Positions 1 through 64,000 of a stretch of 64,000 bases of DNA are shown here, in pieces; position 1 is the first letter of the stretch, and each line of letters begins with the position of its first letter. The stretch covers positions 574,371-638,370 of the forward strand of contig NW_003314278.1 of assembly GCF_000143415.4 (NCBI RefSeq). Direction: 5' to 3'. The notes beneath the pieces are model-generated. The model had not been told where the DNA came from. It did not search any database and worked only from the letters and a program-made list of their open reading frames with translations. Origin of the DNA: Selaginella moellendorffii. Its lineage: Eukaryota; Plantae; Lycopodiophyta. Both the position numbers and the translations under genes were made by a program.

Positions 1-2386
1 TTGCGCAAGGTTCTTTTGTTACTCCGAGACAACAAACTTTATGCAAAGAAGAGCAAATATGAATTTGCAAAGTCGGAGGTGGAATATCTAGGCTATATTG
101 TGACATCTAAGGGTGTCAAGACAGATCCAAAGAAGGTGGCTATGGTGGAAAATTGGCCTACACCGACTACGGTGGCCGAGTTGCGCAGTTTTCTTGATAT
201 GGCTAGTTACTACCAACGTTTCCAGCATAAGTTTGCAGAGGTGGCTATTCTTTTGACGCGGTTGTTACACAAGAATGTGCCATTCGAGTGGAAGAAGCCA
301 CAAAAGGAGAGTTTTGTGGCGTTGAAACGATTGTTGAGCGAGGCTCCAGTGCTTCGCATTGCTGATCCATCGAAACCTTACAAGGTGACATGCGATGCGA
401 GTGGTTATGCACTGGGAGGAGTTCTCATGTAAGAGGGACAGCCTATTGCATATGAGAGTCAAACTTTGAATTCCGCAGAGCAACGCTATTCCATATATGA
501 GCAAGAGTTACTCTCTATTATTCATGCTTTGTGGACGTGGCGGCACTATCTTTATGGTGCAGTGTTCATGGTGTTGACAGATCACAAACCACTTGTGTAT
601 CTCTTCACACAGAAGGAGTTGAACACTAGGCAAGCTCGTTGGATGGTCAAACTCATGGAGTTTGGGGAGTTTCCTATTGAGCATCGTCCGGGAAAATCAA
701 ATGTGGTGGCGGATGCTTTATCTCGTGTTCATCATGTGACAACGTTACAAACACGATTTTGTCATCATTTGAGTAAGGTGGTCAGCGAGTTTGGGCAGTT
801 GGTTGAGCATACTCAGGCTCAAGATGTTGAGGTGGCCTCTTTGCGAGCCCAGATGGAAGCCCCTTTCTCATTGGTGGATGGGATTCTCTATTATAATGGC
901 CGTGTATATTTGCCACAAGTGGATGTGTTAATTACTTAAGTTTTATTCCACTATCATGATCATCCAAAGGCTGGTCATTTTGGGGGGAAGAAGACGTATG
1001 AGTTGATTAAGTGCAACTTTTATTGGAGGAATATGAAGGCTGATATCCTCAAGTATTGTAAATCATGCGAGCTTTGTCAGCAGGTTAAAGTGCCACGAGA
1101 GAAGCCGGGGGGACTTTTGCAACCTTTACCTATTCCTCAGAGCCGTTGGTGTAGTATCTCTATGGACTTCATCACTTGTTTGCCACGAACACAGAGGCAA
1201 AAGGAGCAAGTATGGGTCATAGTGGATCGGTTGACGAAGTATGTGTGGTTGTTGGCTCTTCGGAAGACTATCACTGCCTCAGACTTGGCTGCAGTTTACT
1301 TGGAGAAGGTTTTTCCTGATTTTGGTTTGCCGGAGGACATCATTAGTGATCGAGATTCAAAGTTCACCAGTGGATTTTGGAAAAGCTTTGCAAAGGCTAT
1401 GCAAATGACTTTGAAACTCTCGAATGGAGATCATCCTCAAACGGATGGGCAAACTGAGCATGTGAATCAGGTGGTGGAGGATATGCTACGTTGTAACATT
1501 GGTTAAAGGCAAGGACAATGGGATCTATATCTTCCGTTGGTGCAATTTGCTTATAACTATAGCCAACACAGTGGAACCAAGCTAAGTCCTTACTTTGCCA
1601 TGTTTGGAAGGCATCCTCGAACAGTGGTGGAGTTGGGATTGCATTTGAGTAAGGACGTTCAAGATAAGCTTGATTCCGAGGCAAATGATCTGGCCACAGA
1701 ACTTGATGAGATTTTGGTGGTGTGCAAATGGAATTTGCAAGCAGCTCAGGATAGAGCGGAGAAGTTTGCCAATGAGCATCGCCAATTCCAGGAATATAAG
1801 GTGGGTGATCTCGTCTTTGTGCGAGTGATCTTTCCGTCAAGTGAGTGGCGGAACACCTTGGTGCCTTTACAGACAGGGAAGAGTGATAAACTTTCCCATC
1901 GATATGCTAATCCATATGAAGTGCTGGAGCGCATTGGTAAAGCGGCTTATCGGGTGCAACTGCCAGCTGGGGTGAAAATTCATCCGGTATTTTATGTCAG
2001 CCAGTTGAAAGGTGTACTATCTCGGAGTGACGGGCCCAATGCCTCCTTGATGTATACGGCTGTGGAAGATGGACCAGGAGCTTGAGCAAGATTCCCCAGA
2101 AAGGGTGATCACTGGTACAACTCGTCCTTGGGACAAGGACTTTGTTGGGGGGGAAGAATTGTTAGGCACCAGCTTTGACTACGTGGTCAACGTCGGTCAA
2201 AGGGAGGCTCAAGGGTATATTAAGGCATGTTAGGGTAAGGGATTTAACCTGGGCTCACAGTGGAGCGGCGGCGCAATGGAGCTTTTGAGGTAGCTTAAGG
2301 GTGGTTGGGTGGTGAGGAACCTCAAGAGGTGGCATAGCATAGTTTAGGGCAACTAGATCTTTGTCTTTTTGCACCGGATCATAACA
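1..2386 (+). mobile_element. Ty3/gypsy LTR retrotransposon, 3' part (degenerate pol: RT C-terminus, RNase H, integrase), PPT and 3' LTR
   Basis: Same-strand ORF pieces broken by stops: RT (YLGYIV...DPKKV...SFL), RNase H (CDASGYALG, EQELL, TDHKPL), integrase zinc finger (H-x-x-x-GH...CELC), core (SMDF, IISDRDSKF, HPQTDGQTE) and GPY/F-type tail (HPVFYVSQLK). RT-RH-IN order is gypsy. Polypurine tract at 2147-2158. Confidence 0.95.
2160..2386 (+). repeat. 3' LTR of the gypsy element (227 bp, TGTTA...TAACA)
   Basis: Starts right after the PPT, has inverted termini TGTTA/TAACA. Downstream, array-unit sequence (gagaaccatattgaagtgg, also at ~15747) resumes abruptly. Confidence 0.85.
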
Positions 2387-2894
2387 GAGAACCATATTGA
2401 AGTGGCTAATGCTCCAATTCTAGCTGCTACTTGCTTGAGTAGGAGCTGGAGAATAAGCTTCCAGACTTTCCAAGCTGGAAGTTCTAGAGAGAAGCATGGC
2501 TATCCACCCACTCATTTAAGTTGGTGTATATTTTATAAAGTGTGCAAATTATTAATTTTCAGAGATGTTTCCTTGACAGTTTAATAGGGGGAAGTGTATC
2601 ACATAATTGTTTACTTGAAATCCCATTCAAATATTTATCAATCAGTTCTTTCAAACATTCTCTTCTACTAATGTCAAGATACAGAAATATTCTGTTGATA
2701 TTGAGATCCAAGTAATTCACAAATCTATATCTTGAAACCGAAGTGTTCGGTTTTGAAATACATTTGTATAAGTCAACTCAACTAGAATGCCTTTGAGCTG
2801 CTATCTTAGAGCCGAGAGAAGTTCCACGTCTTAATTCTTAAACAGCCAATATAAAACCTTGCAAGAACCCTAATTTCTGGTGGTTATTTGGGTG

Positions 2895-3921
2895 ATGCGC
2901 CGTGCGGAAATCCGTGGCGCCATCGAATGCTCGAAATGGATTCTTGGAAGCTCGATCGAGATTGAATGCGGGCACATTCCGGCAACAGCAGCAGCAGCAG
3001 CGAGGATGATAACGGCAGCTACATGACTGTTCACAGAGAGCGGAAGCCGATGTTGAGATTGCGTGGTATAGGGTTCTTGCCTCCTGATTTTCTTGTTTCC
3101 TCGCAGCTGGCTCTGTGGAATTCAATTCCAATCTCAGCATTGTCTTGTATCCCGATCCCAAGCTCCCGCGAGGAACATCCGCATCAATTCCTTCGATGAT
3201 AATGTCAAGAAGCTTATGCTGGACGTGACGTACAGGTATGTTCCTCGCGAATTTCATCACTGTCCAACGTTGGCATGCCTTGTTTTCTTGTCTTTCTTTT
3301 CATTTTTGCCAGGAGAGATGGAGTAGGCTTGTTGACTCCACAATTAGGCGTCAATGCCAGGCTCATGGTCTTTAATCCCGAGGGTGAAAGAGGCAAAGGC
3401 AAAAGGTACGTTTTCGTGAATCCAACGATTGTCAAGTTTGGGAAAGAGCGAGAAGCTGATACTCTCGAAGGATGCCTACCTTTTTATAGCGCTCAAGCCG
3501 ATGTCTAGGTACTATTCCTTTGTACATAGAGATTCTCTTTTATAGTTTGCGTCTTTGTTTCCAGAGACCGATATCGATCCGAGTTGAAATCTCAAGACAT
3601 CAACGGGAAGAAATATGGTAGCTGGACTGCTCGAATTTTCCGACATGAGTATGATCACCTGGAGGTAATGTCTCGTTTGTTTTCTTTCTGTGCAAACATC
3701 AAGGTGGCCGTGGTATTTGTTCGCACAGGGTGTCCTTTACATCGACCAGATGACTCCAAGATCACTGAACTCAATTGGACAAGAACTTTTGGTACTTTTG
3801 CCTGTAGAGATTCCATAGTTGTGTGTGCCCTCATGTCGGCTTTGTTTGCAGAATCTGGAAGAGGAGTTTGAGAAGAGGTCTGGGACGCCTCCTCCCGATG
3901 CGTTTAAAGACAAACTGTTAA
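2895..3921 (+). pseudogene. PDF1B: Plastid-type peptide deformylase (PDF1B-like) pseudogene, copy 1
   Basis: Exons encode YPDPKL-R-NIRINSFDDN, DGVGL-TPQLGVNARLMVFNPEGERG, EGCLP (canonical EGCLS), QDINGKK, ARIFRHEYDHLE, GVLYIDQM. Premature TAG after ADV at 3506-3508, plus indels. Confidence 0.85.
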
Positions 3922-4734
3922 GTTTGATTCCGCTCGTCTCCTGCGAAGATGCTCGGTTCGATTACGCGCTACGTTTTCAACTTACCGGAAATTTCAGCTG
4001 GTGAAGAACAATAAGCGTAAAAGCGAATCCAACCGAGCGGTGAGTGCCTTGCTTTTATTTCCATCGTAGAAGATGGCTGGAAGCTGAACCTTTTCTCCTT
4101 TTCTTTTCTTGTGTGATATTTTTTCAGAGTTGCTGTCGACGATCCCGTGCCACACGACCATCTGAAAACGATATGGCCGACCTTCATATCATCCTGGTTA
4201 ACGCTGAGCAGAGAATCAGAGCACTGACTGCCTCCAAAACTACATCGATGAAAAGGCCAGAAGAAGTGCGAGTCTTCCGGGCGAGGAAGTGGTCCGAGTC
4301 TTTCGGATGTTTATCACGAAGGCGCGAAAATGAGGATATGTCCGGGAAAGCAGGTGTATCAACACAGGGAAGGCCAAGTCGCGACTCAGGAATTCAAACG
4401 CAACAACAGAGGTGGCAGCGAAAGTTCCGAAAGATCAGCATCCGGAATCGGGAGAAGCAACTAGACGACGGCCAGGACGTTGAGGTCGGCGTGGAAGGCT
4501 AGCAGGCAAAGTACACAGTGTGGGCGCTAATCTCGTGTTTTTGCAAAAACTTGCAGGAGGATACGTGCGGGATTGAAGTTTCCGCGGTTGCTGGGTTGTT
4601 TCCAGAAGACTTAGCACTCTATAAAATCCTCTTTTTGATGAGGAGTTGTGGTAAGTCAGAATTTCACGTTTTAAAGCTATCCTCTTATTCTTCTCTTCGC
4701 TCTTGAACATCGACATTGTGAGGCTTTTTCCAGT

Positions 4735-6470
4735 ATGGGCACTCGTGTCGCAGATGATAGATGCTATCTCGTAGCACACTATACGAGCGTGTGGTCGTAC
4801 CTGTGGCCTCACATCTCGCATTCTTTGGACGTCGGGAGTGTGAACTTGGATTGGAGAGCAAGATTTTCTCTGTTTATGCTCTGGAGCGTGAGGTCTATCT
4901 CTCAACCGCTGAAGCACTTTGGAAGATGGGTGGAGAAGGCAATTAACATTTGTGCATCCAATGGAGGAATTCTCAGGACCTTGTATACTCTTTCGATGGA
5001 TCCACAAGGTAACTAGAATTGATTTCACGGTGTTGACTTTTAATTGTGTGCTGTTCTTCTAGCGCTTGTTGATCCTTCCGAGAATTCGGAGAGCTACCTA
5101 ACTTTCAACGGCCACATGGAACCAAGAATCAGCCTCCTCCAAGCCCCTTCGTCTCAACGTCTGTGTCTTTCATGTCCAGACTCCAAAGCGGTAGCAGATG
5201 TTTGTGCTATGGCGTCTAAGGTTGCGTATGAGAACCCGAAGTTCATCGAATTTGTCGTGAATCAGAATTGGAAGGTAAGTCCAAGCCTTGCACAACCTCT
5301 GACTCCATCAGCTTCTCCTTTGCAGATGCATCTACTAGGAACTTACAACTGTTGGAACGGTAAGAGGTCGCTATCCAGTTTCATCTGACGTTGCCCTCAC
5401 CCTTTCATGCGACAGAGTTTCAGAAAAATAACTCGACTCAAGCATTCATCTTCGCGGACCGGGAAACTGATGCCGGAGCCATCGTTCTTGCCTTCCGGGG
5501 AACGGAAGCCTTCAATGCATACGACTGGTGCACAGACTTGGATTTCTCCTGGTACGAGCTCCCGCAGCTCGGCCGTGTCCATCTCGGATTCCTCGAAGCA
5601 CTGGGCTTGGGCGACAGGAACAGGATGCAAAGCTTCCAGAGGTTGAAGCAGAACATCTACGAGAACTCGAGGACTCCGTTGTCACAGACTCCAACATCTG
5701 GATTACCCGACTTTGTCCTCAGCGATGAGACGAAGCTGCTCGCATACGACCACATCAGTGCGGAGCTCGTCACCATCCTCCGGAAACACAGAAACGCAAA
5801 GCTCTACATCACCGGTCACAGCCTCGGCGGCGCTCTGGCGACGCTCTTCACCGCCATGCTCTTCTACAACCGGGAAGAGAATCGAGTCTTTTACAACACC
5901 GAGGACGACGTTGCCAGAAGGCTCGTGGCGCTCTATACGTTTGGCCAGCCCCGCGTTGGGGACAAGAGCTTTGCGTCCTTCATGGACACCAGCTTAAACA
6001 AGCCAACCATGAGGTACTTTAGAGTTGTCTACAATAACGACATGGTAGCTCGAGTTCCCTTCGACAACTCTCTGTTTGGCTTCAAGCATTTCGGGAATTG
6101 CTGCTACTTCACTTACAACTACACCCTTCAGGTACTTTACTTCGAGACACTGCTCTCTGTGTTGGATCCATATTAACGTTCTGCACAGATCCTTCCGGAC
6201 GAGCCATTTCGCAATTTCTTCTCCCCGGTTTACATGGTGCTGTCCCGGCTTTACGCGCTGTTCGAGCTCGTCCAGAGCTTCTTCATGAGCTATAGATGTG
6301 GCGGGGAGTTTAGCGAGACGAGGTTGTCCACTGTGGCAAGGATTGCAGGCTTGCTCGTGCCTGGGATCGCCGGCCACAGCTTGGTGAATTACATCAACTG
6401 CGTCAGGCTGGGGCCCGACCATCTCGATCCGGCGTGCCTGCAAAACACGGAGTGGGATAAATCCCAGTAA
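4735..6470 (+). CDS. Class 3 triacylglycerol lipase, oil-body lipase (OBL1/TLL1)-like, copy 1, apparently intact; exons 4735-5008, 5063-5274, 5326-5359, 5416-6131, 6189-6470
   Basis: Phase-consistent GT-AG introns of 51-57 nt. Motifs MASKVAYEN, AFRGT, DWCTD, GHSLGG (catalytic Ser), YTFGQPRVGD, VYNNDMVARVP (Asp), AGHS (His). A probable upstream intron (4651-4733) may extend the 5' end. Confidence 0.88.
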
Positions 6471-7093
6471 GCATTGCAACTTCGTACATGTCAAATAAAA
6501 CTTACACATGGTGTCATTCAGAAAATATAAAAAATGAACACAATTACATTGCCTTCAAAACTGAATGCACAATGGAATTCTCTGTATGGAGACAGGGCTA
6601 TTACTGGTGAAAATGCAAGCATGGAATGAAATTATGGAATTTATCCTTACCACCCAGAAAGGAACCATAGACAAAGCACTGATGATCGAATCTATCCACC
6701 TTGACTATGAGTTTCACAAAAGATGGTGGCATGACTGTGTGGCTTGTTGCAATCAGATGTCCTCTATTTCTTTAACTACAGCTCTAACTCTACAATATCT
6801 TTCCACTCCAAATTGCCACTTGTGCAAGGAGTGCTTCCAAGTTGAAAATGTTGTTGATGGCTGTCAAACAACATTGATTCAAACATTCAATCCCATGGTT
6901 TTCAGAGAAGTGGATTGAATAGTGAACATTAGCCATGCCATCTAAACCCAAGCTTCCAAGAGGCATCTGGTAATACATTGGTAAAAGCTTTTATATTTTA
7001 AACAAATATAGTACTCAAGTCTAGGCTATATAATATTAATATATATAAAGATAAATTAATCTCTCATATAGCTAGTGATTAAAAAATTTAAAT

Positions 7094-7221
7094 NNNNNNN
7101 NNNNNNNNNNNNNNNNNNNNNNNNNNNNNNNNNNNNNNNNNNNNNNNNNNNNNNNNNNNNNNNNNNNNNNNNNNNNNNNNNNNNNNNNNNNNNNNNNNNN
7201 NNNNNNNNNNNNNNNNNNNNN
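7094..7221. other. Run of 128 N (assembly gap)
   Basis: Seen directly. Confidence 1.
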
Positions 7222-7332
7222 CTACCAAAATCCCACTACGCTAATATTAGTATACAGCATCATAACTGTACACTTGGCCCTCACACTTCTATATATAAAT
7301 AATCTTTAAATTTTATTTAAAATTAATTTTTA

Positions 7333-8226
7333 ATGTCTATACTTTTAGTTCTTTTTATTTTAGCTATACATTGTAGAATTGTATTTGGTAAAATAGATAT
7401 AGATTGGGGTAAAAATAATTCACTTACTGAGGAAGATATTAATATAATTTTACACAATATAAAAAGACTTGCACTAAAATTACATGAATCTCATCTTTAT
7501 CCACAAAATTATATTGATACTGATTTAATAGATATTGATGGAAGTGGTGTTGTTATAAAACTTTAATGTTTAACTAGAAGTACTCCATATTGTTCTACAG
7601 GAGTTTCAACTGGAAAACCAGTTTTAGATGATTTTTGCCAAAAATTAATAAATGAAATAATTAGAAAGTTAATAAATGATTTATTGCAAGCATTTTCTAG
7701 TGAATCTAATAATTATCTTATTTGATATATATTAGTAACTCATTGGAAACCCTTAAATTATTTAGAAAATATAAATATTGTTTTCAAATATTTTGAAAAT
7801 TGTGATATTACTTTGACTACTTTAAGTGCTGGTTTCTTTGATCATATTTTATATAAATTTTTATATAAAAAATTTAATTTTATATAAATTTTTACAATCC
7901 CCAAATCGTATGAATATACTATATATCAAAATGAATTGTAAACTTGCATTTTTTCTGGAAAAACTAATTTATGGGAATCTCCAAATAATGAATATTTTGG
8001 AGAGTGTTTTTTAGATCTGCAAAATGATGGAAATTTAGTGTTTTACACTTCTAAACTAAATGTATTATAGTCTCCCAATACGTATTGTTATGAGAAACCA
8101 AACTGTTTACTTTTAACTTATATTACTGTTGAAGATAATTGTAAACTGGTGAGTTACTTGACAACATATCCAAGCAGAGATTGGTGGACATTATATTATT
8201 CTAAAAATATTGGCTGCTTAAGCTAG
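7333..8226 (+). pseudogene. Secreted protein with C-terminal bulb-type (GNA/B-) lectin domain, copy 1, broken by stops and frameshift
   Basis: Signal-peptide-like MSILLVLFILAIHCRIVFG and an intact QNDGNLVFY (QxDxNxVxY) motif. In-frame stops (e.g. 7564-7566) relative to the open copy at 24433. Confidence 0.7.
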
Positions 8227-8323
8227 AATTGTCTTACTGAATAGAAAATAATTTGCTCTTCAAAATGCAATAATATTTACAAGAATTGAAGAATCCGTCC
8301 TCTTCATTCCTCTTAGCAGCCAA

Positions 8324-8375
8324 GGGGGACCTGACTAGAAATCATGTGGGCTTGCCTGCGCAGGTTCGAATCCAA
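8324..8375 (+). pseudogene. tRNA-Ser(AGA) fragment (anticodon arm, long variable arm, T arm)
   Basis: tgactagaaatcatgtgggcttgcctgcgcaggttcgaatcc matches the 3' two-thirds of plant cytosolic tRNA-Ser(AGA). No D arm or acceptor stem. Confidence 0.7.
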
Positions 8376-9239
8376 CCTTGATTTTCTTCATTTTCTTTTA
8401 ATCACCTTACTTTGTTTATGCATTTTGTACAAGTAAAACACACAAAAGTAAAGAGACCAAAGTAACTGGTCCACATCGTCCTTAGTTTTTTCATCATCTT
8501 CAAACACTTTGTGGTTCCCCCTGGCGTCATCCATCAGATCATCCCGCATCTCCTTGCTATCTTCCTGGATCTTGTGCTTGATTATCACTTTCCTCCCCAC
8601 CAAGTTCGTCTCCACCACCGCTACCTCTTGTATCCTCGTCATGCCACTCGATGTTCCTCCTCCTCCTCCCGCTGCCACCGTCTTCTTACTCTTGGCTCGC
8701 GGCACCGCTGTGGATGCCAGCCTTGAATTTCCTCCTCCTCCTCCCAGCCTCATCTTTCCCTTCCTGGGCCCCTGGACCAAATGCTCCGGATCACTGCCAT
8801 CGCTAAACTCGTCACTGCCATTGTGCTCCACCATCTCCTCCTTGACATGCCCCCTCTTGAGATGGATGTTGAGCTTGTACTTGTAGAAGTAGTGCTTGTC
8901 ACAACCTTTGTGAGGGCATGTGAATGGTCGATTGCCGCCAGTTGCTACTGCTGGTTAGAGAAAATCTGGGAAGGGACTTGATGTATGCTCATTCTCTTCT
9001 GAACAATGGATATGATCTAAGTAGCATCTGAAGAATTTTGGATGTACAAACGGCAAGACACAAGTGACGAGACAACGACAATGATGGTGACGATGGCTTA
9101 CCTTCTTCTCTAAAGGAAACAGAAGGGAGGAAAAAATCCACTGGCATCAAGTCTTTGTTGTTTTTGCAAGTGCAGTGCAAGTTTTAGTGGCATTTTGCTC
9201 AGCCAATGTGACATCTAACTTGCTTAAGATGCTTGATTC

Positions 9240-11390
9240 ATATTCTCTCTAACGGGTTTAATGAAAATTAAACCAAATAAAGAGAGAGAACCACCATAAA
9301 TGGTTTAATAAGTCTCTAAGTTGGAGAGACTATGCTCCTTAGAGGATGGATAAGGTATAGTGAGCCTTTAGTGTGAAACTGTTGACAAATATTGGCTGGG
9401 TATCAAGGATGAAAAAAATTGGTAATCCATGATGAATTTACTTTATAAAATGGTTTATCATTCAATAAGAACATCAAACTTTGTATATGGGTGGTGGAGT
9501 TGTGAGACACAAATCTCTAGTAGTGGTTGAAGCAGTAATTCAATAAGTATAACATGTATAGACTAAAGGCTTTGAATTGGAAAGTCGAAAGTGGGAGTGG
9601 AACTCCAAACGAAGTGTTCAAGGGATGAGTACAAAGCAATGGATGAATGAGTTTTTTAAAAGGGATATAAGAAAAGACTCACACATGGCAAGTGTTGTGA
9701 TACATAAAAGTGTCAGAAACAAGTCTGAAAGGAAGTCCAAGAAGGAGTCTAAGGAGTTTGAGAAAGACCCGAAATAGAGTTCGAGATGGACCCAAGGTGA
9801 AGTCCGAAATGGACCCCAAATGGAGTCTGAGATGGACCCAAGATGGACTTGAGATCGAATTCAAGATAGACCCTAGATTAAGTCATAGATTGTAGCGCAT
9901 GTGATTATGAGATGAAATTTAAATATACTGTCACCATGAATCCTTAAAACCTTGGGGGATACATGGGGATAAAATAGGCACTAAGGGCTCTCTCATCAAG
10001 CAATTGCCCCTTTTCTAGTTAGCTTAAGGGGAGAGAGATAAAGTGCGCTACGTGTGGTATCGAAGCAAATGAGGGTGAGTGTAGTGCATATGATCATAGG
10101 ATGAGATTTAGATATATTATCATTGTGAATCCTTAAAACCTTAGGGGATAAATGGGGATAAATAAGGAGAGAGATAAGGTGCACTACATAGATGGACCTG
10201 AGATGGAGTTTGAGGTTGAGTTTGAGATGGACCTGAGATGGAGTACAAGGTCAAGGCCAAAAAAGATATTGAGACCAAGTTTGAGTTCAAGTCTGAGTCC
10301 AAATCCAAGTCCAAGTCCGATAGTGAAAGCCCAAAGCATTTGTCTCCCCAACCCTAGAGGGTTTGATAAGCTCTAAAAGTATAGTAAGGGGGAAGACTCC
10401 AATGGAGCTAGTTTGGCCAAGAAAGACCAATATGATCAAGGAAGGTTATACCTATATGTTTGGTGCTGATATAATCACTAAGGAGTTCAAGGCTAGAATA
10501 AATACAAATAGACAAGTAGGGTAACTTGATGAAGTGTTCAAGAGCCAACATTAGCTCCCCTAAGAGATTAAATGGTCGCTGCTCCAAATTCAAGTGTGAG
10601 TAGCATTACCTACTTAGATACTTGGCATGGCTCATTAGAACCTTGCTCTAACCACATGGCTAGAGCACCCAAAGGCAGAAAGTGGGGGAGAGTACCCACA
10701 AGACTCGCATAGGACCACAACATTTCAAAATGTCATTCCAAAGTACTAGACTGTGGAAAGGAAAAGAAGTACTCCAGACGGAAGGTGGGGGAGAGTACCC
10801 ACGAGACTCGCATAGGACCACAGTGTTTCAAAATGTCATTCCAAAGTCCTAGATTGTGGAAAGGAAAAGAAATAGTCCTTTTGTGCTACAGTCATATGGT
10901 GAGGAAGTTCCAAAAGTTGGTGGGACTTAATGATCAGGCTTTTAAACCTTAACTCAGTGGTAGTGTTGGCAAGTATGGTAGTGGATAAAGATTTGGTGGG
11001 AACTGAAAAAGGGACATTGGGGAAGGGTGTTCCCTATGTCTTCTAGCATTTTAAAGATGCTAAAATGTGGTTGTGGGATGATCACTCATAGATAGATGGC
11101 CTACTCTTTGAAAGATGGGGTTTGTGATGTAGGTGGTCTTTGACCACCGATGTAATATAACTGAATGGGCATGGCTTTAGCATAATGGATTGATATCTTA
11201 GTGGTACTTTAGTGTTGGTTATAAAATTAAACACGTGGAGCACTTGGTAAGTGGCATAGATGTCATTTACAAGGATAGCATGTTCTAAGTCAAGAATAGG
11301 ACATATGGAAATGGCAAGTGAAACTCCTTCAAGTGGTCAAAAGTATTGTTAAGTGACTAAAATAGAATGGAAAATTTAATTGCTTACATG
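9240..11390. mobile_element. Degenerate TE-derived region with GAGATGGACC-like short tandem repeats and a ~100 bp tandem duplication (10676-10872)
   Basis: Related sequence at 27800-29060, 43625-44030 and (motif gtgaaagcccaaagc...tatagtaagg) 48187. No intact ORF. Confidence 0.45.
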
Positions 11391-13950
11391 ATAAAGTGTA
11401 AATCAATCAAATACCTTTGTCTAACAAACTTAAAATTCAAGCAAGAGTTAGAAACATATGCTAGAAAACTCTAAAGTATTGAAGCAATTGAGCTTTATAA
11501 CAAAAACAAAATGATTCAAAAATCTCTAGAATTGTTCAAAAAAATCTGGGAGTGAGTTATATAATAATAGCATTAGAAGTTTGTTGATCCAAGCCAACAC
11601 TTCAAATTGCCATTGTAGTGCCTAAGTTATCTTTTAAATATCACATGTTAACCAAAACTACATAAAAACATATATATGGATGAGCATGGTTTACACCATA
11701 TAGTATATTTATGCATGTTCAACTAGTGTTTTAAGGGATTATTGAAATTTGGTATTGCTTTTACATAAGGACAATTTTAACTCTACACGAAGTAAGATCC
11801 CAGCTGCAGGGACAACTTTTCTTCAACCATTTCTGTAAGAGTTAGAGCTTCTCTTCAAAGAAGGTGTAGAAGTCATATATTGTTTTCCAGGAGGTTTTGA
11901 GTATTGCCAATTATGCTAAATCAAAGAGTTATTTATGTGATTCTTGAATTTAATCATTTTGCATAATGCAAGATTCTCAAGATGTCAAATAGTGATAAAA
12001 TTAGATGTAGGAGATGCCATTAGGAGACAACTAATGCGAGTATTTTATCTAAATTCATAAAGCTACATAAAAGGATTGAAAGAATGGTGTTTGAAAAACT
12101 AAAACTATAGAGCTTGATGGTTTACAACATATAAGAGAAGTACAATAAAATAAAGGGATTCAAGGAAAGTCATTACTATTGAAACTAAAAACACATATTT
12201 ATAACTAGATATTTTTCTTACTATTTTTGTAACTTGTTTTTGCAGACTCTATATTTTAGAAGCATGCATCATGGAACCAATACATACTCTTGCAATTAAC
12301 ANNNNNNNNNNNNNNNNNNNNNNNNNNNNNNNNNNNNNNNNNNNNNNNNNNNNNNNNNNNNNNNNNNNNNNNNNNNNNNNNNNNNNNNNNNNNNNNNNNN
12401 NNNNNNNNNNNNNNNNNNNNNNNNNNNNNNNNNNNNNNNNNNNNNNNNNNNNNNNNNNNNNNNNNNNNNNNNNNTATGTGATAGCTATATTGGTTGGAGA
12501 TGCCTTGATAGAATAGTTGAGGCTCATATTAAATATTATGACCATCTTCTATAAGCCAGAGATTGACATTTGAGACCATATGGACAATTAAATCTATTGA
12601 ATGGCAATTCATATATGTCTATATTATAGTAATATCTGGGACAAAATCTCACTGACAATATCTTTATTTATGAAGAGCATATAGTGCTAAAAGTGAGTTC
12701 CAGGTTTTGTATGAAATCCCCACTAATTGAAAATAATATGGTTGAAACATCATAAGAGGTGTGAACTAGGTTTTGGTATGATTTTTACTTAACTTTTTTT
12801 TTTCTACAGATCATTCTTCAAAAGTATGAATTTGCGAAAGATCAAAGAAACTAATAGGCTACTACCACTAGAAAGTCTGAAGAAGATCTTAGGATCCTAC
12901 TTTATTACACTATAAATAAAAATTGTGCCCTTACAATTTATAGCCTTGTTGTGGAGAAAAAAAAAGGGATCCTTAGCTTATGTTTACATAAAACTAAAAT
13001 CATTGTTAGCCATTTCATACCAATGATTACAAAATGTAGAGTTATGTTCAGTTTGGAGGAACTCATAGAAAACAAAAATGGCCCCATCTTTGATGCCAAC
13101 ACAAATGCAATTTGAATTTTTATTATGTTTTTGGTTTGCTTAGAGTAGTGTAGAATATACTTGGATATTCTAGGATATTCCACTATCTAATGATTGTTAT
13201 TCACTTGAATTAATCTCGTATTTATAATTTTATAGATATAATTATAATTTATAAACTTTCCTAAATATTTCCTTGCATATTCTAGTTTATTTAATGGTTG
13301 ATATGTAATAAGATTATTCTTTATAAACTTCCAGTTAATCAATTATATTATTAAATAATAATAAGCAATACTATTAAGCAAACCAAATGTTGCTGTATGC
13401 AACATGCAGCAAATTATTATTATTTTACTTATCAGAAAATTTATATTATTGAGACTTATTTAATAGCAAAGTAGTATAAGAATTCTAATTACAATGTTTA
13501 AGGCATTTTGTTTCTGTTTTTCTCTTAAATAACACATTTTTAGGGTAGATAAATACACTTGATGGCATATTTTAACTCTTGATTTTATGCATTCTGATCA
13601 TATATACAATCTTAATTTCCAGAAGTATTTTCCAACAACAGCAATATAAATTTTAGTTGAGGACATAGTAGAACTTTAAGGAAGGCTTGCCCATATTGTG
13701 GAGGTTACATTAATGCAAACTATATAGATCAAGTTGTTGGAGAGCATTGATAATGTTCCAAAAACTTTATACTTGAAAGATCCATCTTGCAATTCTTAGT
13801 GAATAATATTAAGTTTTTTGTTTACTTACATAGGCAAGTAAACACTTTCAAGGATGGATGAGTTAAAGACATTGCCGTTTGATATTGGATAATATAGGCT
13901 TATAATAAACTGGGTAGATTAGATGGTCGGCTATGACATGAATAATTTGA
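11390..13950 (+). mobile_element. Highly degenerate CACTA/En-Spm-like transposase remnant, copy 1
   Basis: Residual TFLQPFL*ELELLFKEGVEVIY (~11815-11880) resembles the Transposase_21 motif YLQPLIDELxxLWxEGV. MEPIHTL (12271) resembles the DxMH motif. Many stops; AT-rich. Confidence 0.4.
12302..12474. other. Run of 173 N (assembly gap)
   Basis: Seen directly. Confidence 1.
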
Positions 13951-14477
13951 TCAAACTATAATCTATATGAATAATTATATAGCATATAAACTGTAGAAAA
14001 CTATTTGGATAACAATGTTTCAGTAAAAAATAATTTATTTGAAAAACTATACACTATCTAGGCTATAAGAAAATTATGTGAAAAAGCCATATGAAAATGT
14101 ATTAGTGCACTAGAGTAAAAATAACCATATGAAAATTTATTATATTAAGAAAACAACCGGCATGGGAAAAGCCGTGTTTGATCGCTTCGTGGAGTCTGGA
14201 CAGTGGCTCCAGTGACTTGGCTTGTGACATGCTCATGGTCAAGCTCTATTGCCTGTGGAAGGAGCAATCGCTCATTTTGCAAACCATGGCAGCCAAGTTT
14301 GGCATTTCCTGGATTGTCAATGGACAAGCAAACAGGTGGCATTGTAGTGGCTACACTCGGCAGTGCAGCGTGGGAGTAGAGAGAAGATCGAGGTATAGTT
14401 TCATATCAAAAATTGGAAAACCTGAAAACACCGACATTTCTCAAGTGTTTATTGTTGGCTGAGCGCCTAAGTGATCT

Positions 14478-15870
14478 CTAGGAGGCACTTGCGTGCGTTC
14501 CGCGCATTGAGCGCATCCTGGGGACTCCAGTTGATGACTTGACGACCAACAAGAGTCTTGAGCATGCCATCGTAGAACCTCTTTTGCCCCCTGGCAAGCT
14601 CCGCTTCACCGCCAAGGGTAGGCATCTTGTTATACCCTTGCACCGTCCTGCAAGTCTGTCAATACCAAAGTGCTTGGAAACGCGGCTCTTACCTGATGAA
14701 GAAGCGGCCAACCGGGTGAAGACCATTGGGGATTCTCATCTTGATCTTAGCGAAGTCCTTCCACGTTTCGAAGTTGTTCTGTAATTCGGTGCGGGTGAAG
14801 CTTGGAGTGAATTTCTTCGGATTCACCTCCATCTTTTCTTCCGGAAACTCTGCGCACACGACCACAAATAGCTAGACGGGCAGCCGTTTTTGCAGTCATT
14901 TACCTTGCAAGCTGGCCTGATCAACCTGATGGTTCTCCACCCAAACGAAACCATCTATTTCCAGGATTCCGTAATACCAGTCATCCTTGTCACCGGCCTA
15001 GAAGACGATATGTCAGCGCTCATGATCCAAGTGACTAACTATTCTTACCATGGTGGTAACTGGCGGTCTGTAGCTCTTCGGAGGCGCTGCTGTCTCCAGG
15101 AGTTCCTGTATGGCGTACATAGCTGGCTGGTAGAGATTCTCGACGCCCGCGTTGCGTTTGAAATCCAACGTCACCTTGAGCCGCAGGCCACGAAGCGTGT
15201 AGCGTTTAGTGTACACGTACATCTTCCAATCCGAATGGTGCCTCGGAGAAGAATTGCTCGCAGACTGAGGTTTATCAGCAGGTCATCTGTTGAAGAGTCC
15301 AAAGACTCTCAGAGTTGGGAAGGTTTTGCGCGTCAACCTGGGTCGCCTGTCTTCCTTGTCAACCTCATACTGGAGCACAAAGTCCGCTTTTTCTCAGATG
15401 GCGATGACGGGGGCTCCTTTTCAAGTTCGCGGGGCCTTGTAAAGCGGCCTGCATCTCTTCTTTGCAATCACCTTGGAACGCAGTCGAGTAGGCCACATCG
15501 TTGGCGATGAGCTTGTTGACGCAATGAAGAGCCTGACATCTCCACGGCAGCAAACCTATCGTATGAGGGCATCTGATGCTTGCATAGAGAAGAAATGATT
15601 TTAACTTTTTTACCGTGATCTTCATGACTAATGGAGGGGAATATAAAAGTGTTCGACAAGATGAAATTCCGGGGCTCTTTTGGACTGTGCTCAGGATATG
15701 TGGAGAGCAGAAAAGACAGGTAATGCTAGAGGTCCTACCTGAATTGGAGAACCATATTGAAGTGGCTGATGCTCCAATGCTTGCTACTTGCTTGAGTAGC
15801 AGCTGGAGACTAGGCTTCGGGACTTTCCAAGCTGGAAGTTCTGGAGAGAAGCATGGCTATCCACCCACTC
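14478..15870 (-). pseudogene. Multi-exon gene remnant of unknown family ('gene X'), unit 2 copy
   Basis: Minus-strand exons separated by ~45-55 nt GT-AG introns read ...ELLETAAPPKSYRPPVTTM|AGDKDDWYYGILEIDGFVWVENHQVDQASLQ|EFPEEKMEVNPKKFTPSFTRTELQNNFETWKDFAKIKMRIPNGLHPVGRFFIR|TVQGYNKMPTLGGEAELARGQKRFYDGMLKTLVGRQV. Upstream parts are frameshifted. Confidence 0.4.
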
Positions 15871-16548
15871 TTATAAAGTGTGCAAATTATTAATTTTTTC
15901 CTTGTCAGTTTACTAGGGGGGAGTGTATCACATAATTGTTTACCTGAAATCACATTCAAATACTTATCAATCAGTTCTTTCAAACATTCTCTTCTGCTAA
16001 TGTCAAGATACAGTAATATTCTGTTGATATTGAAATCCAAGTAATTCACAAACCTAGATCTTGAAATCGAAGTGTTCGGTTTTGAAATATAGATAAGTTC
16101 TATAGCAACTCAATTAGAATGCCTTTGAGCTGCTATCTTAGAGCCGAGAGAAGTTCCACTTTATTTTCAGTCTTGTCTTGGCAAATTTTACCATAGAAGC
16201 AGCCAATATAAAACCTTGCAAGAACCCTAATTTCTGGTGGTTATTTGGGCAATGGCCGCAACTGGCGGTGATATGCCATCGCGTGGCGGAAATCCGTGGC
16301 GCCATCGAATGCTCGGAATGGATTCCTGGAAGCACGATCGAGATTGAATGCGGGCACATTCCGGCAACAGCAGCAGCAGCGAGGATTTCAAGTGATAACG
16401 GCAGCTACACGACTGTTAACAGAGAGTGGAAGCCGATTGGTATAGGGTTCTTGCCTCCTGATTTTCTTGTTTCCTCGCAGCTGGCCCTGTGGAATTCAAT
16501 TCCAATCTTAGCTTTGTTTTGTATCCCGATCCCAAGCTCCGCGCGAGG

Positions 16549-19500
16549 TGTTGAGAGTGGCCCTGTGCCACGTGGCTAGTCCACGTGGAGAGACATGAGT
16601 CTTCACTGGTTCACTATGTCACACATATGTACATTTTCCATTCCATATATGCTATGACGGATCTTGAGCACCATCACACGGTTTCACCTTTCGTTAGATG
16701 GTATCGGAGCAATGCCTGGGAGAGTGAGAAGAATTCGAAACTGTAGGATCAGGGCGACACTTGCTAGGGTGAATCGGAGCCTCCGTCTACGACAGAGGCG
16801 TGCCCTAATCCAAGCGCTCCAGGCCTTGCAAGAGGCACTGGACGACTAAGAACCTGGACCTAAACTTGAACGAGTGGTGGGATTGGGTGTCGGCACCCAT
16901 GGCAGCCACTGTTCCTACAAATCCGCCTCCAAATCCACCACCTATTTCCCCTCCCATCACAAATCCGACTGTGCCTACAGCGGATATCGTTTCAGTGGAC
17001 GCAAATCCACCAAAATTTGATGGGAGGAACTGGCGCTTCTGGAAGACAAAATTCGAATCCTATATGGATGAACGAGGCCTCTGGGACATCACCACAGGAA
17101 CTGAGACACTTCCAGATACAGCTACAGTGGATGAAACTGCGAAGTATCGCAAGAAGGACTGGAGAGCTTTGGGCAAATTCCATGCAGCGCTGGAGGGGCG
17201 AGAATTCCATTGCATTGGACGGTGCAAGAGTGCAAAGGAAGCGTGGGAGGCCATGAAGGCCATGGCCGTGGGATGCCTAAACCCTAAACCTAGTGCTGAT
17301 AGAATCAAGCAGCTCGCACGCGAGCAGATGGTTGAAGGTCTAGACCTGGACCCAAGAGCCGTTCTTCCATTTTGCCAGGGCTGTCAGCTAGGAAAATCTA
17401 CTCGCCAACCTTTCCCTAAGACTGGAGCATCTCGAGCTCAGAGCTCATGGAACTTGTACACACTGATGTGTGTGGCCCGATGGCCACCACAGCAGTGGGA
17501 GGTATCCAATACTTTATCAGTTTCATTGATGACTACAGTCGTCGCACTATGATCTACCCTATGGCTCGCAAATCCCAATCGTTACACTACTTCCAGACTT
17601 TCAAGGATATGGGAGAAACACAAATTGGGAAAATGCTCAAGCGATTGAGAAGTGATGGTGGAGGCGAATTCACTTCCAATGCTTTCAACCAGCTGTGTGA
17701 GCAAGGAGGGATTGTGCGAGAACTTACAACGCGAGAGACTCCACAACAGAATGGCGTAGCTGAGCGCAAGAATCGCACACTAGTGGAGAGTGCTCGGGCA
17801 ATGCTACTTTCCAGTGGTTTGCCTCGCAGCTTCTGGTTTCACGCTGTCTTGACGGCGAACTATCTCCAGAACCGGCTCCCCACCTCTGCCCTTGCTGACA
17901 TCACTCCTGAAGAAGCATGGAGCTACAGTTACGCATCTGAGAATATTCGGGTGTGAAGCGTGGGCACACATCCCTGATGGAATGCTCAAGAAATTGGACC
18001 CCAAGAGCCAGAAGGCTGTGTTTGTGGGCTACAGCCTCGATCACAAAGCCTATCGTCTCTGGAATCCAATCACGAAGCAGGAGATCCTGAGCAGAGATGT
18101 GGTTTTCAACGAGAATTCGTTTCTTCCTTCTAGTCAAGGTTCTACTTCCAGACCTACCTTGACCGAAGAAAATGACGTTGAAGCGGAACAAGATCAGTTG
18201 ACTGTCGGCACGATCACTGTGCCGCTTCAAACAGTCCCTACGCAACAACCCATGCCCGCTTCTACTCCAACACCACCAACCCCGCCGCCTCCTCCAGATC
18301 CTCTACGCAGATCGATCCGCACAAGGCGGCCTACTGAGCGTCTCATCGAGACAATGGTCTCCTCTCGTGCAGCTGGGACTCCTACTGTTCCGAGGACCTA
18401 TGGAGAAGCCATGGCCTCACAGGAAGCGTCTTACTGGCGTGTAGCAATGGAAGCCGAGATTGCTTCACAGCAAAAGAACGAGACACATGTTCTTGTTCCA
18501 ACTGTGCCTTCCAATCGCCAGATTATCAAGAGCATGTGGGTGTATGCTCTGAAGCTTAATCCTGATGGCTTGGTTCGCTACAAGGCGCGATTGGTGGCAA
18601 AAGGATGCTCGCAAGTTCCTGGACTTGACTACAATGACACCTTTGCTCCAGTGGTTAAGCATTCTACTCTTCGTTCCTTGATTAATTTTGCTGCGGTGGG
18701 AGACTTTGATCTGGAACAGATGGATGTGACCGCGTTTCTTTATGGCGCGCTTGAAGAAGAAATCTATATGGCACAGCCAGAAGGATTTCTAGCCGCTGGA
18801 AAAGAGGATCATCTCTGGCTTCTCAAGAAAGCTGTCTACAGCTTGAAACAAACACCCAGATCTTGGTACAAACGCTTTGACGATTTTATACTAAGTGTGG
18901 GCTTTTCCCGTAGCGAGGCAGACCCGAATCTTTATATTCGGGTCGAGGGTGAATCATTTGTGATCATCGCTCTTTATGTTGATGATACTCTTGTCATCCA
19001 TAATCATCGCTTAATGTTTCTCCAGGTTAAGCGAGATCTTTGCAGCCAATTTGAGATGAAAACTCTTGGCTCGGCTTCCTACTTTCTTGGCATGGAACTT
19101 GTGCGTGATCGCTCTCAACGCACTATCTATCTTCACCAAGCCAAGTATATAGAAGATATGCTGGCCAGGTTTTCTATGACGAGCCCTAATCCACTGGCGA
19201 CACCAATGGAACTAGGCTGCCAGCTTTCACGAGCCATGTCTCCTGAGACAGAGGACGACAAGAGAGCCATGGACTCCATCCCTTACAGACAAGCTGTTGG
19301 CAGTCTCATGTATCCAGCTGTTTGTACGCGCCCAGATATTTCTTTTGCCGTGAGCAAAGTTAGCCAATTCCTGGCTAATCCTGGATCTCAACATTGGGCA
19401 GCGGTGAAACGCATCTTCAGGTACCTTCGAGGTACTACTTACCTTGGATTGTGCTACCAGGGAAAAGCGCTTACCCTCACGGGCTACTGTGATGCTGATT

Positions 19501-20128
19501 TTGGGGGAGACTGTGACACACGCAAGTCCACCTCTGGCTATTCGTTTTCCCTGGGCAGTGCGACAGTCTCGTGGTGCAGCAGGAAGCAAAGTACAGTGGC
19601 AAACTCTAGTACTGAAGCAGAATATTTGGCAGCCTCACAAGCTACCAAAGAAGGTGTGTGGTGACGCTCACTACTTTCTAACCTTGGTGTGAGTGTGAAG
19701 ACTCCCACTCGCCTCTTCTGTGACAATCAAAGCTGCATTGCGTTAGCGGCCAATCCTCGCTTTCATTCACGCACCAAACACTTTGGGATTCATCATCATT
19801 TTGTTCGTGAGAAAGTGGAAGATGGCACAATTGAGCTGATCTACTGCGACACGACCACTCAGGTTGCAGATATCTTCACAAAAGCACTACCCCGAGATCG
19901 ATTTCAAGTCCATCGCGAAGGGCTGGGACTTTCTCCACTGATGAGCATCACTCGTGATGGCCACAGTGCCAGTGGGAGTGTTGAGAGTGGCCTTGTGCCA
20001 CGTGGCTAGTCCACGTGGAGAGACACGAGTCTTCACCGGTTCACTATGTCACACATATGTACATTTTCCATTCCATATATGCTATGACGGATTTTGAGCA
20101 CCATCACACGGTTTCACTTTTCGTTACA
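16549..20128 (+). mobile_element. Ty1/copia LTR retrotransposon, internally deleted and non-autonomous (3580 bp)
   Basis: 150-bp LTRs at 16549-16698 and 19979-20128. PBS TGGTATCGGAGC (iMet-type, 1 mismatch) at 16699-16710. PPT at 19971-19978. TSD CGAGG/CAAGG; empty sites in other units read gcgcgaggaacatc. Gag N-terminus, integrase (HTDVCGP, RSDGGGEF, QQNGVAER), RT (YKARLVAKG, QMDVTAFL, YVDD) and RNase H (DADF, STEAEY) in IN-RT-RH order, with frameshifts and a stop. Confidence 0.97.
16565..16590. promoter_or_regulatory. Two tandem palindromic G-boxes (GCCACGTGGC, TCCACGTGGA) in the copia LTR; repeated in the 3' LTR (~19996-20020)
   Basis: Seen directly. CACGTG is the plant bZIP/bHLH G-box. 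Function here is untested. Confidence 0.5.
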
Positions 20129-22013
20129 CAAGGAACATCCGCATCAATTCCTTCGATGATAATGTCAAGAAGCTTATGCTGGACGTGACGTACAGGTATG
20201 TTCCTCACGAATTTCATTACTGTCCAACGTTGGCATGCCTTGTTTTCTTGTCTTTCTTTTCATTTTTGCCAGGAGAGATGGAGTAGGCTTGTCGACTCCA
20301 CAATTAGGCAAAGGCAAAGGGTACGTTTTCGTGAATCCAATGATTGTCAAGTTTGGGAAAGAGCGAGAAGCTGATACTCTCGAAGGATGCCTACCTTTTT
20401 ACGGCGCTCAAGCCGATGTCTAGGTACTATTCCTTTGTACATAGAGATTCTCTTTTGTACCTTGCGTCTTTGTTTCCAGAGACTGATATCGATCCGAGTT
20501 GAAAGCTCAAGACATCAACGGGAAGAAATTTGGTACCGCCTTCAGGGGCTGGACTGCTCGAATTTTCCAACATGGAGGTAATGTCTCCTTTGTTTTTTTT
20601 TTTTGTGCAAACATCAAGGTGGCCGTGGTATTTGTTCGCACAGGGTGTCCTTTACATCGACCAGATGACTCCAAAAGCACTGAACTCAATTGGACAAGAA
20701 CTTTTGGTAAGAGATTCCATAGTTGTGTGTGCCCTCATGTCGGCTTTGTTTGCAGAATCTGGAAGAGGAGTTTGAGAAGAGGTCTGGGACGCCTCGTCCC
20801 AATGCGGTTAAAGACAAACTGTTAAGTTTGATCCCGGTCGTCTCCTGTGAAGATGCTTGGTTCGATTACGCGTTCCGTTTTCAACTTACCGGAAACTTCA
20901 GCTGACGAAGAACAATAAGCGTAAAAGCGAATCCAACCGGGCGGTGAGTGCCTTGCTTTTATTTCCATCGTGAAGATGGCTAGAAGCTGAACCTTTTCTC
21001 CTTTTCTTTTCTTGTGTGATATTTTTTCAGGAGTTGACGATCCTGTGCCCCACGAACTACCATCTGAAAGCGATATGGCCAACCTTCATATCATCCTGGT
21101 TAACGCTGAGAAGAGAATCAGAGCACTGACTGCCTCCAAAACTACATCGGTGAAAAAGGCCAGAAGAAGTGTGAAGAAGAAACATGGCCAGCTAAGTGAA
21201 GCTCCATTGGGCGGGCCTTTTGTGTTGCCTCTCCTGAGGAGCCCAAGGAGGAGCTCTTGTTTTCCTGAATTTCCTGAAGTTCTTTCATACCCGACAACGG
21301 TTTATAGCAGCAAGGCTGACGCAATGCAGTTCCGAGGAAGAGTTGTGGCCATCACGGGTTGATAGATGGAGGTTTAGCAGTCCAGATGAAGACCTTTCTA
21401 TTGGCTCGAGCACTTCAGCAGATTTCGGTCAGATTACCGGTCAGAATTCGGTCTTAAGGAGAGAGAGTTTGGAAGTCCCATCTCTCGGACCTTTGGGACG
21501 ACTTCGTTATTCTCCAGGTGCTTTAATTCAAGCAAGATACTCGAGCAACGTTGCGGCAGAAAGAAAGTGCAGCGCTCCGGGCGAGGAAGTGGTCCGAGTC
21601 TTCCGGACGGAGGCGCGAAAATGAGGATATGTCCGGGAAAGCAGGTGTATCAACACAGGGAAGGCCGAGTTGCGACTCAGGAATTCAAACGCAACAACAG
21701 AGGTGGCAGCGAAAGTTCCGAAAGACCAGCGTCCGGAATCGGGAGAAGCAACTAGACGACGGCCAGGATGTTGAGATCGGCGTGGAAGGCTAGCAGGCAA
21801 AGTAAACAGTGTGGGCGCTAACCTCGTGTTTTTGCAAAAACTTGCCGGAGGATACGTGCGGGATTGAAGTTTCCGCGGTTGCCAAGTTGTTTCCAGAAGA
21901 CTTAGCACTCTATAAAATCCTCTTTTTGATAAGGAGTTGTGGTCATGTTTTCAAGCTATCCTCTTATTGTTCTCTTCGCTCTTGATCTTCGACATTGTGA
22001 GGCTTTTTCCAGT

Positions 22014-23739
22014 ATGGGCACTCGTGTCGCAGATGATAGATGCTATCTCGTAGCACACTATACGAGCGTGTGGTCGTACCTGTGGCCTCACATCTCGCAT
22101 TCTTTGGACGTCGGGAGTGTGAACTTGGATTGGAGGGCGAGATTTTCTCTGTTTATGCTCTGGAGCGTGAGGTCTGTCTCTCAACCGCTGAAGCACTTTG
22201 GAAGATGGGTGGAGAAGGCAATTAACCTTTGTGCATCCAATGGAGGAATTCTCAGGACCTTGTATACTCTTTCGATGGATCCACAAGGTAACTAGAATTG
22301 ATTTCACGGTTTTGACTTTTGTTTGTGTGCTGTTCTTCCAGCGCTTGTTGATCCTTCCGAGGATTCGGAGAGCTACCTAACTTTCAACGGCCACATGGAA
22401 CCAAGAATCAGCCTCCTCCAAGCCCCTTCGTCTCAGCGTCTGTGTCTTTCATGTCCAGACTCCAAAGCGGTAGCAGATGTTTGTGCTATGGCGTCTAAGG
22501 TTGCGTATGAGAACCCAAAGTTCATCGAATTTGTCGTGAATCAGAATTGGAAGGTAAGTCCAAGCCTTGCACAACCTCTGACTCCATCAGCTTCTCCTTT
22601 GCAGATGCATCTACTAGGAACTTACAACTGTTGGAACGGTAAGAGGTCGCTATCCAGTTTCATCTGACGTTGCCCTCACCCTTTCATGCTACGGAGTCAG
22701 AAAACAAACTCGACTCAAGCATTCATCTTCGCGGATCGGGAAACTGATGCCGGAGCCATCGTTCTTGCCTTCCGGGGAACGGAAGCCTTCAATGCATACG
22801 ACTGGTGCACAGACTTGGATTTCTCCTGGTACGAGCTCCCGCAGCTTGTCCATCTCGGATTCCTCGAAGCACTGGGCCTGGGCGACAGGACCAGGATGCA
22901 AAGCTTCCAGAGGTTGAAGCAGAACATCTACGAGAACTCGAGGACTCCGTTGCCACAGACTCCAACATCTGGATTACCCGACTTTGTCCTCAGCGATGAG
23001 ACGAAGCTGCTCGCATACGACCACATCAGTGCGGAGCTCGTCACCATCCTCCGGAAACACAGAAACGCAAAGCTCTACATCACCGGTCACAGCCTCGGCG
23101 GCGCTCTGGCGACGCTCTTCACCGCCATGCTCTTCTACAACCGGGAAGAGAATCGAGTCTTTTACAGCACCGAGGACGACGTTGCCAGGAGGCTCGCGGC
23201 GCTCTATACGTTTGGCCAGCCCCGCGTTGGAGACAAGAGCTTTGCGTCCTTCATGGACACCAGCTTAAACAAGCCAACCATGAGGTACTTTAGAGTTGTC
23301 TACAATAACGACATGGTAGCTCGAGTTCCCTTCGACAACTCTCTGTTTGGCTTCAAGCATTTCGGGAATTCCTGCTACTTCACTTACAACTACACCCCAG
23401 GTACTTTACTCCGAGACACTGCTCTCTGTGTAGGATCCATATTAACTTTCTATGCAGATCCTTCCGGACGAGCCATTTCCCAATTTCTTCTCCCCGGTTT
23501 ACATGGTGCTGTCCCGGCTTTACGCGCTGTTCGAGCTCGTCCAGAGCTTCTTCATGAGCTATAGATATGGCGGGGAGTTTAGCGAGACGAGGTTGTCCAC
23601 TGTGGCAAGGATTGCAGGCTTGCTCGTGCCTGGGATCGCCGGCCACAGCTTGGTGAATTACATCAACTGTGTCAGGCTGGGGCCCGACCGTCTCGATCCG
23701 GCGTGCCTGCAAAACACGGAGTGGGATAAATCCCAGTAA
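22014..23739 (+). pseudogene. OBL-like class 3 lipase, copy 2, probably disabled
   Basis: Intron-3 acceptor changed (ctacag to ctacgg, with an adjacent small deletion, ~22690). 6-nt deletion removes GR before VHLGF. 2-nt deletion at the end of exon 4 (tacaccccag vs tacacccttcag) shifts the last exon. Confidence 0.8.
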
Positions 23740-24432
23740 GCATAGCAACTTCGTACATGTCAAATAAAACTTACACATGGTGTCATTCAGAAAATATAAA
23801 AAATGAACACAATTACATTGCCTTCAGAACTGAATGCACAATGGAATTCTCTTTATGGAGACAGAGCTTTTACTGGTGAAAGTGCAAGCATGGAATGAAA
23901 CTATGCAATTTATCCTTACCACCCAGAAAGGAACCATAGACAAAGCACTGATGATCGACTCTATCCACCTTGACTATGAGTTCCACAAAAGATGGTGGCA
24001 TGATTGTGTGGCTTGTTGCAATCAGATGTCCTCTATTTCTTTAACTACAGCTCTAACTCTACAATATCTTTCCACTCCAAGATTGCCACTTGTGCAAGGA
24101 GTGCTTCCAAGTTGAAAATGTTGTTGATGACTGGCGAACAACATTGATTCAAACATTCAATCCCATGGTTTTCAGAGAAATGGATTGAATAGTGAACATT
24201 AGCTATGCCATCTAAACCCAAGCTTACAAGAGCCATGTGGTAATACATTGGTAAAAGTTTTTATATTTTAAACAAATATAGTACTCAAGTCTAGGCTATA
24301 TAGTATTACTATATATAAAGATAAACCAATCTCTCATATAGCTATTGGCTTATCATAATAAAAAATTTAATTACTTTTTATTTTCTTCTATATATAAAAA
24401 TAACTCTAAATTTTATTTAAAATTCATTTTTA

Positions 24433-25206
24433 ATGTCTATAATTTTAGTTCTTTTTATTTTAGTTATACATTGTAGAATTGTATTTGGTAAAATAGATAT
24501 AGATTGGGGTAAACATAATTCACTTACTGAGGAAGATATTAATATAATTGTAGGTCATATTAAAAAACTTGCACTAAAATTACATGAATCTCATCCTTAT
24601 CCACAAAATTATATTAATACTGATTTAATAGATATTGATGGAGGAGGTGTTGTTATAAGAATTCAACGTTTAGCTGAAAGTACCCCATATTGTTCTACAG
24701 GAATTTCAAATGGAAAACCAGTTTTAGGTGGTTCTCTCCAAAAATCAATAAATGAAATAATTAAAAAGGTAATAAATGATCTACTGCAAGCACTTTCTAG
24801 TGAATGTAGAATTGTGTCTAATAATTATCTTATTCAATATATATTAGTAACTCGTTGGAAACCATTGAATTATTTAGAAAATATAAATATAGTTTTCAGA
24901 TATTTTGAAAATTGTGATATTACTTTGACTACTTTAAGTGCTGGTTTCTCTGATCATATTTTATATAAAGGTAAATTTTTACAATCCCCAAATCGTATGA
25001 ATATACTATATATCAAAATGAATTGTAAACTTGCATTTGTTTCTGGAAAAACTAATTTATGGGAATCTCCAAATAATGAATATTTTGGAGAGTGTTTTTT
25101 AGATTTGCAAAATTATGGAAATTTAGTGTTATATAATTCTAAACGAAATGTATTATGGTCTCCCAATACGTATTGTTATGATAAACCAAACTGTTTAAAC
25201 TGGTAA
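24433..25206 (+). CDS. AT-rich intronless secreted protein with C-terminal bulb-type lectin domain, copy 2 (open for 257 aa, C-terminus frameshifted)
   Basis: Signal peptide, then LQSPNR...MNCKLAF...LWES...CFLDLQNYGNLVLY...VLWS, fitting B-lectin subdomains. A 34-nt deletion relative to copy 1 at ~25197 truncates it. Confidence 0.65.
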   Translation: MSIILVLFILVIHCRIVFGKIDIDWGKHNSLTEEDINIIVGHIKKLALKLHESHPYPQNYINTDLIDIDGGGVVIRIQRLAESTPYCSTGISNGKPVLGGSLQKSINEIIKKVINDLLQALSSECRIVSNNYLIQYILVTRWKPLNYLENINIVFRYFENCDITLTTLSAGFSDHILYKGKFLQSPNRMNILYIKMNCKLAFVSGKTNLWESPNNEYFGECFLDLQNYGNLVLYNSKRNVLWSPNTYCYDKPNCLNW

Positions 25207-25390
25207 GCTACTTGACAACATATCCAAGCAGAGCTTGGTGGGCATTAGATTATTCTAAACATATTGGCTGCTTAAGCTAGAATTGTCTTACTGAATAGAA
25301 AATAATTTGCTCTTCAAAATGCCATAATATTTACAAGAATTGAAGAATCCGTCCTCTTCATTCCTCTTGACCTTCAGAACTAGCAGCCAA

Positions 25391-25443
25391 GGGGGACATG
25401 ACTAGAAATCATGTGGGCTTGCCTGCGCAGGTTCGAATCCAAC
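25391..25443 (+). pseudogene. tRNA-Ser(AGA) fragment, copy 2
   Basis: Perfect anticodon stem-loop CATGA-CT-AGA-AA-TCATG, variable arm, GGTTCGAATCC T loop. 5' half missing. Confidence 0.75.
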
Positions 25444-25849
25444 CTTGATTTTCTTCATTTTCTTTTAATCACCTTACTTTGTTTACGCAATTTGGACGAG
25501 TAAAACACACAAAAGTAAAGAAACCAAAGTAACTAGTCCACATTGTTCTCAGTTTCTTCATAAACACTTTGTCGTTCCCCCTGGCGTCCTCCATCAGATC
25601 ATCCCGCCCCTCGTCTTTGGTCTCCTCGCTATCTTCCTGGATCTCATGCTTGATTATCACTTTCCTCCCCACCAAGTTCGTCTCCACCACCGCTGCCTCT
25701 TGTATCCTCGTCATGCCGCTCGACGTTCCTCCTCCTCCTCCCCCTCCTCCCGCTGCCACCGTCTTCTTTCTCTTGGCTCGCAGCACCGCTGTGGATGCCG
25801 GCCTTGAATTTCCTCCTCCTCTTGACTGTCCCCATGACGTCCTCCAGGC

Positions 25850-26300
25850 ACTGGAACCGAGAATGTGTTAAGAACCACCGAGAGGACCACCTGATCCGGC
25901 ACGGTTGTTCATGGATGCTCCTTTGCCTGAACCAGATACCCATTCCGGGCATACACCAGGATCAGGGTGTTGCATGCTTCAACAGTCATCAAATTGTCTA
26001 ACGCTGTACGGCCTCCCCCACCATGCCGTGGGGCATCAAGTTGGCGGCCTTGATAAACTGGGCAAGAAGACGCTGGCAGCGATGGAATCCGAGGCTGGGA
26101 CGCTCTGGGCTGCTTCTCGTGTATGCAATGAGCAGCAGGCTCCACCCCAGCGCCTTTTTGTGTGGCATCCAGTTTCTCGCTCCCACCACCTTGCCATAGC
26201 GGGCATAGGCCGCCATCATCTGATCCACCACCACGACTTGGCTCGAGGGAGAGATGATAACATCTGCCTGGCGTCCTCCAAATGCACATAGGCCTCGAAG
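25850..26300 (-). pseudogene. PLS-class PPR gene fragment
   Basis: MMAAYARYGKV..AR..MP..ALGWSLLLIAY and VEACNTLILVYARNGYLVQAK resemble PPR S/P motifs. Frameshifted. Confidence 0.55.
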
Positions 26301-26546
26301 ATCACCCGGAGGGGCTTTCATGGCAGAAAATCCTCATAGCGCTAAACGATTTTCAATCACATCAACTGTTGATGATATATTTAAAAGAGCAATGCCCATA
26401 TTTTGAAGAGATGATTTTCATGACTCACAAAAGCGCCTTCCCCTCCCAATTCCTCATATGGAGCTCCATGATAATTAACACTTTCTCAAAATCAAGTTAA
26501 TTCCTCAGTGTCCAAGAGCGTTTGCAAAGCTGTCATATAATGCCCA

Positions 26547-26738
26547 TGTTATGATCTGGCACAAAAATATAGAGATTTAATCTTCCTAAACTATGCTACA
26601 TTTCCTTTTAAGGTTCCTCCCACCCAACCACCCCTGAACTACCTCAAAAACTCCATTGTGCCATTGCTTAATATGCCCATGAACCTCCCTTTGACCAACG
26701 TTGATTACATGGTCAAAGGTGGCGTTTAACAATTCTTC

Positions 26739-26769
<31 letters not shown>

Positions 26770-26790
26770 AGACAACAAAGTCTTCAATGT
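26547..26790 (-). mobile_element. Gypsy PPT plus 3' LTR remnant (LTR 26547-26731), same family as the element at 1-2386
   Basis: Reverse complement reads gactttgtt-(G28)-caggaagaat-TGTTAAACGCCACCTTTGAC...CAACGTTGGTCAAAGGGAGG...GATCATAACA, colinear with 2138-2386. Confidence 0.8.
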
Positions 26791-26834
26791 GCCCTCCACC
26801 AATTTGCTTGCTGGGTGCACTAAACTCTCCCCAT

Positions 26835-27200
26835 TGCTACTGGAATGGACATTCAATCTTCACTGCTATTAACCACAGCCGTGTGCTCGGGACTCTTGTA
26901 CTTGTCATTGCTCAAAACCTGAAAGAAAACATTAACTTTGACTAGTCAGTCAACATTAGTAAACGAGACGCTGACCTGGGTCTGGTCACCCAGATTGACC
27001 ACGAACGAGTACAGTATGGGCTTCACGGAGTACCACTTGTCATTGTGCATCACCTGGAGACCCTCGATGTGATATTGGAGAAGCAGCGTGATCGATCCGG
27101 GGTCCAAGTGTGGGGCAATTCCCAGCACCAGATCGGGCTCGGGGCAAGCGGGATAGAAGTTGAGAACCATGACTTGTGAGCAGCCATGGGACAATCCTGG
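26835..27200 (-). pseudogene. 2-oxoglutarate/Fe(II) dioxygenase 3' fragment (two exons)
   Basis: NFYPACPEPDLVLGIAPHLDPGSITLLLQ...GLQV...FVVNLGDQ|VLSNDKYKSPEHTAVVNSSED*MS. HxD...H is present, the Arg of the RxS motif is a TGA, and the 5' half is missing. Confidence 0.85.
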
Positions 27201-27799
27201 ACTATGGCAGAGTGTGGAACACTACTCCGCGATGCTGATGAGACTATTGGAGCTGGGATCTTGACAGTGACCGTTTAACATGTCCCAGCATCATCTTTCC
27301 CTTCCCGGGCCCCCGGACCAAATGCTCCGGATTGCTGCCATCGCTAAACTTGTCATTGCTGTTGTGCTCCACCATCTCCTCCTTGACATGCCTCCTCTTG
27401 AGATGGAGGTTGAGCTTGTACTCGTAGAAGTAGCACTTGTCACAACCTTTGTAAGGGCACGCGAATGGTCGACCGCCACCAATTGCTGCTGCTGCTGCTG
27501 CTGCTGGTTAGAGAAAAGCTGGGAAGGGACTTGACATACACTCGTTCTCTTCTGAACAACAGACACAGTCCAAGAAGTATCCAAAGAATTCTGGGATGTA
27601 CAAACGGCAAGACACAAGTGACAAGACAACAACGACGATGGCGACGATGGCTTACCTTCTTCTCTGAAGGAAACAGAAGGGAGGAAAAAATCTGCTGGCA
27701 TCAAGTCTTCATTGTTTTTGCAAGCACGGTGCAAGTTTTAGGGGCATTTCCCTCAACCAGTGCAACGTCTAACTTGCTTAAGGTGCTTGATGAAGTGCA

Positions 27800-28050
27800 A
27801 GATGGACTTGAGATGGAGTCCGAGATGGACCCGAGATGGACCCGAGATGGAACCAAGATCGAGTTCGAGATGGACCTGAGATCGAGTCTGAGATGGATTT
27901 GAGATGGAGTCTAAGGTCGAGTCTGAGATGGACCTGAGAAAGAGACTGAGACCAAGATCGAGACCGAATCAGAGACTGAGTTCGAGATTGAGACTGAGTC
28001 CGAGTTCAAGTCTGAGTCTGAGCCTAAGTCCGAGTTCGAATCCGAGTCCA
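27800..28050 (+). repeat. Degenerate 11-12 bp tandem repeat (GAGATGGACCC / GAGTCCGAG units)
   Basis: Seen directly. Shorter versions at ~9780-9880 and ~10190-10320. Confidence 0.7.
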
Positions 28051-29064
28051 ATGGTGAAAGCCCAAAGTGTTTGTCTCCTAAACCCTAGGGGGTTTGATGA
28101 GCTCCAAAAGTATAGTAAGGGGGAGGACTTTAATGGAGCCAATTTAGCCAAGGAAGGTTATACTCATGTATTAAGTGATGATATAATCACTAAGGAATCC
28201 AAGGCTAAAGTAAATATAGATAAACAAGTGTAGTTTGGTGAAGTGTTCAAGAGCCAGCATTAGCTCCCCTAAGAGATTAAATGGTTGATGCTCCTAATCC
28301 AAGTGTGGGTGGTATTATCTATTTGGATATTTAGCATGGCTCATCAGAACCTCTATAACCACATGGCTAAAGCACCCAAAGGCAGAAGGTGGGGGAGAGT
28401 ACCCACGAAGCTTATGTAGGACCACTGTGTTTTGAAATGTCATCCCAAAGTTTTAGACTGTGGAAAGGAAGAAAAGTAGTCCTTTTGTGTTATGATCACA
28501 TGGTGAAGAAGTCCTAAAGGTTAATGGGACTTAATGGTCGGGCCTTTAAGCCTTGACCTAGTGGTAGTGTCGGCAAGCGTGGTAGTGGATAGGGAGTTGA
28601 TGGGAACTAAAAAATTGATATTGGGGAAGGGTGTTCTCCATATCTTTCAACATTTTAAAGATGCTAAAGTGTGGTCATGGGATGATCACTTATGGATAGT
28701 GTTTGGGAAATATGTATGTGATGTAGGTGGTCTTTGACCACCGATATAACAATGGTGTAATGGGTTGATATCTTGGTGGTATTTTTGGGTGTCAGTCATG
28801 GGATTAGACACATGGAGTACTTAGAACAAGTATAAAGGCTAGATGGTATAGATGTCATTTATGGGGCTAGCATGTTTTAAATCAAGAATAGGACATATGG
28901 AGGTGGTGAGCGAGACTCTTCTAAGTGGTCAAAAGTATGGTTAAATGATTAAAGTAAAATGGAAAATTTAGTCGCTTACATGATACACTAGTGTTCCTTG
29001 TGGGAAGGTGGTTATGGATGTAAACAGCCATGTTAATAGCTTCATTCTAAAAAGAGTTGGATCA

Positions 29065-31750
29065 TGATAAAGTGCAAATTAATCAAATACCTTTGTTTAA
29101 CAAACTTAAAATTCAAGCAAGAGTTAGAAACATATGCTAGAAAACTCTAAAGTATTGAAGCAATTGAGCTTTATAACAAAAACAAAATGATTCAAAAATC
29201 TCTAGAATTGTTCAAAAAAATCTGGGAGTGAGTTATATAATAATAGCATTAGGAGTTTGTTGATCCAAGCCAACACTTCAAATTGCCATTGTAGTGCCTA
29301 AGTTATCTTTTAAATATCACATGTTAACCAAAACTACATAAAAACATATATATGGATGAGCATGGTTTACACCATATAGTATATTTATGCATGTTCAACT
29401 AGTGTTTTAAAGGATTATTGAAATTTGGTATTGCTTTTACATAAGGACAATTTTAACTCTACACGAAGTAAGATCCCAGCTGCAGGGACAACTTTTCTTC
29501 AACCATTTCTGTAAGAGTTAGAGCTTCTCTTCAAAGAAGGTGTAGAAGTCATATATTGTTTTCCAGGAGGTTTTGAGTATTGCCAATTATGCTAAATCAA
29601 AGAGTTATTTATGTGATTCTTGAATTCAATCATTTTGCATAATACAAGATTCTCAAGATGTCAAATAGTGATAAAATTAGATATAGGAGATGCCATTAGG
29701 AGACAATTAATGTTATTATTTTATTTAAATTCATAGAGCCACATAAAAGGATTGAAAGAATGGTGTTTGAAAAATTAAAACTATAGAGCTTGATGGTTTA
29801 CAAGTCCATCTAAAAGAAGTACAATAAAATAAAGGGATTCAAGGAAAGTCATTACTATTGAAACTAAAAACACATATTTATAACTATATATTTTTCTTAC
29901 TATTTTTGTAACTTGTTTTTGCAGACTCTATATTTTAGAAGCATGCATTATGGAACCAATACATACTCTTGCAATTAACAACTGCAAGAAAATCAATAAA
30001 GTGGTTTTTAGAGTCATGACTAAAATTAAAACAAAGGTGAGGATGATGATTATTCATTGACCATTTTAACAAGATGATATAACGTTAACCACCATAAAAT
30101 CCTTTTCTTGGCTCATGAAAATGAATAAGGTTTTCTTTTAATGGTATACTTTATATGTGATATTGGTTGGAGATGCCTTGATAGAATAGTTGAGGCTCAT
30201 ATTAAATATTATGACCATCTTCTATAAGCCAGAGATTGACATTTGAGACCATGTGGACAATTAAAGCTATTAAATGGCAATTCATATATGTCTATATTAG
30301 AATAATATTTAGGATAAAATCTCACTGACAACATCTTTATTTATGAAGAGCATATAGTGCTAAAAGTGAGTTCCAGGTTTTGTATGAAATCCCCACTAAT
30401 TGAAAATAACATGGTTGAAACATCATAAGAGGTGTGAACTAATTTTTGGTATGATTTTTACTTAACTTTTTTTTTCTACAGATCATTCTTCAAAAGTATA
30501 AATTTGCTAAAGATCAAAGAAACTAATAAGTTACTACCACTAGAAAGTCTGAAGAAGATCTTAGGATCTTACTTTGTTACATTATAAATAACATAAAAAT
30601 TGTGCCCTTACAATTTATAGCTTTGTTGTGGAAAAAAAAAAGGGATCCTTAGCTTATGTTTACAAAAAACTAAAATCATTGTTAGCCATTTAATACCAAT
30701 GATTACAAAATGTAGAGTTATGTTCGGTTTGGAGGGAACTCATAGAAAAAAAAAATGGCCCCATCTTTGATGCCAACACAAATGCAATTTGAATAATCTA
30801 AGTATGTTAAACTATATAGTTTTTATTATGTTTTTGGTTTGCTTAGAGTAGTGTAGAATATACTTGGATATTCTAGGATATTCTACTATCTAATGATTGT
30901 TATTCACTTAGATTAATCTTGTATTTATAATTTTATAGATATAACTATAATTTATAAACTTTTCTAAATACTTCCCTGTATATTCTAGTTTATTTAATGG
31001 TTGATATGTAATAAGATTAATCTTTATAAACTTCCAGTTAATCAATTATATTATTAAATAATAAGCAATACTATTAAGCAAACCAAATGTTGCTGCATGC
31101 AACATGCAGCAAATTATTATAATTTTACTTATCAGAAAATTTATATTATTGAGACTTATTTAATAGCAAAGTAGTATAAGAATTCTAATTACAATGTTTA
31201 AGGCACTTTTTTCTGTTTTTTTTTCTTAAATATCACGTTTTTAGAGGTAGGCTAGAGGTAGATAAATACACTATATGACATATTTTAACTCTTGATTTTA
31301 TGCATTCTGATCATATATACAATCTTCCTATTGGGAGTTTGCTGAGGGAAGTTTATATTCTCCCTCACTATAATACTTTTTGGTGGTGTTTTTATATAGT
31401 TTTAGATATGGTTTCACATCAATTTCCAGAAGTATTTTCCAAAAACAGCAATATAAATTTTAGTTGAGGACATAGTAGAACTTTAAGGAAGGCTTGCCAT
31501 ATTGTGGAGGTTACATTAATGCAAACTATATAGATAAAATTGTTGGAGAGCATTGATAATGTTCCAAAAACTTCATACTTGAAAGATCCATCCTGTAATT
31601 CTTAGTGAATAATATTAAGTTTTTGTTTACTTACATAGGCAAACAAACACTTTCAAGGATGGATGAGTTAAAGACATTGCCGTTTGATATTGGATAATAT
31701 AGGCTTATAATAAACTGGGTAGATTAGATGGTCGGCTGTGACATGAATAA
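29065..31750 (+). mobile_element. Degenerate CACTA-like transposase remnant, copy 2
   Basis: Near-identical to 11390-13950, with the same FLQPFL*ELELLFKEGVEV remnant at ~29490-29555. Confidence 0.4.
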
Positions 31751-32389
31751 TTTGATCAAACTATAATCTATATGAATAATTATATAGCATATAAACTCTA
31801 GAAAACTATTTGGATAACAATGTTTCAGTGAAAAATAATTTATTTGAAAAACTATACACTATCTAGGCTATAAGAAAATTATGTGAAAAAGCCATATGAA
31901 AATGAAAGAATGTATTAGTGCACTAGAGTAAAAATAACCATATAAAATTTATACATAATGCTAAAATTATATTAAAAAAAACAATACCAAAAGGATAACC
32001 GGCACACTAGGTGGGAAAAGCCGTGTTTGATCGCTTCGTGGAGTCTGGACAGTGGCTCCAGTGACTTGGCTTGTTACATCCTCATGGTCAAGCTCTATTG
32101 CAGTGCAGGCCTGTGGAAGGAGCAATCGCTCGTTTTGCAAACCATGGCAGCCAAGTTTGGCATTTCCTGGATTGTCAATGGACAAGCAAACAGGTGGCAT
32201 TGTAGTGGCTACACTCAATCCTCTTGAGTAGTGACCAAAGGGATCGGCACTGCAGCGTGGGAGTAGAGAGAAGATCGAGGTATAGTTTCAAGAGATCGTG
32301 AAAAGATCTTTACATATACTTCCAGCACAGCTATAAAAAATTGGAAAACCTGAAAACACCGACATTTCTCAAGTGTTTATCGTTGGCTG

Positions 32390-33800
32390 AGCACCTAAGT
32401 GATCTCTTGCGTGCGTTCCACGCATTGAGCGCATCCTGGGGACTTGGTGACTTGACGACCAACAAGAGTCTTGAGCATGCTATCGTAGAACCTCTTTTGC
32501 CCCCTGGCAAGCTCCGCTTCACCGCCAAGGGTAGGCATCTTGTTATACCCTTGTACCGTCCTGCAAGTCTGTCAATACCAAAGCGCTTGGAAACGCAGCT
32601 CTTACCTGATGAAGAAGCGGCCAACCGGGTGAAGACCATTGGGGATTCTCATCTTGATCTTAGCGAAGTCCTTCTTCCACGTTTCGAAGTTGTTCTGTAA
32701 TTCGGTGCGGGTGAAGCTTGGAGTGAATTTCTTCGGATTCACCTCCATCTTTTCTTCCGGGAACTCTGCGCACACGACCACAAATAGCTAGACGGGCAGC
32801 CGTTTTTGCAGTCATTTACCTTGCAAGCTGGCCTGATCAACCTGATGGTTCTCCACCCAAACGAAACCATCTATTTCCAGGATTCCGTAATACCAGTCAT
32901 CCTTGTCACCGGCCTAGAAGACGATATGTCAGCGCTCATGATCCAAGTGACTAACTATTCTTACCATGGTGGTAACTGGCGGTCTGTAGCTCTTCGGACG
33001 CGCTGCTGTCTCCAGGAGTTCCTGTATGGCGTACATAGCTGGCTGGTAGAGATTCTCGACGCCCGCGTGCGTTTGAAATCCAGCGTCACCTTGAGCCGCA
33101 GGCCACGAAGCGTGTAGCGTTTAGTGTATACGTAGTGCCTCGGAGAAGAATTGCTCGCAGACTGAGGTTTTATCAGCAGGTCATCTGTTGAAGAGTCCAA
33201 AGACTCTCAGAGTTGGGAAGGTTTTGCGCGTCAACCTGGGTCGCCTGTCTTCCTTGTCAGCCTCATACTGGAGCACAAAGTCCGCTTTTTTGTCAGATGG
33301 CGATGACGGGGCTCCTTTTCAAGTTCGCGGGGCCTTGTAAAGCGGCCAAGGTTCCGTAGCATCCTGTCCAGTATCGGTGCGACCTGCATCTCTCCTTTGC
33401 AATCACCTTGGAACGCAGTCGAGTAGGCCACATCGTTGGCGATGAGCTTGTTGACGCAATGAAGAGCCAGACATCTCCACGGCAGCAAACCTATCGTATG
33501 AGGGCATCTGATGCTTGCATAGAGAAGAAATGATTTTAACTTTTTTACCGTGATCTTCATGACTAATGGAGGGGAATATAAAAGTGTTCGACAAGATGAA
33601 ATTCCGGGGCTCTTTTGGACTGTGCTCAGGATATGTGGAGAGCAGAAGGGACAGGTAGTGCTAGAGGTCCTACCTGAATTGGAGAACCATATGGAAGTGG
33701 CCGATGCTCCAATGCTTGCTACTTGCTTGAGTAGCAGCTGGAGAATAGGCTTCGGGACTTTCCAAGCTGGAAGTTCTGGAGAGAAGCATGGCTATCCACC
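32390..33800 (-). pseudogene. 'Gene X' remnant, unit 3 copy
   Basis: Colinear with 14478-15870, with different indels. Confidence 0.4.
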
Positions 33801-34187
33801 ACTCATTTAAGTTTTTATAAAGTGTGCAAATTATTAATTTTTTCCTTGACAGTTTACTAGGGGGGAGTGTATCACATAATTGTTTCCCTGAAATCACATT
33901 CAAATACTTATCAATCAGTTCTTTCAAACATTCTCTTCTGCTAGTAATATTCTGTTGATATTGAAATCCAAGTAATTCACAAACCTATATCTTGGAATCG
34001 AAGTGTTCGGTTTTGAAATATAAATAAGTTCTATAGCACATTTGTATAAGTCAACTCAATTAGAATGCCTTTGAGCTGCTATCTTAGAGCCGAGAGAAGT
34101 TCCGCTTTATTTTCAGTCTTGTCTTGGCAAATTTTACCATAGAGCATTAGCCAATATAAAACCTTTCAAGAACCCTAATTTCTGGCA

Positions 34188-35379
34188 ATGGCGGCAACTG
34201 GAGGCGCGTGGCGGAAATCCGTGGCGCCATCGAATGCTCGGAATGGATTCCTGGAAGCACGATCGAGATTGAATGCGGGCACATTCCGGCAACAGCAGCA
34301 GCAGCGAGGATTTCAAGTGATAACGGCAGCTACACGACTGTTCACAGAGAGCGGAAGCCGATGGTGAAATTGCGTGGTATAGGGTTCTTGCCTCCTGATT
34401 TTCTTGTTTCCTCGCTGCTGGCCCAATCTCAACATTGTCTTGTATCCCGATCCCAAGCTCCGCGCGAGGAACATCCGCATCAATTCCTTTGATGATAACC
34501 TCAAGAAGCTTGTCGATGAGATGCTGGACGTGATGTACAGGTATGTTCTTCGCGAATTTCATCGCTGCCAAACGCTGGCATGCTTTGTTTTCTTGTCTTC
34601 TTTTCTTTTTTGCCAGGACAGATGGAGTAGGCTTGTCCGCTCCACAGGTAGGCGTCAATGAACATCCGCATCAATTCCTTCAATGATAATGTCAAGAAGC
34701 TTATGCTGGACGTGACGTACAGGTATGTTCCTTGCGAATTTCATCACTGTCCAACGTTGGCATGCCTTGTCTTTCTTTTCGTTTTCGCCAGGACAGATGG
34801 AGTAGCCTTGTCCACTCCACAAGTATGTGTCAATGCCAAGCTCATGGTCTTTACTCCCGAGGGCGAAAGAGGCAAAGGCAAAGGGTACGTTTTCGTGAAT
34901 CCAATGATTGTCAAGTTTGGGAAACAGCAAGAAGCTGATACTCTAGAAGGATGCCTACCTTTTTATGGCGCTCAAGCCGATGTCTAGGTACTATTCCTTT
35001 GTACATAGAGATTCTCTTTTATAGCTTGCGTCTTTGTTTCCAGAGACCGATATCAATCCAAGTTGAAAGCTCAAGACATCAATGGGAAGAAATTTGGTAC
35101 CGCCTTCAGGGGCTGGACTGCTCGAATTTTCCAACATGGAGGTAATGTCTCCTTTGTTTTTTTTCTGTGCAAACATCAAGGTGGCCATGGTATTTGTTCG
35201 CACAGGGTGTCCTTTACATCGACCAGATGACTCCAAAATCACTGAACTCAATTGGACAAAAACTTTTGGTAAGAGATTCCATAGTTGTATGTGCCCTCAT
35301 GTCGGCTTTGTTTGCAGAATCTGGAAGAGGAAGAGGTCTGCGACGCCTCGTCCCAATGCGGTTAAAGACAATCTGTTAA
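34188..35379 (+). pseudogene. PDF1B: PDF1B-like pseudogene, copy 3, with an internal tandem duplication
   Basis: Transit-peptide-like start MAATGG... The segment NIRINSFDD...PQV occurs twice (~34470-34659 and ~34660-34835). HEYDH is deleted and there is a TAG after ADV. Confidence 0.85.
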
Positions 35380-36566
35380 GTTTGATTCCGCTCATCTCCT
35401 GCGAAGATGCTTGGTTCGATTACGCGCTCCGTTTTCAACTTACCGGAAACTTCAGCTGACGAAGAACAATAAGCCTAAAAGCGAATCCAACCGAGCGGTG
35501 AGTGCCTTGCTTTTATTTCCATCGTAGAAGATGGCTAGAAGCTGAACCTTTTCTCCTTTTCTTTTCTTGTGTGATATTTTTTCAGAGTTTCAGAGTTGAC
35601 GATCCCGCGCCACACGAACTACCATCTGAAAGCAATATGGCCAACCTTCATATCATCCTGGTTAACGCTGAGAAGAGAATCAGAGCACTGACTGCCTCCA
35701 AAACTACATCGGTGAAAAAGGCCAGAAGAAGTGTGAAGAAGAAACATGGCCAGCTAAGTGAAGCTCCGTTGGGCGGGCCTTTTGTGTTGCCTCTCCTGAG
35801 GAGCCCAAGGAGGAGCTCTTGTTTTCCTGAATTTCCTGAAGTTCTTTCATACCCGACAACGGTTTATAGCAGCAAGGCTGACGCAATGCAGTTCCGAGGA
35901 AGAGTTGTGGCCATCACGGGTTGATAGATGGAGGTTTAGCAGTCCAGATGAAGACCTTTCTATTGGCTCGAGCACTTCAGCAGATTTCGGTCAGATTACC
36001 GGTCAGAATTCGGTCTTAAGGAGAGAGAGTTTGGAAGTCCCATCTCTAGGAACTTTGGGACAACTTCGTTATTCTCCAGGTGCTTTAATTCAAGCAAGAT
36101 ACTCGAGCAACGTTGCGGCAGAAAGAAATTGCAGCGCTCCGGGCGAGGAAGTGGTCCGAGTCTTCCGGACGGAGGCGCGAAAATGAGGATATGTCCGGGA
36201 AAGCAGGTGTATCAACACAGGGAAGGCCGAGTTGCGACTCAGGAATTCAAACGCAACAACAGAGGTGGCGGCGAAAGTTCCGAAAGACCAGCGTCCGGAA
36301 TCGGGAGAAGCAACTAGACGACGGCCAGGATGTTGAGATCGGCGTGGAAGGCTAGCAGGCAAAGTAAACAGTGTGGGCGCTAACCTCGTGTTTTTGCAAA
36401 AACTTGCAGGAGGATACGTGCGGGATTGAAGTTTCCGCAGTTGCCAAGTAAGACTTAGCACTCTATAAAATCCTCTTTTTGATAAGGAGTTGCGGTCATG
36501 TTTTCAAGCTATCCTTTTATTCTTCTCTTCGCTCTTGATCTTCGACATTGTGAGGCTTTTTCCAGT

Positions 36567-38302
36567 ATGGGCACTCGTGTCGCAGATGATAGATGCTATC
36601 TCGTAGCACACTATACGAGCGTGTGGTCGTACCTGTGGCCTCACATCTCGCATTCTTTGGACGTCGGGAGTGTGAACTTGGATTGGAGGGCGAGATTTTC
36701 TCTGTTTATGCTCTGGATCGTGAGGTCTGTCTCTCAACCGCTGAAGCACTTTGGAAGATGGGTGGAGAAGGCAATTAACCTTTGTGCATCCAATGGAGGA
36801 ATTCTCAGGACCTTGTATACTCTTTCGATGGATCCACAAGGTAACTAGAATTGATTTCACGGTGTTGACTTTTGATTGTGTGCTGTTCCTCCAGCGCTTG
36901 TTGATCCTTCCGAGGATTCGGAGAGCTACCTAACTTTCAACGGCCACATGGAACCAAGAATCAGCCTCCTCCAAGCCCCTTCGTCTCAGCGTCTGTGTCT
37001 TTCATGTCCAGACTCCAAAGCGGTAGCAGATGTTTGTGCTATGGCGTCTAAGGTTGCGTATGAGAACCCGAAGTTCATCGAATTTGTCGTGAATCAGAAT
37101 TGGAAGGTAAGTCCAAGCCTTGCACAACCTCTGACTCCATCAGCTTCTCCTTTGCAGATGCATCTACTAGGAACTTACAACTGTTGGAACGGTAAGAGGT
37201 TGCTATCCAGTTTCATCTGACGTTGCCCTCACCCTTTCATGCTACAGAGTTTCAGAAAGAAAACTCGACTCAAGCATTCATCTTCGCGGACCGGGAAACT
37301 GATGCCGGAGCCATCGTTCTTGCCTTCCGGGGAACGGAAGCCTTCAATGCATACGACTGGTGCACAGACTTGGATTTCTCCTGGTACGAGCTCCCCCAGC
37401 TCGGCCGTGTCCATCTCGGATTCCTCGAAGCACTGGGCTTGGGCGACAGGAACAGGATGCAAAGCTTCCAGAGGTTGAAGCAGAACATCTACGAGAACTC
37501 GAGGACTCCGTTGCCACAGACTCCAACATCTGGATTACCCGACTTTGTCCTCAGCGATGAGACGAAGCTGCTCGCATACGACCACATCAGTGCGGAGCTC
37601 GTCACCATCCTCCGGAAACACAGAAACGCAAAGCTCTACATCACCGGTCACAGCCTCGGCGGCGCTCTGGCGACGCTCTTCACCGCCATGCTCTTCTGCA
37701 ACCGGGAAGAGAATCGAGTCTTTTACAGCACCGAGGACGACGTTGCCAGGAGGCTCGCGGCGCTCTATACGTTTGGCCAGCCCCGCGTTGGGGACAAGAG
37801 CTTTGCGTCCTTCATGGACACCAGCTTAAACAAGCCAACCATGAGGTACTTTAGAGTTGTCTACAATAACGACATGGTAGCTCGAGTTCCCTTCGACAAC
37901 TCTTTGTTTGGCTTCAAGCATTTCGGGAATTGCTGCTACTTCACTTACAACTACACCCTCCAGGTAGTTTACTTCGAGACACTGCTCTCTGTGTAGGATC
38001 CATATTAACGTTCTGCACAGATCCTTCCAGACGAGCCATTTCCCAATTTCTTCTCCCCGGTTTACATGGTGCTGTCCCGGCTTTACGCGCTGTTCGAGCT
38101 CGTCCAGAGCTTCTTCATGAGCTATAGATATGGCGGGGAGTTTAGCGAGACGAGGTTGTCCACTGTGGCAAGGATTGCAGGCTTGCTCGTGCCTGGGATC
38201 GCCGGCCACAGCTTGGTGAATTACATCAACTGCGTCAGGCTGGGGCCCGACCATCTCGATCCGGCGTGCCTGCAAAACATGGAGTGGGATAAATCCCAGT
38301 AA
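36567..38302 (+). CDS. OBL-like class 3 lipase, copy 3, apparently intact (5 exons)
   Basis: Same span (1736 bp) as copy 1. All four GT-AG introns and the GHSLGG/Asp/His motifs are retained. Confidence 0.85.
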
Positions 38303-39726
38303 GCATCGCAACTTCGTACATGTCAAATAAAACTTACACATTGTCATTCAGAAAATATAAAAAATGAACACAATTACATTGCCTTCAAAACTGAATGCAC
38401 AATGGAATTCTCTGTATGGAGACAGGGCTATTACTGGTGAAAATGCAAGCATGGAATGAAACTATGCAATTTATCCTTACCACCCAGAAAGGAACCATAG
38501 ACAAAGCATTGATGATTGAATCTATCCACCTCGAGTATGAGTTCCACAAAAGATGGTGGCATGACTGTGTGGCTTGTTGCAATCAGATGTCCTCTATTTC
38601 TTTAACTACAGCTCTAACTCTACAATATCTTTCCACTCCAAATTGCCACTTGTGCCTGGAGTGCTTCCAAGTTGAAAATGTTGTTGATGCTGTTGAACAA
38701 CATTAATTCAAACATTCAATCCCATGGTTTTCAGAGAAGTGGATTGAATAGTGAACATTAGCCATGCCATCTAAACCCAAGCTTCCAAGAGGCATGTGGT
38801 AATACATTGGTAAAAGTTTTGATATTTTAAACAAATATAGTACTCAAGTCTAGGCTATGTAAGGCTATGACATGAATAAATTATAATCTATATGAATAAT
38901 TATATAGCATATAAACTCTAGAAAACTATTTGGATAACAATGTCTCAGTGAAAAATAATTTATTTGGAAAACTATACACTAAAAATTATGTGAAAAATCC
39001 ATATGAAAATGAAAATTTATACATAAGGCTAAAAATATATTAAAAAAACAATACCAAAAGGATAGCCGCACACCAAATTTGCAAGTGGGAAAAGCCGTGT
39101 TTGATCGCTTCGTGGAGTCTGGACAGTGGCTCCAGTGACATGCTCATGGTCAAGCTCTATTGCCTGTGGAAGAAGTTATTGCTCGTTTTGCAAACCATGG
39201 CAGCCAAGTTTGGCATTTCCTGGATTGTCAATGGACAAGCAAACAGGTGGCATTGTAGTGGCTACACTCGGCAGTGCAGCGTGGGAGTAGAGAGAAGATC
39301 GAGGTATAGTTTCAAGAGATTGCGAAAAGATCTTTACATATACTTCCAGCACAGCTATAAAAAATTGGAAAACCTGAAAACACCGACATTTCTCAAGTGT
39401 TTATCGTTGGCTGAGCACCTAAGTGATCTCTTGCGTGCGTTCCACGCATTGAGCGCATCCTGGGGACTTGGTGATTTGACGACCAACAAGAGTCTTGAGC
39501 ATGCTATCGTAGAACCTCTTTTGCCCCCTGGCAAGCTCCGCTTCACCGCCAAGGGTAGGCATCTTGTTATACCCTTGTACCGTCCTGCAAGTCTGTCAAT
39601 ACCAAAAAGCTTGGAAACGCAGCTCTTACCTGATGAAGAAGCGGCCACCGGGTGAAGACCATTGGGGATTCTCATCTTGATCTTAGCAAAGTCCTTCTTC
39701 CACGTTTCGAAGTTGTTCTGTAATTC

Positions 39727-40401
39727 CATGAAAGGGTGAGGGCAACGTCAGATGAAACTGGATAGCGACCTCTTACCGTTCCAACAGTTGTAAGTTCCTA
39801 GTAGATGCATCTGCAAAGGAGAAGCTGATGGAGTCAGAGGTTGTGCAAGGCTTGGACTTACCTTCCAATTCTGATTCACGACAAATTCGATGAACTTCGG
39901 GTTCTCATACGCAACCTTAGACGCCATAGCACAAACATCTGCTACCGCTTTGGAGTCTGGACATGAAAGACACAGACGCTGAGACGAAGGGGCTTGGAGG
40001 AGGCTGATTCTTGGTTCCATGTGGCCGTTGAAAGTTAGGTAGCTCTCCGAATCCTCGGAAGGATCAACAAGCGCTGGAGGAACAGCACACAATCAAAAGT
40101 CAACACCGTGAAATCAATTCTAGTTACCTTGTGGATCCATCGAAAGAGTATACAAGGTCCTGAGAATTCCTCCATTGGATGCACAAAGGTTAATTGCCTT
40201 CTCCACCCATCTTCCAAAGTGCTTCAGCGGTTGAGAGACAGACCTCACGCTCCAGAGCATAAACAGAGAAAATCTCGCTCTCCAATCCAAGTTCACACTC
40301 CCGACGTCCAAAGAATGCGAGATGTGAGGCCACAGGTACGACCACACGCTCGTATAGTGTGCTACGAGATAGCATCTATCATCTGCGACACGAGTGCCCA
40401 T
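39727..40401 (-). pseudogene. OBL-like lipase copy 4, truncated in intron 3 (lacks the catalytic exon)
   Basis: Exons 1-3 are present; homology stops at 39727. Confidence 0.9.
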
Positions 40402-41608
40402 ACTGGAAAAAGCCTCACAATGTCGAAGATCAAGAGCGAAGAGAAGAATAAGAGGATAGCTTTAAAACATAAAATTCCGACTTACCACAACTCCTTATCA
40501 AAAAGAGGATTTTATAAAGTGATAAGTCTTCTTGAAACAACTCGGCAACCGCGGAAACTTCAATCCCGCACGTATCCTTCTGCAAGTTTTTGCAAAAACA
40601 CGAGGTTAGCGCCCACACTGTGTACTTTGCCTACTAGCCTTCCACGCCAATCTCAACGTCCTGGCCGTCGTCTAGTTGCTTCTCCCGATTCCGGACGCTG
40701 ATCTTTCGGAACTTTTGCTGCCACCTCTGTTGTTGCGTTTGAATTCCTGCGTCGCGACTCGGCCTTCCCTGTGTTGATACACCTGCTTTCCCGGACATAT
40801 CCTCATTTTCGCGCCTCCGTGATAAACATCCGGAAGACTCGGACCACTTCCTCGCCCAGAGCGTTGCACTTTCTTTCTGCCGCAACGTTGCTCGAGTATC
40901 CTGCTTGAATTAAAGCACCTGGAGAATAACGAAGTCGTCCCAAAGGTCCGAGAGATGGGACTTCCAAACTCTCTCTCCTTAAGACCGAATTCTGACCGGT
41001 AATCTGACCGAAATCTGCTGAAGTGCTTGAGCCAATAGAAAGGTCTTCATCTGGACTGCTAAACCTCCATCTATCAACCCGTGATGGCCACAACTCTTCC
41101 TCGGAACTGCATTGCGTCAGCCTTGCTGCTATAAACCGTTGTCGGGTATGGAAGAACTTCAGGAAAACAAGAGCTCCTCCTTGGGCTCCTCGAGAGAGGC
41201 AACACAAAAGGCCCGCCCAATGGAGCTTCACTTAGCTGGCCATGTTTCTTCTTCACACTTCTTCTGGCCTTTTTCACTGATGTAGTTTTGGAGGCGGTCA
41301 GTGCTCTGATTCTCTTCTCAGCGTTAACCAGGATGATATGAAGGTTGGCCATATCGCTTTCAGATGGTAGTTCGTGTGGCACGGGATCGTCAACTCTGAA
41401 ACTCTGAAAAAATATCACACAAGAAAAGAAAAGGAGAAAAGGTTCAGCTTCTAGCCATCTTCACGATGGAAATAAAAGCAAGGCACTCACCGCCCGGTTG
41501 GATTCGCTTTTACGCTTATTGTTCTTCGCCAGCTGAAGTTTCCGGTAAGTTGAAAACGGAGCGCGTAATCAAACCGAGCATCTTCACAGGAGACGACCGG
41601 GATCAAAC

Positions 41609-42605
41609 TCAACAGTTTGTCTTTAACCGCATCGGGACGAGGCGTCCCAGACCTCTTCTCAAACTCCTGTTCCAGATTCTGCAAACAAAGCCGACATGAG
41701 GGCACGTACAACTATGGAATCTCTTACCAAAAGTTCTTGTCCAATTGAGTTCAGTGCTTTTGGAGTCATCTGGTCGATGTAAAGGACACCCTGTGCGAAC
41801 AAATACCACGGCCACCTTGATGTTTGCACAAAAATAAAACAAACGAGACATTATCTCCAGGTGATCATACTCATGTCGGAAAATTCGAGCAGTCGCCCCT
41901 GAAGGTGGTACCAAATTTCTTCCCGTTGATGTCTTGAGCTTTCAACTCGGATTGATATTGGTCTCTGGAAACAAAGACGCAAGGTATAAAAGAGAATCTC
42001 TATGTACAAAGGAATAGCACCTAGACATCGGCTTGAGCGCCATAAAAAGGTAGGCATCCTTCGAGAGTATCAACTTCTCGCTCTTTCCCAAACTTGACAG
42101 TCATTGGATTCACGAAAACGTACCCTTTGCCTTTGCCTAATTGTGGAGTCGACAAGCCTACTCCATCTCTCCTGGCAAAAATGAAAGAAAGACAAGAAAA
42201 CAAGGCATGCCAACGTTGGACAGTAATGAAATTCGCGAGGAACATACCTGTACGTCACGTCCAGCATAAGCTTCTTGACATTATCATCGAAGGAATTGAT
42301 GCGGATGTTCCTCGCGCGGAGCTTGGGATCGGGATACAAAACAAAGCTAAGATTGGAATTGAATTCCACAGGGCCAGCTGCGAGGAAACAAGAAAATCAG
42401 GAGGCAAGAACCCTATACCACGCAATTTCACCATCGGCTTCCACTCTCTGTGAACAGTCGTGTAGCTGCCGTTATCACTTGAAATCCTCGCTGCTGCTGC
42501 TGTTGCCGGAATGTGCCCGTATTCAATCTCGATCGTGCTTCCAGGAATCCATTCCGAGCATTCGATGGCGCCACGGATTTCCGCCACGCGACGGCACATC
42601 ACCGC
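41609..42605 (-). pseudogene. PDF1B: PDF1B-like pseudogene, copy 4
   Basis: YPDPKLRARNIRINSFDD, GVGLSTPQLG (followed by a deletion), EGCLP, TAG, HEYDHLE. The donor after HLE is mutated GT to AT. Confidence 0.85.
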
Positions 42606-43319
42606 CAGAAATTAGGGTTCTTGCAAGGTTTTATATTGGCTGCTTGAGATTTCTCTATGGTAAATTTTGCCAAGACAAGACTGAAAATAAAGTGGAACTT
42701 CTCTCGGCTCTAAGATAGCAGCTCAAAGGCATTCTAATTGAGTTGAGCTATAGAACTTATCTATATTTCAAAACCGAACACTTCGATTTCAAGATATAGG
42801 TTTGTGAATTACTTGGATTTCAATATCAACATCTTGACATTAGCATAAGAGAATGTTTGAAAGAACTGATTGATAAGTATTTGAATGTGATTTCAGGTAA
42901 ACAATTATGTGATACACTCCCCCCTAGTAAACTGTCAAGGAAAAAATTAATAATTTGCACACTTTATAAAAGTGGGTGGATAGCCATGCTTCTCTCCAGA
43001 ACTTCCAGCTTGGAAACGGAAGCCTCAAGCAAGTAGCAAGCATTGGAGCATCGGCCACTTCAATATGGTTCTCCAATTCAGGTAGGACCTCTAGCACTAC
43101 CTGTCTTTTCTGCTCTCCACATATCCTGAGCACAGTCCAAAAGAGCCCCGGAATTTCATCTTGACGAACACTTTTATATTCCCCTCCATTAGGAAACAAA
43201 ACTCATGAAAGATCACGGTAAAAAAGTTAAAATCATTTCTTCTCTATGCAAGCATCATAGGTTTGCTGCCGTGGGGATGTCAGGCTCTTCATTGCGTCAA
43301 CAAGCTCATCGCCAACGAG

Positions 43320-43531
43320 TCGTGCGATGCGCGGGACTGCGCTGGGAAAGCCAAGAAGATCTCCACGAAGTGCTTGGGCATGATCGCGGGCGGGGTCTCC
43401 TCCGCGAAGATCCGTCCACCTCCGCCGCTACCTCCTTGAGCTGCTCCAGCGATTCCTTGCTCCCTCCATCGCAACAATTCTCCACGAAATGGGTGACAAG
43501 GGAGAGTAGCATCGGCGCCGAGAAGCGGTAG
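43320..43531 (-). pseudogene. NPH3-domain-like gene fragment
   Basis: Across a frameshift: LLSLVTHFVEN...LKEVAAEVDG/IFAEETPPAIMPKHFVEIFLAFPAQSRASHDS. This resembles the NPH3 segment VAKLVDGYLAEIA...KF..LAE..P..AR..HDGL. Confidence 0.45.
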
Positions 43532-43622
43532 CTAAATTTCTTCCCATTGATGTCTTGAGCTTTCAACTCGGATCGATATCGGTCTCTGGAAACAAAGACA
43601 CAAGGTATAAAAGAGAATCTCT
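43532..43622 (-). pseudogene. Additional small PDF1B fragment (intron end plus RPISIRVE-AQDINGKKF exon start)
   Basis: Reverse complement of the 3530-3615-type sequence. Confidence 0.8.
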
Positions 43623-45559
43623 AATCATGGGATGAAATTTGGATATACTATCATCGTGAATATTTGGAACCTTGGGAGATAAATAAGGATAAAATAGATC
43701 AAATAATTACCCCTTTTCCAATTGGCTTAAGGGAAGAGAGATAAGGTAATTTATAAATATAAGAATTAAAGCTTACATGGACTTCCTCTTCCATGAAGGT
43801 TGTTAATTGCTTTGGCTAGATGATGTCAAATAGTAGTGGTGCTAAAGTAAAGCTCTATGTAATCAGCTAAGCATGTAGTTGAAGTGTAAGACACAAATCT
43901 CTAAACCCCCAAAATAGAGCTAAAAGCATGCCATATGGCAATGGCCAAAGCAAAAGTCTTAATATAACAAAAGCTTTAACTCAAAAAGTCGAAAGTAAAA
44001 GTGAAACTCCCAAAAAAGTGCTTATAAGTGATATTGTTGTATAAGAGGATCAAGATGATGAGGCCAGTCAATTCCACCTTAAACAACAGCAAGTATTGCA
44101 TCGACAAAATGACACTTGGTTACCAACTTATTTATACACTACTCTAAATCTTCTAAGCAAAGTCCTTAGAGTGTTAACAACCTATCCCTTCCTTGGCACT
44201 TAGAGAAGTGGACTCTATAGATTTTACAATTCTTTGAAGAACCAATCCAAGAATAATTTCTTCAATGTAATTGCAATTGATGTAAAAACCCATGAGCTAG
44301 TTCAGACTTAAGTCCAATATGACCAACTTTTAAAGGTACACCACCTTCTAGTGAGTTGTTTCCAAGCTGGTGATCTATGATGTTTTGTAGCACTCCCAAG
44401 GATGGCGAGATTTCTTAGTCAGGTTGTTTGAAGAGTTCAAATGCCACCATAGGTTTTGCATGTGAGAGATGTCCAAAGGTATAATTCCATGCAAATTGTT
44501 GTAACTCAAATGTGCAATAGTCAGTTTGGTGCAATTCTTGAGATTTGGCAAAATGATGCCTTTGGAGTTTGTTCATCCACACAAGAAAAATGCTAGAGAC
44601 ACAAGTTTATTTTGTGTGTCCTTGACAACTGGGAATGGGGACAATGAATAATAAGATTATAGTGATAGACAATGCTTGAGAAGTGGCAAAGGATTGTCTC
44701 AAGCTATTCTAGATCATTGTTAATTCTAGAGCATTTTGATCCAAGATGTAGAGAAGCTGTTCATGGCAAAGAGGTTTACATTACAAGTTTTGGATAGGTA
44801 CTAACATCAGCTCTAGACAACATAAGGTACACTTTTATGAAAGAAGCTGGTGTAAGACTGTAAGCTATTTTAAAAATTGTGTGACTCTAGGGTTTCATAT
44901 TCTCATCTCTCACTACTTTTTGTTGAAGTAATTAGATGTTCCTGGATCAGATGTCCTTGAAGTTCTCATTTGTTAGATGCATCATAGCTGCTAGATACAT
45001 ATCAAAGCATGCCCGACAAGCAAACAGATTTAATAAATGCCACTTTCATCAAAGCATAGGATATGAGATAAGATAAAAGAGCCACAATATTATTACATGA
45101 GTAAAAACAATTACCACTGGTTGAATATTTTTTTAGAGAAATAAAGAACTAGTTCCTTGCCTATTCTAAAATCAGCAAGTGCTTTCAAGCATGTTACACA
45201 ACTGGGTCACCGAAATATGTTACATAAGCTTGTGGTAAACATTCACTTATGGTTGAGCCATGATTTTACTTGAGTTTAAAAGATGGTGTCTTTCCAACAT
45301 CTGTACGCATTCCTAGTTGGTGATGGTGGCATATGTTTATGACATTCTTCAAACACCTATTCTTTTTACAACTTCAATCTGGGCTACTATCAGATAGACA
45401 AGTATGTACCACAATCTGTTAAAAACCACTATATTCTTACAGAGAATGAGTGATCTACTATCACCAATTCTTTTTGTGATGCGAGATGAAGAGGAAGTGT
45501 TCTAGAACTATGCTTCTTTGATGGAACAATTGGGTTTAAATTTCCACCATGATCAAAAT

Positions 45560-47900
45560 GGCATGCACTTGCAGCTTTTTCACTTTGGTGATTACATACT
45601 CTCTATTGGGTTCTGAGTTTAGTTGTATGCATTTTATTTTAACATTATAGTGATGGTTAGAGAGTTGCTCGCAATATTGAGATTGGGGTGAAATGAGATG
45701 TCTCTCCGAAAGATTGATGTCGAGTTTCATTAGTCTCGATGAAGATAGTGTTGATGATTTGGCTATGGCTTTGTGTTATTGGCATTCGTGCATTTGCTAG
45801 TTAGCAACTATGTTGATGTTCAAACGAGCAGAGTGGCAAGTTTGATGTGTTTTAAACGAGATTATTTAGTAGAGGTTGAGTTTTAGCTTTTCCTTGAAAA
45901 GTGATTTAGTCGTAGGCAACATTAACTTTACGAGATGAAGAGTTTATGATTGATATTGAAGATGTTTGAATCCTTGTTGGATTTGAGTTGGAATATATTG
46001 ATCATTGATGATTCTTTTTGTGCTTATTATGACATGAGTTACATCTTGCTATAGATGGATTCATGAAGGATCATTTAGTGATCACTTGTTGAGCATAACT
46101 TTATTATGTTTGGCTTTTGGATTGATGCAAATATACTCTTCATTAGCTTTGCATTATGAAGTTTAACTTCTAGATGTGTTGAGGAGTATGTTATGAGTTA
46201 TACCATGATTTTCTTCTTAGCATTGAAGTTAGTTGATGTGAGGTTTGTGATCATTATTATGCAAGACTTAGCTATTTTTCTTTAAGCTTTTAATGGTATT
46301 GCAAAAAGCCATAAGCCATCAAAGAGAACAACTAACCATCATGAAAGATCATAAATTATCCCATCAATAAAGAGATGCATAATCATCGTTGAAGAAAGAA
46401 TCCACCATCCCAAAGAACAGCGAATCATTCTATATCAATAACAATCAAACAAAACTTTTTGACAAGGATAATCAACTATCTTAGATCATAGTCAATCATC
46501 ACCAATGATTGCTAGATGCAAAAGCTAACTTTAGCATCGAAGCTAATGAGCCAAAATGCCTTCCCCTAACAACTTCTAACAAATGGAACAATGAGCATAA
46601 AACTCAAAGAAACTTGAGTTCCTTGGTGTTGTTGGTTGAGATCTATTCGAATTGGCTAGTGTGATAGTTGGCATGAACGGATGTTTGTTGGTTTTGCGAC
46701 ATTCATTCTGTTCTGTTGATCATTGCTTAAGTTAGTTCTGATAGATTAGAATGTTATTTCCTTTGGGTGATACATTCGTGAGTAATTTACTTGCCAATTG
46801 ACGATATTTTGTATTTTTTGAGTTATCTTTCATAAGTTGTTTGGCATTCTGTCTACAATCTTTAATAGTTAAGCTTTATTATTGAGTTTTCTTGATGATA
46901 CACTAGCTATTGAATTTTGTTGGATGGTGAATTCTATGTTTTCCAATGATAGTGATCTTGATGGTTCCTATCCTATAATACTAGTTTATCGGATGATAAC
47001 TTACTTGGGATACTTTTGTGTTCTCATCTAAAATTTATTCACTGATAATTAAGTCTCTAAAATATCATTGTCTTTGATTTTGATATTGTCCATTTATTAA
47101 TCTTTGAGTTTAGGCCAGTATAGGTAGATTAGCTTCGGCACTTCATGTGCATGATGAAATCTCTAGTCATGGGGTAGCTACTGTCGACTGATCATATAAC
47201 CCGCCTCTCTGTCGATGTTCCTTATTCCATTCAAAGGGCATGACCATGTAAATAACTCTATCTGCCTGTTTACAGTAGTCTATCTAAACCTTACCAACAG
47301 ATTTGGTTTCTTTGCTCAGGAGGGTTGGGGCCTCTGGCTTCTCTCTCTATGTTTTTGCGGGCAAGGGCGTATCACACTTTTGTAAGCTGGGTGACACGCA
47401 GAGCAACAAGGGTGGCTGACTCCGTTGGTCATTTCCTTGTCAGCGACAGCCGGAAGGTGTTTGAGTGGGTAGCACATCCACGTTAGACAAAGAGATTACT
47501 TCATAATTCATTTAAATTGATACATTTCTCACATAGTATGAATACCATGAATTTTTTCTGGAGTTTTTTCCTTGGCGGTATTCTAAACTGGAGTATGCAT
47601 CGACGAGGACGTCGATCTTCCCTAGGGGGGGAGAGTGTTGCGAATGTGAATTCGGGTATCGAAAGTTACCTGTCGGTTAATCCTTTTGGATATTCTTTCC
47701 TTACTGCCACGATGGCAGGAGGTCGGTATTGCTAGACTCATTATTAGTCTCCGCCTAAGCTAGTTGAGAAACTGGTCTTCACGTGTGCACTTGACTAGAT
47801 GAGCATAAGGAAAGAATTCCTAAGTGTCTATTTAGTCAATCATATTTGACCTAGTTAGAAAAACTCATTTATTGACTTGCACTTGTTAGTGTTGGGAACC
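45560..47900 (+). mobile_element. Very degenerate gypsy-like LTR retrotransposon remnant
   Basis: Polypurine tract AGGGGGGGAGAG (47624-47635) followed by TGTTG. Upstream sequence has faint RNase H/integrase-like remnants with many stops. Confidence 0.35.
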
Positions 47901-49848
47901 CCCGCGATATTGAGATTGGTTCCTTAATATTCGCTAAATGATAGCTTACCGTGTTTACTAAACACCCTCGCTATCATGCCCTTTGTGTTAATCTCATTCC
48001 AGTCCCAAATGTTATTTATGGAAAGTGTTTAGATTTACTCATTTGGCATATTTATAGAATATAGAGATTGTTCTGAACACAATGGTGTTTGTCCTGTATC
48101 CAAATTCGCAATCTAATGCCATTTCATATTTAGTAAGTTTCGAATTTGTCCCAGAGACTAACTCCTGATACTAAGGGAGGCTTGGGGTGAAAGCCCAAAG
48201 CGTGTGTTCCTCAAGAGGGGGGGGGGGGGGGGTCTAAATGTATAGTAAGGATAGTGGGTAGGTTGGGCATGGTTGACTAACCTGAGGCATAGTTTAGCTC
48301 CCGCTTGCGTGTCTGTCCTTGTTCTGCATCCGGCTTGGGACTAAGCCTAAGTTCCATTCCATGCTAACTGGTGGAGTACCCATGTCCTTGTGTTAGGCCA
48401 CCGGTATGCCGAAATAGCACTAGACTCCATTTGGCTCTGTTTTACGTGCTAGTCCTGGCAAAGGGATGCTGGTTGCTCTAGGACTATTCCAAGTCGCTCT
48501 GGGCTCCTGTCCCTTCGCTCCTTGGGGTGTATGCTTGAAAGTTACTCTGTGGTTCAGTTTTGTCACTCCTTGGCTCCATGCTTGGGAGTTTAGCACCGTT
48601 CCTTCGTTCAATGGCCCAAGGCCCTGAACCTCGGGTTCTGCACCATTGTCCTTTGGACACGTGGCATATGACACGTGGGATGTATCATGTGGCATAAAGA
48701 GGGTTTAGGTTCCGCTTTGTGGTGTTATCCTATGGTAAATCACCATAGGATAAAGGGTCAAAACCACATGCACTACAATCGAGTTGTCACAATAACTTTG
48801 TTGAAAACCATGAGAAGGTAGAATAATGATTCATTCAAAGTTGTGATCTTGGATGTTGTATTAGGTGATTGGAACACAAACACTTTGAATTGAGAAAGGA
48901 TAAAGTATATGAGTCACTTGGTGTGGTAAGTTTTATTCTTTCCATAGCATTGTAAAGAAAAAAATCACTACCAAGAATGCATATGCACTTATTGTAAGCT
49001 ATCTTCAAGATTCATGGCTTATAAATGCATGTGATTATAAAGCCCAAAATCAAAACTGCCCACAGAAAAGAAAAAAAAAGAAAGCATACTACCTGTGTGT
49101 ATATCTAAAGTCAAGAGGTGATCATCTCATTCATTGCCTCATAAATGGCAAGAGAAGAAGAACTTGGACTTGTACCAGAACTTGATGTGGTGTGGTTAAG
49201 TAGTATTGACTACCTCAACTAACCAATACCACATGGAAGTAAGAAAGAGCTTGAGTTTAACTATGAGTTTATCTTTCTTAATCTTTTGAGTTTAGATTCA
49301 TGATTGGAGTTTTAAACAATAACCCTTTAATGAAGTGAAGATTTTTTCTAGATTCTCGAGAGTTCATATCCACAATTTCTCATTGTCAAAATTCATGACT
49401 TTAAAAGCTTAAGGTGAATTCTTGAAGTTTTATAAAGAGCTAGTTGCTAGAATTTGGCAATTGAACTTCTATTACTATGGATGCGCTTATACTCTTTCTT
49501 TTGGATTTGAAAGTATACTTAATCAACTCTTACACTTGCAAAATTATTGTGACCAACTTACAAAAATTGTAAATGACTATTGAATTACACTCCTTTAGAC
49601 ATGGCTCTCCTTTTTGTCTTTTTCAGACCGAATAAAAAGTTATGTAAAAGGCCACAAAATCTCATCACCAAATCATTGTTCTAGTATTTTATTTTTCATT
49701 TTTTTTCTCCTTTCAGATTGAAAACATTTTCTACTTCTGCCACCAAAGCTAGGATTCCTGCTAGTTTCAAATTTAAATTTGCGCTGATCGAAGATTCTAG
49801 ATTCATATAAGCCCTAAACCCCTCCACTCTCTTTCTAGGGTTTTAGGA

Positions 49849-51445
49849 ATGCTCGCGTCGGGGCTGCGCCGGGGCGCCGGGGCGGCGGCTGGGAGGTTAA
49901 ATCGAGCGATCTCCGCCAACATTCTCACATCGCTGCTGCGCTGCCACAGCTCGCAGGTCTGTCGGATTTCTAGTTCCACGATCGTGTCTCGAGCTTGGAT
50001 TCCTGCATTGCCTGTTTATCCGGGCGGGGCGACGAGCCAGGAATACGTCGCTGCTGCCAGGAATTTCTCCGTCCAGGCCCGGGTCGAGAATGAAGAGATT
50101 GACGGTTTCTCCGTTCTTGCCAAAATGGTTGAGCCGGAGTTCGATGTGTTACAAGCGGTCGTGAAGTGGACAGAGAAGGGGCACGTTTTGTCCAGCGAAA
50201 CTTTGGCCAGGCTCGCTACTTGGATGGTCGAGAAGAGAAGGTTTGTCCAAGCTCTCAAGGTATGTTCTTTGTTTGGAAGTCTTCATGGTCTTGAGTTTTG
50301 ATTTTCCTTTGTAGCTCTTGACAGGTGCTAGAGAAAGCAGACTAGCAGAGGTGTCAGGCCAACTCCTTGCACTGGAGTTGGATTTGCTAAGCCGTCAGTA
50401 CAAATGCAGTCGTGTGGAGGCTATTTACAACACTTTCCCTGAGGAGCTGAGGACGGCTGACGTGAACAGAGCGCTGCTTTCGAGCTTTATAAGGGACAAC
50501 CGGGTGGAGAAGGCAGAAAAATTCTTGGAGAAAGGCAAAGTTTTGGACACCGAGGGATGGAACGTCGTGCTAGACATGTACTTGGCACGGGACAAACACA
50601 GGAAGCTCTTCAAAAGTTTGACGAGGATGAAGGAGTCTGGGGTCGAGCCAGACGCTAAAACGTACAGGATACTTCTGGTTTGCAGGGACGCCGCCGGTGG
50701 CTTTGAGGGAATCGAGGCAGACGCTCGAAAACGTCTGGAGGAGATTGACATTGGTAGTGCTCAAGCAGGAGTTCTCGAGGAGATGCTCGAAGTTTATGGT
50801 CATCTCCGAGAGATGGAGGCTGTGGACAGGATATGGAGCGCTCTTAAGGAAAGCCACCAGGTTGCCAAGGCCTGCTACGTGACGGCCATGAAAGCATTCG
50901 GAGTGGCTGGTGATGTGTCCCGTGCGGAGAAGGTCTTCCAGGAGCTGCTGGCTATCACGACGAGCTTCCCGAATCGCAAGCACAATCCATACGCTGCTAT
51001 GGTCGATGTTTATGCGAGGGCCGGGTTGATGGACGAGGCGGAGAAACTCCTCAAGGACAAGGCCGACGAGGAACTCAAAGACAGTTTTTGGTGTTACGAG
51101 TCTCTCGTTGCGGGCTACCTTTTGAAAGGCGACGCAAAGAACGCCCTGGGGAAGTTCAAGGGTGGTCTAGCTGCCGTGAAGAAGGGACCAACAAAGCTCG
51201 AGTACAAGTCCGTGATGGGTTTGCTAGCGGCTCTGGCCTTGAGGAGAGACGTGGATGAAGCCGAGAAGGTGATGGGTCACTACAGCTCCCTGTTTGGAGA
51301 GGCCCCTGTCTACAACCAGCTGCTCAAAGTCTACATTGCTGCCGGCAAAACTCCGAAAGAATTCAAGGAGAGAATGCTAGAGAGGTTTGTGGAGCCCGAC
51401 GAGGAGACTGAGAAGCTGTTACAGAACGTGGTAGCAGAGGTTTAA
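49849..51445 (+). CDS. P-class pentatricopeptide repeat protein, probably mitochondrial; exons 49849-50259 and 50315-51445 (513 aa)
   Basis: Arg/Ala/Ser-rich presequence, N-terminal W..KG...RRF.QALK module, 35-aa repeats (WNVVLDMY...MKESGVEPDAKTY; YAAMVDVYARAGLMDEAEKLL; VYNQLLKVY...M....VEPD), phase-0 GT-AG intron. Confidence 0.9.
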
Positions 51446-51465
51446 GTAGGGTTTTAGGATTCGAG

Positions 51466-53166
51466 ATGGGCACTGCTGCCTGGTGGATATGGAAGAGGCC
51501 AGCAGCAGCTTTTTGCAAGGTTGGTCTCTCGCCCAAGTGGGATCGCCGTGAAGCTTTCGCTCTTCCACCGTACTACACTAGCGAGAAGGCCAAAGCACCA
51601 GTTTCGGAACAGTCCAAGATGAAAGAGCTGAGGAAGTTTGTCCGGGAATTCAAGGGAGAGGAACCCAATGAGACTGCGGAGCAGGAGAAGGTTGTGAGCC
51701 TATGCCGGACTCTCAATGCTAAGGCCGACACTTCGGAGGTAGTCAAGAATTGGATAGCCGATGGAAATGTGATGTCACGGGACGTTGCTGCTAAAGTCTC
51801 TGGTTGGTTTCTTCACTGCAGGCACAACGTCCAAGCTCTAAAAGTAAGCATTGATTTTTCTGAAATGTTTTTCCTTGGAATGTTTGAACTAACTGCTGTA
51901 TTTGATGTTCTTTGGTAGTTCATGAACGTCGTGAGAGAAGAACGCCTGGTAGAAATGACCTCGAAGCTATACATGCAAGAGATCTCACAGCTATGTCTTC
52001 AGCTGGGGACATCAAAAGGCGAGGCTTTGTTCAGAAGCATGCCAGAGAGTTTGAGGACGGAGGAGGTAACCACGGCTTTTCTTACTGCTGTTGCGAAAGA
52101 GGACGACTCGGCCAGAGCGGAGAGATTGATGGACGAGCACAGCACGTTGTCCGTCGACGCCTGGAGCGCGGTTCTACACATGTATCTCAGAAGGGACAGG
52201 CACGACAAGCTGCGGGACACTTACTACAGGTTCAAGCAGAAAGGGTTGAAGCCGGTCCTTTTTACGTACTGGCTGGTTCTCCAGTGCCGAGAAAGAGTCG
52301 GCGGTTTTGAGGAGATTGAGATGGAGTTCGACGCGGAGCTGAAAAGAACTAACTTCGAAGAGGCAGACACACGGCTACTCAATCTAATAATGCGTTCCTA
52401 TGCACTCTTGGGAAAGCGGAAGATGGTGGACAGGATGTGGACGCTGCTCAAGAGCGAACAAGTTGCTGCTCCCGACTTAAACAGCTACATCTCCGCAATC
52501 AAGTCATTTGGTTTGTTCGGGGACTTGGAAAAGGCATATGAGGTGCTGGAGGAAGTGCTGCAAAAGTTCGAACGGATTCCTCAAAATCCATACATCTGGA
52601 TCGTGGAAATCTGCGTGAGGCTCAAGATGATCGACCAGGCGGAGAAGCTCATGGAGAAGCACATCGGCAAGAGCTGCTTTCTTCCCTACAACTTTCTGGT
52701 CACTGGCTACGTTGAAACTTCCCAGATCTCAAGCGCGCTCAAGAAGCTGGACGAAGCTTTCGAGATTCCTTTCAAGGACCGGAAGCTATTCTACAAGACA
52801 GTGATGGCTTTGCTCCCGGTGTTCGCCAAGAGGGGAGACATACACTCGGCCGAGAAGCTCATTTCCAACTACGGCTCCTGCGGTGACGTGAAAGTCTACA
52901 ACGCACTGCTCAACGTCTACGTTTCCACGAAGAGGATGCCAACCAACTTCCTTCACAGGATGAAGAACCATAACATTGGACCGAACGAAGAGACATGGAG
53001 ACTCATGGACACACTGGAATCGTTCTGGGATCACAAGCCAGGACGCAGTACTGTCTGGAGAGTCGTGAATGGGCGGAGGATATCTCGGGACCAGCAAATG
53101 GCTCACTTGAAGTTCTCCAGGGAAGGAAAAGATGTCAGGAACCGCGGCCTAATTCCAAAGAACTAA
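51466..53166 (+). CDS. Second P-class PPR protein, diverged paralog of the upstream gene; exons 51466-51843 and 51919-53166
   Basis: Same intron position (after QALK) and PPR motifs (WSAVLHMY...KQKGLKPVLFTY; VYNALLNVY...MKNHNIGPNEET). Confidence 0.9.
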
Positions 53167-53429
53167 GTATATCGTGCGCAGCAGTGACTGATCTAGAGGC
53201 AAGTTTTTCAACGTCTTTGTTGTTTCTCTTTGATTATTTCCTTTTTTTTTCTAGATTCTCCTCTTGCATGGATACTGGCTGCCATCTGTTCCTGGTGAAG
53301 TTACAAGTGTCAACCAAGCCGATGTTCTCCAAGTGGAGAAAATGGAGCGAACGATCGATCAAAACACAACAAGGAAAGGGAAGAAATTAGCTCGCTAGCT
53401 CTTTGTTCTTTTCAAAGCTTCTCACTATA

Positions 53430-54683
53430 ATGAACGTCATCGCGCAGGCTCTAGATGAGAAACTTGGGAAGGTCCCGGTGGCTCAAGGCTCGACGAGGCC
53501 AGCAACATCAGACACGGAGGTGATGCGAGCGATTACATGGCAGGGAAAGAAGAAGGTCTCGTGCGACAAGGTCCCCAAGCCGCTCATCACCCATCCGAAG
53601 GACGTGATCGTCAAAGTCACTGCTTGCACTATTTGCTCCGGCTCCGACTCTCACATCTACGGTGGAGAGATTCCTGACACCTCCAAGGGCCAGATTTTGG
53701 GACATGAAGGCTGCGGTGTGGTGTCCGAGGTGGGAGAAGCGGTGACCAAGTTCAAGGCCGGGGACCGAGTGGTCATTGCCTTCGGCATCGCTTGTGGCGA
53801 CTGCGACTACTGCAAGCGCGGAGAGTTCACAGGCTGCGACACCACCAACGATTCCAAGCTCATGGAGCTCATGTACGGTCACAGGCACTCCGGGGCCTTC
53901 GGCTATGGAAACTTGGTCGGTGGCATCCCGGGCTCGCAGGCCGAGTTTGTCCGAGTCCCCTTCGCGGACGTGAACTGCTACAAGATCCCGGACGAGGTCC
54001 CGGACGAGAAGGCGCTCTATCTCTCCGACGTCCTGTGCACGTCCTACCACGCCGTGATGCTGGCCGGGGGAGTGAAAGCTGGTGAAAGCGTGGCTATCTG
54101 GGGGCTGGGACCGATCGGGCTTTGCGCCGCGAGGTGGTGCCAGATTATGGGAGCTTCCAAGGTGATCGGGATAGATTTCGTCAAGGAGAGGCTGGAGGTG
54201 GCGGAGAAGAAGCTGGGGATCACAGTCATCGATCGAAACTCCGTCAAGGACGTTCCAAAGAGGATCTTTGAGCTGGTTCCTGGTGGAGTGGACGCGAGCA
54301 TCGAGGCGGCGGGGTTCCGGTTCCCTGTGAGTATCCTTCACAAGGTGGAGCGCACGGTGGGGTTGGAGACCGACACCGCGGACATTCTCAACGAGTTGTT
54401 TCTGGCGACGAGGAAGTGGGGGCGGGTGTCCGTGATCGCGGACTACCTTGGCTACTGCAATCACTTTGGGATCGGGATGGTGATGATGAAGCACTTGACG
54501 CTGCGAGGGGGGCAGTGCCCGTGCCAGCGTTACTTCGACACGGTGATGGACCACGTCAAGAGTGGAAAGTTTGATCCGAGCTTCATGGTTTCCCACAGGA
54601 TCAAGCTGGAGGACGCGCCGGAAGCGTACCGCAAGCTCTTCAACAAAGAGGATGGTTACATCAAAGTCTTTATAGAAGTGTGA
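53430..54683 (+). CDS. Zn-dependent medium-chain dehydrogenase, glutathione-independent formaldehyde dehydrogenase-like (YbdR/AdhB type), intronless, copy 1
   Basis: CSGSDSH, GHEGCG, structural Zn site CGDCDYC-x7-C, LSDV (Asp ligand), GLGPIG Rossmann motif, ERTVGLETDT insertion. Confidence 0.9.
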   Translation: MNVIAQALDEKLGKVPVAQGSTRPATSDTEVMRAITWQGKKKVSCDKVPKPLITHPKDVIVKVTACTICSGSDSHIYGGEIPDTSKGQILGHEGCGVVSEVGEAVTKFKAGDRVVIAFGIACGDCDYCKRGEFTGCDTTNDSKLMELMYGHRHSGAFGYGNLVGGIPGSQAEFVRVPFADVNCYKIPDEVPDEKALYLSDVLCTSYHAVMLAGGVKAGESVAIWGLGPIGLCAARWCQIMGASKVIGIDFVKERLEVAEKKLGITVIDRNSVKDVPKRIFELVPGGVDASIEAAGFRFPVSILHKVERTVGLETDTADILNELFLATRKWGRVSVIADYLGYCNHFGIGMVMMKHLTLRGGQCPCQRYFDTVMDHVKSGKFDPSFMVSHRIKLEDAPEAYRKLFNKEDGYIKVFIEV

Positions 54684-54759
54684 GAAATGTGAGAAGGGAG
54701 ATACTTATTAAGTTAGTTTTTAAGTAAGTAAATGTATATAGATTCCTTGGAGTTTAGGG

Positions 54760-55075
54760 CGAAGCTAGCTATGGCGCTCTTGTCGGGCTGTGCTCTATGT
54801 GAATTTGGAGGTGGATGGAGCTGCCGCTACGAATGCGGCGATCAAGGAAGCTCAAACTGGTAAGCCAAGCCCAAGAGCGGAGAGAACGATAAGCTTTCCA
54901 TTTTCCTTCTTTCGCTTCTCTCTCTCTCTCTCTCACGATAAGCTTTTCATTTTTCTTCTTTTGCTTTCATGTTTTCACGTTAACACTTCTCTTGCTGTAT
55001 AGTGAATGTGAATCTGGGAGGCTCGAGCTCCATGACCGCCGATGCAAAGAAGAAACTCTTGTGAATCAAACGAGG
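54760..55075 (+). pseudogene. Collapsed fragment of the RSRC2/SMAP-domain gene
   Basis: NLEVDGAAATNAAIK.AQT, the following intron and the MTADAKKKLL exon match 58288-58611, with deletions. Confidence 0.85.
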
Positions 55076-55109
55076 CCGTGGTGCTAGGCAAACAAGCTGC
55101 CGACTCAGT

Positions 55110-55935
55110 TTTGTTTCAAAAGCATGCCAGAGAGTTTGAAGTTTGAGGCAACCACGGCTTTTCTTACCGCTGTTGCCAAAGGGGATGACTCGGCCAGAGC
55201 GGAGAGATTGATGGACGAGCTAAACAGCTCGTTGTCCGTCGACGCCTGGAACGCGTTTCTACGCATGTATCTCAGCACGACAAGCTGCGGGACAGTTACT
55301 ACAGGTTCAAGCAGAAAGGCCTGGCTGGTTCTCCAGTGCCGAGAAAGAGTCGGTGGTTTTGAGAAGATTGAGATGGAGTTTGACGTGGAGCTGAAAAGAA
55401 CTAACTTCGAAGAGGCAGACACACGGCTACTCAACCTGATAATCCGTTTCCTATGCGCTCTTGGGAAAGCGGAAGATGGTGGACAGGATGTGGACGCTGC
55501 TCAAGAGCGAACAAGTTGCTACTCCAGTCCTTTGGTTTATTAGGTGCTGGAGGACGTGCTGCAAAAGTTCGAGCGGATTCCTCAAATTCCATACATCTGG
55601 ACGAGATGATGGACCAGGCGGAAGCTCATGGAGAAGCACATCGGCAATAATTGCTTCCTTCTCTGCAACTTTCTACCGGAAGCTCTTTTGGTGGCTTTGC
55701 TCCAAGAGGGGCGACATACACTCGGCCGAGAAACTACGGCTCCTGCGGTGACGTGAAGGTCTACAAACGTCTACGTTTCTAGAAAGAGGATGCCAACCGA
55801 CTTCCTTCACCGGATGAAGAACCACAACATTGAACCCAACGAAGAGACGTGGAGGCTCAGTACTGTCTGGAGAGTCGGATAGCTCACTTGAAGTTTTCCA
55901 GGGAAGGAAAAGAAATCAGGAACCGCGGCTTAACT
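55110..55935 (+). pseudogene. Decayed duplicate of the second PPR gene (exon 2)
   Basis: Colinear with 52030-53166, with many small deletions and frameshifts. Confidence 0.9.
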
Positions 55936-56178
55936 CTAAGTACGTGCGAAGCAATGTTTCCTTGTTCTAGATTTGTCCACGCATATACTTGCATGCATGG
56001 ATAGTGGCTGCCACCTGTTCCTAGTTGAAGCTACAGGTGTCAACCAAGCCGAAGGTCTCCAACTGGTGAAAACTCGAGTGGACGATCGATCGAAAATCTT
56101 CTCGGGTTTCTCCACGGCAACCAGGAAAGGGAAGAAAGCTCGCTAGCTCTTTGGTTTTCTCAAAGCTTCTCACTCGCT

Positions 56179-57435
56179 ATGATGAACGCCGCCGCGCAGG
56201 CTCTAGATGAGAAAGTTGGGAAGGTCCCGGTGGCTCAAGGCTCGACGAGGCCAGCAACATCGGAGACGGAGGTGATGCGAGCAATTACATGGCAGGGAAA
56301 GAAAACAATTTCGTTGGACAAGGTACCGAAGCCGGTCATCACGCATCCGAAGGACGTGATCGTCAAAGTCACTGCTTGCACCATTTGCTCCGGCTCCGAT
56401 TCTCACGTCTACGCCGGAGAGGTTCCCGACACCTCCAAAGGCCAGATCATGGGACACGAAGGCTGCGGTGTGGTGTCCGAGGTGGGTGAAGCGGTGACCA
56501 AGTTCAAGGCCGGGGACCGAGTCGTCATCGCCTTTGACATCGCCTGTGGCGAGTGCGACTACTGCAAGCGCGGTGAGTTCACAGGCTGCGACACCACCAA
56601 CGACTCGAAGCTCAGCGAGTTCGTCTACGGTCACAGGCACTCTGGCATCTTCGGCTATGGAAACTTGCTCGGTGGAGTTCCTGGCTCGCAGGCCGAGTTC
56701 GTCCGAGTCCCCTTCGCGGACGTGAACTGCTACAAGATCCCGGACGAGGTCCCGGACGAGAAGGCGCTCTATCTCTCCGACGTCCTGTGCACGTCCTACC
56801 ACGCCGTGATGCTGGCCGGGGGAGTGAAAGCTGGTGAAAGCGTGGCTATCTGGGGGCTGGGACCGATCGGGCTTTGCGCCGCGAGGTGGTGCCAGATCAT
56901 GGGAGCTTCCAAGGTGGTCGGGATAGATTTCGTCAAGGAGAGGCTGGAGGTGGCGGAGAAGAAGCTGGGGATCACAGTCATCGATCGAAACTCCGTCAAG
57001 GACGTTCCAAAGAGGATCTTTGAGCTGGTTCCGGGAGGAGTGGACGCGAGCATCGAGGCGGCGGGGTTCCGGTTCCCTGTGTCTATCCTTCACAAGGTGG
57101 AGCGCACGGTGGGGTTGGAGACCGATACCGCGGACATTCTCAACGAGTTGCTTCTGGCGACGAGGAAGTGGGGGCGGGTGTCCGTGATCGCGGACTACCT
57201 TGGCTACTGCAATCACTTTGGGATTGGCATGCTGATGATGAAGCACTTGACGCTGCGATCGGGCCAATGCCCGTGCCAGCGCTACTTCGACACGGTGATG
57301 GATCACGTCAAGAGTGGAAAGTTTGATCCGAGCTTCATGGTCACTCACAGGATCAAGCTGGAGGACGCGCCGGAAGCATACAGCAAGCTCTTCAACAAAG
57401 AGGATGGTTACATCAAAGTCTTCATAGAAATGTGA
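56179..57435 (+). CDS. Zn-dependent medium-chain dehydrogenase (FDH-like), intronless, copy 2
   Basis: 418-aa ORF with the same motifs as copy 1. Confidence 0.9.
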   Translation: MMNAAAQALDEKVGKVPVAQGSTRPATSETEVMRAITWQGKKTISLDKVPKPVITHPKDVIVKVTACTICSGSDSHVYAGEVPDTSKGQIMGHEGCGVVSEVGEAVTKFKAGDRVVIAFDIACGECDYCKRGEFTGCDTTNDSKLSEFVYGHRHSGIFGYGNLLGGVPGSQAEFVRVPFADVNCYKIPDEVPDEKALYLSDVLCTSYHAVMLAGGVKAGESVAIWGLGPIGLCAARWCQIMGASKVVGIDFVKERLEVAEKKLGITVIDRNSVKDVPKRIFELVPGGVDASIEAAGFRFPVSILHKVERTVGLETDTADILNELLLATRKWGRVSVIADYLGYCNHFGIGMLMMKHLTLRSGQCPCQRYFDTVMDHVKSGKFDPSFMVTHRIKLEDAPEAYSKLFNKEDGYIKVFIEM

Positions 57436-57569
57436 GAGGGGAATTGTTTTCTCTCTTTCTGTGAGTAATCAGGTTAGTGTTAATTAAAAAGTTCTTAATT
57501 AGTTAATCATGTTAAAGTTATGAGGTATATATATATATATAAAGCAAACCCTTGGATTAGGGTGAAGCT

Positions 57570-57671
57570 ATGGAGGGAGGAGCTGCGCTCTCGGCGCTAG
57601 TGTCGGTGTCGGCCTGTGCTCTAGCGGAGGCCAATGCGCCGCTAGAGGAGCAAGCGGCACAGCCGCTGGAT

Positions 57672-57705
<34 letters not shown>

Positions 57706-58994
57706 AGGTGGAGGAAGAAAATCGCGAGCACGAGCAGCTGCGGCGGCATCACTCGTCGAGGTCGAGATCGAGCTCGCCGGGAGCGGATGATTCAGGTAAT
57801 ATTGCTTGTCTGGGAAATATTTCGAGCGTTTGGCTGAGCGATGGCGGGCGATTTCACAGGTAAGCGCGCCAGGAGTCCTAGAAGAGAGGACGAAGCGAGG
57901 GTGAGGCACAGGGAATCGGACAGAGAGAGGTCTCGGGGGAGCCGGCATTCTCACTCGCATTCGCATTCTCACTCTTACGGCGGCAGAGATAAGGAGCGTG
58001 AGAGGGATCGCGAGAGGCGGGAGAGGGAGAGGGATAGGGATAGAGAGAGGGACTGGGAGCGGGGCCGGGAAAGGTCAAGGGACGAGCACAGGGAGAGGGA
58101 TCGGTCGAGAGGAAAGGAAAGGGATGATCACGGGAGGCACAGGGACAGTCACAGGGACAGTCACAAGCGCAAGGAGAGAGACGAAGGGAGTAGCGGCCAA
58201 GGAAAAAGCGCCAAATCTCCCGACAATGGGAAAGAGAGAGTCGAGCTCGAGCACAATGGTGTCGAGGCTCGAGCAGCGCAAAATGAGAATTTGGAGGTGG
58301 ATGGAGCTGCCGCTACGAATGCGGCGATCAAGGCAGCTCAAACTGGTAAGCCAAGATCATTTTTCTTCTTTTGCTTTAAGCTTTCTCTTTTCTTCTTGCG
58401 CTCTCTCTCTCTCTCGATTCCAGTTTTCTTCTTTTGAGAGAGGACGATAAGCTTTCCATTTTTCTTCTTTTGCTTTCATGTTTTCACTTGAGAGAACGCT
58501 AACACTTTTTCTTGCTGTATAGTGAATGTGAATCTGGGAGGTTCTAGCTTCATGACCGCCGATGCAAAGAAGAAACTCTTGTGGTCTGGAAAGCGTGCCG
58601 AATCAAACGAGGTGAGAGAAGTTTCCTTTTTTACTCTTCTTTAAGAATGTGTCTCTACAGGGGCCTCCCCCGGCTGGAAAGAGCCACTGGGACACCGTCC
58701 AATTCGCCGACCGGGAGAGGCAGGAGAAGTTCCACAAACTTATGGTAAGTAAGCTTTTGGAGGTTTCCTGCCAGTGATGAAACGTGCTAACGCTCCTACA
58801 GAGCCTGAGTGTGGTTTGCTGCTCCTCTACGTTTGCAGGGATTAAAATCCAACCAAGGCAGCGGCGCTCCAGCGGCGGCGGTGGCGGCGGCTGTTCCTCA
58901 GGACAAGCATCGCGTCGTCCAGGAGGATCTGGAGAAGCAGTTCTCGGCTGGGTTGCGGCGACGCGATGGTCGAACGGTGGGCCTGGGATTGTAA
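57570..58994 (+). CDS. Arg/Ser-rich coiled-coil protein 2-like (RSRC2-like, C-terminal SMAP domain), 5 exons
   Basis: polyQ and RD/RE-rich exons. Spliced C-terminus MTADAKKKLLWSGK...HWDTVQFADRERQEKFHKLMG...DLEKQFSAGLRRRDGRTVGLGL is typical of plant SMAP proteins. Splice phases checked at 57795/57860 and 58345/58523. Confidence 0.85.
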
Positions 58995-59146
58995 CCAACA
59001 TTATGCTTGTTTGTATCGTGTGCTTGTCGAATAGAAGTTCCTTCTCGACTGCTAAACAAAATTTCTTTTTCTTTGTCAAAGCCATGGCAAATAGATAGAA
59101 ACGCTGCTTACTCTTTGTGCTTGTCTTGGAAGTTCATCGTCTTGGG

Positions 59147-61299
59147 TTAGAAGTTTTTGCTCACTTGCCGTCCTCTCAGATCTTGTGTGGGCCTCGCGTT
59201 GTACTCCTGTGTAGAGAAAATGTTGTTTAGAACTAGGAGAATGCTCGGTACAAGAATACCTGCATCGCGGTCTTGATGATGTTGAACTGATCATCAGAAG
59301 CTGGGACAACCTGCAAGGATGGAATTCAAAAAGGTTGTTTGGGTGTGAGAGAAAGAATAAACCTCTGTCATGACGGTCCAAATGACATTTTGTGTGCACG
59401 GAGGTGTTGTCAATGAGCCCCAGTAACGAAAGAAACTGGTTCCCAAGTTGAGGTTGTTTGTGTTGAGTTGAGTGGTAGGCTTCCACTTGATGATCTAGAG
59501 AGAGAGAGAGAGAGAGAGAGCATAGTGCTAAGTATGCATGAAAATGTCATTTGAGATGCTTACCTCATTGAGAAATGGATTGGTGACTTGACCCGAATCG
59601 TAGAGAACGGCAATGACAGCATACGCTCCCTGGTCTGATAGAAAAATCATCTGCATCTCCAGCTTGTACCTGTTCACAACAGTCGTGAGGTATTTCGCAT
59701 TTTGTTTCAAACCTTGTCGAATCGATCATGTGTTCGCTGGGCATATGAAAATGAATCTTGTAGAGCCTGAACTTTTGGGCAGCGATAATGAGATTGCCTC
59801 CTGGAAGAAGAAACTCTAGCTGAAGTAGAAACAGCGGTTAAACTCTAGCTAGCACTTAATGTCAAGCAAACCTGATAGATATAGCGACCCGACTTTAAGC
59901 TTCCCATGGGATATCCAAACACTTTCTCAAGAGTAAGAGACTTGTCAACCTGTGCGTTTGCACTCACCAGGTCAATAGGGGACTGCCGGTCGCCTGAGTT
60001 GCAGAGAAACCAATCCTTTGAAACTGCTCCCCAGTTCAGTGGCCCCTTTTTACCGTTTGTATAGTCATATACTGCACACAAAAGCCGCGCAGTTTTAGAA
60101 GATTGAAAGCAGCGGAAAATGCCAGCCAACCTGGAGCTTCTACAGTCATTGCGCCGATCAGTTCGTCATAATTTATCACATTCGGCTTGGACTTTTTCGA
60201 CGCACCCTTCGGCTTCATTGCTATGAGAATCACTGTCATGAGAAGTATCACAAAGCCAACACTGGAGCGAAACTACAAAGGCATAAATCTTCAGTACGAC
60301 AGGACCAAAAAGCATTGAAAATTACCTAGCACCGTAAAAGATGAGGCTGTTCTTGTCGGTCTTAAACGGGAGCTGGCTGAGCAAACTAGTAACAGTCGGA
60401 GCCACCTTCGTCTTAACACTCTCATACGCCACCTTCGTGTGATCCACGGCACTTTCCACCACGGCTCTGGCCTGATCATACGCTCTGACCACCGGTGGAG
60501 GCAACTTTTCTCGAACGGTCTGAAGAACACCCTCCACTGCCTCCCTGGTCTGATCCAAAACTTGGGTGGCTTTCCCATAAGCTTGGGTAGACTTCACAGT
60601 GTCCCAGGCGCCCTCCACTGCGTGCTTGGTGCGATCGTAAGCACTGTCCAATGCGTGCTTGGAGTGGTCGAGAGCGTCGCCCACCTTTATAGCATCCAGA
60701 GCGTGCTTTGTGTGGTCGTAAGCGTCGTGTAGAGCATCCCTCGCGTGGTCGTAAGCCTCGTGAACAGCTTGGCCTGCGTGGTCGTAAGCGTCGTGGATCC
60801 CAGACCAAGCATCATGATGCTGGGGCTGCTGTGGATCATGCTGTTGTGGATCATACTGCTGTGGATCATACTGCCCATGCTGCTGGGGATCATAATCCGC
60901 CTGGTAGTGCTGTGAATCATACTCGACATTGTGCTGCTGGGGATCATAGTACTGCTGCTGTGGATCATAGTGCTGCTGTGGATCATACTGCCCGTGAGGG
61001 TCATGAGCCTGGTCGAAATAAGCGTTGGGATCAAACCCTTGCTCCCGGAAATTCAGATCGTGCTCACCTCCTCCGCCGAGATGCTGCTGCTGCTGCTGCT
61101 CGTCGTAGGCTAGATGATGCGCGCTTGGATCAAAGCCCTCGATGTGTAGCGGATCGAGAGCCTCGACCTGCGGCTGCTGCTCCTGCCCGTAGTGATAGCC
61201 GCCGTGATCGCCATAGTAATGCTCGTAATCCTGGTGATACTCACCACTGGCATTGCCTTCCTCGTGGTGATCCCACAGCGCTGGATCTTGGTGCTCCAT
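59147..61299 (-). CDS. Membrane-anchored alpha-carbonic-anhydrase-like protein with long repetitive N-terminus (8 exons)
   Basis: Exon 1 (61299-60326) splices in phase to 60261, giving the TM segment LIFYGASVGFVILLMTVILIAM. Then YDYTNGKKGPLNWG...C..GDRQSPIDL, IHFHMPSEH, RYKLEMQM, RYWGSLTTPPCTQNVIWTV, NARPTQDLRGR, and a stop at 59149-59147. Confidence 0.82.
59497..59520 (+). repeat. (AG)n microsatellite forming the polypyrimidine tract of an intron in the CA-like gene
   Basis: Seen directly; abuts the minus-strand acceptor. Confidence 0.9.
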
Positions 61300-61584
61300 T
61301 CTCCTTGGAAATATTTTCTAGGGTTCTTAGCTAAACTGCTCCAACGAAATATTTAGTTTCGAAACTAGAATCTCCCGCCCAATAGATCCGTCGATGGTTC
61401 GATTCCCGGCCAGGATGGTTCTAAGACTGGAAGAGGAGCTGGGGATATAGCGCCAGGGCCCAGCCCTAGCGCCACGCTGGTTCTCCGATAGAGGTACTTT
61501 CCCTTGGCGCCTAGATTAGGGTATAGAGATCCGAGCTCCGCGCATCCAGAAGTCCTGGTCCGGCAGCACGGCAGCGCGGCGAAA

Positions 61585-64000
61585 ATGCCGTCGGCATTCA
61601 AATCCTCGCCCAGGCACCAGATCAACATCAAGGAGAATGGAGTGGCAGCGATCGAGGAGGCAGCGCTTTCCAGGCGCGGGTCGGGCGATTTCGGCTACGA
61701 CGAGGATGCTTTCACGCGGCTCAAGGTAGCGCAGGATTGCCTCATCGAGGATCTCGAGTGCAAGATCGTGGTTTCCAGCGTCGTAGGGCAATCCGTGCTG
61801 AGGGGTATTGTGAGAGCTCTCTCGGATGAGTCTCTGGCTCTACTGGCCGAGAAGAATGCGGAGATTGGTCGGCTGGAGAGCGAGAAGAGCCGGGCAGCGG
61901 AGGAGAGCTCGTCGAAGATGAAGAAGCTTGCGTCGGAGTTTCTGGAAAAGATGAAGGAGAACGAGATGAGTCTGCTGGAGAAGGAGCGGGATCTGTCCAA
62001 GATGGCGGAGAACTTGATAGACTTGACGTTCCGGTTGCAAGGGGAGAGCCTTAACAGTGTTGCTCTCGAGAAGAAGATCAAGGACATAGTTGCTAGGGAC
62101 TCCGGCAAGCAAAGGAGGATCAATGCTCTCAGCGAAGAGATCGAGGACTTGAAGCGGGAGAGGAGCTCAGAGGTTGAGATGCTCAGGAGTGAGATCAGGA
62201 TCAAGGCGGCCAGGCACAGAGAACAACTGGAGGAGGTGGCTGCGGAGAACGAGGCCCTGAGAGAAGAAAACTTGGAACTAGTGTCCACGATTTCGGCGCT
62301 GGAGAAGGTGAACGAGGAAGTTTGCCATTTGATCGAAGCTCAGAAGGAAAGCATGGAGGCAATGGAGGGTCTCCAGTCACGTCTCGAGGAAGAGAGAACG
62401 CAGCATGAACAGGAGATAAACATTCTTATGGATGTTTACGAGGGGCAAGTCGAGGACTTTTATAGTCACAGGAAGGTGGAACATGAAACGGAGATGGACA
62501 AGGCTTCTCTCGGCACAGACGAGTCTGTTAGTATACCGGGTAGCGGAGAAAACACGATGTCTCAGCAACAGGTGGTGGACGAAATGACGAAAATGGCGAT
62601 GCATGAACTAGAGAAGGAGATCATACTAGACTGCTTCACGGGCTTTTCTGAGGACATCAGGGACGCTGCGGACTTTGATCCGGGGAGGGCGCAAGGGACG
62701 GACATGGCTCGCCAGGGATCTTTGGAATTCCAAAAGTATGTTCGGTACTGCAAATCTCGAAGTCGAGCACGACTTCCCAGTACGACATATGTTCCTGAAG
62801 GGCTTATAGAACAACATCATCAGTACCAGATTGAATTGGACGTTCTTCTTGAATATTTTGTGAGGAAACTTCAGGAGCTTGCGAGCTCCGGTATTGGGAG
62901 GTCCGACTCGATTAGTACCGAAGATGTTGGAGGTCAAACCGTTTCGCAGGTTGCCGATCTTCAAAGAGAAAACGCAAAGCTACGAAGGGAAAAGGAACAG
63001 GTTTTGGTAGAGAAGACGGAGGAAATGTTCAGGTTGAAGCGGGATTTCTTCAAGGAGCTTGATAAACTGAAGCTGGAAGGCGGCCAGTACGAGTTTGGAA
63101 TCTTGAAGAAGCAATTTGCTGATAGCAGACAGAAGCTGGACAGGATTCTGGACAAAAGGCAAGGTGATTCTTGTCAACCATCCCCAAGCGCTTGCATCGA
63201 CGAGCACAGCGACACGGACAGTGTGTCGTCACGCAGTGAATCGTTTACGAATGACTACGGAAGATTCACGGAGGAGTTACCCGTTCTAGTTTCCGAGCTC
63301 CAAAATGATATTCAGCAGCTGATGCTGGACACTGGAATGGCCAAGCCAGATGACAGCACTCAAAGAACACAGTCAGATGTTCAGCACGACTTGAGTGTCT
63401 TGAGTATGGAATACGAATCTGCACTCAAAGCGCTAGAGGACGAGAAGCGTCAGAACTTCGCTTTCACGGTAGAACTTCAGGAGTTGGAACACAATATAAA
63501 TCTTTCGAACGGGGAGCTGGAAAGACTCTTGAAGCAAATAGAGATGGAGAAGCAAGCAAGGATGAACAAGGAAGGGGAGTTGCAGAACGTTAAGCAGGAC
63601 GCATGTCTGATCAAGCGGCAGTTAGACGTCGTGCTTGCTCAGCTAGAAACTGAAAGGGCTCACAAGACGCGCATAGGATCCGAGCTAGAACTTGCAACTC
63701 AACGGCTAGAATCACTACAGAAGGAGCTGAATGACGTGCTAAAAGTGAAGGCGGCAATAGCAGAAGATCACAAAAAACTACGTGGTGAAGTAAGCGCCCT
63801 TCATCGAGGAATTTTTGATACCCGCAACGATCTGCGACAATTCATCGAAAAAAATATGAAGACCGTAGCAGAGAATTTCGCGACTGTGGGACGAACACTT
63901 GAAGAAAATGATGCGAGGTTTGCCATTTCTATCTGTTACCACAGATTGACTTGCTGTGAAACGTGCAGAATCGCGAAGCTCAACAAGCGGATGGCGTCCT
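61585..64000 (+). CDS. WPP domain-associated protein (WAP)-like long coiled-coil protein, runs off the window
   Basis: Reading frame from ATG 61585, read at the start, at internal points and at the end; probably missing from the ORF track because it has no stop in the window. Motifs VSSVVGQSVLRGIVRALSDES...EKNAEI, EEMFRLKRDF and EFGILKKQF...KLDRIL resemble plant WAP. Probable in-frame 51-nt intron at 63918-63968. Confidence 0.75.
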   Translation, partial: MPSAFKSSPRHQINIKENGVAAIEEAALSRRGSGDFGYDEDAFTRLKVAQDCLIEDLECKIVVSSVVGQSVLRGIVRALSDESLALLAEKNAEIGRLESEKSRAAEESSSKMKKLASEFLEKMKENEMSLLEKERDLSKMAENLIDLTFRLQGESLNSVALEKKIKDIVARDSGKQRRINALSEEIEDLKRERSSEVEMLRSEIRIKAARHREQLEEVAAENEALREENLELVSTISALEKVNEEVCHLIEAQKESMEAMEGLQSRLEEERTQHEQEINILMDVYEGQVEDFYSHRKVEHETEMDKASLGTDESVSIPGSGENTMSQQQVVDEMTKMAMHELEKEIILDCFTGFSEDIRDAADFDPGRAQGTDMARQGSLEFQKYVRYCKSRSRARLPSTTYVPEGLIEQHHQYQIELDVLLEYFVRKLQELASSGIGRSDSISTEDVGGQTVSQVADLQRENAKLRREKEQVLVEKTEEMFRLKRDFFKELDKLKLEGGQYEFGILKKQFADSRQKLDRILDKRQGDSCQPSPSACIDEHSDTDSVSSRSESFTNDYGRFTEELPVLVSELQNDIQQLMLDTGMAKPDDSTQRTQSDVQHDLSVLSMEYESALKALEDEKRQNFAFTVELQELEHNINLSNGELERLLKQIEMEKQARMNKEGELQNVKQDACLIKRQLDVVLAQLETERAHKTRIGSELELATQRLESLQKELNDVLKVKAAIAEDHKKLRGEVSALHRGIFDTRNDLRQFIEKNMKTVAENFATVGRTLEENDARFAISICYHRLTCCETCRIAKLNKRMAS

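Follow-up and report, generated by a model that had tools for sequence, protein, structure and literature searches.

A putative chimeric membrane protein of Selaginella moellendorffii that joins an N-terminal repeat region to a non-canonical alpha-carbonic-anhydrase-like domain

The alpha-carbonic anhydrases (alpha-CAs) of plants, among them alphaCA1-8 of Arabidopsis and the 'alpha carbonic anhydrase 4-like' protein of Lupinus (P0015), share the Pfam family PF00194 and its fold with the domain encoded at the Selaginella locus described here. The motifs QSPID, HFH, PSEH, and GSLTTPPC and the Cys pair are common to both, with an identity of merely 30–37% or so. The Selaginella domain differs in that the third zinc ligand is changed from His to Gln and in that it lacks the histidines of NxGH and VH. 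Plant alpha-CAs begin with a short signal peptide, as an earlier note on this DNA had stated and as is seen in the homologues, where the signal peptides end approximately 10 residues before GPxxW; in the Selaginella protein approximately 318 lineage-specific residues and an internal transmembrane (TM) helix replace the signal peptide.

[quoted passage not shown] In the HMMER alignment, dioscorin 4twl shares the Gln at the position of the third ligand ('LEAQLVH' compared to 'LEMQMIF'). No appreciable zinc is reported for dioscorin (PMC3943009). The shared Gln may be convergent. Dioscorin differs in being soluble and vacuolar with a signal peptide, and has neither a TM helix nor an N-terminal repeat region. 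It is also reported to have dehydroascorbate reductase activity.

The PDB matches of the CA domain also include the animal proteins CA IX and RPTP gamma/zeta. CA IX combines an acidic PG-like region, which is extracellular, with a CA domain and a TM segment, and RPTP gamma/zeta contain an inactive CA-like domain used for ligand binding; these are type I proteins, with the signal peptide first and the TM segment after the CA domain. The likeness to the Selaginella protein is that an alpha-CA fold occurs together with a single TM helix and an acidic, disordered region. In the Selaginella protein, however, the TM helix comes before the CA domain and the repeat region stands at the N-terminus, and there is no homology beyond the CA fold. 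Nacrein, a secreted alpha-CA of the mollusc shell matrix, has a Gly-X-Asn repeat inside the CA domain and keeps the zinc histidines; its pairing of an alpha-CA domain with an acidic low-complexity repeat region offers a lead only.

The window (the whole 64,000-nucleotide stretch of DNA that was analyzed) contains on its minus strand a 325-codon ORF (60322–61299) and separate alpha-CA fragments, of which two match PF00194 (59297–59446, E 2.1e-12; 59848–60129, E 3.3e-4). Eight exons between ATG 61299 and the stop at 59147 combine into a single open frame of 586 codons. The exons were compared one at a time with public models, and the translation of each was found exactly in one of the two models for this haplotype: EFJ27406.1 (P0010), a fused JGI model of 554 aa, or XP_024532350.1 (P0011), a RefSeq model of 247 aa that contains the CA part only. 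For the allele of the other haplotype, RefSeq gives the fused model XP_024526535.1 (P0009; 601 aa). JGI models are fused on both haplotypes and RefSeq models on the other haplotype only. Whole-protein analyses were performed on P0009, P0010, and P0011. The locus is an allele of LOC9652069 and corresponds to the JGI model SELMODRAFT_412164, and the predicted protein has database records under EFJ33101.1, EFJ27406.1, XP_024526535.1, and UniProt D8R4G9/D8RK96. An exact look-up of P0011 on the contigs gave no match, nor did a word-index search with exon 1, the length limits of which just excluded the 586-aa cluster representative.

Exon 1 encodes an acidic low-complexity region rich in Q, D, H, Y, P, and G (residues 1–158; 60826–61299), approximately 14 amphipathic helix repeats of 11 residues (residues 159–318; 60346–60825), and the beginning of the TM helix, with LIFYGA followed by two bases of a split Ser codon (60326–60345). 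Intron 1 (60262–60325; 64 nt, GT..AG) has the same sequence on both haplotypes. Exon 2 (60131–60261; 131 nt), whose translation is exact in P0010, completes the TM helix with S-VGFVILLMTVILIAM (60261–60216) and adds a Lys-rich linker, KPKGASKKSKPN...TVEAP. The alpha-CA-like domain starts in exon 3 (59872–60071) with YDYTNGKKGPLNWG, the first disulfide Cys, and QSPIDL, an assignment based on the exact match to P0011, Pfam, and alignment. Exon 4 (59713–59819) carries PSEH and, in HFH (codons 59753–59745), the first two zinc ligands; exon 5 (59564–59669) carries EMQMIF, with the Gln codon CAG (59653–59651) at the third zinc-ligand position; and exon 6 (59363–59494; Pfam E 2.1e-12) carries GSLTTPPC with the Thr-Thr gatekeeper and the second disulfide Cys. 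Exon 7 (59260–59310) is exact in translation in the public models, and exon 8 (59147–59206) ends with the stop TAA (59149–59147). The coding region of a convergent neighbor ends approximately 49 nt from exon 8. On the upstream side, a divergent intergenic region of 285 nt (61300–61584) lies between ATG 61299 on the minus strand and ATG 61585 on the plus strand, and the same 285-nt gap separates the called genes on the other haplotype. This region is the sole plausible promoter space for the locus. ATG 61585 opens a coiled-coil gene transcribed divergently.

The splicing is predicted from gene models and sequence logic. The first junction, 60326/60261 (AG|GTAATT ... CTCCAG|T), splits a Ser codon and reproduces exactly the 'FYGA-S-VGF' of P0010 and P0009, with the TAA that ends the upstream ORF (60324–60322) falling within the GTAA of the intron 1 donor. 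The second junction in the public models is 60131/60071, with donor CAG|GTTGGC and a 59-nt intron that keeps the frame. All seven donors of the exon chain are AG|GT, and the introns measure 43–69 nt. An alternative exon 2 donor at 60206 (AGG|GTGCGT) is in phase and would give a 134-nt intron and remove 25 residues; it would be the only donor in the gene to depart from AG|GT. Two other variants were rejected. Skipping of exon 2 joins an exon 1 that ends in phase 2 to an exon 3 that needs phase 1, and because of this mismatch the frame hits a stop. The donor CTG|GTGAGT at 59968, used in P0010, drops 32 residues for which the alignment to homologues is good.

Phase compatibility by itself is weak evidence for joining. 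The hydrophobic run LIFYGA-S-VGFVILLMTVILIAM, however, crosses the junction of exons 1 and 2 and is formed only once these exons are joined, and a usable signal peptide with an in-frame ATG is lacking upstream of the CA exons. Codon usage is also gene-like in the annotated frame, with a score of 0.417 for the repeat part of exon 1 (the other frames give -0.226 and -0.634) and of 0.535 for exon 2 (-0.506 and -0.969). A junction-spanning query (P0010:270-404) aimed at transcript-derived fragments found no match, and the locus identifiers are absent from two supplements of the Selaginella expression atlas. The earlier note had seen the repeat ORF and the CA fragments as separate ORFs and had joined them through the junction 60326/60261 and a second phase-compatible intron into one chimeric gene of low-complexity region, amphipathic repeats, TM helix, and alpha-CA domain. 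Both sets of ORFs are present, the first junction is identical in the public models, the intron 60131/60071 fills the place of the second, and the fusion is predicted by JGI for both haplotypes and by RefSeq for one of them. As judged from sequence and gene models, a single chimeric gene with these four parts is the best reading.

The N-terminal region is made up of two different kinds of repeat. Residues 1–158 contain 20% Q, 13% D, 12% H, and 11% Y, with 32 acidic residues and 1 basic residue, and include degenerate repeats of the YDPQQH type, with tandem repeats of 15–21 nt in the DNA. They are predicted to be disordered, AF2 pLDDT being below 50 over residues 13–187. Residues 159–318 consist of His-rich 11-residue repeats of the AYDHxKHAL type (lag-11 identity 0.235) and have a hydropathy period of 3.75, the observed power being reached in 0 of 1000 shuffles; the DNA has a 33-nt tandem repeat, and AF2 places helices at residues 177–323. 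An 11-residue periodicity and amphipathic helices are also found in perilipins, apolipoproteins, phasins, group-3 LEA proteins, and alpha-synuclein. Compared to repeats of the perilipin/apolipoprotein type, those of Selaginella are unusually rich in His and Asp. The Pfam matches of residues 159–318 were sub-threshold only (Perilipin, 14.2 bits with a cut-off of 33; Apolipoprotein, 11.5 bits with a cut-off of 90; DUF6781), and the likeness is in the type of repeat rather than in established homology. No relatives of the N-terminal region and no orthologues of the fusion were found among 1.84 billion (1.84e9) representative proteins; weak database matches of the N-terminal region were to phage tape-measure and other repeat proteins of the same type. 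A search of the ESM Atlas with residues 170–360 gave no feature matches, merely generic helical-bundle look-alikes.

A single strong hydrophobic segment of 22 residues (319–340) was identified, whose Kyte-Doolittle mean over 19 residues is 2.51. The windows that exceed 1.6, 12 in number, all fall at this segment, and no second TM segment is present; AF2 models the 22-residue run as a helix (333–354 in P0009 numbering). A cleavable N-terminal signal peptide is absent: the N-terminus is acidic and disordered, and the sole hydrophobic segment is internal. A bipartite transit peptide for the chloroplast/thylakoid was also considered and rejected, the first 318 residues being strongly acidic (56 D/E) and a twin-Arg or AxA motif lacking near the hydrophobic segment. 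The evidence on orientation is divided. The helix is flanked by a charge of +5 on the C side and of +1 on the N side; under the positive-inside rule, this would place the CA side in the cytosol. The fused protein contains only two Cys, however, and these form the canonical alpha-CA disulfide pair; its retention and the long N-terminal region favor a type II orientation. The type II topology proposed in the earlier note is thus consistent with the disulfide pair but opposed by the flank charges.

The C-terminal domain has an alpha-CA fold, according to profile and structure models. PF00194 matches residues 393–601 of P0009 over profile positions 2–254 of 254 with 103 bits (cut-off 27), AF2 pLDDT exceeds 90 over residues 385–601, and Foldseek matches to dioscorin and to bacterial and human alpha-CAs have TMt values of 0.7–0.83. 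In the phylogenetic tree the domain falls inside the plant alpha-CA group (support 97/95), on the longest branch, with a stem of 2.37 changes per site. The residues around the active site are conserved unevenly. The three zinc ligands correspond to His94, His96, and His119 in CA II numbering; the HFH ligands are present, and the third is Gln on both haplotypes. This position is His in 25 of 25 aligned homologues, Gln being unique to the Selaginella protein in this set, and the conserved His that follows is replaced by Phe. At the proton-shuttle position SGRY is aligned with NxGH and the shuttle His is missing; GH is present in most of the 25 homologues, the exceptions being P0016, P0018, P0019, P0029, and P0040. 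The gatekeepers E125, T196, and T197 (P0011 numbering; PSEH and LTTPP; equivalents of Glu106 and Thr199-Thr200) and the disulfide pair C53 and C200 (equivalents of Cys23-Cys203) are kept, all in invariant alignment columns. Because of the Gln at the third ligand, the missing shuttle His, and the long branch, the sequence makes a standard zinc hydratase unlikely, which lends support to the earlier suggestion that the protein is something other than a simple enzyme. In a listing of CA II variants, H119Q is among those whose zinc binding is drastically reduced (PMC10175565).

On the basis of sequence and models, we consider that the locus probably represents one eight-exon gene encoding a 586-residue single-pass membrane protein with a non-canonical CA-like domain, and that it is a young lineage-specific chimera. 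The transcript would start in the 285-nt divergent region upstream of ATG 61299, and seven introns of 43–69 nt would be removed. The product would contain, in order, the acidic head rich in Q, D, H, and Y, approximately 160 residues of amphipathic repeats, the 22-residue helix, the Lys-rich linker, and the alpha-CA-fold domain. The hydrophobic helix would act as an uncleaved signal anchor, with the disulfide-keeping CA-like domain most likely facing the lumen or apoplast, and the N-terminal region would stay cytosolic, where its amphipathic repeats would hold it against the membrane surface. The CA-like domain would bind zinc poorly or not at all and may function as a binding or redox module of the dioscorin-like or CA-related kind rather than as a fast CO2 hydratase. 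The gene would be fast-evolving as well as young.

It is rather unlikely that the fused RNA is real but represents a young, nearly neutral chimera with little or no selected protein function. In such a case a decaying alpha-CA paralogue that had lost its signal-peptide exon would have been captured by an upstream repeat-derived ORF. Comparison of the haplotypes provides evidence on both sides. Divergence is 1.14% in exons, near the 1.53% in introns, and codon differences comprise 12 nonsynonymous and 6 synonymous changes, so that there is no clear sign of purifying selection, although these numbers have low statistical power. The repeat array is length-polymorphic, and the lack of relatives of the N-terminal region among the 1.84e9 representatives, the loss of catalytic residues, and the longest branch of the tree fit with a neutral chimera as well. 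Against this, neither haplotype has lost the reading frame, a splice site, or either Cys. Indels in the exons, of 3 nt and 48 nt in the region of residues 1–158, are in frame, and those in the introns (2, 20, and 1 nt) are not. The gene-like codon usage and the pLDDT above 90 in the CA core also argue for a selected protein.

An improbable alternative is that the locus makes two products, a soluble 325-residue repeat protein and a separate cytosolic 247-residue CA-like protein without a signal peptide. The upstream ORF carries its own stop, and because this stop lies in the GTAA donor, the 325-residue product would result if intron 1 were retained or the transcript ended there. RefSeq predicts the CA part alone on this haplotype (XP_024532350.1), the scenario that the earlier note had itself named as contrary to a fusion; this model starts at the Met of 'MKPKGASKK', right after the hydrophobic segment, and the Lys-rich stretch past the hydrophobic run suits the cytosol. 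The 247-aa model, however, truncates a hydrophobic helix that lies immediately upstream in the same frame, and the only two Cys form a disulfide pair of the secretory type. There is no promoter space between the two parts, the stop of the upstream ORF being at 60322 and exon 2 starting at 60261, in contrast to the 285 nt upstream of the first ORF, and on a shared mRNA the 325-codon upstream ORF would prevent the CA part from being translated. In three other public models the two parts are fused. A classical secreted alpha-CA, starting at ATG 60315 within intron 1 with the signal-peptide-like MLFGPVVLKIYAFVVSLQCWLC and spliced 60234/60071, is hardly credible: the ORF 60166–60315 exists in another frame, GPLNW at position 38 matches the spacing of homologues P0014 and P0017, and donor 60234 (ACA|GTGATT) is of compatible phase 1, but this donor lacks the AG|GT common to all others, the intron would be 162 nt instead of 43–69 nt, the codon-usage score is -0.506, that of the TM frame being 0.535, no public model has this structure, and promoter space is lacking because the ATG is only 7 nt past the stop of the upstream ORF.

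If the single fused membrane protein is made, analogy with the animal proteins raises the doubtful prospect of a receptor- or scaffold-like CA-related plant protein, built independently in lycophytes, with a zinc-site-variant ectodomain, a signal-anchor helix, and a large cytosolic region made up of the acidic head and the His-rich amphipathic repeats. Such a protein might couple an apoplastic or lumenal ligand, or the sensing of pH or bicarbonate, to metal- or pH-dependent behavior at the membrane surface, with a function comparable to that of RPTP gamma/zeta or CA IX. A role as sensor or scaffold, as raised in the earlier note, is speculation.

The locus had also been put forward as undescribed. 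The protein is in fact already predicted in public annotation, but a literature search by identifier found no paper that names the locus, and no paper was found that describes such a TM-anchored alpha-CA arrangement. The weight of the finding is limited, since the available data place it in a single species only and the comparison of haplotypes gives no clear sign of purifying selection. Should the fused protein be made, it would represent a plant alpha-CA-fold domain held in the membrane by an N-proximal TM helix that follows a long lineage-specific repeat region. Selaginella would then be a second plant lineage, after yam with its dioscorin, to have the His-to-Gln change in the zinc site, and would thereby provide a natural test case for the roles of zinc-poor CA-like domains in plants, as well as for the origin of young chimeric genes from repeat-derived ORFs and paralogues in decay.

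The 325-codon ORF of exon 1 (ORF1; 60322–61299, minus strand) and the alpha-carbonic anhydrase (alpha-CA) fragments downstream of it are both present in the sequence, and their reading in the earlier note as one chimeric type II membrane alpha-CA with a His/Gln/Asp/Tyr repeat N-terminus is supported in part. Translated fragments matched Pfam PF00194 at 59297–59446 (E 2.1e-12) and 59848–60129 (E 3.3e-4). The gene model consists of eight minus-strand exons (61299–60326, 60261–60131, 60071–59872, 59819–59713, 59669–59564, 59494–59363, 59310–59260 and 59206–59150, with the stop codon at 59149–59147), which sum to 1758 nt or 586 codons. The intervening introns are, in order, 64, 59, 52, 43, 69, 52 and 53 nt in length, all with AG/GT...AG borders. 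The first junction, proposed previously at 60326/60261, is identical in three fused public models and splits a codon (AG+T) to give FYGA-S-VGF. The second uses donor 60131 in the public models; an alternative in-phase donor lies at 60206, whose use would remove 25 residues and leave a 134-nt intron, and it would be the sole non-AG/GT donor of the gene.

An exhaustive phmmer search of 1.84 billion representative proteins with ORF1 identified a single cluster below E 1e-10, whose four members are all Selaginella moellendorffii proteins: EFJ33101.1 (586 aa) and XP_024526535.1 (LOC9652069, 601 aa) from one scaffold, and EFJ27406.1 (554 aa) and XP_024532350.1 ('alpha carbonic anhydrase 4', 247 aa) from another. 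The translation of each window exon occurs unchanged in EFJ27406.1, XP_024532350.1 or both, indicating that the window represents this second haplotype scaffold; the locus on the other haplotype is 98% identical. Whole-protein analyses were performed on XP_024526535.1, EFJ27406.1 and XP_024532350.1, with the window exons checked individually. The earlier note proposed the architecture as a candidate undescribed system; GenBank, RefSeq and UniProt already contain uncharacterised predictions of it, and our literature search by locus identifier found no paper mentioning them. A review of plant CAs gives only a gene count for the species, with ten alpha-CAs (PMC5226100).

Sequence logic and the public models suggest that a fused mRNA is probably the main product of the locus. 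The ORF1 stop TAA sits within a GTAA donor, so that the frame stays open to the exact splice site, and the gap from this stop to exon 2 is 60 nt. Only the joining of exons 1 and 2 completes the 22-residue hydrophobic segment LIFYGA-S-VGFVILLMTVILIAM, for which the Kyte-Doolittle 19-residue mean is 2.51. No in-frame ATG provides the CA exons with a usable signal peptide; homologues carry ordinary signal peptides that end about 10 residues before GPxxW. Room for a promoter exists only in the 285 nt that separate ATG 61299 from ATG 61585 of a divergent coiled-coil gene. Codon usage favors the annotated frame both over the latter half of exon 1 (0.417, versus −0.226 and −0.634 in the other frames) and in exon 2 (0.535, versus −0.506 and −0.969). 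Indels between the haplotypes are of 3 and 48 nt in exons and of 2, 20 and 1 nt in introns, and intron 1 and every splice site are the same on both. Against a single gene, RefSeq annotates the CA part alone on the window haplotype, starting from the Met directly after the hydrophobic run, and the protein collection contained no transcript-derived fragments across the exon 1/2 junction. A 49-codon ORF (60166–60315, minus strand) begins at ATG 60315 within intron 1, 7 nt past the ORF1 stop, with the signal-peptide-like start MLFGPVVLKIYAFVVSLQCWLC; spliced from a weak donor at 60234, it would supply the N-terminus of a conventional secreted alpha-CA. This ORF may be the relic of an ancestral signal-peptide exon, or a chance occurrence in T-rich intron sequence.

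The coiled-coil gene (61585–64000, plus strand) continues past the window end; its counterpart on the other haplotype encodes 869 aa, with no recorded Pfam hit. On the opposite side, a plus-strand gene (57841–59098; 399 aa on the other haplotype) encodes an Arg/Asp/Glu/Ser/His-rich protein of RS/RD-type low complexity. About 49 nt separate the end of its coding region from the stop of the CA-like gene, so the 3' ends of these convergent genes must overlap. Beyond it is a block of tandemly duplicated, intronless plus-strand genes (49849–57435), with helical-repeat (PPR/TPR-like) ORFs at 50318–51445 and 51922–53166, a fragment at 55124–55543, and a near-identical pair of zinc-type alcohol-dehydrogenase-like ORFs at 53403–54683 and 56179–57435 (Pfam ADH_N and ADH_zinc_N on the other haplotype).

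In the predicted fusion protein, residues 1–158 are rich in Q (20%), D (13%), H (12%) and Y (11%), with 32 acidic residues and 1 basic residue; this region is made of degenerate 15–21-nt DNA repeats, is predicted to be disordered, and differs in length between haplotypes. Within exon 1 (60930–60990) the haplotypes differ by an in-frame 48-nt (16-codon) repeat unit of a YDPQQH-type array, which shows that slippage or unequal exchange shapes its evolution; a 20-nt difference is also found in a (CT)n microsatellite of intron 5 (59495–59530). Residues 159–318 contain about 14 amphipathic 11-residue repeats of the AYDHxKHAL type (lag-11 identity 0.235; hydropathy period 3.75, reached by 0 of 1000 shuffles), for which AF2 predicts four long helices with modest confidence. 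Pfam likenesses of this region to Perilipin, DUF6781 and Apolipoprotein were all sub-threshold, and the weak matches of the exhaustive search were phage tape-measure and similar proteins that share this kind of repeat, a likeness best regarded as analogy. A transmembrane helix (residues 319–340) and a Lys-rich linker (341–368) precede the alpha-CA domain (369–586), which on XP_024526535.1 scores 103 bits against PF00194 with AF2 pLDDT above 90. Its best fold match is dioscorin, the yam tuber alpha-CA-like protein (4twl), followed by bacterial alpha-CAs.

Given the fusion, we lean slightly toward a type II orientation. In the opposite orientation the 318-residue N-terminal region must cross the membrane without a signal peptide, and the protein has just two Cys in all, which are the canonical secretory-type disulfide pair. 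Against this, the flank N-terminal to the transmembrane helix carries a charge of +1 and the C-terminal flank +5, a distribution that under the positive-inside rule assigns a cytosolic location to the CA side.

Maximum-likelihood phylogeny groups the CA domain with plant alpha-CAs (support 97/95); its stem, at 2.37 changes per site, is the longest branch of the tree. No other protein found shares more than about 37% identity with this domain. Relatives of the N-terminal region were absent from the 1.84 billion representative proteins searched with phmmer. An alpha-CA of Papaver armeniacum (382 aa) also has an N-terminal extension, of about 150 residues and unrelated in sequence to that of Selaginella, in which an internal hydrophobic segment directly precedes the CA domain. 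Such extensions of alpha-CAs may not be as rare as has been assumed. A serious rival is that the gene is a young, fast-evolving chimera with little selected function, because divergence between the haplotypes is close to neutral (1.14% in exons and 1.53% in introns; 12 nonsynonymous and 6 synonymous codon differences). The statistical power of these comparisons is low.

Alignment of the CA domain with 25 homologues revealed that HFH, PSEH, GSLTTPPC and both disulfide Cys are retained. Gln occupies the position of the third zinc ligand (EMQMIF versus ExHxVH), the next conserved His is replaced by Phe, and the NxGH of most homologues is replaced by SGRY. Dioscorin has the same His-to-Gln change at the third ligand; it reportedly contains no appreciable zinc, and neither acetazolamide nor a zinc chelator is reported to affect its CA-type activity (PMC3943009). 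CA II H119Q is among the variants listed with drastically reduced zinc binding (PMC10175565). A standard zinc hydratase is thus unlikely, given the Gln ligand and shuttle-site changes, the parallels with dioscorin and H119Q, and the long branch. We infer that the CA-like domain may instead have a dioscorin-like or binding role.
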